Assembly: GCA_001179505.1 (NCBI GenBank)
Contig: CDMY01000597.1
Coordinates: 1-45,391, forward strand
DNA from: Vitrella brassicaformis CCMP3155
Taxonomy: Eukaryota > Protista > Chromerida
Direction of reading: 5' to 3'
DNA length: 45,391 bases
Part shown: positions 1 to 45,391 of the stretch, piece after piece
Layout: each line of letters begins with the position of its first letter
Numbering within the stretch: position 1 is the first letter of the stretch
Notes under the pieces: generated by a model
What the model saw: only the letters and a program-made list of their open reading frames with translations
Told to the model about the DNA's origin: nothing
Databases searched by the model: none
Position numbers and translations under genes: made by a program

Positions 1-136
1 CCCTAAACCCTAAACCCTAAACCCTAAACCCTAAACCCTAAACCCTAAAACCCTAAACCCTAAACCCTAAACCCCTAAACCCTAAACCCTAAGCCCTAAG
101 CCCTAAAGCCTAAACCCAGAAACCCTACACCCTAAA
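1..136 (+). repeat. Telomeric repeat (CCCTAAA)n, i.e. TTTAGGG type, degenerating proximally
   Basis: Tandem CCCTAAA from base 1, with variants CCCTAAAA and CCCCTAAA, then CCCTAAG x2, GCCTAAA, CCCAGAAA and CCCTACA before unique sequence starts at 137. Confidence 0.98.
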
Positions 137-735
137 TTGTTTTCTTTCATCTGCGCCACCATATAGGGGCGTCGCGAGATGGTGATAACATTAAACAGCG
201 TGTCGTCTATCGACACACACCATACAGCAAGCTCACAAAGCGATAAGCGGAACCAATCTTATGCAAAACCGCCTCTATCGCTGGCAGCGGACCCTCTCTG
301 AACCCTTTCGCAGACCTAGCATAGAACTATCATTGTGTTAATTGTGTTAACAAGGAGAAAAATACCAAGAACCACATGCACACAGTCGTGTCAGCCTTTC
401 GGGCCAACCACACTCACACATCGGCCGGCACATCACATCAGACCGCACCACATGCACTCACCCACACCCACACCGACACCCATATGCTGCACCCACAGGC
501 TGCCATTCGGTCACACAGCTGCTGCGATTCACAGACTGAGCGGTGAGCGATGTGTGCTGAGGAGCAAAACGATCGACGACAGAGATGAATGACAACAGCT
601 AGCACTCAGCAAGCACCCAACTTGAGATGCCCTCCTGACAACACACACACAGAGGGCAGGGCGGCACTCAGCCACATGGCGACAGAGGGGATGTATCGCT
701 CCGCACCCACCACTGCATGTTGGCTGATGAATCGC

Positions 736-1071
736 TCAGCCGCCGCCCTCCACCTCATCTGCGCCACCCTCACCTACCCAAAGCACACACACACGCACGA
801 TGTGATGGAGATCGAGGTGGTGGTCTATGTGGTGTGCGTGGATGTGTACCTCCGCCCTCCTCTCCACTGCCGTCATTTATAGTATTACCAATCTCATCGC
901 CGCTGCCATCGTCGGCATCTGCACATACACAGACAACGTCACAGACAACAGAGAGAGAAGGCATATCATCTGTCCGACCAGAGAGAGAATGTGTTTTATA
1001 CTATTATTCATACTATCATCCATACCATTGTCATCGTCATTTTGCTGTTGCTGCTGCTGTTGCTGCTGCTG

Positions 1072-1102
<31 letters not shown>

Positions 1103-2414
1103 TGTTGCCGTTGCACTTGTCCGTCGAATACGAATGACGCCACCGCCCTCAACACCACGCGAGCCAGCTGAGTGGTGACGGGGAAGCAGTGCTTAAACAG
1201 ACCACTCCCATAGACAGCCAACTCATTCGTCACGACATGGACATAGACTGCAGACAAATGGAAAGACGAACGCTTGACATTTGACCAGCAGCACTGCCTC
1301 TCTGTCACGCTGACCGGTGTTGTTTCCAAATGTCCGAATCTTAACCCACGCGACGAAAGGGTGGCTGCTGTTGGTCAGCACCAGGTATCGAACGTTACCC
1401 CCATTCGAGCCGAGTGTGGTCGTGCAGCCGGCCACTGGTATGTGGGGCGACTCGATGAGGAGACCATTCAAACGGCCGCCACCGACACCTCTGAACGGAA
1501 AGGCATACACAGAAATGACTTGCAGTGGTATTCCCCACCCAACCCCAGTGAAGCCGTTGGTGTCTTGCCTGTTGAGTATAGTTGATGTGTTACTGGTCTG
1601 ATGAGTCACGTCGAAGCGGTGGAGGATCAGATACTTCGCAAATGACGATACTGATGCATCGGTGAGCTGACCACCGAATGACACCCAATGGTTGCGAGGA
1701 ACCGCGTAGACGATGCTGCTGCTGGTCACCGGTGGGTCGTGTGATTGTCTGTGCTGCTGGTATAGACGGACGGCAGGAAGGGGCGGGTCGACTGTCAGTC
1801 TGAAACCGGGCTCGTCGATGATCGCCCGCACCTCACCGTTGCCGTGCAGGAACAGCTGCAGGCAGGTGCCGCCACTGAAGTGGACGTGGCGGCCGACCAT
1901 CTTCAGCTGCGCCAACACACGGGGAGCCGACACATAGGCCTGAACACACGATCACACACACAGACACACAGAGAGAATGAGTCCCTCTTCGTCCTCTCCC
2001 CTCTGTTTGCCGGCTCACCGTTATGTTTGCGTCTGTCTTGATATCAGCGCCACGGAGGATCACAGGCAGCTCACAGTTCCCGCACTGCCCCGCCAGCTCA
2101 ATCACCTCGCTCATCTCGCCCCAGCCGCCCACCTCCACCACACATACAGCCGCCAGCAGATCATGTGTGGCGAAGTGGTCGTCGTCGAACCGCAGTAGCT
2201 GCACTTGCTGCCCATTCACCGTCCGCCGCAGCCCCGCCTGTGAGCACAGCGAGTGGCTGAGCCGATCTCTTAGATGGGCCGCCCCGAAGAGCTCTCTGAG
2301 CCACGTGCAGGTGTCCCTCAGCCGGACGACGTCCTTGACGCTGAGGAGGTAGCGGCTCCTCCGGCCCACACAAACATATGACACGGGGTGCTGCTGCTGC
2401 TCGTGGTGCTGCAT
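736..2414 (-). CDS. Lineage-specific hypothetical protein with C-terminal polyQ and acidic/Gly tail (about 440 aa, 5 exons)
   Basis: Manual splice model, all GT-AG and frame-consistent: 2414-2019, 1939-1315, 1247-1026, 918-889 (or a later donor), 773-736. Reads MQHHEQQQHP..LSVKDVVRLRDTCTWLRELFG..DANIT|AYVSAPRVLAQLKMVGRH..GNNT|VYVHVVTNE..FPVTTQLARVVLRAVASFVFDGQVQR(Q)n NDDDN|DADDGSGDEI|GEGGADEVEGGG*. Joins ORFs 1833-2414, 1223-1933 and 877-1329. From memory it resembles an expanded Vitrella-specific family (unverified). Confidence 0.7.
1043..1113 (-). repeat. Mixed CAG/CAA trinucleotide repeat encoding polyglutamine
   Basis: Interspersed CAG and CAA codons on the minus strand, in frame with exon 3 of the 736-2414 gene. 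Confidence 0.9.
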
Positions 2415-2898
2415 GGGATGGATAAGTCAAGACGGTCAGATGACTGAGGCGCTCGACGAGAGGCTGCACAGAGCGACAGAGCCGACACAGGATTGTGTGC
2501 ATCGAGCATGCTGCTCACAGATCTGTGTGCTGCTCACCTCCTTCGATTCTCAGATGGACAGATCAGAGAGAGGTCAACGAGTCACCATCAGCAGCGGCAG
2601 ATGAGGCGCCATCGCTCCTCAGCCACACTGCACCGATGGGCCGACAGACACACAGAGAGAGAGGCACACAGATAGACAGACAGACAGACAGTCGGCTGAT
2701 TCTGGTGTCGTGTGTCACATCCCTCCCATCTGGGTGTATGTGTTTGTGTGTGTGTGTGTGTGTGGCTGTCTGCCTGCGCACCGCTGCGGTGTTCGAGTGC
2801 AGTCGGCGGTAAGTCACCTCGGCGCCCTCAGCTGCACCAGTGTCTGTCTGTCTGTCGTCATGACGGACGGCCGCACCCACACTCACTCACTCACTCAA

Positions 2899-2975
2899 CA
2901 GACAGACAGACCGACAGACCGACAGACCGACAGACCGACAGACCGACAGACCGACAGACAGACAGACCGACAGAC
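2899..2975 (+). repeat. (GACAGACC)n / (GACA)n microsatellite in the intergenic region
   Basis: Direct reading: cagacagacagaccgacagaccgacagacc... Confidence 0.9.
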
Positions 2976-3165
2976 ATCTGCAGCACAGCACACAGAGCAG
3001 AGCGGCCGTCTCACATCATGGTGATGCTCGAGGTGTCCCTCACTCACTCACTGACCTGACTGACTCGCCACGTGACAAGCCAAAGTGGACGCCAAAGGAC
3101 GACGGATCTCAGCACACAGCCGTGAGGAGGGCTGGGGACCGAACCGAAGAGCCGGAGATTCAACC

Positions 3166-3226
3166 AGGGGTCAAAGGGTTTGTTACCCTAGAGCCCGAAC
3201 CCTTGACCCTAACCCTCGGGTCAAGG
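3166..3226. promoter_or_regulatory. Candidate cis-element: three GGGTCAA(A)GG motifs (two forward, one inverted) around a telomere-like CCCTAACCCT
   Basis: ggggtcaaagggtt at 3167-3180; aacccttgaccc at 3198-3209; gggtcaagg at 3218-3226. The element ends 32 nt upstream of the DDX27 ATG. Function is inferred only from position. Confidence 0.3.
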
Positions 3227-3258
3227 CTGGCTTTTTTTCTCCATCGGCTCCATCCATC

Positions 3259-6200
3259 ATGGCGGATCTCATCATGACCATCATCGACGATGAAGAAGAT
3301 GAAGCGCGGAAAGATCAGGAAAAGCCAACGGATGATGCCTTGCCCAAGAAGGCAAAGCGGAAGGCAAGCAAGAAGGGCAAGACAGATGAGGCGAAGGCAC
3401 AGCTGAAACAAGAAGAAGATGACGACGAAGGACTCGCTCTAGACGTGAGAAACGATGCACAGCAATGTCGGTGGTTGTCACTCAGTCAGTCTGTCTGTCT
3501 GCATGTGTGTTGTTCAGGCTGGCTTGGGATTCGACGACAAGGCCACCCTGCCATGGGAGAAGAAGAATGCCGCAAAGAGGAAGAAAGAGGGCGACAAACA
3601 CCACCTGTCAACTGAGGCGGCCCAGCATGATGAGAATGCAGACAAGGCAGCAGCGCCTGAGAAGCATTCCTCCTCTGGCAGAGGCGTTGGTGAGCGGACA
3701 TCCACTCCTGCGTCGCTGGCGTCGGGCACTGGGTGGGTCGACCTGCACCTCAGTAGACCACTAATCAAGGTAGGTGAGGCGGGAAGAGAGATGGCGCACA
3801 CACCAAACAATCAGACACACGTGTGTGTGTGTGTGAGTGTGTGTGTGGTTGCAGGCTCTGAATGACATGGGCTTCACGGAAGCGACCCCCATCCAAAGAG
3901 ATGCGATACCACACGCACTGCAAGGCAAGCACCTCCCTGACTGAGGCATACGCCTCTCCCCTTTCTATGCTGCCTTGTCTTGTGTGTGTGCAGGGAGGGA
4001 CATTTTGGGCACGGCCGAGACGGGATCGGGCAAGACGGCCGCATTTCTGCTGCCGACCCTCGAGCGGCTGCTCCAGAGCCCCTCCGTGAGGATGAGAAAG
4101 GTGAGGGATGGGAGGCATTGCAGTGCAGTGGGTGTCTTGATATGCCTGACGTGTGTGGCTCTTCAGTCGGCGGGTTCATCGGGTCCCGTGGCCACTAAAG
4201 TTCTCATCCTCCTGCCCACACGGGTGAGATGAGAGTGAGCACACACCCCACCCGTTGATGCATCATGTGTGTGTCGGATGCTGATTGCAGGAGTTGGCTC
4301 TGCAGTGTCACGAGATGCTGCAGTCACTGGCCAAATACACACCCATCACATCCGTCCTGGTACTCAAACAAGCCCACACACTTCTCCACCGAAATATATA
4401 GTGCGTCGATGTCTTCCTTTGCCATTCACTCAGGTGGCCGGCGGCTTCAATCAGAAGGCCCAGGCAGCGACGCTCAGACATGTGAGTGGCCGACGTGACT
4501 GATGCATGGCCTGTGTCATCCCCCATTCCTTCTCCTTGTGTGTGTGTGTGTGTGTGTGTGTGTCATTTAGCAACCTGACATGGTGGTGGCCACGCCTGGG
4601 CGGATCCTCGATCTGCTCCTCAACTCGCCTGTGAGCACGACAGACATTGCAATCGTTGCGCATCCATGTGATGGATGCGTATGTGGTGTGTGTCGGTGAC
4701 CTCCCTGCCTGCTTCAGAGCACCCACATGGAGCTGCTGGAGATTGTCATCCTCGACGAGGCAGACAGGCTGTTGGAACTCGGATTCAAAGAAGAGGTACT
4801 TGCACACACACACACGCACACACACACACACACACACGTCTGCCCTCTCCCATTGTGGGAGCTCTCTTATCTTGTTGTGTGTGTGTTGATTGATACTTAC
4901 TTAGTGTCTGGCGGTGTTGCGTCACTGCAGCCGGGGCCGGCAGACAATGCTCTTCTCCGCCACTCTGAGCGAGGAGGTCAGCGACCTGGCCGCACTCGCA
5001 CTCACACGGCCCATCAAACTGCGAGTCAGCCAACCCACCGCTGTCGCACGCACACTTGACCAGGTCAGGAGGGAAACAGACAGACAGACAGGCAGCGAGG
5101 GAGGGAGGGAGGAAGGGAGGAGGGAGCCGTGAGTATGGCATGTGGGGTGTGGTTGTGGTTGCAGGAGTTTGTGAAGGTGCCGTCTGAGTCTCACCGGGAG
5201 GCTCTGCTGCTGCACCTGTGCACCAAGGCCTACACCAACAACGTCATCATATTCTTCCAGGTCGATAGATAGTCAACCGCCACATACACACACGGCCTGC
5301 AGGGACCTGCACACACGCACCGCATACATACATGTCTGTGAGTGTGAGTGTGACGTATGTGAGTGTGTGTGTAGACCAAGAAGGCGGCCCACCGTGTGGC
5401 GCTCATTTTCAGGCTACTCAGTAAGCAGACCACACACACGCCATCAGTCTTTGCATTCCTTGCGCTCGTGTGTTTGTGTATGGTGCACCCACAGAGATAC
5501 CGAGTGCGGAGCTCCACGGCAACCTGGCGCAGACACAGCGCGTCGAGTCGCTGCGAAGGTCAGTCACTCAAGCCGACACACACATCCATGTGCTCTCATG
5601 GCTGGCTGTGTGTGCGGTTCAATGCACATCAGGTTCCGTGCTGGCGAGGTTCCGTTTCTGTTGGCGAGTGAGTTGGCGTCTCGCGGGCTCGACATAGAAG
5701 GGGTGGAGACCGTCATCAACTTCTCACCTCCACTCGACACCTCAAGGTCACCCATTTATACCCACAGACACACACACACACACACACACCCGCATGCCAT
5801 CCATCCCATGCATCTGTGTGCCCCCATGGCATGGATGTGTGTCCATTGCAGGTACATCCACCGTGTGGGTCGGACGGCCCGTATGGGTGCGGAGGGCCGT
5901 GCAGTGACGCTCTACGTCGACAGCGAGAAGCTGCAGATCAAAAGGATCGCCAAGGCTGTCAGCGGGGCACGCAGCAAGGCATCTGCCACCGATGACGGCG
6001 GCAAACTCTTCCAGAGATCCGTATGCACTCCCACTCCCACACCACACAACACACAACACACAAATCACTCACGACACAGAGGTATCTTAAAGCGTGGATG
6101 TGTCTGTGTATTTAGGTGCCGCGTGAGAGTTTGGATGAGTGGCACGAGAAGGTCAGGTCGTTGGGTCCGAAGATCGCCGCCATTCTGGAGGAGGAGAAGG

Positions 6201-7160
6201 TGGAGCGGACGCTGCGACTCGCGGAGATGGAGAGGAACAAAGCCGAAAACCTCACCATCTACAAAGGCACACACACACACACACACACATCCATCAGTAC
6301 CCTCTCTACATCCATTCATTTCTCTCTGTGTATGCAGATGAGATCGCGGCCCGCCCCGCCAAGCAGTGGTATCAGACGTCCCGTGAAAAGCAGCAGACCA
6401 AGATAGAGTCCAAACGACAGCTCAAACACATCACGGCGCAGCAGCAGCAGCAACAGGAGGCGGACGACACACCGCCGTCCAAGAAGCGCAAGACACGACA
6501 ACAAGACGAAGAAGCGGGTGGAGAGGAGGACAGTGATGCAGACGACAACGGCTCCGATGGCGATGAGGATGCCGACAAGTACGGTGATGATGATGCTGCG
6601 TCCCCCCGCCCAGGAAAGGCGGCCAGCAGGAGGGCTGCCGAGGGGGAGAAGGGCGGCGGCTCCAAGGGCGGCGGTGGCAAGAAGACAAAGGCCGAGAAGA
6701 AGATGGAGATCAAGTTCAAGTCGCAGAGCAAGAAACAAAAGGAGAACCAGGACGCACTTCGCAATCAGAAGATGGCCGCCCGCAGCGCCAAGAAGTGAGT
6801 GGATGGATGACCCACAAGGAACACACACCACATCACAACATCCCATGACACATCTGTGTATGTGTGTGTGTGTGTGTGTGTGTCTGTAGGGGACTGAGGA
6901 CACCGCGCATCAACAAGAACGATCCAGATGCAGACCACAGCCGCTCCCACAGCTGGCAGAGGGGCGGCAAGGACAAGAAGAGCAAGAAGAAGAAGAGGGG
7001 CACCGGGCCACAGGCAGACAAAGCGAGTGGGGCTGAGGGTGGGGCTGCGGCGTCGGGGAGGGGTGTGGGCGTGGGTGGTGAGATGGGTGGGTACAAGGGC
7101 AAGAGGAAAGTGCTGGGGAAGAAGGCATTCAAGAGCAAGAAGAAGTATAAGCGGCGATAG
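3259..7160 (+). CDS. DDX27: DEAD-box RNA helicase DDX27/Drs1 (60S ribosome biogenesis), multi-exon
   Basis: Q motif GFTEATPIQ, Walker [49 protein letters not shown]. Also [19 protein letters not shown] and the C-terminus [13 protein letters not shown], typical of DDX27/Drs1. ATG at 3259, TAG at 7158-7160. Confidence 0.93.
3925..3993 (+). other. GC-AG intron in DDX27
   Basis: CAAG|GCAAGC...gtgtgcag|GGAGG restores the conserved HALQ-G-RDILG. No usable GT lies near this exon end. Confidence 0.85.
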
Positions 7161-7354
7161 GCAAACCGTTGTGTGTATGGGATGGGTGGGGGATGGGACA
7201 TTGTGGCGATCGATGGTGGACGCGTGTGTTCAAATTCCTAACATCCATTTTCTCTGTTAACGGAATCTTCCACACACATACGGCAAGCTACTTTTACTGA
7301 AGTAGGTGATGTGCTACACGGATGGACAGCCATTACGGGGCAAACAGGGTCAGG

Positions 7355-8699
7355 CTACCTGCACAACACACAACCGCCACACACACACACATGGATCGAT
7401 GTGGTCCTGTCCCTGTGCTCATCAGGCTCACGTTGTTGGCTCTTTGCCATCCCTCGCTGCTGCAGACCGATCGACAAAAACCGCCCCGGTCGCGCAACGG
7501 TGTGGCTCATCATGCTATGTGGCTGCTGCGGCATTGGAGACGCCCGTCGCATGCTGGCGCCCGCCGGGATTGGTGTGAATGGCCGGGGGTGGACGCGTGG
7601 GGTCACATAAAACATCGATTGTGTGTGTGCAGAGGGGGACCGCAGAGGGGACGGGGGCATGGCGACGATGGCCTTGCCGGGCAGGAGGCCGATGCACTCT
7701 GTCTGCTTTTTGTTGAGGTGCATGCTGTCTCCCTGACGGACCACCGGGTGCTGCCGGCCGGTGAGTGGGCTGTGAAAGGCCACACAAGGGGGCGAGGGAG
7801 CCGCAAAGGAAGAAGACAACCAGGAAGCGTGACGTCGCTCGGTGTGATGGCCCAATGTCGCCTTATCGTCTTCCTTCTTCACGCCTGGGAGAACTCTCAC
7901 GTGTGTGGCCGCCGCCCTCGTCGTCCTGGCCATTCGAGACACATCCATAGCCTTCACCTGCGACATCTGGCGGCTGCTCAGCGAGGAGGGAGACACGTGT
8001 CGATGCACGACCGAGGGTGTCGATACGCAGCAGCTGGCTGAGGGGCAGGGGTGGGATCAGCAGAGGAATTGGCGTGACCTTCGGCTCTCTCGGGCACGCC
8101 ACTGACTCTCTGTCCTGCTGCTGCAAAGCGGCAGGCTCGGTGCCCTCATCCTCTTCCTCGTCAAAAGTCGGCGCTCTTGTGGTAATCACATCGCTTGATC
8201 CGCGCACCAGTCGGTTGCCCCTCCGATGTCCATCCTTGCCCTTTGCCGTGTGGGTGAGGTCGTTCTTCCAACTCACATTCGCAGAATCGGTCTGTGTCGA
8301 AGAGTCCTGTGAGCGGCCAAGTGGTCTGTGTTCATACAAGCCAGGACGGCAGTCGACGGGCGCACGCAAGAAGCACGGCGACAGTCCTCTGTGCAAACTG
8401 ACCTTGACACTGCCACTTGCTGGGCCAAGAGAGGGACGCGCTGCAAGTCAAGGCACAGGGCAACGTTGACTTGCTGCAGTTGTTGCAACTCTGCCACCTG
8501 CTCTGCCAGCAGCTTGTCAAATTTCGAGCATGTCTGAGACAAGACACAGAAGTGGATTCAATTTGATGGGTGGGTTCGTTTGACAAACTTGGGCCATTTC
8601 ATCATTCTGAGCGGTGACGGTCTTGACGCGGGCTCTCATTGCCTCCAGCTCCTCACGGAGGGAAACCAGCTGATCCTTGGACGACCTCAGCCCTTCCAT
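7355..8699 (-). CDS. Hypothetical protein with N-terminal coiled coil
   Basis: Frame-consistent GT-AG introns at 8588-8534, 8402-8326 and 7957-7885 join MEGLRSSKDQLVSLREELEAMRARVK..AQ|TCSKFDKLLAEQVAELQQLQQ..SR|PLGRSQDSS..DVAG|VKKEDDK.. to ORF 7355-8008. Both ends are uncertain. Confidence 0.6.
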
Positions 8700-8912
8700 G
8701 TTTCTCGGGGGAAGTGTCAGTGGAATCCTCCCCGAAGGCTTTGGGGCAATATTGCTTTGGGGGAGCAAGTGGCGTCACGATGGCGTGGCGGAGACACAAG
8801 AGACGAGGCCCTTCAGTCTCAGATCGCACGCGTGGGGGCCAGAGCGAAGGCCCCCAGGCGTCTTTCAAAGTTCCCCCCTTCTCTCGCGAAACCAAGGCGT
8901 ACGCACGTTCTG

Positions 8913-11900
8913 ATGGCGACTATCAAGATGGATGGTTACCCTTCTGGGGCCCCGAAGGCAAAGAGAGGCCATCCCGGCCGAATCGTCACCGACAGGGAGA
9001 AAATGCTGATCAAAGGATGGACCAATCGGTACTGTCAGACATGATGATCTGTGAGTAGTGCATTGCCCTACTGCTATTTGTTCAGATTGGCGTTGAACCG
9101 ATGTGTTTCTTCGCCGCCAGCCGTGAGTCAGTCAAAGAGCCGGCTTCAAGGCCCAGTTCAAGGCTTCATTCCTGCATCCACGACTGTGTTGTGTGTGTTC
9201 AGGCCAACCGCACCACCCGTGGTCAGTATCTGACTGTCGTGGAGATCGCATCTATCACCGACATGCAGCTGCCCACACACCTCAACCCGCCATCGATGAT
9301 GGTACACATTGGACAGAGCCACGACCATGATACTTCTTTGAAGGATCTTTCCTGCCTCCTTGCAGGGCCCCACTCAGTCGCTGCTCGTGTGGCTGCAGTG
9401 CAGCCTCGTCCACCTCAGCAGCGGAACTTTCTATGGGCGCACAGTGGCCACCCAACGCACTCAGATCAAGGGCGGCAGACAGAGAGGGGAGGGGCAGGCG
9501 GGTGCAGGCGTCGGTGTTGGGCCGCTGCCACCAACCAATGAGGTCATCCAAGTGGATGTGCAGCAGGTGAGTGAGACAGGAACGCATCCACGAGTATGAG
9601 GTGCCTCATGTGTGTGTGTGTCCATGTGTCTGTTTGTATGGCTTCGATCAGTCAGTGGTGTTCCACACGAATGTCGAGGACGTCGACAGCCGCCTGTTGA
9701 TCGAAATTGTCGCACAACCGAATGACACGTCGCCAAGTGAGACAAGAGATACATAAACAACACATGGATCACATCCACCCCGTCTCGGCTCCTGCCTTCA
9801 ATTATGTACCAGATTCGACTTACAGCGAGCCCGTGTCGCTCGGCTGGACAATGCTCGAGTACCTGCACTCTCCCAAATCACGACCGGCAGCCCCCTCAGC
9901 CTCACGTGTTCTCGCTGGCACACCGCGGCTGCTGGCTCTGTCCGCCACACACGTACACAACACAACACAAGCATGTCTGCACCCACAAAGAGAGAAAGTG
10001 AGGGTACATTCATTGACCATCCACACATGCATTGCAGGCCGCCCCATCGATCATCGACGGCCTTCCCTCCGTCGCCACGCTCACCACACTCACCTACGAA
10101 GCTCCCCCACCATCCCTCGCCCCCGCAGAAGTGTCAGCACCCGACACAGCCCCGCGGATCATGCCGCCGCGTGAGGCCATGATGACGCTTCTTCCAGCCG
10201 ACTGCCCCTATGTGGTGGGCAGCCGGCTGCCCGGCCTGGTGGAGGATGGCAGGAAGGGCAGAGTGGATGGCAAGGGCGTGTTGGGGCGTGTGGTGCCGTG
10301 CCTGACGTGCGGGTGCTCCGTGGAGGATGTGATGCTCGTGCGTGAGACAGACAGGAGAGAAACTAGACAGCGAGAACACACACCCTTCTCTGATTTTTGC
10401 AGGAGGCGGGTGATTTCCGGTGGTGGGATTGCTTCCTTGTGTCTCTCAGGGAGGTCCACTACAAGTGAGTTAACATGAGAATCACACATACACATCGAGA
10501 CACATGCAGGCATTGTCTCCTCTTTGCCAGGATGATGAGCGGCAGTATCGATGAGCGTCAGGCCGACTTGGGTCCCAATGCGGTGACCATAACGCAGCAG
10601 TGCATCTACTTCGGCCTCCACAACGGGCTGCACTTCCTCACCAGCCCCTCAGACAACGCACTGGCCGTCCACCCAGTCGGCCAACACCAGCAGCCGCAGC
10701 AGAGCCTGGTGCTGCAGGCGCCGTCGGCACTGCGGTTGAGAGACGTACCGTGTGACGCCGATATTGCTATTGTCTATGAGGTGGTGGCCAAGGTGAGTCA
10801 GGCCGTATCGGAAGGGAGTGCACTGCACACGCATAATAGCTATACGCATTTATTATACATATACATACACATACAGACATACACATACATGTATACATAT
10901 CTGTATGTATGTATACATGTATGTATGTATGTATCTCCGTGTGTTGTGTGTCAGGTAGAGTTTGAGATAGGCGGGTCGTTCCAGGGCCAGCCTTCCGTGC
11001 CGGCGAGAAGAGAGCATGCCGACGTCAGGGTGGGCTGGGGACTCATCTTTCCATTCCGCCTTCCGAGACCACTCGTGCAGGCCGCCATGACAGCAGACCC
11101 ACACAAAGGCATCCTCCTTGAAAGGTAAACAACACAATACACGATGCAGAGGCAGGGAAAACTGATATGAAGGGCTAGCTTCTCCCTCCCTGCCAGGTCG
11201 TTGTTCCACGGCCCAGGTGTGGGTGTGAGTGGCCATCGTGTGTGGCGGCGGCCGACAGAGATGCCGCCTCTCACACTGTCCTTCCGTCTAGCGGGTGAAA
11301 TCCTCAGCAAGCTGCAGCAGTACAGCATTCCCATCGAGCTGGACATCGACACAACCGAGGATACAGAACCCCCATCAGCACACTTGACCACCCCACAGGC
11401 ACCACCCACACCAATCCTCCCGCCGTCAACGCTGACCCGCGGCCCCCCAGCACCCGTCATCCGACCGCCAGCGTCGCCGTCATTCGATGAAGGCATGAAG
11501 GAGCCGTGGCAGCAACAACAGCAGCAGCAGCAGCTGCAGCAGCCAGAGAGGGGGGAAGAGGATAGGGGCGGGGATTATGGTGTGCCTGCGCCTGTGGCGA
11601 CTGCTGCTGCGACTGAGAGACCGCCCTATTATGTCGGTGAGAGAGGCGCCTTGAGGGACTCAGCTGTGCAGGTGGACAGCCTGCGGCCTGGCCAAGCGGT
11701 GCAGCAGGACGAATGGATACCCGAGATGGCCCCCCCGTCTCTCCCCTCACACCCACCACAGCAGCCACCGCAGTCACCCCCTTCCACTGCAAGGCAGCTC
11801 ACGAAAGATGAACTGGAACAGTGAGCTGAGACAAGACATGACATGGCGCGATCATCTTTTCCATCAAGTGCCATTTCTGTGTGTCATGTCTGTCTGTATA

Positions 11901-14900
11901 TGGTTGATCAGGTTGGCGGCCGAGGGCGGCTCCCCCTTCTCGTATCTGAACGCCCTGCTTGCCCCCCGGACCCTGCCATTTCCCTCACCATTCTCGTGGC
12001 GCAAGGAGATCACCGACACGCTGCAGAGCGACAGCATATCGCTCCACTTCCTCGCTCTCCGATTCAAGTCCCCCCACGTGGTGCCGCCATCACATGGGTC
12101 CACAGACACCGCCAGAGTGCACCTCAGTCTGCGGTTCTTCTGCTTTGGTGCGCAGAGCATACATACCTTCTTGTGTACAAGCCAATGTTCTATGTGATTC
12201 GCAGAGAGGAGGAGCACGGCGGTCGCTTTGGTGCCGATTGATGTGGAGAGCAGGGGAGCGTCTCCCGTGCTGTATTGTCTGAGAAGTGAGGGGAGCGGAG
12301 AGGGGCTGCTGGTGGAGTTTCCCCTGAGAGACATCGAACGGGGAAGAGAGGGCACGATGGTGCACCTGGCCCTCTGTGAATACTTGCTCAAGGCACAGAT
12401 GCAAATCGAAGTAAGTGAGTGGATCGGTGTCGCACACAGACACAGACACAGTCAGAGACAGAGACAGAGACAGAGATAAGAATGTCTCGCTTTGTATTTT
12501 TTCACAGCTGTGGCACTCCGACGGCGGTTTCATATTGGCGTCCACTCGGCTTCCGCTGCACCCCCTAATTCGCCAGCAGCAGCCCACAGTGACACACACC
12601 ATCGAGGCCATTCTATTCGACCCCCTCAACCACCATGCCATCGGCACTCTTGCCCTGTGCATCACCAACAGGGGCCGGGAGACACAACAACAGCCACCAC
12701 CACCCCTTGTTCGCACCAGTCCACCCAGCTATGTGACGATCCGGCCGGCGAGCCTGAGACAAGAGGCCGAAGAGCGGGCTCTAGGCACCAAGTTGGTCAG
12801 CGAGAGGGCGAGAAAGGAGAGGCGTGTGGAACGGTTGTATCTGGAGCGGACGGGACACACACCGGCGAGGGCGAGGGAGGGAGAAAGGACGGACTCCGAC
12901 CTGATGGAGGTGGTGACGGCACTGAGAGAGGAGAGGAAACCGCAGCTGATCCTCAAACAGCTGAGAGACGCGAGTGCAGCCACAGGAAGGCCCAGCGAGA
13001 CACGCGTGAGTGAGGATGGAGCATTACACACACAAACGGTCGGACGCTGTCCTGCATGTGTTTCCTGTGTGTATCAGAACGTGGTGGCCATCACTGGCCA
13101 GCCATCTTTCTTCTATGTGGAGGTGGACAACAGCTCACAGGCAGACATCCGGTGCAGAGTCACCATCAAACCGACAAACACCGACCCCCCGTTCCTTTCC
13201 CTGCCCGAGCAGACGTACGCCCCACCGCTCACACAGACCCCTTTATTCCACCTTGACAGCGACCGACAGAAATCCCCGTCTACCCTGCAAAGTGCTGCCG
13301 AGCGGGCATTCCACTCGGCTTTTCACGGCAGCGGCATGCAAGTGGTGACCGACCCAGAAGAGTGGCGGTGTCTGGTAACTGAGAGGGACTTCCCCGCGCC
13401 ACCAGGCGGCCGCTACGATGTCTTTGAGCGAGAGGGGGGCGGCGGGGAGGCCGTGTGTGTTCAGCTGAAGGCGCACGAGCAGTGTGCTGTGCCGATCAGG
13501 TGCTTGTGCTTGTGTCTTGGAGAGGGTGGTGTGGTGGGCGAGGGGAAGGAGGGCAGGTGTGTGTATGAGGTGCTCATCGACCGGCTTGACGGGGCACTGC
13601 TGCACGACATCCGTGTGGAGGTGGCTGTGCTTCCGCCGCCTGTGGACCGGACAGTCAGGCACTTTGCCAGAGAGGCGACGCCCATAGAAATGGACCTCAT
13701 GCTGCCGGCCCCTCTGCCAAGAGAGTCGCCCTTCTTCACCTCTCGCACCAACCACAACACACAAGGTATGGACACAGTGAAGGAGAGGCAGGCAGACAAA
13801 TAGGTCACATGTGTTCCAATTGCAGGGCCTCCTTCCCAGTGGTACGCAGTGCACTGCACTGACTCTTCTGTCGCCCTCAGCTACCCGGGCCGGTCGACGC
13901 TGCACCTGCAGATTGGCCACATACCATCACGCACCAGAGGCGTACTGGCTTTCTACTTGGTGTTGTATGGCGATAAGGGGCAGCTGCTGAGCGGTGCTGC
14001 GCTCGTATGGGAGATACTGGTCAGTCAGCACACCACAGCACACCGTGTATGTATGTCTGTCTGCACATATATTACTGTTGCTGAACCCTGGCAGCTTCAC
14101 GTGTTGCCCCACGAACATCTGAGTGGCACCATCGGTCAAACCTTGACCAAGCCGCTCTTCGTTCCGCCCACATCTCCATCCCTGACCTTCTTCTCGTCGC
14201 TGCCGTCGTTGGTCGGCGTTGGTGGGCGGCCAGATGCGCCGCTAATCGAGGCTACTCCACTGCGTACGGGAACACACCGGGCGCTCATTCAGGCTATGAC
14301 GAGGCCACGAGGTGGAGAGGGAGGGCAGCAAGGGACCCTCAGATGGGTGGGTGGCTGCAATCAGTCGATGTCTGAGTCGTATATGGTGAATGTCTTCTGT
14401 CTTTGTGTTTCTCTGTGTAGGTGGTTGAAGTGGAGTCGTCGACCCCTCGTCTATCGCGTGCCTACAGTATGTCTCTGCCATTGCGCTCGCCCGTCGCCAT
14501 TAGGAGGCGACTACAGTACACAAACACAGTGCCAGCGGGAGATGACGAGCGTGGCGGTGGCAGACCGGTCAAGTATCTCCTCAGAAGTTCTGACCCGACT
14601 CTGATGGAGGTGAGCCGCACAGGCGCAAAGAGACTAAGATATACGACATGGAGTCTCAGAGAGACATGGCGAATTTCGTCTGTTCAGGTGATGACAGGTC
14701 AGATCGTTCTTGGTGCTGGGGAGGAGGTGTCCATCGATGTGGTTTTTGCACCGTCATTGGCACTGCCCTTGCCTTCTCCCATACTGGAGTCACGCAATGG
14801 TGACGCCCCTGCTGTCAACGTATTTATTTTGATTTCATGTGCTGCTGATGAAAAGATCAAGGTCGGAAAGAAAGACAATCACACGAAATCTGCCAAAAGC

Positions 14901-15283
14901 GCATATGTCGTTCTCCCTCTCGCTGTGGGTACTGCAGGATTGCCGGTTGATTCGTGTGAGCTATATAGAATGATACTATTGGCAGAGTCTGCCGTCAATG
15001 TTGGGTGACATCCATTTCTTGTCAGTCTAAACCTTTGAAGGATGTGGAGGTGGTGTTGGCTCTGTGTCGCATCTACCTGTATCCCTCCGTGTCTATGCCC
15101 TATGTTCAGCGTCGCGAGATGACTGCTGCTCAAATGAGTGGGTTGGTCGCTTCATGGCCCATATGGACAGCCCGACAGACCGACAGCAAACACGTGTGTG
15201 GTGTGCGTATATGCAGTATTGTCCGTCCGTCGGTATGTGAGTACACACACGAAGGTCAGCTGCTCAGGTCACTCCTTCCTTGA
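8913..15283 (+). CDS. NPHP4: Nephrocystin-4 (ciliary transition zone protein), multi-exon
   Basis: NPHP4-like segments appear in the expected order: LAGTPRLL, YFGLHNGLHF, VGWGLIFPF, YLLKAQMQIE|LWHSDGGFILASTRLPLHPLIRQQQP, GTLALCITNRG, GQPSFFYVEVDN, QVVTDPEEWR, QLKAHEQCAVPI, VDRTVRHF, EEVSIDVVFAP, VFILISCAADEK. Recognised from memory of the family. The 3' end is unresolved between about 15010 and 15500. Confidence 0.82.
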
Positions 15284-15551
15284 TGTGTCATCTATCCGTT
15301 TGGTTGGTAAGTGTGGGAGGTTAGTTCAGTTCACAGGGCTGCCCGTTCACGCATCTACATCCCACCCGTACGTCACGTCATATCACTGCACTGATCCGAA
15401 GCTCATCTGTGGCTGCTCCCTCGGCACCGCTCGACCGACCCGCATCACAACATCCGCCAGTTCCCGCTTGCCGACGGACACGATCCGACTCTCTGACGGC
15501 ACACACACACAATCATGCACAGAGGAGAGAGAGAGGCAGTAGCTGCTCTGC

Positions 15552-17646
15552 TTACGGACTTGTGAGTCCGACGGCCTGAATCTGCGCCACCATGTTCGTA
15601 GCGGCCTCCTCCGCACTCTGATCATCGTCATCATACGCCACTGCAATCACCACGGCGTCGGGGTGGCCGCCACGGGCATCGAACTCCCTGTACACACAGA
15701 CATACACACGTACAATCACACGCACAGATATTACCACCAACAGGTCTCACCACACCTGATCCGATCCAGGTCAGCCGTAGTATGCTCACCCTTCTGCAGA
15801 GGAAGACACACAAGTTATATCTACCTGTTCCCTTTAGTGTCTACTTACCTCGAATACCTGCAGGCATCTGGGTAGCTGTTCGTCGCGGCCTGGCGACATG
15901 TCGATGACGTTGACGAGCTCCCACATGATGGGGTCTGCACCGCCAGCGGCGACCAGCTTGTCCAGCAGCCGCTGAGCACTGTGTGGGACAACATACCTGA
16001 CAGACAGGATTGTGCAGGCAGGCAGGCAGGCAGGCAGGCAGACAGGCAGTGCCTGGGAAGAGCACAGAGTGCGTACCCGTGGCGAGGATCACTTTGGGAA
16101 ACGAAGTCGATGTCAGTAGGTGGCGCGATGCGATGACTGCACCGGCAGGGACACATCCATCCATCCATCCACGTATGTATCGCGCGCGCGCGTGTGTGTG
16201 TGTGTGTGAGAGAGGGGAGAGGGAGAGGGGCTTACATGACGGGGTTGCCCTCCCGGGTGTCGACGTCCTTGACGAACGGGTGGCCTCGCAGCTCGTCAGC
16301 GGAGGGGCGGCCGGCCGGTTCGACACACATGCACCTAAGTAAACAAGACACATACCTAACACACACCTAGGTCTGAGAGTGTGGTTATTCACTTATCGAG
16401 AAAATCGCGAAACTCGTCGCTGAAGCCCTGGAGCGTGAGGCCCTCCGACCCGGGGCTCTGCTGCAAACACGCGGCCGCCTGAATACATTCAACAACCCAC
16501 AAATGTACACACATACACACACACGCATCCAGAGAGGTGTCTGTCTGTCCTCCTGCCGTCCCCACCCTCCTGATCCTCTGTGCAGTGATATCCCCCTGCT
16601 GCGAGAAGGCCATAAAGGGCAGCCGTCCCTCCGCCAAGACAATGCACACCGTGCCGACCGCCCAGATGTCAACCTGAATGCATTCCACTCATGCACACCC
16701 ACACACACGGGCACTTTGCGCTCATGTGTGCTGCGGGCGGCTGGTTCAGTGCTGCGTACCGACCGATTTGGTGTATGAGTGGGGGCGCTGGCTTCTCAAA
16801 ACGGCCGTAAACGGCCACGCGCTCAGATCAAGCATCTCTGGCGCCATCAGACACATTGCTCTTGACATGCCTGCAGGGCACAGGGAGAGAGAGAGAGAGA
16901 GGAATCTTGCGTGTGTGGCCCTCCGTGTGTTGTGTGTCCTCACCTTGCACGGGGTTGGGTGTTGCGCAGCGGTCCTCAGGGCCGCCCAGCAGCTTGGCTG
17001 ACCCGAAACCCCCTGAAGACACGCACATTCTTTCTCTCCCCTCTCTGCCGTCGCCCTTCCACTCACCTAGTTTGACATGGCCCCCGAGGTCCATAAGGAT
17101 GTTGTGGTACGTGACCCCACGATGCACCACCTCGTGTCGATGCAGGTCGCACAGCGCCTCAAGGACAGAGGCGGCCACGTGTTGGACCTCAGCTTCGGTC
17201 ATCCGCCCGCCGTCCGGCAGCCTCAGGAGCAACCAGCCGACCGACAGGTAGCCGCAATACTCGGAGACGATCTGCAGACAGACAGACAGATCTTCTTCGT
17301 GTGTGCAGCCAGCCGGATGCCACGTACCCAGAGATGGTCATCCTGGTCATCATGTTCTCGGTGCGTGGCCAGTGTGGTCACGATGGTCGGATTGCTCCTG
17401 CACGTGTGCAGAATGCGCACCTGCTGGTCCGCTCGCCGCCTGTCAGCCTCCGTCTTGTAAGGGAGCCGTTTGACGACCACATCTCGCTCTGTTGCCCTGT
17501 GTGTCATCAGCGTCACTTTGACGTCAGCGATCTGAATCAACGGAAGCCACCAGACCATCCATCCATCCATTCATTGTGTATCGGTGTCATTCACCTGTAC
17601 GTGTTTGAGTATCCCTTTCTGCTCGTACAGATCGCTCAGAGAAAAC
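15552..17646 (-). CDS. STE20-like protein kinase fold, predicted pseudokinase, with an uncharacterised C-terminal domain
   Basis: Spliced product FSLSDLYEQKGILKHVQ|IADVKVTL..DVVVKRL..IVSEYC..VVHRGVTYHNILMD..VKL|GGFGSAK..MAPEM..KS|VDIWAVG..FSDEFRDFLDK|C..RPSADELRGHPF, then about 150 aa ending AVGLTSP* at 15552. The 5' end is unresolved, with possible exons up to about 18300. Confidence 0.85.
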
Positions 17647-18579
17647 CTGAAGCACACACACATACACACACAACACACACCCTTCTCAAAAAGTCATTTC
17701 TCATTGGTGCGTGTCTCATTGGTGCGTGTGTTCGGACGCCGCCCCCCCCTCTTCCGATCGCGCAGAGCCAGATCCCGCCCACATCTCCCCGGAGCCCGTG
17801 CCGACACAATCAGCACACCCCCAAGCCGTCGCTGTCGGTATGCGGCACACACGAAGACGGTGCCGCCACTCACCGGAGAAAACTGGCCACACCGTAACCT
17901 ACGCTCCAAAATGGTAAAGCTGACACAAAGCGTCCATCCCCACTGCAAGATGCCCTTGCTGCCTTGCCTACACTGTGGGCTGCTGCTCACCTGTGGGTTC
18001 TTGCCTTCTTGCGGTGGTGCAGACCTCTTGGCGAACCGCACTCGGATGTCCTGTGTGACGCGATCGGCGCTTACAGTGTATCTGACAGACCAAAATGGAC
18101 ACCACAAGGCACCAGAGTGATGTGCTGAGGCTCGTGTTGGCCTGTCTGCTGCAGATCTGCCTCCCCGCGCTGAGATCTGTGTCGTGGCAGAATGAGCAGC
18201 TGCTGTGCCCGCCCTGCTGCTGTGCCAAGCTCACCTGTTCTGTTGGTGTCAGGCGTTCATTCGGTAGGCTCACTGCGGCTCGGCTCGGTGCGAATGGCTG
18301 AGAATGGGACACGGTTCGCAGCTGACGGCGGATGTCTGAGGGCCCGCCAGGCCACTCAGTGGCTAACAGCAGCAGGCCTGTGGTGTCGGCAAGAGGGGGC
18401 GTCCTCTGTGGGCGTTTGGCAAACGTGCCCACACCTGATCGCTCGGCTCGCAAAAGAGGCCAAAGCGGCGGCTAGAGGTGAGAATGCGCAGCACATGCAC
18501 ACCCGTCAATGCATTTCATCGACTGCGGCGTCCCTCTCCTCTCAGAAGCGGCAGGTAGCGACGTTGGCGGGCGGCGACG

Positions 18580-19367
18580 ATGGGCAACAGCTGCGCCAAG
18601 AAGGACCCCGACCCGGAGCTGCAGGAGGAGCTGAGGCGCACACAGGGGCAGGTGCGATCAGTGCACGGGAACGTCAGTGCCTTTTTCGGACGAATTTCTG
18701 TCTTTCTGTCGGTGCCTACAGTTGGAGTCGGCGAGAAAGGAGCGCAATAAGACTAAGGAGGAGGTATGGCACGCCCAGTCAGTGGCATGCATCGGTGGAA
18801 CCACTCGCTCATTCCCTCTCAGCTAGACGACGTGGGCGCGAAGTTACAGCACAAGGGAATGGAGGTGAGCTCACGCGTTGATGCGCGCGCATCGTGTGGA
18901 TGAATGGGTGGGTGGATGGATGGATGGATGGGTGGATGCAGCTCGAGCAGAAGAAGTGGGACATAGAGGACAAGGACAAGAAACACAAAGAAGAAATGAA
19001 GAAGCAGCTCCTCAAGATCAGGGAATTGGTACCATTAATTGTGGCTGGCTGGCTGCCGTCCACACATCACGCACACACATACATACCCCTTCTTGCCACC
19101 TGCGTGCCTTGCTTGTTTTTGTGTGCGTCAGGAGAATGTCAAGTTTGACAAAGAGCAGGCTGAGGAAGAGACCAAGCAGCTAAGGCACACAGTGAGTGGG
19201 CAGATACACACCACGGACATGATGGATGGATGGATGGACGGTGTCAGTCGATTCACAGGGCGAAGATCATCAAGGATAAGGACGAAGAGCTCAGCAAGAT
19301 GGATGAACAGGTGGGCGGGCAGCCCAATCCTTGAAGCTGCATAAGTGCCACCTTATCTCTCTGCGTA

Positions 19368-19398
<31 letters not shown>

Positions 19399-20366
19399 CA
19401 GAACAAAATGCTGAAACAGTGTCTGCGGGCCAAGTCTGAAGCACAGTCACACATGCAGAGAGAACATCTTGGTGTGTGTGTGGATGGATGGATGGATGGA
19501 TGGATGGCGCAGAGAGCCCTATCAGGGCTTCGGGTTTGTTTGTGACGGCAAGACTGTGCTGCTGACGCTCATCCGCTCCCGGCTGGAAAAGGTGAGCAAC
19601 CAAAGTGACGGCCCCTCTCCACGCACATCTCTCTCTCTCTGTGTGTGTGTGTCTGTCTGTCTGTCTGTGCTCAGTTGGGTACGGCCGAGCAGGAGCAGCT
19701 GCACCTGATACCGAGCGACGTCTTCGACAAGACGAGTAGCCCCGATGTGAGTAGCCTGCCACACTTCAATGTGCGCCCGTCTGTCTGTCTGTCTTACTGT
19801 CTGTCTGTCTGTCTGTGTGGCATGGACAGGTTGATTTCTCCACGATGACGGCGCTGGTCAAGGAGCTGAAAACCAAGTTGACGACATCCGTTGACGGCAT
19901 AGCCGTCGCCGCCCGTAAATAAGCAAGGAAGACTGCACTCACCCCCTGCACGGGTGACGGGTGTGTGTTGTCTGCAGCCATTGAGGTGATCCCCGTGCTG
20001 GCTGCTCTGATGCAGGACAAGGGCATCACAGCCAAATTCAAACGGACTGCCATGCACGTGAGTGAGCCTGAGGCGGGGCAAAACGGATGGATGGATGGAT
20101 GTGTTTGTGTGTGTATTGCATGGCATTGCAGTGGGCGGGCGTGTGGGGCCTCCAGGGCCACGTGGACGCCATCAACTCGTTCTGCGACCAGATACGAGGT
20201 GAATGGTCACGACGACACATAGCAACAATGCAACGATGTCTTTCATCCTTCTGTCTGTGTGGCTGCCTCAGAGCCTCCCGCGGCGCCCCCCGCCGCAAGG
20301 GCTAGATGGTTCTCCGCCCCCTGGTCGGCAGGCTGGCTCTCGTGCGCGTCGGCCGAGAAGGAGTGA
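18580..20366 (+). CDS. Coiled-coil protein with predicted N-myristoylation/palmitoylation (MGNSC), about 9 exons
   Basis: Frame-consistent chain MGNSCAKKDPDPELQEELRRTQGQ|LEQKKWDIEDKDKKHKEEMKKQLLKIREL|ENVKFDKEQAEEETKQLRHT|SIHRAKIIKDKDEELSKMDEQ|NKMLKQCLRA|KEPYQGFGFVCDGK..|..|WAGVWGLQGHVDAINSFCDQIR|EPPAAPP..AEKE*. Confidence 0.7.
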
Positions 20367-20841
20367 GTGCGTGTGTCGTGTGTACAGACAGACGAGCTAT
20401 GCGATGCTGCTGCTTTAGTGAGGGCGAACATGTCTGTGTTGGTTCGTCCGCTACTTGTGGTCTGTGTGAGTCCTGACTAGTGGGTGGCTAGTGGATGTGC
20501 GCTCTCACCTTCCTCTCTGCCTTGCTGCCTATCTACCTGGCTGGCTCCTTTGTCTGTGCCTGGCTGCGATTGTATGTATATATGCATGTGTGTGTGTGTG
20601 TGTGTGTGTGGAGTGCTGACGTGCCATTTTCGCCACATGCAGCGGCGGGAGAGGGACAGACAGAGGTGTGCATACATGGTGGGTGATGGTGTGTCTAGGG
20701 GGCGGACGGATGACTTGCTTGCAGACTCACACCTACGTCGTGTGCCGTGGTGGACATTCCTGGGTAGCGACAGACCTGTCTTACACGTTGACACACACCG
20801 GGAGGGTCATCGACTGACGACAAAACCGTCAACAATCACAC

Positions 20842-20892
20842 ACACACATGGGCAGGCGCATTGCACATGGGATTTCTGCAATCGCCACCATT
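20842..20892. repeat. Dispersed 51-bp repeat, copy A (copy B at 24595-24645)
   Basis: acacacatgggcaggcgcattgcacatgggatttctgcaatcgccaccatt versus acacacatgggcagacacatcgcacacgggatttctgcaaacgccacgatt: 45/51 identical by hand alignment, same orientation. Confidence 0.9.
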
Positions 20893-20916
20893 TCTTTTGG
20901 ACAGGCCGTGGGCGGT

Positions 20917-21027
20917 CATCTCTCACATCAAGAGTGAGCCCCTCGTCCTCATCTTCTCGGCTGTAATCTCTTGATGATCTTTTCCTTCCTCATCTTCGTC
21001 ATCGATGATGGTGCGGATAGATCGGCT
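20917..21027 (-). pseudogene. Decayed copy of DDX27 exon 1, including its splice donor
   Basis: Minus strand reads gccgatct-atccgcaccatcatcgatgacgaagatgaggaaggaaaagatca...gaagatgaggacgaggggctcactcttgat|gtgaga. DDX27 3262-3450 reads gcggatctcatcatgaccatcatcgacgatgaagaagatgaagcgcggaaagatca...gaagatgacgacgaaggactcgctctagac|gtgaga. The ATG is lost, there is an internal deletion and there are frameshifts. Confidence 0.75.
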
Positions 21028-21055
21028 GACAAAGAGTAACTTAGTAGCTCGCTGC

Positions 21056-22755
21056 ATGCGCGTGGGGGCAGCCCCCAGGCTCGACGTCAAGCAACCACAG
21101 CACCGCCACAGCAGCACACAGCAGCACAAAACAGCAACGAAGGTGCACCGCTGCCGCCGCATCCCCCCTTCCATCCCCCTCCCGAGAGGCCAGCTGCCGC
21201 GGACGAACCCCCTGCCCACCACACGGGCAACCGGCAGCCACAACGGCCAGCCCTTCCCCCTCCACCTCGTCGATGGCCAGTCGTTCCCCTGCGGCGCATC
21301 CTCTGCAGCTGGGCAGCGCTACTGCGGCTATATGCCGCCAGTCAAGCGCATCGACTATCAGCCCACCCCCGGTTTCACTTTCAGCGGGGCGAAAGTGTAC
21401 CGGGTGGAGCAGAGGCTCTGCGCCGCCAGCACGGCCGCTCACAGTGAGCAAACAGTCGGCCAACCAGCGGGACCCTCGCCCTTTACGAAGGCGCTGAAGG
21501 AGATCCCACTGGAGAGTGCAGAAATGATTGCCATCCGGAGGGCTACTGGGTTGGGAAGGGAGGCGATTTTGGGTGTGAATCGGGTGGGCGAGGAGGACGC
21601 ACAAGGGCACATGAAGTCATTCTTGTGGCGTCTGATGGTGTTTCTTCAGGTTTCTCAAGCGGGTACGGGGAATCATTTTGTGGAGATGGATTTGCTGCGG
21701 GATAATTTGGGAAGTTTTGCTATGGGGCATTGGGAGAAGGGGCGGGCGACCACCACGCTCGAGGAGGAGACCGTCAGGGAGATGCTCTTCCCTGTTGTTG
21801 TTGCCCTGCGGGACCTCTTCGATCGAGCGTGGATGTGTCATGGGTAAGTAGAGATGAAAAACCCCATTCTGTCTTGCCCTGAACTTGCTCTGGTCATCCC
21901 CTGATGTGTCTGCCCATCAGGGATATCAAGCCCTCCAATTTTTTGGTTGATGTGCATGAGGGGAGGGTGCCTGGAATGAAGTTGATTGACTGGGGATTGG
22001 CTGGTGTTTTCCATGTGAGCTCACACGATTTCTTACGTATACTCGCCACTCACGTCTGTGTGTCTCTGTCTGTCTGCCTGTCTCTGTCTATAGAATCGGG
22101 AGCAGTTGGAGGGCAAAAGGGCAAGGGAGTATATTACGTGGGATATCAAGAATATAGGGTGAGACAAAGACAAGAGGACATTATTGATCACTCATTGTAT
22201 GTGCATCACCTCGCTGTTTTTTGTGTGTGTCAGGGGGATTTTGGGGTACATGTTGTTTGGGCCGCATGCACCACTGGTGTCTCACAAGTGGATGAAGGTA
22301 CACACAAATCAGAGACAGCACACACACAGAGACATGTCAAACAAATCGCCTCCTTTTGTGCATTTCATCCATTAGTCGCCCCCACGCAGCCGTGCGGCTC
22401 ATGAGTTGTATGAGCTCCTCACTCGGCGGCCAGAGACCCTCACGTATGATGATATCCTGCGCCGCAAGTGGTAAGTGGGAAAATGCGAAGACAAACGAAC
22501 TCATATTATCTGCGTCTGATCTCTGCACATCTCGCTGGCTCCAGGTTCAGTCGAGCCCATCCCCAACACGTACCGGGTCTCTGGTCGCCCACGCCGCAGC
22601 CCGCCCGCCAGGATCCGCCAGAGCCGCCAGCCGACAGCCTTGCTGATGACGCACCAGCCAGCCCCGCACCCACCGGCTGCTCGGCCTGGCTGTCGGCGCT
22701 CTGGCGATGGCTCAAGGGGGTATGGGCGTGTATATGTGGGAGGGGGAAGGGATAA
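21056..22755 (+). CDS. Divergent non-RD Ser/Thr protein kinase
   Basis: KALKEIP (beta-3 Lys), CHG|DIKPSNFLV, LIDWGLAGVFH|NREQLEGKRAREYITWDIKNIG|GILGYMLFG..|..TYDDILRRK|WF. All introns are GT-AG and frame-consistent. Stop at 22753-22755 if the last exon is not spliced further. Confidence 0.8.
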
Positions 22756-22799
22756 GGGTGATGGATTGATGGATGGGGGGAATGGATGGATGGGGGGGA

Positions 22800-24180
22800 T
22801 TGGTTATTTTTTCTCTTTGCTCTCTTAATTGCTGGGGGTGCCATTTGCTCATTTTTGTGCTGGTTTTCTCTCTTTCTTGCTGCTACCACTGTACTGTTTG
22901 TTGTCCGTTGCTCGCTTTTTGGCTTTACTGAGCTATTGTACTTGCTGCCCTCTTCTGCTCCTTTCTACTGCACTACCTCACACGGCTGCTGATATGCATA
23001 TCGGTAAGAGAGAGACAAAGAGAAAGCAGAACAACAAACGCACGTCTCCTTGCACTGTGTGTGCTTCTGTGTATGTGCCAGATTTGCTTCCCTTTGTGAG
23101 ATTGCTTCTACTGCTCTTGCGCCCTTTTTGCTGCGCTGCTGTACTGTTTGTTCTCTTGTGCCGTTCCCTTTCCGCTTGCTGAGCTACTTGCTGTGCTCTC
23201 CTTCTTTGCTCCTTTCCACTGTACTGCCCCATCTGCTGCTGATATGCACACGTACGGGTGAGAAATAGAGAAAGAGAAAAGCCGAAAACACAAACACGAA
23301 AATCTCCCTGCCTGTCGGTGTGTTCTGTATGTCAGGTTTTCAACTTTCCGCTGTTGTGTTACCGGTGCTTCTTCCTGCATGCCATTTTGGTGAGACATCA
23401 TCACAGACAGGTCGCAATTCGCTGCACAGACAGACAGACAGGCATCGCTTGCCTGCCTTGTGTGTCTCATACCTGCAGGTGCATCCATCCGTTTGTCTTG
23501 CTTCTCCGCTACTTTGTTGCTTGCCTCTTACGTTGCTTCGAAGGTGAGAGACTCCATAACGAACGAGAAGGCAGCTTCGTATTCCGCTGGCATTCCTATG
23601 TGTCAGGTCTTTGCTCCTTTTTGTGCCTTGCTGCTCTGTTTCTTTCTCTGCTCTTGTTGCTCTTGCCTCCATGCTCCTTTCTCTTCGCTCTGGTGAGGCA
23701 GCGACTTGGACAGAAATGCGTGGTCATAGCTTATGATCGATCTGCCGGTGATGGGTGTGGTGTGTGTGCAGCTCATTTGGGCTTCTCGGCGCTGTTCTGT
23801 GGCAGCTGAGACGGCCATCAGTAGGAGAGACACACATAAATTAAAGAACGACAAGCATACGGCTCGTTGTATGTCTGCGTATTCATCAGATTTGCTCCTT
23901 CTTGTGACTTCATTGCTGTCATTGTCTTGGCGAAATCACGACAGACTTGCTTGGTGAGACATCATCATAGACAGGGCTCCACCCATCGTCACATGACTGT
24001 CGCGTCTCCATGCAGCTTGTATGGGGATTCTGGGGCTTCTGGTTCTCTTTGTTTGGGCGTCTTCTACTTTGCTCGCCTTTCACCGTGAGTCAGCACAGAT
24101 GAGCGAAAAACAAGGAGTTATGCTGTTTGCATTTCTAGGTGTCAGATTTGCTCCCTTTCTTCCTGTGCTGAGGGTCGACA
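22800..24180 (+). repeat. A-poor (T/C-rich) region built of duplicated exon-intron-like units
   Basis: Similar blocks at about 22886-23025 and 23138-23280; ttggtgagacatcatca(c/t)agacagg at 23387-23411 and 23951-23975 (24/25 identical); cagatttgc motif near 23078, 23887 and 24143; repeated GT...(TG)n...CAG intron-like segments. Confidence 0.7.
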
Positions 24181-24213
24181 TACACAAAGCCCATGTTCTC
24201 GCCACTCAATCCA

Positions 24214-25694
24214 TCAATCGACCTCAAATGCATCAACCCTGCCCACTATCTCCCCCACACAACACTCATCCCCGCCACCACCTCCGCGTGTTGCCTCCCA
24301 AAACCGACCAAGCCCCCGCACAATCGGATGATCGGCCGTAAGGGCCGACTTGCGCACCCACGATGCAAACGGGGCTCCTTGCTGCTGGGTGAAGGCCTGC
24401 TTGGCTCTCTGGTAGTCGGGTGCCTGGTCCTTGAGGGCGATATAGGTGACGGGGGAGGGAGAGGGGGAGGGGGGGTTGAGTCTGCGTCGCTTGTCTTGAT
24501 GGCAGGGGGCTGGTGAGGCGTCGGTCGGCTGCTGATGCATGAGGGAACGCGCTGCCCTCGCCATGCTGGCCTTGCTCAGAGACGACACCTGAGTACACAC
24601 ATGGGCAGACACATCGCACACGGGATTTCTGCAAACGCCACGATTAGTTCCAAACGTATCACATACGTACGTACCAGGTGCGATCCGTCCTTTGGACCCT
24701 TCTTGCGGCTGCCCTGCAGCGTCCCCTCAGCACCAATCACCACCTCGCTCACTGGGCTGCCTCCCTGATGTGGCAAGGGCGCCCGCCACACGATGGACAG
24801 ACCTGACGTGGCCACGTCGCCATGCAAAGCACGCTCCATCGCTGCCTGACTCCTGCAACCACTCACAGACACACAGAGAATAGATCGTCTCAGGCGTGTG
24901 TCTTGTCGCCTGTCTCGCCAATGGGCACCTTTCATACTCCACACATGTCCGCTGCACCCTAATCATCTGTCCACCGTGCCCCCCTCCCCGCCTCACGAGC
25001 GCCTCAACCACCACGACCTCGTCAAACAGCTCCCCTCCGATGGTTAGTGAGGCCATGTGGATGGAGTGGGCCAGGAATAGGGATGGCAGGGCGCCCTGCC
25101 AGCCGATGGAATTCCATCTGCAGAGCTTGTCGGAGCAGCTGATGGACAGGGTGCGGCGGGCGGGGGGTAGGTCGCTTCGGCCTGGTTTGAATCGCAGGAT
25201 CCCTCGGCGATGGAAGGCGTCACCCTTACCCTTCTGATGACCACACACAAAAGACAAGACAACCAACGCAATCAATCAAATCACCCGGTCCACCACCCCT
25301 TTCTCCCTCTGTGTGCCTTCATTCCCTACTCACAGGATCATCCTCATGCGCACACACCGCCTTCGCGCCCGTCCTATTAAAGTCATCAACAGCAGCACCA
25401 GCATCAGCAGCATCACTGCCGTTGCTCTTGTTCTTCTTCCGGGCCAGCGAGCCCGTCACCGAGCGGATTGGCACCATGGCGGCCTCGCCACACGGCAGCT
25501 GCGACACGTAGAAGTGCAGACGCAGGTCGCTCCGAATGGCGTATAGGCCGTCGGGCTGGCGAGTGAGCAGCAGCGAGGGAGGGGAGGGAGGGAAGTCAGT
25601 GTCATCACCCGTCGAGGAGGAGGAACCCATGTGAAAGGCCAATTCATCCAGAAGCCGCCTGCCGACACCAAGCACGGTGAATGAATCGTCTGTC

Positions 25695-25725
<31 letters not shown>

Positions 25726-26133
25726 TTGTTTGCTTGTTTGCTGACTGAACTGAACTGACCTCTTGAGAGCCCTTCTGGCCAGCACCTCTGCGTGGCAGTC
25801 GTGCAGCTTGGTGCCCTGTACGTCCAACTTGCCCACACCGACGCACCGAGAGCCCGTTGCCAAAGTGACCACTGAAAGAGCCGATGAAGGCGTGTGCTCC
25901 GCCACAATCGCCGCGAGGACCGTCCACTCTTTGCCTGACATTCATGAGGACCACACGACAGCAGAGCATGACATGAATCACAGACTCACAAACAAAGATC
26001 TGTGTGTGAGTGCCATACATAATGATTAGCTCGTGCGTGCAGTGCAGTACATGCCTTGTGGTTTGCCCCGTCCGGGCAGCTTCTTCAATTGGTCCACCAC
26101 TGTGCTGGCGATGGCATCTGGGTCGGCACCCAT
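24214..26133 (-). CDS. ADAT1: tRNA-specific adenosine deaminase 1 (ADAT1/Tad1), multi-exon
   Basis: MGADPDAIASTVVDQLKKLPGRGKPQ|GKEWTVLAAIV, LATGSRC, LHDCHAEVLARR, YVSQLPCGEA, RTGAK, RFKPGR, SISCSDKLCRWN..GWQGAL, and C-terminal TY..LK..A.DYQRAK..F..WVRK. No dsRNA-binding domains, so ADAT1 rather than ADAR. Confidence 0.88.
24595..24645. repeat. Dispersed 51-bp repeat, copy B, inside the ADAT1 intron 24589-24674
   Basis: 45/51 identical to 20842-20892. Confidence 0.9.
25935..26054 (-). other. GC-AG first intron of ADAT1
   Basis: CAAG|GCATGT...tgtcag|GCAAA gives the conserved GKPQ-G-KEWTVLA. The nearby GT (gtactg) would shift the frame. Confidence 0.75.
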
Positions 26134-26290
26134 CAAACTCGTCAGATCTGCGCTTGTCTAAATCAAGACTGCCTTGCTGATTCATACTGATTCATCGCCG
26201 GGAGGAGAGGCTGCGGGGAGGCAGGACTGGTTAGGGCTGGGCTTAGGATGCGAGCTCCCAACTCACTTCGACGTCAGCGTACCAGCTGAT

Positions 26291-27649
26291 ATGGCGCCCC
26301 GTGACGTCTTTCGGCTCTTCCTCCGCAGCCTCCTCTGCGGCCTCATCTTCGGATTTGCTCTCTGCATGCTCTTCGTCGGCACGATTCTCATACTCGTCGG
26401 CCTCTACATGCTGGGAGTGGAGTTCCCAGAACCACCCAACGTGGTGACGCTTGAAGGTCAGCACGACGGTCACCACCATCAGCAGCAGCAGCAGCAGCAT
26501 GATCTGGAGTGCAAGAGCTGTGGGACGGCAATAGGGCGGTCGGCGGATCTGTACCCGCCGAGGGAGGTGGGAGGGGTGTCGTCCTTTGTGGCTTGGCAGG
26601 AGGGGGCCTATCTGGGTCACGTTACGCAAAACATCGGCGGTGTCAACACCACTGGTCGGTCGGTCGGTCAGCCACCGAGGGAGGGAGGGAGGCAGCACAT
26701 GAGCATCTCTGTCTGTCCATTCCATCGGTTTGTTTCGGTTGTGCTTTGCTTTGCTTTGCTTTGCTTCGTCCACCAGTGTACACGTTTCAGCAGCTGCCGA
26801 GCATCAGCGCCAAGAGGCTGCGGTTCCGGGTTGTGAGATTGAAAGATACAACACACACAAACCTGAGAAAGGTAAGTAAGGACACCCAGACACACAGACA
26901 GACAGACAGACAGACAGACAGACGCCGCCACATGATACCGAATTGTGTGTGTGTACATCTCAGTACGGCCCGTCCCACTCCGATTCGTGGTTCCCGGCCT
27001 ATCGCTGGACAATCGCCGTCTGCCCTGTGTGCGGCAGGCAAATCGGCTGGCACTTCTCACCTAAGGCAGTCAGTAAACACAACCACCAGGAGGCCTTCTA
27101 CGCCATCAACCTTGATGCCATACGCAACCACACCCACGCCACCCGCCACCCCCAGCCCGCCACCTCTACCTATCTGTCAACGTCGGTGGATCGGCTGCAG
27201 CAGAAGATGCGGGAAGACCCCACACTCGCGTCGGTGTTGGGGGGTGCCGCAGTTGCTGGGGGCGGTGGGATGGCCGGGGTGAGCGTTGCTGCCATGGTGC
27301 TGCTGCCGACCGCTGGAATCCCCTCACCTTTCATCGGGTAGGGGGGGTGGCATGTGGTCTAGACTGACTGACTGACTGACTGTCCAGAGAAGCCGCACCG
27401 CCGTGAATCTCTGTGTGTGGTGCGTGTGTCAGGTTTAATCTGTACCTCCGCACGGTGGGCGTCCTGCTGCTCGGCTGTGCGTTGGCGTGTGTGTGTGCGG
27501 CTACCCTGTGGAATGCCAAACCTGTGCTGCGGGCACGTCGGCGGCTGCTGGTGGCCCAGCTGAGCAACGAGGGGGCAAGCGGCAACAACAACAACAGCAA
27601 AGCGCTGCTTCAGTGTTTGCGGGCGGCGGACACCACCAGAAGAAGATAG
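26291..27649 (+). CDS. Cereblon-type CULT domain protein with N- and C-terminal hydrophobic helices
   Basis: N-terminal hydrophobic stretch LFLRSLLCGLIFGFALCMLFVGTILILVGLYMLGV; zinc motifs LECKSCG and CPVCG; signature DSWFPAYRWTIAVCPVCGRQIGWHF; second hydrophobic stretch TVGVLLLGCALACVCAATLW; three GT-AG introns; stop at 27647-27649. Confidence 0.88.
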
Positions 27650-28268
27650 GGCAAGGGGATGCCATGCGTTGTGTATTGTGTGTATTGGTTGTGTACAGGA
27701 GTGTGGTGTGTTCTATCGGTGGGTCGGTCGGTCGGTCGGTCTGTTTGTGTGCGTGTATGTGTGTGGGGCGGGGCCATCCATCGGCGGCATGTCATCTGGA
27801 TGTGTGGATGCGATGCTGGCTGACGGGATGGTGTGTCCTCCGTATTTGTGGTAGCTAGATAGATCATTGCTGGATTGAGTGACTTAGTGAGTGGTCGGTG
27901 TAATTCAGATGTGAGGTTGGGACGTTTTGCTCGTCTTTTGCCCCATCTGGGCGTCCTTCGTGCAGCCGTGTTGGTCGAAGACGGCACACTGGAGTATCCT
28001 CCTCGTTGCAACGAGAGAGGGTCCTTCAGTGAGCCACCGACGGCCAACATGGCCACACGGAACATGTTCCCCACACGACAGACAGAGAGATGGGGGACTC
28101 TTGCCAGTGGATGCGGCAACAGACATTCTAGTGCTCATCAATCACTCCATGTGTTGTGTGTCTCATTCACTGACTCATGGCATGCCACGGTTTGTCATTC
28201 ACTAAAGGCATGGCTGCACACACACACAAATACACACAGCCACACACACACACATTGCCAACCCGCAC

Positions 28269-28298
28269 ATGCAATGCAATGCAATGCAATGCAATGCA
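28269..28298 (+). repeat. (ATGCA)6 pentanucleotide repeat
   Basis: Direct reading; a partial inverted copy gcattgcattgcatt lies at 28472-28486. Confidence 0.9.
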
Positions 28299-28752
28299 GC
28301 TATCAGAAACACCACACCACAGGGGGCACAACAAACCCTAAACCGCCACAAAAGGGGAGGGAGGAATTGGTGCGTCTGAAATGATAGACGGTCAAGTACA
28401 GAGTGTGTGTAAGAGTAGAGAGAGACACAGATAATCTATAGAGGAGACAGACAGACATTGGGGGGCCTGCCGCATTGCATTGCATTTCGCAGAAAGAGAT
28501 AAATAGCATCACACCTGTGGTGTATATGCCTAGACAGTGTGCTCAGATGGACATCATCACATCCATCCATCCATCCAATTTGTGGTACGAGAAAATGTCA
28601 TCGACACGAACAACATCACTGCAGAAACCCCACACAGACAGCCACATACCCACAAACAAGAGCCGAAAGGAAGAAATCAGCTCCCTTTGGCCACATCCCC
28701 TCTCCCTCTCCCTCTCCCTCCCCAACCCACTCAATGCAATGCATCCCTATAC

Positions 28753-29214
28753 TCAGTAGCAGAACTTAGGCCCCGACACCGTCTCAGGCTTGGACCTCTT
28801 CTCAGCGCCCTCAATACGCACCAGACACAGCCCCGACTTCTCGTAGAAGGTGAAAAACCCGCACTTGTCATGCTTCTCGCATCTCGCCCGACACGCCTCC
28901 ACAAAGGCCATGTCCACCAGGTCGTCGGTGTCGGTCTGCTTGGGGATGTCCTCCAGGATCTGTCCCGAAATGCTGCGCCGGAGCTCTTGGAACTGGATGG
29001 CGGATGTGTTTGTGTTGTCATCGTCATCGTCATCGTCGCTGCTGCTGCTGCTGCTGGTGGTGTAGGACATGACGGAGGCCTCTAATAGGTCGCCTGCGCT
29101 CTTTGGGGCGCCGACGTCGAACTCGAAACACCCACATGGCAGATGTGCAGCCGACATGTCAACTAAAGGAACCAACACACATGCACACACACACACACAC
29201 AAGGCCTGTCTATA

Positions 29215-29248
<34 letters not shown>

Positions 29249-30369
29249 GTCACCCACACGCACCTTTGAGTATCTTGGAGGGGTGCATGGCGTCGCCATG
29301 TTTGTCGATGGGCACCGCTCTCAGGTAGACAGTGTCCTCCGTGTCAAGCCCTGCCTCCGCCTTGGCCAGCATTTCCTCCAGCTCCACAATATCCTCAAAA
29401 GCCTTCCTGTCAAGCTGATAGACCACCACCCCCTCTTTCCTCCCCTCATCGTCATCGTCATCGGGATCACCGGCACTGACGTCCGCCAGGTCCTCTGCCG
29501 ACTTTGCCGCGTGTATCTGCCAGTGCTTGATGCCCGTCACGCCGTTGTACGACACGTGCAGGGTCTTCTTGCCGCCGCCGGCGGCGTCGGTGCAAGCGAG
29601 GAGTCGGGGTGGCTGGACGGACTTGCCTCTCCACTTGTCAAGCTTGCCGCGGTAGGCCCGCAGGTGGTGCCCATGCATCTGCCGGACCAGCTTGCCCTGT
29701 GTGTCGACCTCCATCATGATTGGGAGGGGCTCGGGGTCGCTCACCTTGCCGCCACCGGCTGCACACGTCAGAAAGAGGGTGTGTGATTTGTGGTTTGTGG
29801 TTTGTGGTTTGTGGTTTGTTTGCGGTTTACCGATGACGGTGTGTCCGTTGTCGAGGCGCTGTGGGCCGCCGCAGCAGTCGGCGAAGAGGGTCTTCTTGTG
29901 GTCGTACTCCCACACTTTGGTGGCCGTCATGCTGGTCAAGTCCAGCTCGTACTCCACCGCTCGGGAGTAGTTGCGGCCGCCCGGCGCGTCAAGGTCCCAG
30001 TTATCCCACCTGCACACAAACAACCGTCCATTTTGTCTCTCTCGTGTCATATATTCGCCTCACGCAATAATATATCGCTCACATGAGGACATTTCCATTG
30101 CTGAGCTGGTGCGCCTTGTGCTGCAGCCGGAATGGCACCTCAGCGTCGGTGTCGTTGAGGAACTTAAAGTCGCCGTCTTTGCCGCCGAGGCGCCAGAGGA
30201 CCTGGCCGGTCTTGCGGCTGAGGAGCAGCAGCTGGTTGGCCGTCTTGAGGGAGACCAGGATGTTGCCGTCGGGCGAGTACTCGCAGTTGTTGACCGAGTA
30301 CTTGTTGATACCGGTGTCCACGGCGGGGTCAGACACCTCGTGGCTGAAGGCATCCCACGTTCGCCACTG

Positions 30370-30400
<31 letters not shown>

Positions 30401-31923
30401 GGGGAGAGAGGGAGGGGTGTGTGTTGTGTGTGTTCTTGCAGGCCCCATTGGCCACTTGCCTCGAAGATGACGTTGTCGTGTTTGTCGAGCTCCTGGACGA
30501 CCGCTCCGACTGTCTTGCCGTCGTTGAGGCCCCGGTCGTAGATGCAGGTCAGGTAACGGCCGTCCTCAAACACTGTCATGTGGTGATCATCCTATATACC
30601 CACCACAGACAGACATGGCAGACATGACAGAGAGCCCACACACACAAACACACACATACATCCATGTCTTCCTTGGCGTCTGTCTGTCCTCACCTGGAAG
30701 TAGCCATGCCCCGCCCTGCGCGTGGCGACTTCCCTGTAATGGTCGTCGAGCTCCACCCCCTCCCTTGTGGGGTCCATGTGGCCGGGCCACTGCTCATGGC
30801 CCCTCAGGTAGTTGAGGTTGCCATTGGGCTGCACCCGCAGGTCCACCCCCTCCTCACCGTCCTTAAGGCGGTGCCACCACACCAGGTCGCCCTGCCGCGT
30901 CATGATCTGGATGTAAGGCTTGACGAACTGAGTGTTGCAGAACCAGTAGAGAGGCTCGCCGTCGGTGTCGGCCTCTTCGGCGTCGGCGGCCTTGGCCTCC
31001 TTGGAGAGGGTCACGTGCCAGCGGGGGAACTCTCCAGGCAAAGTGCGGTACTTTCTGTTGGGGGTGTCGCCTTGTTTCTCCTCAGAATCGTTGTATTGGG
31101 TGGATGCCGCGCCCTTGAGCTGATGATGCTGATGGTCTGCGTCTGTGCCTGTGTCTGTGTGTCGGGCAAGTTGTCTTCTGGCCTTGGGGGTGCCGCTTCC
31201 CTTGGTGTCCTTGTTGATGGGGATCAGCGCGCCGCTGGCCGTGACCTGGCCAAGCGGCGTGCTGCCTTTGTTGGTTATGGTGAAGGACCACTTGAAGCCG
31301 TCTTGGTAGCCCTTCTCCTCATATCGCGCCAACACGTCGGCCGTGGTATTTTCCACCATGACGCGCAGGCCCGATTTCACCTGCACCTTGACCTTCTCGC
31401 CAGGAATGAAGTGCTTGTGAGGCCTGAAAATGACGGTCTTGCCGTCGGCCGCCAGCCGCAACTCGCCTCGTTTGGTCACATCGCCGCTCTTGCTGCCGGT
31501 GACCCTGAAGACGCCCTGGGAGCCGGCGGCATCAGCAGCGGCCGATGTGGCCATGGCCTTGAAGCTCTTGACGTCGACATTACTGCCTTCGCGTACGGCG
31601 ATGGTGGTCAAGGGCGAGACGACGATGGCGTCCTTGCGGGGGTGAATGTACTCGAAGGGGCCGTAGGGGTGAGTGGTCTTCTCGACGGCCCACACGCCAT
31701 GCTCTATCTTGAAGTCGGCGGGGCCGATCCTGGTGGTCTTCTCGGTGGTGGGCTTCTTGCCGCCGCCCTTGTCGTCGCCAGTGCTGCTGACATCATTGTT
31801 TTCCTTGTGCGGCGTGCTCTTGTCCGAGACTTTCCTGCCCTTGGTGGTGTTTGCCTCAGCTGGTGCCGAGGCGACGCCAGCCAATAGGAGGCAGCCGAGC
31901 GATGCAAGCAGCGGGACTCGCAT
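28753..31923 (-). CDS. Secreted arylsulfotransferase (ASST)-like beta-propeller protein with an N-terminal Ig-like domain and a C-terminal PAN/Apple domain
   Basis: Signal peptide MRVPLLASLGCLLLAGVASA. Ig-like segment IHPRKDAIVVSPLTTI..GKTVIFRPHKHFIPGEKVKV..WSFTI. ASST motifs KYRTLPGEFP, DLRVQPNGNL, DDHHM, DGNILVS..KTGQVLWRLGGKDGDF, FRLQH, SRAVEY, QRLDNGHTVIG, AYR, LHVSYNGVT. Apple segment CFE..ACRARCEKHDKCGFFTFYEKSGLCLVR..SGPKFC*. Exons 31923-30694, 30591-30460, 30366-30083, then from 30009 with two further introns to 28753. Confidence 0.85.
30367..30459 (-). other. GC-AG intron in the ASST-like gene
   Basis: GAG|GCAAGT...(TG)n tcag|TGG gives VIFE-WRTWD, matching the family pattern V.FEW. 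The intron is 93 nt, in frame and stop-free. Confidence 0.75.
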
Positions 31924-32190
31924 CGTCGCCGTGTTATTATTTCGTCCCGACTGGCCGTTGAGCATATATTTCAGTGCAAGTCTGGTCGACTCAACTGCAG
32001 AAGAGCCGTTCGATCATTCCATCGACAAAGGAGGGTTTGTCACGTCACTACACATGCCGTTTGCTGTCATGTCACTCTCGCCCAGGTACGATGGATGCAT
32101 CAACCAAAGATGGACACAGAAAAAACAAAACGCTGCACAGCCGGACGTCGGCAGTGAGACCTTCAGTCAGTCAGTAAATGAGTCAGTCAG

Positions 32191-35100
32191 TCAGCAGCCG
32201 CGGAGGTCGTAGCCATGTTTTCGCTTCTTGCGGCAGGGCGAGGGCGATCGTGATGCGGCGCCGTTGCCAGCAGGGGCCGCGGGAGCAGCCACAGCCCGCC
32301 CACCTGACACACAAGGCACACCCACCCCCCACACACACAGAGGTCTCTCTCTGTCCCCCTTAGCACCCAATGCCCCACTCAGTCAGTCAGTCGGTCAGAG
32401 AGTGTCGTACCTCCGTTGCCCCTCCGCCGCTTCTTGGGCGATTCCGGCACCGCCTCCTCCGACACGTTGTCCGTCTCAGGGCTGGCCGGGGGACAGGCCA
32501 TCTCAACGTCACCACCACCACCACCACCAGCACCCGACGAGCCACCACCACCAAGCCGCTTGGACCTGCGCCGCCTCCCCGCCGAGGGCTTCTTGGCGAT
32601 GGCCTTCGCCGAGGGCTTCTTGACGATCGCCTTGGGCTTCTTGACGATCGCCTTGAGCTTCTTGAGGATGGGTTTCTTGACGCGTCGTCCACTGGCAGCG
32701 GCGGGGGCGTGCGTGTGTGTGTGTTTGGGGCAGGTTGGTGCATGGCGGTTGATGCGGTGCTTCTTGTTGTCTTTGGTGACGGGCAGGTAGCCGAGCTGCT
32801 CGGAGGCACAGGCGAGGTGCATGCGGCTCTTGCAGCCTGAGGCATGGCAGCCTGCAGACAGACAGACAGACATAAACGACTCGTCTGGTGTGGTCTGGTG
32901 TGGTGGCTGGTGGGTTTGCTTACACTTGAGAGTCGCCCCGAGTTTCTTGCAGATGACGCACTTGTGCTTCCGCGCCTCCTTGATCGCACTCGCAGCATTG
33001 AACCACCTGACGCACGCCCAAGCAAGCACACACAAAGGCAGTCACTCGTGTGTGTGTGTGTGTGTGTGTGTGTGCCTGGATGTCTGTGTCTGTGTGTGTG
33101 CTGTCCGAACCGTGAGCCGTCAGTATTTGAGACACAGTGAGTGGACGAGTAGAGGCACTGCTCGTGGGCCATGTGGCGCTGGCCGTCGTCCGTCTCAAAC
33201 ACCCCCACCAGCGGACGCTCGAAGCTGCACACACCACCACCCACACGTGTGTGGAGAGTTCCATCCATCCACCGCTCGGTGGCTTACGTGTGCGCGCCGC
33301 CGCAGAATGAGCAGTTGAACTTGCCGTCCATGAGCCGCTGATGCTCACTGCAACATCCGCTCATCCAAATGGTTGGACTACCGAGCGTGTGTGCGTGTGT
33401 GTGTGCGTGTGCGTGTGCGTGTGTATGTGTCTCTCTACTTCACTTCCCCCCGCTGCCTTGCTCCCTCCCTCCCTCCCTCCCTCCCTCACGTGTGTGACAG
33501 CCCGGTGAGGGAGTCCTCCTTGCAGGTCTTGGCGTCGAACTCGGTCTTGGCGTCCACACCCGCGTCGATCCACTGCTCCCCACTGCCGTCGACGAACCAC
33601 TGCACACACCCCATTCCCAACACACACACACACACACAGACCGTGTGTGCTGAAGAGTGAGTGTGTGTGGCCCGGTGGGTCTGGTCTGTCTGCTCACCTT
33701 GTGCAGCCCCTGAGTGGAAGTGACGCCGCCTGCGATAGCGTCGATGATCCTCTGGGCCTCACGCACACCACTGTGGTAGGCCCCATGGACCGTGGCGGGG
33801 TAGTGCTTGCAGGTGTGCTCGCCTGTGGGCGAGTGTGGTTGTGGTGTGGGGAAATACACGAACACAATCCCGTAGGACTCTCTCTCTCTCTCCCTCTCTC
33901 TCTCTCTGTGCGGGTGTGTGTGGTTACCTGCGAAGAGGCATCTGCCAACGGGCATGGAGAGGAGGTCGTAGTCCAAGCAGGAGCTGCCGGGCGGGATGTA
34001 GGAGTAGCTGCCTGTGGGGTGGGTGGGTGAGGTGGACACACACGACAGACACACGGATATATGGGATAGATAGAGGGGTGCTTAGAGGGAGGGAGGGAGG
34101 GAGGGGAGGGGAGGGTGTGTGTGTGTGTGTGTGTGTTTCCCACCTCTGGCACGAATGTCCTGCCCCCATTTGGTCCGCATGAAGTGGGTCGGCTCGGGCA
34201 CCTTGACCTGTTTGCCGTACACCTTCCGCAACACCTGCACACACACACAGAGAGAGAGGTGGGCTGCACCGCACAGACCGCACCGTACCTGGAGGCACTG
34301 TTTCTTGAGCGTGTTGTCGTCCATGGCCTCACTCTTCTTGCCCAGCTCAGCCGGCAGCTGCACACACAACACACACACGTCGCCATGTGTGTGTGTGTGT
34401 GTGAGTGGACGACGCACACACACAATGAAGGCGTGGCGTACCAGTGCGAGGATGGCCGGCTTTGGGTGGCAGAGAATAAATTCGAAGAACCAGCCCTTCT
34501 CCTGGCCGCAGTAACCTGACGACACACACACGCACGCGTGCCCACGACCGAAGGCACAGGTACCTTACCTATGTGCCGCTTGGCGGTGGCTTGGTCCCAC
34601 CACACCTCGTCGAACACAAGCCACACCTTACAAACAACAACACAACACAACACACACACGCACAACTCAATCCAATCCGCCTCAGTCCATCCCATCTCAC
34701 CCACCCACCCACCCACCTTGTTGAGCAGTCCGACTCCCAGCCTGTCGATGGCCTCGGTCTTCCACTGAGGCAGCGGCGGCTCGTACGTCACCGTACCTGG
34801 AGGGAGGGAGGGAGGGAGGACAGGCACACCAGACACAACACAGCGACACACACATACGTCCCTTCCCTTTGTGTGTGTGTGCGTGTGTGTGTGTGTGTGT
34901 GTGCACCGTTGTCCTTGGCCCGTCTGGTGGGCGACTCCGATCGGTTGCTAGAGCCGCCTGTGGCGGCGGCCTCGACGGACTTCTTGAGCACGCCTAACAC
35001 ACACACACACACACACACAAAGGGACGGAGCACTCAGTCAGTACCCAGGAAGTGCGCAGGGTGTCCGTCTGGTACCCAGCGGGCAGGTGTCTATGACAAA

Positions 35101-35655
35101 GTCGAACTCCCCAATGGGCTCCAGCTGGCCGCTCTTGTACAAGAGCACCTTGTCGCCCACACGGCAGACCTTCCGGACGGCCACACCTGGCAGGCAGGCA
35201 GGCACCACACACAGACACAGACAGACAGACAGAGGGTATGGCTGTGTAGTGTGGTGTGGTGTGTGGTGTGGTGGAGGGATGGACGGTGTCGCGTCGCGCG
35301 TACCGAATTGGACGTCGACGCCCTCAGCGAGCTTCTCGGGGATTTTCTGGTAGCCGTCCTTGATCATGACGTGCGGGCCGGGGTAGGCCGTTTCATCGTC
35401 CTGGAGGACGATGTGTCAGGCAGGCATCAGACATCAGACACACACACGAATGTGTGCGGTGTGCGGTGTGCGCAGACACATTCACAACACAACACAGGCC
35501 GGCCGCTCGCTGCGCTGCGCTGCATTGTCTGTCACTTCACTTACGGCGTGCCACTGCTTGAGTGAGAGGGCTTTGTGGTCCGCGCCGGTGCTGTACTCGT
35601 CCTGGGACTCATGCCACTCCCACACACGGCGGGCAAGACCCTCCTCTGACACACA

Positions 35656-35690
<35 letters not shown>

Positions 35691-36765
35691 TGGCCGTGTG
35701 TGTGCTTCTGACGCACCCTACCCTTTGCTTTGTACTGCTCCATGGCCCCCCCTGTGGACAGCATGAGCTGCTCCGACATCGGCAGATCGCTCGCCGCCTC
35801 TTCGGCCTCCTGTAAGGTAGGTAAAGGTGTGACGGTCCCGTGTATCTATCGGGCTCCCACTGTGTGTGTCTGTGATGCTCTGCTCACGATCATGGCGTTG
35901 TCGTATTTCTCCTGGACCTCCCTGTGCTTGTCGGCGGGGATGGCGAAACCGTTGAAGTCCACCATGACTATGTTGTCGTCCTGCAACACCACACAGGCCG
36001 GCAGGTCAGGCTCAGGTCAGGTGCATGTGTGTGTGCTTCCCCCTCCCCTCCCCCTCCCCCCACCCCTCACTTACGCCTCGTTTGCTCTTGTCCATAACCT
36101 GCGCGTAGGTCTCGAGCTTGAACTGGTCCGCCAGCTTCTTGACCGGATTGCCGTCCACGCCGTGAATGAAGGACGCACCCTGTGATCCATCCATCCATCG
36201 TCCAACCAACGCCTCTCTCAGTGACTGACTCACCTGGTCGATGCCATTGACGCCGCCCGCGTCAACTGAGTGCACGCGGCCGCCTACTCGGTCCCGAGGC
36301 TCGAACACCTGCACACACGAACACACGGAGGAAAAATCCTTAATCTGTCTGTGTGGCCCAGCCCAGCCGTGTGGCCCTGCTCACTCACTCACCGTGACCT
36401 TGACGCCCTTCTTCCTCAGCTCTGACGCAGCCCTGCCAACACAGTCAGGTCAGAGCCATCCGCACACACAAGGGGTTACTGACTGACATGAATCTCGGGC
36501 GGTGTGCTCCCCTCCCCTCCCCTCCCGAGGCCCTGCCCTCTGCCTACCCCAGACCAGCCATCCCGGCGCCAAGAATGCCCACTCGGCAATCCGTGAAAAT
36601 TTTGTCGTGGGACGGCATCGATGAGGGGTTCTTCGCCTTCGCCTGCCCTCGAGTCTGCCCTCCACGCATCCTAGAAGGCGCGGCGGGGCTCTTTCCTCGC
36701 GCCATTCTTACTGCCCCAAGAGCTCGCGATGTGCGAGCTCGTCCTTTTTCGTCCCGTCGCGGCAT
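32191..36765 (-). CDS. LSD1/KDM1-like flavin amine oxidase with C-terminal extended PHD finger and Lys-rich tail
   Basis: Rossmann motif VGILGAGMAGLG|AA, FEPRDRVGGR, GASFIHG, GPHVMIKDGYQKIP, GVGLLNK|V, RG|SYSY, FA|GEHTCKHYPATVHGAYHSGVREA. Then CSFC..HEQC..CVIC..GATLK|CCHASGC..MHLAC..CPKH (zf-HC5HC2H pattern), KKP-rich repeats and PKKRRR. The start could be 36765 or a downstream Met (36705, 36669, 36618). Confidence 0.85.
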
Positions 36766-36783
36766 TCCACAAGAAGCGCTGCA

Positions 36784-38043
36784 ATGGCAGCTCAGTTCGG
36801 CTTGTGGTTTCCGTCCAAGAACGGTCGCGCAGAGAATCCGAGGTTCAGAGTCCTCTGCCTCCACAGCGCGGGAAGCGCCGAAACGGTACTTACGCAGACA
36901 GCAGACACCTCATTGCTTGCACTGTGGTGTGGTGTGTGTGGTGTGTGTGGTGTGTGTGGTGTGTGCAGATCTACACCAACAAGGGCAGCCCTCGGCGGCC
37001 GTACCCCAACCCCCTGCTGCAGTGGTGCATCGACAACGAGGTGGAGCTCCTTGCTGCACAGCTGCCCGGCAGACCGGGACCTCGCGCCAAGGAGCCAAGA
37101 ATCACGTCCGCACAGGAGGCCGCCAAACGCCTCTACGAGGTGCGGACGGATGGCAGCTGATGGCGGATTATGGCGGATGGGGATCTCTCTCTCTCTGTGT
37201 GTGTGTATGTGTGTGTGTGTGTGCAGGTGATGACTCCCCACTTTGCGGACGGCGTGTCGTATGCCATTGTGGGTCACTCGGTGGGGACGTGGATAGCCTT
37301 TGAGCTCTTGTGCCTCATCCGGGAGAAGCTGAAGCAGCAGGAGACCACCAGCACCACCACCCCTCAGGTGCCGCTGCCCAAGCACCTGTTCTTCTCCTGC
37401 ATGGTCGCCCCCGACTGGCCTGCCGACAAGAGGCCATGGCGGCAGAACAAAGACCTCAATGAGGAGCAGTTCAAAGAGGTGAAGCCGTGCCACTCACACA
37501 CACACTCACAGACAGACAGACAGACAGACAGTCACACAGACAGACAGACGGACAGACAGACAGACAGACGTACAAGACCACACGTGTCGGCTGGTGTGTG
37601 TGTGTGTTTAGGAGTGCGGTCACTGGGACGTCAACAAGGAGGTATTTGACATGTGGGATGTGTACGGTCCGCTGCTGAGGGACGACTTCACCATATTCGA
37701 CTGCTACACATTCACACACGACGGATGCCAACCCTTCGACATTCCCATCACCGCATGGTAGGTGTGGTCACCAACCACACACACATACACACGCGGCGCC
37801 CAATCCTCTCTCTCTTTCTGTGTGTGTGTGTGTGTGTGTAGGTATGCCAAGCGAGACCGCAAGATCAGCGAGGAGATGGTGTCAGCGTGGCAGCGGTTCG
37901 TCAAGAATTCCTCCAAGTTCACCCTCTCGTCCATCGACGGCCACCACCTGTTCGTCTACGACAGCGGCGCCCGCACAGCCTGGATGGACCAGATAGCCCA
38001 CAGGCTCGACCAGTGCCTGCTCGACGAGGAATACGGCTTCTAG
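36784..38043 (+). CDS. Stand-alone type II thioesterase (alpha/beta hydrolase, GrsT/OLAH-like)
   Basis: RVLCLHSAGSAET|IY, QLPGR, nucleophile motif GHSVG, LLRDDF, PFDIPITAW, His motif DGHHLF; TAG at 38041-38043. Confidence 0.85.
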
Positions 38044-39117
38044 CCCAGCCGGCCACTCCACTGGCCCTGACAGTGTGATGTCTGTGTTAGGTCCGTGCGT
38101 GAGGTCGGTCAGTTAGGTAGCTCTGTCAGTTTTTGTCTGTCTTGCCAAGAGACCTGAGCTCTTATCAGGTGTCTAGGCAGGCAGGCAGGTTTATCTGTGT
38201 AGGCAGGTTGATTGGATCGTCTCGACGGCTCGATGGCCTGTGTCCCATTGCAGTCAGTGCTTGCAGGTGCATGAGTCTGCCGAATTCGGGCAGGCTGATG
38301 CTCCGGTGAGAGCTGCTGTGACATCCCAGACCAGCGAGCTGTGTCGGTGTCGTAAGGTGTGCGGTTTGACTGACTAACGGGACGGGACGCTTCATAGGAT
38401 CGTTCGGCAGGGGCGTTGCAGCACGCGTGGGTCTGACCTCTACCAATAAACAGACAGACGCTCTGCCCGTCAGTCAGTCAGTCAGTCCATCGCTCCGCTC
38501 CTTGGCACGTCACGGAAAAACAGCAGAGCCAACCTGGTGGCGCTGCCCACTCTCTCTCGCTTGCCATTAAACCTCTTCAGTAAAAACAGCCAACCAGTCA
38601 GTGGCAGGCAGGCGGCACACGAGCCGCACCTGTCTGTTCGCTTCGTTTGTCACTCATCCGTCCATATCAATTAATGACCCACACGTATACACATACTCTC
38701 TCTGTACAGACACACAGACACCCATGCAGAGAGACAGACAGACAGACACGCTACGCTGGAAAACCGACCCCTGTTCTTTCTTTTCAACATAACAACACCG
38801 CACCCAGCCAGGCAGACAGACAGACACCCAGCCACCCCAGACAAACAAACCGTCACTGGGGGCACTGCACTGCAACGAGCTTAAGCTCGTTGCAGTCAGG
38901 CACCGATATCGTCGACGACTGCCTGACGGACGCAAAACGAGACTTCGCATGGATCCCTCTCCCACAACACACACGCGCAGTGCTGTACACTGCATGTGTG
39001 TGTGCAAGGAAGAGGGCTCTCGCGCACCGAACCCAAACCACACACACACACACACATCAGAAAGACAAATAGGTGCCTGCCCGCCCCACCAACTACGAAA
39101 AACCCCCGCTCGCTTTC

Positions 39118-42100
39118 TCAGTAGACGCGCTTCATGGGTGGGACGTGCTCCATCTCGCTGTCGAGGGGCTTGTCGCCCACCGGACGGTACCCGACGTTCA
39201 CCTGCAGCCATCACAACAGCCATCACGATTTATAAGTAAGAGGCTGTGCTGGGTGGGTAAAGGTGAGTTGTTTCTGTGTGACCTTGGCCTTCTCGACGTC
39301 CCTTGCTGTGAGCCATGTGAGGGTGTGCTTCATCCACGCCTTGTCGTCACGCTCCTGAACCAACCAAATAAGCAACACACACACACAGTGGATGGATGCT
39401 GTGTGGTGCTGTGTCTGTCTGTGTGTGTCTGTGTGTGTCTGTCGAACCAACCGGGAAGTCTTCCCTCGAGTGTGCGCCCCGTGACTCGCTGCGGTTCTCA
39501 GCGGCCACCATGGTCTGCGTGGCCTGGTTCAGCAGATTCTCCAGCTCCAACGTCTCTATCAGGTCCGTGTTCCTGATCATTGGTTGGACCAACAGATCAA
39601 CAAGAACGTCACAGCTCTCTCCTGCCTGCTGTGTGGGGATGTGATGTTTGTATTATGTGTCTTGCTGACTGACTGACTGACCATACAGAGCTCTTGTCCT
39701 TGACGCTGACGCTCTCGAAGTCCTTCATCACGCCATACATCTTGTCCACACCTGACGGACAGACACACACCGCCAAACGACAAGTGAGTGAAGTGTGTGT
39801 CGGTGCCCCCCTCCCTCCCTCCCTCCCCGGCTAACCGACCATCTTTGAGCGAGGGTCCGTCCCTGAAGACGGCGGCGTGGTTCTGCATGATCTTCTGCAT
39901 CTTGGTGCGGATCTGTGCGGTGGTCTGGTCCCCCTTGGCGTGTCGAATCTTGTCCAGACGCGCCAGCGTCTCCTCGCCGGCATTCTTGGGCAGATCTACC
40001 GGCTTGGCGTCTGACGTACGTGCATTGCGATCAGACAGATCAATCAGGCGTTGGTGCAGGTGAGATGAGGTGTCTGTCTATCCGTCTGCTTGTCTGTCTA
40101 CACACACTGCCTACTCGGCTTCATCTTCTCGGAGATGGTCTCAGCGGCAGTGCGTCCGAACACCTAGAGACACCACACCGCACAGACAGACAAGGACAGG
40201 TGAGGTGCGCACAGCACAGCCACTGCACCACCCACCCCACTGGCACGCACCACAATGTCGAGCAGCGAGTTGGCCCCCAGCCTGTTGGCGCCGTGTACGC
40301 TGGCACATGCGGCCTCGCCGGCGGCGAGGAGGCCGGGTACGATAGAGTCCTTGCCGTCCTTGTCAGTGTTGAGCACCTCGGCCCTCCAATTGGTGGGGAC
40401 GCCCCCCATATTGTAGTGCACCGTCGGCAGCACCGGGATCGGCTCCTGCAGTGTGGAGGCAGTGGACAGACAGACAGACAGACAGACAGGACAGATAGGC
40501 AGCACATGTGGTGTGGTGTGGTGTGGTGTGTGTGTCGGTTTGGTTCTTGCCTTGGTGACATCGACGCCGGCGAAGATGTGAGCGGTTTCCGAGATGCCCG
40601 GGAGTCGCTCCTTGAGTGTTTCTGGGGGCAGGTGGCTGAGGTCCAGGTGGATGTGGTCCTTCTCGGCACCCACCCCACGGCCCTCGCGGATCTCGATCGT
40701 CATCGAACGGCTCACAACATCGCGACTCGCCAAATCCTTGGCAGTGGGGGCGTAGCGAGCCATGAAGGCCTCACCCTGGATGGCCATACCATACACACAC
40801 ACGCAAAGCAAAGAGAGAGAGGAACATTTGCCCGTCCGTCTGTTGGCTGGTGTAGTGTAGGTGTGTGTTAGTGACGTCACCTCTGAGTTTCTGAGGATGC
40901 CTCCCTCGCCCCTGCACCCCTCAGTCATGAGGCAGCCGGCAGGGAAGATGCCCGTCGGGTGGAACTGAACGAACTCCAAATCCTCCATCGGCAGACCAGC
41001 ACTGACACACACACACACACCGCGGCCGACACCCCATGCCATGTGTGTGTGTGTGTGCGGCATTAGCACCCACCCACCGTGAGACCATGGCGCCTCCGTC
41101 TCCGGTGCATGTGTGTGCGGATGTGCAGGACTGGTAGGCCCGTCCGTATCCGCCCGTGGCGAGCACTGTCTGGTGGGCGCCGAAGCGGTGGATGGAGCCG
41201 TCCTCCATGCTCATCGCCACCACGCCCTTGCACACCCCCTTGTCCATGAGCAGATCCAAAGCAAAATACTCGACGAAGAACGTGCAGTCGTAGTTGAGCG
41301 ACTGACAGACCGACAGACCCACATGTGTGGTGCACCACAGCATCACAGTATTGTGTGTGTGATAATGAGAGAGGGATGTACCTTGTTTACCTGTCCGTAG
41401 AGAGTGTGAAGCATAGCGTGTCCCGTGCGGTCGGCCGCCGCTGCGCACCTGTAGGCCTGACCGCCCTTGCCGAACTTCAACGACTGACCACCAAAGGCAC
41501 GCTGGTAGATCTTGCCTAAAACACACACACACACAGACACTCGTGCACCCATCTCATCTATGTGGCTGTGTCTGCCTGCCGAGTCGTGTTTCGTCAGTGA
41601 CCATCTTTGGTCCTAGAGAAGGGCAGTCCGTATGACTCGAGCTCGAGAACGGCCTTGGGGGCCTCGCGGCACATGTGCTGGATGGCGTCCTGGTCGCCCA
41701 GCCAGTCGGCACCCTTGATGGTGTCGTAGGCGTGCCACCGCCAGTCATCCTCAGTCATGTTGCCCAAAGCAGCGTTGATGCCACCCTGACAAGGTTGACC
41801 AACACACACACACACACACACTCGGACACAGGTGAGGTGAGATGGGGTGGGGTGAGGTGAGGAGGTGCGTGCCCTGCCCTGCACACCTGTGCGGCGACGG
41901 TGTGCGATCGTGTGGGGAAGAGCTTGGAGATGCAGGCCGTGTTGAAGCCCTTCTCCGCCAGACCGAAGGCGGCACGCAGGCCCGCGCCGCCCGCACCCAC
42001 CACCACGGCATCGAACCGGTGGTCGATTATCTTGTACGCTGGAGAAACACACAAACAAAACACCACATCCCCATCCACACATGACATGCGCAGAGAGCAC

Positions 42101-42249
42101 ACCGAAGAATGTATGTCTTCATCATCAGCAGCAGTGGGACTCTCTCATCGATTGGCCATGTTAGTTATCTGCTCACCAGGCTTTGCAGTGGAGAAGCAGC
42201 GGAGGCCAGCCTTGCTGGCACCCGCCCCTCGCCTCACAAACGACAGCAT
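39118..42249 (-). CDS. SDHA: Succinate dehydrogenase flavoprotein subunit, mitochondrial precursor
   Basis: Transit peptide [24 protein letters not shown]|[23 protein letters not shown]-histidine motif RSHTVAAQ|[53 protein letters not shown]-terminus PPMKRVY*. Confidence 0.98.
40446..40550 (-). other. GC-AG intron in SDHA
   Basis: CAAG|GCAAGA...ctgcag|GAG restores the highly conserved [21 protein letters not shown]. The intron is 105 nt, in frame and stop-free. Confidence 0.9.
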
Positions 42250-42589
42250 CGATAAGTACTACACCTCAAGAGTGGAATCTCAAACTCGGTCGCGTGCAGC
42301 GAGTCTTTTTTGCCGCAATGCCTCCCTCCCTGAGGCCTCAGACGTCTTCTACAAACTGGTTTTGAGGCAAGACAACGCAAAGACAGCCGCAGCCGATCTT
42401 TGCGAGCTTGACTTCGAGCTTAGCTCGCAGAGGTGGGGAGGAGAAGGAAGCAGAAGGAGATCAGCGTTTCTATTTCCGCAGATTACCGAGTTTTAAAGTC
42501 CTGTTTGTTCATCGCGAGTGACCTCACATTCATCAGGTCTGTCACTGACTGTCAGATCAGTCGTTAGTTGCCTCAGGCAGCCCTGTCAG

Positions 42590-45391
42590 ATGGCCGGTCA
42601 GCTGGACTTGCGGGGAGAGCACAGCCGTTCGCATCCCGTGTTGCTGCCCGACCTCTCCCCGCACACGCCATACGCACCGCGGACCATCTCGGACCTGGTG
42701 CTGCTCGAGCAGGTCGCAAAGGCTGAGGTCGAGAAGGATGAAGAGCTTGAAGACGAGGCTGCTGAGCTCGAGGGGCCCGGCAAGCCTGTCACCTGGAATG
42801 CACTCTTTCAATCGGTACCAGACAGACATTCACTCCATAATGGGATGGATGGGTGGAGCTGACTGACTGTTTGTTTCTGCCTGCAGGTCACGAACGTGTC
42901 GTCAGCGGTGGATTACCACGAGACGACTCACCGGATGCCCATGCGGACGCCGTCTGGTCGGCTGGTCAAGGCGATCCCCATCCCCTCCTACATCCGCCTC
43001 AACCTCGACCCGCACTACAACGTGTGCGCCTCGCAGAGCGAGGAGGTCGTGCTCGCCGCACGGGTAAGTAAAGAGCTACCTGACCGACCTGACTCCCCAG
43101 CCACACACACGCAGGATTTGTGTGTGTCGATGAGTCGATGGTTGGGTGCTCTCTCTGTGCAGACGGTGCAGAAGCTGCTTGCGTTGCGTGACAAGTGGAA
43201 CATCCGGTACCCCGACGTCGAGCCCAACACCGTCGTACCTGCCATGCCACAGCCACTCGGACAAGTGAGCGAGCGTCAAGACTTGAGCTGACCCCCGACC
43301 CGACCACACTGACATCCATCCATCCGCGGTGCCTGCCTCTTTCTTCACCTTGTTCGTTCGTTCGTTGGTCAGGGTTCCAACGAGCCCATCTTCAACCCGA
43401 GTGGTTGTGACATGCTGCCCCCGATCGACGCCGTCGTGTCGTTCGAGCGGGGCATCTTCCAGGTCTACTGGGAACCAAACACTGCGGCGGCCGCCGTGGC
43501 ACTGACCGTCGAGGGCAACGGCAATGGCAATGGGCAGGTGGACCCCATCACACCGGGATTCGGACCACAGGTGGACCAGTATGACGACACAGGTCAGCTC
43601 AGCGACGATTGCCCACAAACAGACAGACAGATGGGCACTCGTCAAAGGGCACGTGTGTATGTGTGTGCAGACGAGGGTGGTCCACAGGAGACGGCCACGA
43701 CCGATCAGCAGCCCCCGGTGAATCTGACAGAGGAGGCGGCCAACGGTCCGGTCCCCCCGGCGCCCGGCAGGCCGCCTCTGCTGTACGCCCACCGGCCCAT
43801 CCCCCCGGTCGAGGACTACCTCGCTGACCTCAAAGAGATCATGCAGGCCGTCCAAAACCCAGGCACGGTGGCACCCGGACACACACACCATCCGGCCGTC
43901 ATTTGGTATGTGTGTGTGTGTGTCAGTGTGCAAGACGTTTGCTTGGCGTCGGTTGCGTTATCTGGAGAGTCAGTTCAACATGCACCTGATGTTCAACTCG
44001 CAGGCCGAGCAGCAGGAGAGCAAAGAGACCCACCACAGGGACTTCTACAACGTTCGCAAAGTCGACACACACATACACCACTCTGGTGGGTGCGCCATCC
44101 TTCTACCCACCCCAGACACAGCCAGGCCACATGCCCCTCCCTCCCTCCCTCCCTGTGTGTCAGCCTGCATGCATCAGAAGCACCTCCTTCGCTTCATTCG
44201 AAAGAAGTACCGTTGTGAGGCAGACACGGTGGTGGCCAAGTCGCCGGGTGGCAAGGACCTGACTCTCCGTGACATCTTTGCTGAGGAGGTCGGATTCTCT
44301 GCGTACGAGGCGTCGACGGACCACCTGGCGGTGCAGGCCATGGGGTCGTGCTTCCAGCGGTTCGACCTCTTCAACAACAAGTACAATCCCTTTGAGAAGA
44401 AGACACTCAGGGACGTCTTCCTCAAGACAGACAACTTCATCGACGGTAGGGAGGGAGCCACTGACTGAACTGACTGATGGGGGGCGCCGTGGCACAGAGA
44501 GCGGTCTAGACACTCTCTCTCTGTCTCTCTCTCTCTGTGGGGGGNNNNNNNNNNNNNNNNNNNNNNNNNNNNNNNNNNNNNNNNNNNNNNNNNNNNNNNN
44601 NNNNNNNNNNNNNNNNNNNNNNNNNNNNNNNNNNNNNNNNNNNNNNNNNNNNNNNNNNNNNNNNNNNNNNNNNNNNNNNNNNNNNNNNNNNNNNNNNNNN
44701 NNNNNNNNNNNNNNNNNNNNNNNNNNNNNNNNNNNNNNNNNNNNNNNNNNNNNNNNNNNNNNNNNNNNNNNNNNNNNNNNNNNNNNNNNNNNNNNNNNNN
44801 NNNNNNNNNNNNNNNNNNNNNNNNNNNNNNNNNNNNNNNNNNNNGCGGTCGGTCGGTATGGAGAGAGAGACAGATAGGGGCAGACACGTCTGTGTGTGTG
44901 TGTGTGTGCCAGGTGCGGTGGATGATCCAGGTGCCCCGGTTGTTTGGGCTCTACAAGAAGATGGGCGTCGTCAACACATTCGCCGACATGCTCAGGAACA
45001 TCTTCCAGTGAGGGAGGGAGCCACACACCAGACCAACACACACAGCCACACAGACAGCAGGACACTACACTCGTATGTATGTTGTCAACCTTGATTCTAG
45101 GCCCGTGTTCGAGGCGGTCGTCAACCCAGAAGCCAACCGGGACGTCTTCATGGCGCTCCACCAGGTCAGACAGACAGACAGACGGACATGCCGCTCGGTG
45201 TGTGTTTGTGTTGTCCACCCATCCATCCATCCATCGATTCATCCATCCACATGTGCAGGTGACTGGCTGGGACTCAGTCGACGACGAGTCGGTCATGTCA
45301 AAGTTCACCACCGAGGGCGGTGAGCTGCCCGACCCTGAGGACTGGACGCAGCCACACAACCCGCCATACTCATACTGGTCAGTCAGTCAGT
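42590..45391 (+). CDS. AMPD: AMP deaminase (3' end beyond window; spans assembly gap)
   Basis: KTFAWRRLRYLESQFNMHLMFN, HRDFYNVRKVDTHIHHS|ACMHQKHLLRFI, FQRFDLFNNKYNP, VFLKTDNFIDG, GWDSVDDES, DWTQPHNPPYSYW. Confidence 0.95.
44545..44844. other. Assembly gap (300 N) inside the AMP deaminase gene
   Basis: Run of N. At least one AMPD exon may be hidden here. Confidence 0.99.

What the first reader, a model, noticed from the sequence alone, without database searches (positions are those of the whole stretch)
28753..31923. Secreted bacterial-type arylsulfotransferase fused to an apicomplexan-style Apple adhesion domain
Seen: one open spliced frame encoding signal peptide, Ig-like domain, ASST-like beta-propeller, then a six-Cys PAN/Apple domain with a Ser/Asp-rich insert after its first Cys. 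Known: ASSTs are PAPS-independent sulfotransferases mainly of bacteria and fungi; Apple domains are the glycan-binding modules of apicomplexan microneme adhesins (TgMIC4, EtMIC5). I know of no described ASST-Apple fusion. Inference: a surface or secreted system that binds a glycan and transfers or recognises sulfate, for example on sulfated host, coral or algal polysaccharides or the organism's own wall. It may illustrate how pre-parasitic adhesion modules were combined with acquired enzymes.
Basis: partly seen in the sequence, partly recalled or inferred. Interest (0 to 1): 0.85.

Follow-up and report, generated by a model that had tools for sequence, protein, structure and literature searches.

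The report
Secreted algal sulfotransferase-like protein with Apple domain
A real, transcribed gene of the coral-associated alga Vitrella brassicaformis encodes a secreted bacterial-type aryl-sulfotransferase fused to one PAN/Apple binding module; the fusion is genuine and nearly unique, but this copy has lost two conserved active-site residues and the gene family was already noted in 2015.

Summary
Window 31923-28753 (minus strand) is a six-exon gene. Its 909-aa product is identical to the public protein CEM25338.1 / A0A0G4G8Z9 of Vitrella brassicaformis. Domain order: signal peptide, Big_5-like beta-sandwich, ASST six-bladed propeller, C-terminal beta-sandwich, one PAN/Apple module on its own exon.

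Pfam scores exceed curated cut-offs for ASST and PAN_1. The predicted fold matches Streptomyces Cpz4 and E. coli ASST. A contig from a run labelled 'RNA?' removes intron 5 exactly, joining the Apple exon to the enzyme.

The fusion is rare: only three of about 175 ASST relatives checked carry PAN, and they form one clade. The other two are a Vitrella paralogue and an MMETSP transcript of unknown organism.

New here: this copy alone has Ser for the second catalytic His (E. coli His356; His in 88/90 relatives) and Lys for Arg374. The sulfo-carrier His is kept. I therefore expect a tethered, altered or weak enzyme, or a sulfo-ligand binder.

Woo et al. 2015 already reported a Vitrella-specific expansion of secreted ASST proteins, and UniProt already names the Apple domain. 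This scan noted the same architecture on another piece of this genome (s1-227006). Nothing marks the Apple domain as specifically apicomplexan. Function is untested.

The parts
28753..31923 (-). Whole coding span of the six-exon gene. Product is 909 aa = CEM25338.1 / UniProt A0A0G4G8Z9, Vitrella brassicaformis CCMP3155.
   Evidence: Model built. It is identical to database protein P0001.
31852..31923 (-). Predicted signal peptide, residues 1-24 (one basic residue, a hydrophobic core, then A-x-A). No C-terminal membrane anchor anywhere in the protein.
   Evidence: Read from the sequence. Helix 3-17 in the model. No signal-peptide predictor was available, so cleavage after A24 is inference.
31264..31722 (-). 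N-terminal Big_5-like (Ig-like) beta-sandwich, residues about 68-220.
   Evidence: pLDDT about 90 and all-beta. Big_5 is sub-threshold at 14-16 bits. Residues 85-190 match dozens of bacterial Big_5+ASST proteins at 35-60% identity.
30694..31923 (-). Exon 1 (residues 1-410): signal peptide, linker, Big_5-like domain, disordered linker 222-288, first propeller blades.
30592..30693 (-). Intron 1 (GT-AG, 102 nt).
   Evidence: A spliced joint 30590/30693 skipping 102 bases is seen in run X7. An unspliced contig is also present there.
30460..30591 (-). Exon 2 (residues 411-454). Holds His413 (codon 30585-30583), the equivalent of E. coli ASST His252.
30367..30459 (-). Intron 2 (GC-AG, 93 nt, with a TG microsatellite).
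   Evidence: Only this junction restores the conserved motif FEWR(S/T)WD with no indel. Paralogue P0002 has a GT-AG intron at the same position and phase. No read covers the junction. One X7 contig runs 23 bases into the intron.
30083..30366 (-). Exon 3 (residues 455-549). Holds Ser478 (30297-30295, in place of E. coli His356), Asn480, Lys495 (30246-30244, in place of Arg374) and His537 (30120-30118, equivalent to the sulfo-carrier His436).
   Evidence: Arylsulfotran_2 34.7 bits on this exon alone. Column counts in 90 relatives. Residue mapping through the profile alignment to 3ELQ.
30010..30082 (-). Intron 3 (GT-AG, 73 nt). Absent from paralogue P0002.
   Evidence: The junction restores an ungapped alignment to homologues. 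No read evidence.
29831..30009 (-). Exon 4 (residues 549-609), propeller blades.
   Evidence: Arylsulfotrans 34.6 bits on this exon alone.
29759..29830 (-). Intron 4 (GT-AG, 72 nt, phase 1).
   Evidence: Same position and phase as in P0002. No read evidence.
29264..29758 (-). Exon 5 (residues 609-774): last blade plus the C-terminal beta-sandwich shared with bacterial ASSTs, with an acidic insert near 705-718.
   Evidence: Aligns to residues 100-432 of Cpz4 (9KF6) through position 704. pLDDT above 90. Transcript contigs cover 29264-29415 and 29554-29736.
29163..29263 (-). Intron 5 (GT-AG, 101 nt, phase 1), which separates the enzyme from the Apple exon.
   Evidence: X1 contig record 2 (589 nt) passes from 29162 directly to 29264, record positions 437 to 438. 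Same position and phase in P0002, V774 versus L613.
28753..29162 (-). Exon 6 (residues 774-909 plus stop): PAN/Apple module. First Cys pair C782/C784 (from 29139), core C864-C908 (to 28759).
   Evidence: PAN_1 at 32 bits on the exon and 27.9 bits on the full protein, cut-off 21.4. Cys spacing C-x3-C-x5-C-x11-C-x21-C. Weak PDB hits to TgMIC4 and EtMIC5 apple domains. All named Atlas neighbours, by features and by structure, are PAN. My own AF2 models of this part are unreliable.
29005..29061 (-). Ser/Asp-rich low-complexity run (residues 808-826). It lies inside an insert of about 45 residues between the first and second Apple cysteines.
   Evidence: Absent from P0002 and P0283 in the pairwise alignments.

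Best explanation
This is a genuine, expressed nuclear gene of the chromerid alga Vitrella brassicaformis.

Its product is secreted, with a signal peptide and no membrane anchor. It consists of a complete bacterial-type PAPS-independent aryl-sulfotransferase cassette: a Big_5-like sandwich, a six-bladed propeller and a C-terminal sandwich, as in Streptomyces Cpz4. One PAN/Apple module, encoded by its own phase-1 exon, has been added at the C-terminus.

The gene belongs to a Vitrella-lineage expansion of at least seven genomic paralogues. These form one clade among otherwise bacterial and fungal sequences. PAN was added once, in the ancestor of a three-member subclade.

Inferred mechanism. ASST chemistry needs no nucleotide cofactor, so it can run outside the cell. 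An aryl sulfate donates its sulfuryl group to His537, which passes it to an acceptor hydroxyl. The PAN module holds the enzyme on an extracellular glycan or protein, such as the cell or sporangium wall, mucilage or a partner's surface.

In this particular copy the second catalytic histidine is Ser478. That histidine is the proposed acid/base partner (E. coli His356, D. hafniense His283). The sulfate-clamping Arg374 equivalent is Lys495. All other near-invariant residues are kept.

I therefore expect this copy still to bind, and perhaps accept, a sulfuryl group, but to be a slow or chemically altered transferase or a sulfo-ligand-binding paralogue. The sister gene P0002, which keeps all five residues, would be the canonical tethered enzyme.

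Shown: the gene model, one splice junction to the Apple exon, the domain identities, the ASST fold, the residue substitutions and the single origin of the fusion. Inferred: secretion, tethering, substrates and the catalytic consequence of the substitutions.
For: Gene model and transcript:
- The gene model equals the public protein.
- A transcript contig splices exon 5 to the Apple exon, and intron 1 is also seen spliced.
- Every junction restores an ungapped alignment to bacterial homologues.
- Three of five introns are shared in position and phase with paralogue P0002, including the one before the PAN exon.

Domain identities:
- ASST and PAN_1 score above Pfam cut-offs.
- The AF2 model has pLDDT above 90 over the sandwich, propeller and C-terminal sandwich.
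- Foldseek top hits are Cpz4 (9KF6/9KF4, TM by target 0.83/0.80), then E. coli ASST 3ELQ/3ETS/3ETT/4P04-07.

Active site:
- The profile alignment to 3ELQ maps His252, His356, Asn358, Arg374 and His436 to H413, S478, N480, K495 and H537.
- Among 90 relatives, position 478 is His in 88 and position 495 is Arg in 85.
- Each of the four other Vitrella paralogues in that alignment keeps all five residues.
- The roles of the residues come from PMC13426309 and the two 2026 bioRxiv papers.

Evolution:
- The Vitrella and MMETSP rows form an exclusive nine-row clade. The three PAN-bearing proteins form a clade at SH-aLRT 100.
- P0001 and P0002 had similar end branches in the first tree (0.51 and 0.52). 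In the second tree they were 0.49 and 0.74. P0001 is never the longer, so this copy does not look like a decaying pseudogene.
Against: - No biochemical data exist for any eukaryotic member.
- Introns 2-4 have no read support, and the runs are only guessed to be RNA.
- The PAN fold could not be modelled with confidence (pLDDT below 50).
- The role of the His356 equivalent as acid/base rests on simulations in preprints. I did not retrieve mutagenesis data for it.
- Ser plus the neighbouring His414 (shared with P0002) or a water molecule might substitute, so the enzyme could be fully active.
- Secretion to the outside, rather than to an internal compartment, is not shown.
- Expression is low.
Confidence: 0.6

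Rival explanations
1. It is a fully active secreted aryl-sulfotransferase, and its Apple domain targets it to a sulfated or sulfatable glycan of host, coral, alga or its own wall.
For: The sulfo-carrier His537, His413, Asn480 and about 15 other near-invariant residues are kept. Lys495 keeps the positive charge of Arg. The fold is intact. Its branch is no longer than that of the sister copy. Reviewed ASSTs accept sugars and alcohols as poor acceptors (PMC13426309).
Against: Ser replaces the histidine that is His in 88 of 90 relatives and that current models make the proton shuttle in both half-reactions. Known ASST donors are aryl sulfates, not sulfated polysaccharides. No glycan specificity is known for this PAN.
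Confidence: 0.25
2. It is a non-catalytic pseudo-enzyme. The propeller pocket serves only as a binding site for a sulfated or phenolic ligand, and together with PAN it makes a two-site extracellular adhesin or lectin.
For: Two active-site substitutions are unique among the Vitrella paralogues examined. The Arg position also varies in the PAN subclade: Arg in P0002, Lys in P0001, His in P0283. The protein is fused to a module best known for binding.
Against: The nucleophilic His and the rest of the pocket are strictly kept, which a pure binder would not need. There is no evidence of binding.
Confidence: 0.12
3. It is a gene-model artefact. The Apple exon belongs to a separate transcript, or the ASST part is bacterial contamination of the assembly.
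For: Reads do not cover introns 2-4. Expression is low. The closest non-Vitrella relatives are bacterial.
Against: A contig splices 29264 to 29162 exactly. The same collinear architecture occurs in paralogue P0002 and in an independent transcript, P0283. The gene has five spliceosomal introns, host-like GC and eukaryotic neighbours on the same contig. The intron before PAN is conserved.
Confidence: 0.03

Closest known systems
Cpz4, the Streptomyces ASST-type sulfotransferase of caprazamycin biosynthesis (PDB 9KF4/9KF6)
   Same: Best sequence match (phmmer E 3e-21 over residues 379-704; profile E 1e-122) and best structure match (TM by target 0.83). It has the same propeller plus C-terminal sandwich and the same His/His-x-Asn/Arg/His constellation in the family.
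   Different: Cpz4 is a 472-aa bacterial enzyme with no N-terminal Big_5-like domain in the crystallised chain and no PAN. It keeps the second His and the Arg. It acts on liponucleosides.
E. coli CFT073 periplasmic aryl-sulfate sulfotransferase ASST (PDB 3ELQ, 3ETS, 3ETT)
   Same: An N-terminal beta-sandwich plus a six-bladed propeller. It works outside the cytoplasm. Ping-pong transfer runs through a sulfo-histidine (His436, equivalent to His537 here). His252 and Asn358 equivalents are kept.
   Different: Only 13-15% identity. His356 is Ser and Arg374 is Lys in the Vitrella protein. The Vitrella protein has long extra linkers, a C-terminal sandwich and PAN.
Vitrella paralogue P0002 (CEL93334.1, 706 aa)
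   Same: Same collinear architecture including PAN. About 52% identity over the ASST region. Shared intron positions.
   Different: It keeps all five active-site residues and lacks the Ser/Asp-rich insert. It sits head-to-head with another ASST gene, P0020.
Vitrella secreted 'Arylsulftrans' family of Woo et al. 2015 (six genes, including Vbra_18635.t1 with TREFOIL and BIG_5)
   Same: The same lineage-specific expansion of secreted ASST proteins. One other member is also fused to a glycan-binding module.
   Different: The paper lists no gene under both Arylsulftrans and PAN-APPLE and does not discuss active sites. I could not map the Vbra identifiers to this protein.
Apicomplexan microneme Apple domains (TgMIC4, PDB 2LL3/4A5V; EtMIC5, 1HKY)
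   Same: The only PDB sequence hits for the C-terminal module. The helix-plus-hairpin cysteine pattern is shared.
   Different: The hits are weak (E 0.014-0.48). There is a single module rather than a tandem array, and no enzyme partner in the MIC proteins. Galactose-binding residues were not examined.

Membership tests
PAPS-independent aryl-sulfate sulfotransferase (ASST; Pfam PF05935/PF14269) | Profile match above the curated threshold | tested here: met
   PF05935 at 86.2 bits against 24.2; PF14269 at 50.6 bits against 27. Exons 3 and 4 also pass on their own.
PAPS-independent aryl-sulfate sulfotransferase (ASST; Pfam PF05935/PF14269) | Six-bladed beta-propeller catalytic domain with an N-terminal beta-sandwich | tested here: met
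   AF2 pLDDT above 90 over these parts. Foldseek top hits are Cpz4 (TM by target 0.83) and E. coli ASST.
PAPS-independent aryl-sulfate sulfotransferase (ASST; Pfam PF05935/PF14269) | Sulfo-carrier histidine (E. coli His436) | tested here: met
   His537; invariant in 90 of 90 relatives.
PAPS-independent aryl-sulfate sulfotransferase (ASST; Pfam PF05935/PF14269) | First conserved histidine (E. coli His252) and Asn358 | tested here: met
   His413 (89/90) and Asn480 (89/90).
PAPS-independent aryl-sulfate sulfotransferase (ASST; Pfam PF05935/PF14269) | Second catalytic histidine (E. coli His356 / D. hafniense His283 / Salmonella His317), the proposed proton shuttle | tested here: not met
   Ser478 (codon TCG, 30297-30295). 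His in 88 of 90 relatives and in all other Vitrella paralogues aligned.
PAPS-independent aryl-sulfate sulfotransferase (ASST; Pfam PF05935/PF14269) | Sulfate-coordinating arginine (E. coli Arg374 / D. hafniense Arg301) | tested here: not met
   Lys495; Arg in 85 of 90 relatives. The change is conservative in charge.
PAPS-independent aryl-sulfate sulfotransferase (ASST; Pfam PF05935/PF14269) | Aryl-sulfate to phenol sulfuryl transfer activity | not testable with these tools
   Needs a recombinant enzyme assay.
PAN/Apple domain (Pfam PF00024, clan PAN) | Profile match above the curated threshold | tested here: met
   PAN_1 at 27.9 bits (full protein) and 32 bits (exon 6) against 21.4. Met independently in P0002 (27.1 bits) and P0283 (24.8 bits).
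PAN/Apple domain (Pfam PF00024, clan PAN) | Six-cysteine pattern (C1...C2-x3-C3-x5-C4...C5...C6) | tested here: met
   C782 or C784, C864, C868, C874, C886, C908. The same cysteines are invariant in P0002. Which of C782/C784 pairs with C908 is unknown.
PAN/Apple domain (Pfam PF00024, clan PAN) | Apple fold (helix packed on an antiparallel sheet) | tested here: inconclusive
   My AF2 models have pLDDT below 50 here, and the fold search was meaningless. The ESM Atlas model of the protein aligns 70-77 residues to PAN clusters, with TM up to 0.67 by target and 0.47 by query.
Apicomplexan microneme Apple adhesins (MIC4/MIC5 type) | Tandem Apple arrays and specific relatedness to apicomplexan Apple domains | tested here: not met
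   Single PAN module. Only weak PDB hits (E 0.014 or worse). Atlas neighbours come from rotifers, bacteria and chordates.

The most novel reading that the evidence does not exclude
Vitrella, and at least one other MMETSP-sampled protist, run an extracellular, cofactor-free sulfation or sulfate-sensing system. It is built from a bacterial ASST cassette that eukaryotic exon shuffling has re-targeted with glycan-binding modules: PAN/Apple in three proteins and trefoil in another. Within it, this copy has evolved into a non-canonical member. It would be either a sulfo-ligand receptor or an enzyme with a one-histidine mechanism, acting on the alga's wall or on coral-holobiont mucus.
Probability: 0.15. 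Interest if true: 0.65.

Novelty: new variant of a known kind. Interest (0 to 1): 0.42.

Why it matters
ASSTs are known almost only as bacterial periplasmic or biosynthetic enzymes. Their natural substrates remain largely unknown, and eukaryotic members are unstudied.

A secreted, intron-bearing, expanded family in a photosynthetic relative of Apicomplexa has some members fused to adhesion-type modules. This gives a concrete case of a bacterial enzyme cassette being domesticated and re-targeted by exon shuffling.

The natural pair P0002 (canonical site) and P0001 (His-to-Ser, Arg-to-Lys) is a ready-made test of the proposed two-histidine mechanism. It does not by itself explain the origin of apicomplexan adhesins.

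Tried and rejected
1. PAN structure. The full-length AF2 run left residues 783-909 at pLDDT below 50. A second run on 776-909 with only the paralogue as alignment gave pLDDT 42.6. Its PDB fold search returned only noise. I give it no weight.

2. Word-index homologue searches. The search on the PAN region found only the query. The searches with P0001 and P0002 missed each other and the other Vitrella paralogues. They are therefore not exhaustive, and 'no other ASST-PAN' is a sample statement.

3. Organism of the third ASST-PAN protein, P0283. The exact look-up found only a 1.2-kb JGI transcript contig for its cluster mate and nothing for P0283 itself. A metagenome scan was blank, and the findings index was blank. 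GC3 of 0.61 against 0.82 hints at another organism but proves nothing.

4. Bacterial donor lineage. Two trees place the Vitrella clade differently among bacteria, with weak support. No donor is named, and transfer direction is inferred from taxon distribution only.

5. A paper search for His356 mutagenesis returned unrelated papers. I did not retrieve the 2008 E. coli ASST paper.

6. Rejected: bacterial contamination (introns, eukaryotic neighbours).

7. Rejected: plastid targeting. There is no aromatic residue after the signal peptide and the following region is acidic. This is inference only.
Full report
**What is there**

The window is a complete 45,391-bp contig of Vitrella brassicaformis CCMP3155. 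On the minus strand, from the ATG at 31923 to the TGA ending at 28753, I assembled six exons:
- 31923-30694
- 30591-30460
- 30366-30083
- 30009-29831
- 29758-29264
- 29162-28753

Four introns are GT-AG and one is GC-AG (30459-30367). The result is an open 909-codon frame.

An exhaustive HMMER search with exon 1 returned a 909-aa protein (P0001) that is identical over its whole length to my model. It is CEM25338.1 / UniProt A0A0G4G8Z9, named 'Apple domain-containing protein'. The gene model was already public.

**Is it one transcript?**

In run X1, guessed to be RNA, a 589-nt contig covers 28733-29162 and then continues without any intervening letters at 29264-29415. This removes exactly the predicted intron 5, so the Apple exon is spliced to exon 5. 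Exon 5 encodes the last propeller blade and the C-terminal sandwich of the enzyme.

Run X7 shows a joint 30590/30693 that skips 102 bases (intron 1). It also holds unspliced contigs. Introns 2-4 are not covered and depth is low.

Indirect support for the uncovered junctions:
- Each junction restores conserved motifs without indels in an alignment with bacterial homologues.
- Introns 2, 4 and 5 lie at the same codon and phase as in paralogue P0002. There intron 2 is GT-AG.

**Domains**

Pfam on the full protein:

| Family | Bits | Cut-off | Residues |
|---|---|---|---|
| Arylsulfotrans | 86.2 | 24.2 | 319-634 |
| Arylsulfotran_2 | 50.6 | 27 | 410-611 |
| PAN_1 | 27.9 | 21.4 | 855-894 |
| Big_5 | 14.4 | 23.6 (not met) | 128-215 |

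AlphaFold2 with a 90-sequence alignment gave pLDDT above 90 for three parts: an N-terminal beta-sandwich (about 68-220), the propeller (about 290-650) and a C-terminal beta-sandwich (about 655-775). The linkers at 20-66 and 222-288 and the whole of 783-909 were unreliable.

Foldseek against the PDB put Streptomyces Cpz4 first (9KF6/9KF4, TM by target 0.83/0.80). All E. coli ASST entries followed. By sequence, Cpz4 is also the best solved relative (E 3e-21; profile E 1e-122).

The PAN assignment rests on four points:
- The Pfam hit, repeated independently in two relatives.
- The canonical cysteine spacing, conserved with P0002.
- Weak PDB hits to TgMIC4 and EtMIC5 apple domains.
- ESM Atlas neighbours: every named one, by features and by structure, is a PAN cluster.

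My own PAN models failed.

Relative to P0002, about 45 extra residues lie between the first and second cysteines, including the Ser/Asp run 808-826.

**The active site**

A profile of 14 family members aligned to E. coli ASST (3ELQ) lets the published residues be mapped:

| E. coli ASST | This protein | State in 90 relatives |
|---|---|---|
| His252 | His413 | His in 89 |
| His356 | Ser478 | His in 88 |
| Asn358 | Asn480 | Asn in 89 |
| Arg374 | Lys495 | Arg in 85 |
| His436 | His537 | His in 90 |

Each of the four other Vitrella paralogues in the alignment (P0002, P0003, P0020, P0026) keeps all five residues. The block around Ser478 and Lys495 is otherwise almost identical to P0002, so the alignment is not in doubt.

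His436 is the crystallographically shown sulfo-carrier. His252, His356, Asn358, Arg374 and Thr501 coordinate the sulfuryl group (PMC13426309). Two 2026 preprints propose the His356 equivalent (D. hafniense His283, Salmonella His317) as the proton donor and acceptor of a two-histidine mechanism. They list Tyr194, His220, His283, Asn285, Arg301 and His350 as conserved.

About 15 other near-invariant positions are intact in P0001. Its end branch is never longer than that of P0002 (0.51 against 0.52; 0.49 against 0.74). This looks like a targeted remodelling of the pocket, not decay.

**Family and origin**

Vitrella encodes at least seven full-length ASST proteins: P0001, P0002, P0003, P0020, P0026, P0011 and P0012, plus fragments. 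P0002 and P0020 are head-to-head neighbours.

Woo et al. [quoted passage not shown] They list six 'Arylsulftrans' genes. All are Vitrella genes, and one also has TREFOIL and BIG_5. None appears under PAN-APPLE.

In about 165 ASST relatives with precomputed Pfam domains, only P0001 and P0002 carry PF00024. Among nine further proteins that I scanned, one MMETSP transcript (P0283, 761 aa) has the same collinear architecture.

In a 92-row tree the Vitrella and MMETSP rows form an exclusive nine-row clade. The three PAN-bearing proteins form a clade with SH-aLRT 100, with P0283 outside P0001+P0002. PAN was therefore added once, and the shared phase-1 intron before it fits exon shuffling.

All other relatives are bacterial or metagenomic, apart from two fungal proteins that nest elsewhere. 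The position of the Vitrella clade among bacteria changes between trees. Acquisition from bacteria is the economical reading, but the donor is unresolved.

P0283 has no cluster mate at 90% identity in the Vitrella genome. Its cluster mate's coding sequence has GC3 of 0.61, against 0.82 here. Its organism remains unknown.

**How it probably works**

Shown: a secretory-type N-terminus, no anchor, an intact ASST fold with the sulfo-carrier histidine, and a C-terminal PAN module in the same transcript.

Inferred: ASST chemistry needs only an aryl-sulfate donor, so it suits a compartment without PAPS. The E. coli enzyme is periplasmic. A C-terminal PAN module, and trefoil modules in another paralogue, would hold the enzyme on an extracellular glycan or protein.

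For this copy, loss of the proton-shuttle histidine and the Arg-to-Lys change lead me to expect slow or altered transfer, or mere binding of a sulfated or phenolic ligand. P0002 would be the canonical enzyme. I put about 0.6 on this overall picture, 0.25 on a fully active enzyme and 0.12 on a pure binder.

**Comparison and verdict**

It works like, and is structurally a member of, the ASST family. It fails two of the residue criteria, so I file it as a divergent member.

It carries a bona fide PAN/Apple module by sequence criteria. Nothing marks that module as specifically apicomplexan, and it is not a MIC-type adhesin.

The fusion is not described in any paper I could find. It is visible in public annotation, and the enzyme family's expansion was reported in 2015. 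Earlier notes of this scan on other pieces of the same genome describe the same architecture (s1-227006) and an ASST-trefoil fusion (s1-233300).

It is a new variant of a known kind, of moderate interest.

Noticed in passing
L001:4982-10439: Paralogues P0020 (ASST without PAN, minus strand) and P0002 (ASST with PAN, plus strand) are head-to-head neighbours. Their gene models start only 71 bp apart, which suggests a shared bidirectional promoter or a local inverted duplication.
   Followed up: partly
P0283 / L002:114-1208: A third ASST-PAN protein exists only as an MMETSP transcript. A 90%-identical fragment sits on JGI sample 3300017148. GC3 is 0.61 against 0.82 for the window gene. It has His at the Arg374-equivalent position. 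The organism is not identified.
   Followed up: partly
window:30367-30459: Intron 2 uses a GC donor (GAG|GCAAGT) and carries a long TG microsatellite. The homologous intron of P0002 uses GT. Other introns of the gene also carry CA/TG or GA repeats (for example 29170-29259).
   Followed up: partly
window:31953-32300 and 28302-28700: RNA-contig depth is 10-100 times higher just outside both ends of the gene than inside it. A 2.7-kb contig ends at about 31953, only 30 bases upstream of the start codon. This is presumably the 3' end of the neighbouring minus-strand gene, so the intergenic spacer is very short. Several 20-base matches near 28302-28322 and 28555-28577 look like short repeated motifs shared with abundant transcripts.
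   Followed up: no
window:44001-45000: GC drops to 0.41 in the last kilobase of the contig, against 0.52-0.61 elsewhere.
   Followed up: no
window:30582-30585 (His414) and P0002: The residue after the first catalytic histidine is His in P0001 and P0002. In 78 of 90 relatives it is Glu or Asp. This is a second histidine near the pocket, peculiar to these two PAN-bearing paralogues (P0283 has Ser there).
   Followed up: no

What the first reader, a model, noticed from the sequence alone, without database searches (positions are those of the whole stretch)
32191..36765. SWIRM-less LSD1-like demethylase carrying its own extended PHD reader and an H1-like tail
Seen: only about 60 aa precede the FAD-binding motif, leaving no room for SWIRM, and there is no long Tower insertion. 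The oxidase keeps LSD1-like motifs (LLNKV catalytic Lys, GSYSY, GEHT..YPATVHGA..SG.REA). It is followed by a C2HC plus PHD extended finger, KAIVKKP repeats and basic NLS-like clusters. Known: canonical KDM1 proteins need SWIRM, and ePHD fingers occur in MLL, JMJD2, BRPF and PHF6 as chromatin or nucleic-acid binders. Inference: an undescribed architecture, either a histone demethylase with a different targeting module or a chromatin-tethered polyamine oxidase.
Basis: partly seen in the sequence, partly recalled or inferred. Interest (0 to 1): 0.75.

Follow-up and report, generated by a model that had tools for sequence, protein, structure and literature searches.

The report
SWIRM-less LSD1-like oxidase with ePHD
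A real, expressed gene of the alga Vitrella brassicaformis joins an LSD1-like flavin amine oxidase that has no SWIRM or Tower domain to an extended PHD zinc finger and a basic tail; this rare layout is shared by a few other protists, and whether it acts on histones or polyamines is still open.

Summary
A 23-exon minus-strand gene (36705→32191) encodes about 818 aa. One spliced transcript contig covers all exons, and its length fits my model exactly.

The product equals the public protein CEM25339.1 / A0A0G4G9H8 of Vitrella brassicaformis, apart from the choice of start codon.

Its parts are:
- a short N-terminus of about 45 aa;
- a complete amine-oxidase domain;
- a 12-ligand extended PHD finger (ePHD);
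- a disordered lysine-rich tail with two NLS-like clusters.

There is no SWIRM or Tower domain, and there is no room for an upstream exon.

The oxidase is closest to KDM1A (239 bits). KDM1B scores 169 and maize polyamine oxidase 130. FAD-binding residues, the catalytic Lys and the W-x2-DD-x7-H substrate loop are kept. However, it lies outside the SWIRM-bearing clade and keeps the polyamine-oxidase "[WF]-I-H-G" histidine.

The layout is rare but not unique. Nephromyces, one EukProt transcript, one metagenomic cluster and one Logan transcript share it. I found no paper describing it.

My best reading is a chromatin-tethered KDM1-type demethylase (about 0.45). The main rival is a nuclear polyamine oxidase (about 0.3). 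Earlier notes of this scan report AP2–amine-oxidase fusions elsewhere in this genome.

The parts
32191..36705 (-). Coding sequence, 23 exons, 818 aa plus stop. Exons (high-low): 36705-36548, 36432-36393, 36308-36234, 36179-36075, 35980-35888, 35809-35722, 35645-35545, 35400-35304, 35186-35076, 34993-34907, 34796-34717, 34626-34569, 34515-34442, 34357-34289, 34234-34144, 34011-33928, 33822-33698, 33599-33490, 33347-33288, 33224-33111, 33006-32924, 32851-32411, 32303-32191
   Evidence: Model built; all introns are GT..AG. The spliced length from 36711 to 32100 is 2554 nt, which equals the span of transcript contig X7 record 9. Fourteen of the 22 joints are listed outright, table 5. The rest lie at skipped repeats but fit the record coordinates. 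The model is identical to public protein P0001 from residue 13 onwards.
36763..36765 (-).
   Evidence: No transcript contig reaches it. The longest ends at 36711. The public model starts at the ATG at 36669-36667.
33743..36561 (-). Flavin amine-oxidase domain (P0001 37-485), exons 1-17, with no Tower insertion
   Evidence: Pfam Amino_oxidase 3e-72. PDB sequence search: KDM1A 8e-70, KDM1B 1e-48, maize PAO 1e-36. AF2 pLDDT is above 90 over about 25-490, and Foldseek matches LSD1 and LSD2 first.
36432..36570 (-). FAD dinucleotide-binding motif GAGMAGLG, split by intron 1
   Evidence: G285, G287 and G290 and E308, R310 and R316 equivalents are conserved.
36159..36170 (-). F-I-H-G motif (H85 of P0001), at the position of LSD1 V-V-T-G (T335)
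   Evidence: His occupies this position in 25 of the 28 rows outside the SWIRM clade, including all five AO-ePHD rows. In the SWIRM clade it is Thr, or Met in one fungal row.
35371..35553 (-). Substrate-loop motif W-x2-D-D-x7-H (W206, D209, D210, H218), equivalent to LSD1 W552, D555, D556, H564; split by intron 7
34717..34719 (-). Codon of the catalytic lysine (K333 of P0001, equivalent to LSD1 K661), the last codon of exon 11
   Evidence: The PDB alignment of exon 11 ends on LSD1 residue 661.
34795..34979 (-). About 25-aa low-complexity insertion after LGVLKK (absent from LSD1; longer in Nephromyces); spans intron 10
   Evidence: pLDDT dips to 56.
33490..33599 (-). Linker exon 18 between the oxidase and the zinc finger
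   Evidence: Present in the transcript contigs next to exons 17 and 19. Partly conserved with Nephromyces. Low pLDDT.
32721..33313 (-). Extended PHD finger (C549 to H666 of P0001): C2HC pre-PHD plus C4HC2H, exons 19-22
   Evidence: Pfam zf-HC5HC2H above its cut-off. Eleven of the 12 zinc ligands are invariant in all seven ePHD copies of the family. The last His is missing only from the cut-off second copy of P0161. The model's nearest folds are PHF6 ePHD2, PHF7 ePHD and the BRPF1/JADE1/AF10 PZP domains.
32556..32687 (-). Lysine-rich repeats (KAIVKKP x2, KAIAKKP) followed by an RRRR cluster
   Evidence: Predicted disordered. Not conserved in relatives.
32421..32438 (-). NLS-like cluster PKKRRR
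   Evidence: the NLS role is inferred.
32215..32232 (-). NLS-like cluster RKKRKH in the last exon
   Evidence: the NLS role is inferred.
32100..32190 (-). 3' untranslated region.
   Evidence: X7 record 9 runs to position 2702 while 32100 corresponds to position 2554.

Best explanation
Shown. This is one expressed gene of Vitrella brassicaformis. Its protein has an intact FAD amine-oxidase domain of the KDM1 (LSD1) superfamily, without SWIRM or Tower. A roughly 50-aa linker follows, then a stand-alone extended PHD finger binding three zinc ions, then a disordered lysine/arginine-rich tail. It belongs to a small conserved oxidase-ePHD (AO-ePHD) family that also occurs in the apicomplexan Nephromyces and in three further protist or metagenomic lineages.

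Inferred. The basic clusters take the protein into the nucleus. The ePHD, helped by the basic tail, docks on a histone tail or on DNA, as other ePHDs do. This brings the oxidase to chromatin. There the flavin oxidises the amine of a mono- or dimethyl-lysine on a basic tail, most plausibly the N-terminus of H3. The resulting imine hydrolyses to release formaldehyde, and O2 reoxidises FAD to give H2O2. In this reading the cis ePHD supplies the targeting that SWIRM, Tower/CoREST and the BHC80 PHD finger supply for KDM1A, or the N-terminal zinc fingers for KDM1B.

My odds:
- real fused gene: 0.97
- nuclear and chromatin-bound: about 0.75
- methyl-lysine demethylase: about 0.45
For: - The gene and the fusion are supported.
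- By sequence the oxidase is far closer to KDM1A than to KDM1B or to polyamine oxidases (239, 169 and 130 bits). Exons 11 and 17 hit KDM1A first.
- The model's best structural matches are LSD1 and LSD2, the latter with rmsd 2.1 Å over 480 columns.
- FAD-binding residues and the K661, W751, Y761 and E801 equivalents are intact.
- It shares the H-x-A-N-L-E-[FY] helix with SWIRM-type LSD1s, though Vitrella itself is degenerate there. It also shares the W-D-x-D-D-x7-H loop and that loop's two extra residues. Bacterial and PAO-type relatives lack both features.
- D555, D556 and H564 are listed among the key residues of the LSD1 substrate region (PMC10821146).
- The ePHD is conserved at every zinc ligand across five lineages and folds like histone- or DNA-binding ePHDs.
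- Related SWIRM-less oxidases are fused to other chromatin or DNA modules: a homeodomain and DEK_C.
- Monophyly of the AO-ePHD group is not rejected (AU p = 0.30).
Against: - There is no SWIRM, which every characterised KDM1 enzyme has. There is also no Tower.
- The SWIRM-bearing clade (99/96 support) excludes the AO-ePHD proteins. Grouping them with bacterial and plant PAO2-like oxidases is not rejected either.
- The protein keeps the [WF]-I-H-G motif. Its His is described as highly conserved in polyamine oxidases and part of the active-site hydrogen-bond network (PMC9355956, PMC3517346). SWIRM-type LSD1s have Thr at that position.
- W695 is replaced by Ile.
- In Vitrella itself D553 is His, N535 is Gln, and the D375 and E379 equivalents are His and Gln.
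- The ligand of the ePHD is unknown. Localisation and activity are untested.
- KDM1B and plant LDL sequences were not in my tree.
Confidence: 0.45

Rival explanations
1. It is a nuclear, chromatin-tethered polyamine oxidase. The ePHD and basic tail hold the enzyme on chromatin, where it oxidises spermine, spermidine or their acetylated forms bound to DNA.
For: - The [WF]-I-H-G histidine of polyamine oxidases is retained in all AO-ePHD proteins (PMC9355956 and PMC3517346).
- W695 of LSD1 is absent.
- The family lies outside the SWIRM clade. A grouping with bacterial and plant PAO2-like oxidases costs only 2.7 lnL (AU p = 0.19).
- The Nephromyces ortholog is named 'polyamine oxidase' by its depositors, and the nearest Atlas feature clusters are plant PAO2-like.
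Against: - Sequence scores to solved polyamine and spermine oxidases are about 100 bits lower than to KDM1A.
- The LSD1-type W-D-x-D-D-x7-H loop and its two-residue insertion are present, while bacterial and PAO rows lack them.
- The database name is automatic and untested.
- I know of no polyamine oxidase that carries a histone or DNA reader; this last point is from memory, not a test.
Confidence: 0.3
2. It is a chromatin-bound amine oxidase acting on another nuclear substrate, for example methyl-lysine on non-histone proteins or on a histone site other than H3K4.
For: - Several residues of the substrate cavity differ from both LSD1 and PAO.
- Vitrella's copy is the most divergent of the family in the H-x-A-N-L-E-Y helix.
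- Earlier scan notes report several other amine-oxidase fusions with AP2 modules in this genome, which suggests a diversified enzyme set (not checked here).
Against: There is no positive evidence for any particular substrate. The acidic D-D pair argues for a basic, tail-like or polyamine-like substrate.
Confidence: 0.15
3. It is a catalytically dead scaffold that only reads chromatin.
For: Some cavity residues have changed in Vitrella.
Against: GxGxxG, E308, R310, R316, K661, W751, Y761 and E801 equivalents and the GEHT..HGA motif are all conserved across the family.
Confidence: 0.05
4. It is a gene-model artefact: two neighbouring genes (an oxidase and a PHD protein) wrongly joined.
For: None was found. 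The linker is poorly conserved and has low model confidence.
Against: Single spliced contigs from several runs cross exons 17 to 23. Four other lineages have the same order of domains in one ORF, two of them on intron-free contigs.
Confidence: 0.02

Closest known systems
KDM1A / LSD1 (human; PDB 2V1D, 6VYP and others)
   Same: It is the best sequence and fold match of the oxidase domain (239 bits; Foldseek 4e-41). FAD-binding residues, catalytic Lys661, Y761, W751, the W552/D555/D556/H564 loop and the YPATVHGA motif are conserved.
   Different: - No SWIRM and no Tower, so no CoREST-type partner site.
- T335 is His, W695 is Ile, D553 is His.
- It falls outside the SWIRM-bearing clade.
- It carries a C-terminal ePHD and a basic tail instead.
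KDM1B / LSD2 (PDB 4FWE, 4HSU)
   Same: It is Tower-less, and zinc-finger modules sit in the same polypeptide as the oxidase. It gives the best superposition with the model (rmsd about 2.1 Å over 480 columns).
   Different: LSD2 has a SWIRM domain, and its zinc fingers (C4H2C2 and CW types; recalled, not tested here) are N-terminal and of other families. Its sequence score is lower (169 bits).
Stand-alone ePHD fingers of PHF6 (4NN2) and PHF7 (8JWS), and the ePHD half of the BRPF1/JADE1/AF10 PZP domains
   Same: Same zinc-ligand pattern (C2HC + C4HC2H), same Pfam family (zf-HC5HC2H) and the nearest folds to the model.
   Different: No preceding PHD1 finger as in PZP domains. The ligand is unknown. 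Here the finger is fused to an amine oxidase.
Polyamine oxidases (maize PAO 1B37, human SMOX 7OXL, mouse PAOX 5LAE, plant PAO2-like)
   Same: Same fold, the same catalytic Lys, and the [WF]-x-H-G active-site histidine.
   Different: Scores are about 100 bits lower. They lack the LSD1-type D-D loop with its insertion, and they have no chromatin modules.
Other SWIRM-less LSD1-like fusions seen here: oxidase + homeodomain (P0158, P0159, P0171, P0182), a labyrinthulid 'LSD1-like 1' (P0163), and an oxidase + DEK_C cluster in green algae
   Same: They have the same grade of oxidase (the I-H-G histidine together with the LSD1-type D-D loop), joined to a DNA or chromatin module in place of SWIRM.
   Different: The partner domains differ, and these proteins form separate clades in the tree.

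Membership tests
KDM1 / LSD1 histone demethylases | FAD amine-oxidase-like domain most similar to KDM1 enzymes | tested here: met
   KDM1A 8e-70, KDM1B 1e-48, PAO 1e-36; Foldseek ranks LSD1 and LSD2 first.
KDM1 / LSD1 histone demethylases | Catalytic Lys661 and FAD-binding residues | tested here: met
   K333, GxGxxG, and the E308, R310, R316, W751, Y761 and E801 equivalents are conserved.
KDM1 / LSD1 histone demethylases | SWIRM domain N-terminal to the oxidase | tested here: not met
   Pfam finds no SWIRM in P0001 or in any of the four relatives. Only about 33-45 aa precede GxGxxG. The transcript ends at 36711, next to a divergent gene.
KDM1 / LSD1 histone demethylases | Tower insertion (KDM1A subtype only; the CoREST-binding site) | tested here: not met
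   The alignment to LSD1 leaves no insertion between query residues 151 and 179. The model has only short helices there.
KDM1 / LSD1 histone demethylases | Placement inside the clade of SWIRM-bearing enzymes | tested here: not met
   The SWIRM clade has 99/96 support and excludes all AO-ePHD rows. A sister position is not rejected (AU p = 0.12). KDM1B and plant LDL were not sampled.
KDM1 / LSD1 histone demethylases | LSD1-type substrate-pocket residues | tested here: inconclusive
   W552, D555, D556, H564, L659, P808 and A809 are kept. T335 is His, W695 is Ile, D553 is His, N535 is Gln, F538 is Tyr and A539 is Ser.
KDM1 / LSD1 histone demethylases | Demethylation of H3K4me1/2 (or another methyl-lysine) | not testable with these tools
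   Needs an enzyme assay.
Polyamine oxidases (PAO / SMOX / PAOX) | Conserved active-site W-x-H motif (His64 of mouse PAOX) | tested here: met
   F-I-H-G in Vitrella and W-I-H-G in the four relatives. The column is shared with the PAO rows. The role of the His is from PMC9355956 and PMC3517346. Equivalence of the column is by motif alignment.
Polyamine oxidases (PAO / SMOX / PAOX) | Closest overall similarity to characterised polyamine oxidases | tested here: not met
   Maize PAO scores 130 bits, SMOX 122 and PAOX 98, against 239 for KDM1A.
Extended PHD finger (zf-HC5HC2H, PF13771) | C2HC + C4HC2H zinc-ligand pattern | tested here: met
   All 12 ligands are present. Eleven are invariant in all seven copies from five proteins; the last His is missing only from the truncated second copy of P0161.
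Extended PHD finger (zf-HC5HC2H, PF13771) | Pfam score above the gathering threshold | tested here: met
   30.1 bits against a cut-off of 29.1 in Vitrella; 36.6-64.3 bits in the relatives.
Extended PHD finger (zf-HC5HC2H, PF13771) | ePHD fold | tested here: met
   AF2 model with pLDDT 74. Foldseek matches PHF6 ePHD2 (1e-4, TM 0.67 by target), PHF7, and the BRPF1, JADE1 and AF10 PZP domains.
PZP module (PHD1 - Zn knuckle - ePHD) | A canonical PHD1 finger before the ePHD | tested here: not met
   Pfam finds no PHD domain. Only a 50-aa low-confidence linker lies between the oxidase and the first CxxC.
Linker histone H1 | Winged-helix globular domain, or a true H1 C-terminal tail | tested here: not met
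   No Linker_histone hit. The tail is a short Lys/Ala/Pro-rich disordered stretch that is not conserved in relatives. The likeness is compositional only.

The most novel reading that the evidence does not exclude
The oxidase-ePHD family may be a SWIRM-independent lineage of histone demethylases. It would be a 'stem KDM1' grade that combines a polyamine-oxidase-like histidine with the LSD1-type D-D loop. In it a cis ePHD would take over the substrate presentation done by SWIRM, Tower/CoREST and BHC80. This would show that SWIRM is not needed for KDM1-type histone demethylation. It would also show that chromerids and some apicomplexans target demethylation through built-in readers, in parallel with the AP2-oxidase fusions that this scan noted elsewhere in the genome.
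Probability: 0.25. Interest if true: 0.7.

Novelty: new variant of a known kind. Interest (0 to 1): 0.45.

Why it matters
All characterised KDM1 demethylases pair the oxidase with a SWIRM domain and depend on partner modules to reach nucleosomes. A conserved natural protein that lacks SWIRM and Tower but carries its own histone/DNA-type reader is a ready-made test of two questions:
- Is SWIRM needed for catalysis?
- How did the histone demethylase arise from polyamine-type oxidases?

The protein sits in the free-living relatives of apicomplexan parasites and has an ortholog in the apicomplexan Nephromyces. It may therefore also bear on chromatin regulation in that group.

If the enzyme proves to be a polyamine oxidase, a chromatin-tethered one would itself be unusual.

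Tried and rejected
- My first PDB search with exon 17 used the wrong frame and found nothing. I repeated it in frame.
- Exon 7 alone gave no PDB hit.
- A word search restricted to the linker plus ePHD (residues 495-675) found only the protein itself. That tool cannot judge the spread of the ePHD half.
- Ten literature searches found no description of this architecture. These covered LSD1 with PHD, apicomplexa, Toxoplasma, Plasmodium and chromerids, plus Nephromyces polyamine oxidase, 'lacks the SWIRM' and GILJ00000000. Subscription papers are not covered.
- I could not identify the source organisms of P0035 (EukProt GILJ01007818), P0036/P0153 (ENA; JGI 3300052690) or P0161 (Logan SRR7970041).
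- The tree backbone stayed unresolved. AU tests rejected none of three groupings: AO-ePHD monophyly, AO-ePHD with the SWIRM clade, and AO-ePHD with the bacterial/PAO2 clade.
- KDM1B, plant LDL and proteins longer than 1410 aa (typical of Toxoplasma and Plasmodium) could not be sampled with the searches left.
- Pfam did not confirm the + strand neighbour as a thioesterase. It gave only a weak lipid-droplet hydrolase hit around a GHSVG elbow.
- I rejected the upstream SWIRM exon, separate transcripts and a pseudo-enzyme. The reasons are given under the rival explanations.


Full report
**1. The gene**

Reading the minus strand of 32100-36950 gave a 23-exon model with GT..AG introns of 53-144 nt, many filled with (CA)n/(GT)n runs. 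It encodes 818 aa from the ATG at 36705 to the stop at 32191.

Public runs hold spliced copies. In one search, contig X7 record 9 (2702 nt), X8 record 10 and X1 record 1 lie on the exons only. Fourteen introns are listed outright as CT..AC skips on the + strand. In X7 record 9 the stretch from 36711 to 32100 occupies exactly 2554 nt. That is the spliced length my model predicts. The oxidase exons, the linker exon and the zinc-finger exons are therefore on one mRNA.

That contig ends at 36711, six bases above the ATG at 36705. Contigs of a + strand gene end at 36778 and 36783. The two genes are head to head with at most about 66 bp between the contig ends. The next minus-strand gene upstream (about 40164-42097) is a succinate-dehydrogenase-type flavoprotein. 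There is no place for an upstream SWIRM exon.

**2. Identity**

The joined model was put together in a local script only, to check frame and length.

Exon 17 found P0001 at 100% identity. P0001 is CEM25339.1 / UniProt A0A0G4G9H8, 'Amine oxidase domain-containing protein' of Vitrella brassicaformis CCMP3155. It equals my model from its 13th residue onwards. All later whole-protein work used this database entry.

**3. Domains**

Pfam gives Amino_oxidase at 37-485 (3e-72), NAD_binding_8, zf-HC5HC2H at 577-666 (30.1 bits, cut-off 29.1), and no SWIRM.

The AF2 model is confident (pLDDT above 90) over about 25-490 and moderate (63-88) over about 545-650. It is disordered at 1-14, in the linker, and from 695 to the end.

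The alignment to human LSD1 shows no Tower. It does show a 25-aa low-complexity insertion after LGVLKK.

The tail has KAIVKKP-type repeats and the clusters PKKRRR and RKKRKH. It is not conserved in relatives and has no linker-histone domain. 'H1-like' is therefore only compositional.

**4. What the oxidase resembles**

Against solved structures, KDM1A scores 239 bits (8e-70) and KDM1B 169. Maize PAO scores 130, SMOX 122, PAOX 98 and MAO-B 88. Exons 11 and 17 on their own also hit KDM1A first, and exon 11 ends on Lys661. Foldseek ranks LSD1 and LSD2 first, with LSD2 at rmsd about 2.1 Å over 480 columns. Maize PAO appears at rank 50.

In an alignment of 45 oxidase domains, the FAD-binding and catalytic positions are all kept. 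These are GxGxxG, E308, R310, R316, K661, W751, Y761 and E801.

Two sets of characters point in opposite directions.

- Towards LSD1. The AO-ePHD proteins share the W-D-x-D-D-x7-H loop with SWIRM-type LSD1s, including two residues that bacterial and PAO rows lack. Most of them also share the H-x-A-N-L-E-[FY] helix. D555, D556 and H564 are among the residues named as key to the LSD1 substrate region (PMC10821146).
- Towards polyamine oxidases. They keep [WF]-I-H-G where every member of the SWIRM clade has [VI]-[VI]-T-G (Met in one fungal row). This histidine is described as highly conserved in polyamine oxidases and as part of the active-site hydrogen-bond network (PMC9355956, PMC3517346). W695 is also absent. 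Vitrella itself has further changes: D553 to His, N535 to Gln, and the D375 and E379 equivalents to His and Gln.

**5. Phylogeny**

The careful tree used 45 rows and 433 columns under LG+C20+F+G4. The main results are:

- The SWIRM-bearing clade has 99/96 support and excludes the AO-ePHD rows.
- A clade of bacterial oxidases plus a plant PAO2-like protein has 98/93 support.
- A homeodomain-fused clade has 100/100 support.
- Vitrella pairs with Nephromyces (80/98).
- The backbone is open.

AU tests rejected none of three groupings:

| Grouping tested | p-AU |
|---|---|
| AO-ePHD monophyly | 0.30 |
| AO-ePHD with the SWIRM clade | 0.12 |
| AO-ePHD with the bacterial/PAO2 clade | 0.19 |

KDM1B and plant LDL could not be included. 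The stand-alone relatives are bacterial: a Chloroflexota MAG and an Anaerolineaceae MAG.

**6. The zinc finger**

The region from C549 to H666 has the full C2HC + C4HC2H pattern. All 12 ligands are present in every complete copy. Eleven are invariant in all seven ePHD copies of the five proteins.

By sequence it is nearest to the BRPF1 PZP domain, PHF7 and PHF6. A separate model (pLDDT 74) matches PHF6 ePHD2, PHF7 ePHD and the BRPF1, JADE1 and AF10 PZP domains. Atlas look-alikes are PHF6, PHF7, G2E3 and KMT2C ePHDs.

No PHD1 finger precedes it. It is a stand-alone ePHD, and its ligand cannot be read from sequence.

**7. Spread**

The same order of domains (oxidase then ePHD, no SWIRM) occurs in four other proteins:

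- P0034, Nephromyces sp. MMRI, named 'polyamine oxidase';
- P0035, a EukProt transcript of 1105 aa;
- P0036/P0153, an ENA and JGI metagenome cluster;
- P0161, a Logan transcript with two ePHDs.

No Atlas cluster of 50 or more members has this layout. The layout is conserved but rare.

The search saw only proteins of 443-1410 aa. Long apicomplexan orthologs could have been missed.

Other SWIRM-less relatives carry a homeodomain or DEK_C. Some SWIRM-bearing ones add ARID or SRI. Earlier notes of this scan report several AP2-amine-oxidase fusions elsewhere in the Vitrella genome (not checked here).

I found no paper on the oxidase-ePHD layout in ten searches.

**8. Reading**

The gene and the fusion are shown. 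Nuclear, chromatin-bound action is inferred from the ePHD, the basic clusters and the company such oxidases keep.

The substrate is open. I put about 0.45 on methyl-lysine demethylation of a histone tail, about 0.30 on polyamine oxidation at chromatin and about 0.15 on another nuclear amine. The remainder goes to a dead enzyme or an artefact.

Noticed in passing
window 36711-36784: The oxidase gene and a + strand gene (ATG at 36784, GHSVG alpha/beta-hydrolase elbow further on) are head to head. Their transcript contigs end only about 66 bp apart, so the bidirectional promoter is very short or the 5' ends overlap.
   Followed up: partly
window 33105-33110 (intron 20 donor): The donor site reads GTTCGG, far from the usual GTRAGT of the other introns. 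Even so, the transcript contigs use it.
   Followed up: partly
window 32100-36950, introns: Most introns are 53-144 nt and are filled with (CA)n/(GT)n or (GA)n microsatellites. The reads tool skipped 13 such places as repeats.
   Followed up: no
window about 39300-42100, minus strand: A multi-exon gene for a succinate dehydrogenase / fumarate reductase-type flavoprotein (Pfam FAD_binding_2, 1.6e-46).
   Followed up: partly
window about 44540-44870: The translations show a run of unknown bases (X), which marks an assembly gap near the end of the window.
   Followed up: no
P0035 about 115-160, P0036 about 45-80, P0161 about 60-90: Three of the oxidase-ePHD relatives share a short beta-rich N-terminal motif (aromatic-x-V ... 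[FY]-x-G-x-L) ahead of the oxidase. Vitrella and the N-terminally incomplete Nephromyces protein do not show it. Pfam gave no name for it.
   Followed up: no
P0158, P0159, P0171, P0182 (metagenomic/Logan proteins): LSD1-like oxidases without SWIRM that end in a homeodomain. They form a tight clade (100/100), and I found no description of them.
   Followed up: partly
L001 (Chloroflexota MAG), L002 (Anaerolineaceae MAG), P0077: Bacterial stand-alone oxidases of about 430-480 aa carry LSD1-like motifs (LLNKV, YPATVHGA). P0077 begins with a twin-arginine/lipoprotein-like signal. In the tree they group with a plant PAO2-like protein.
   Followed up: partly
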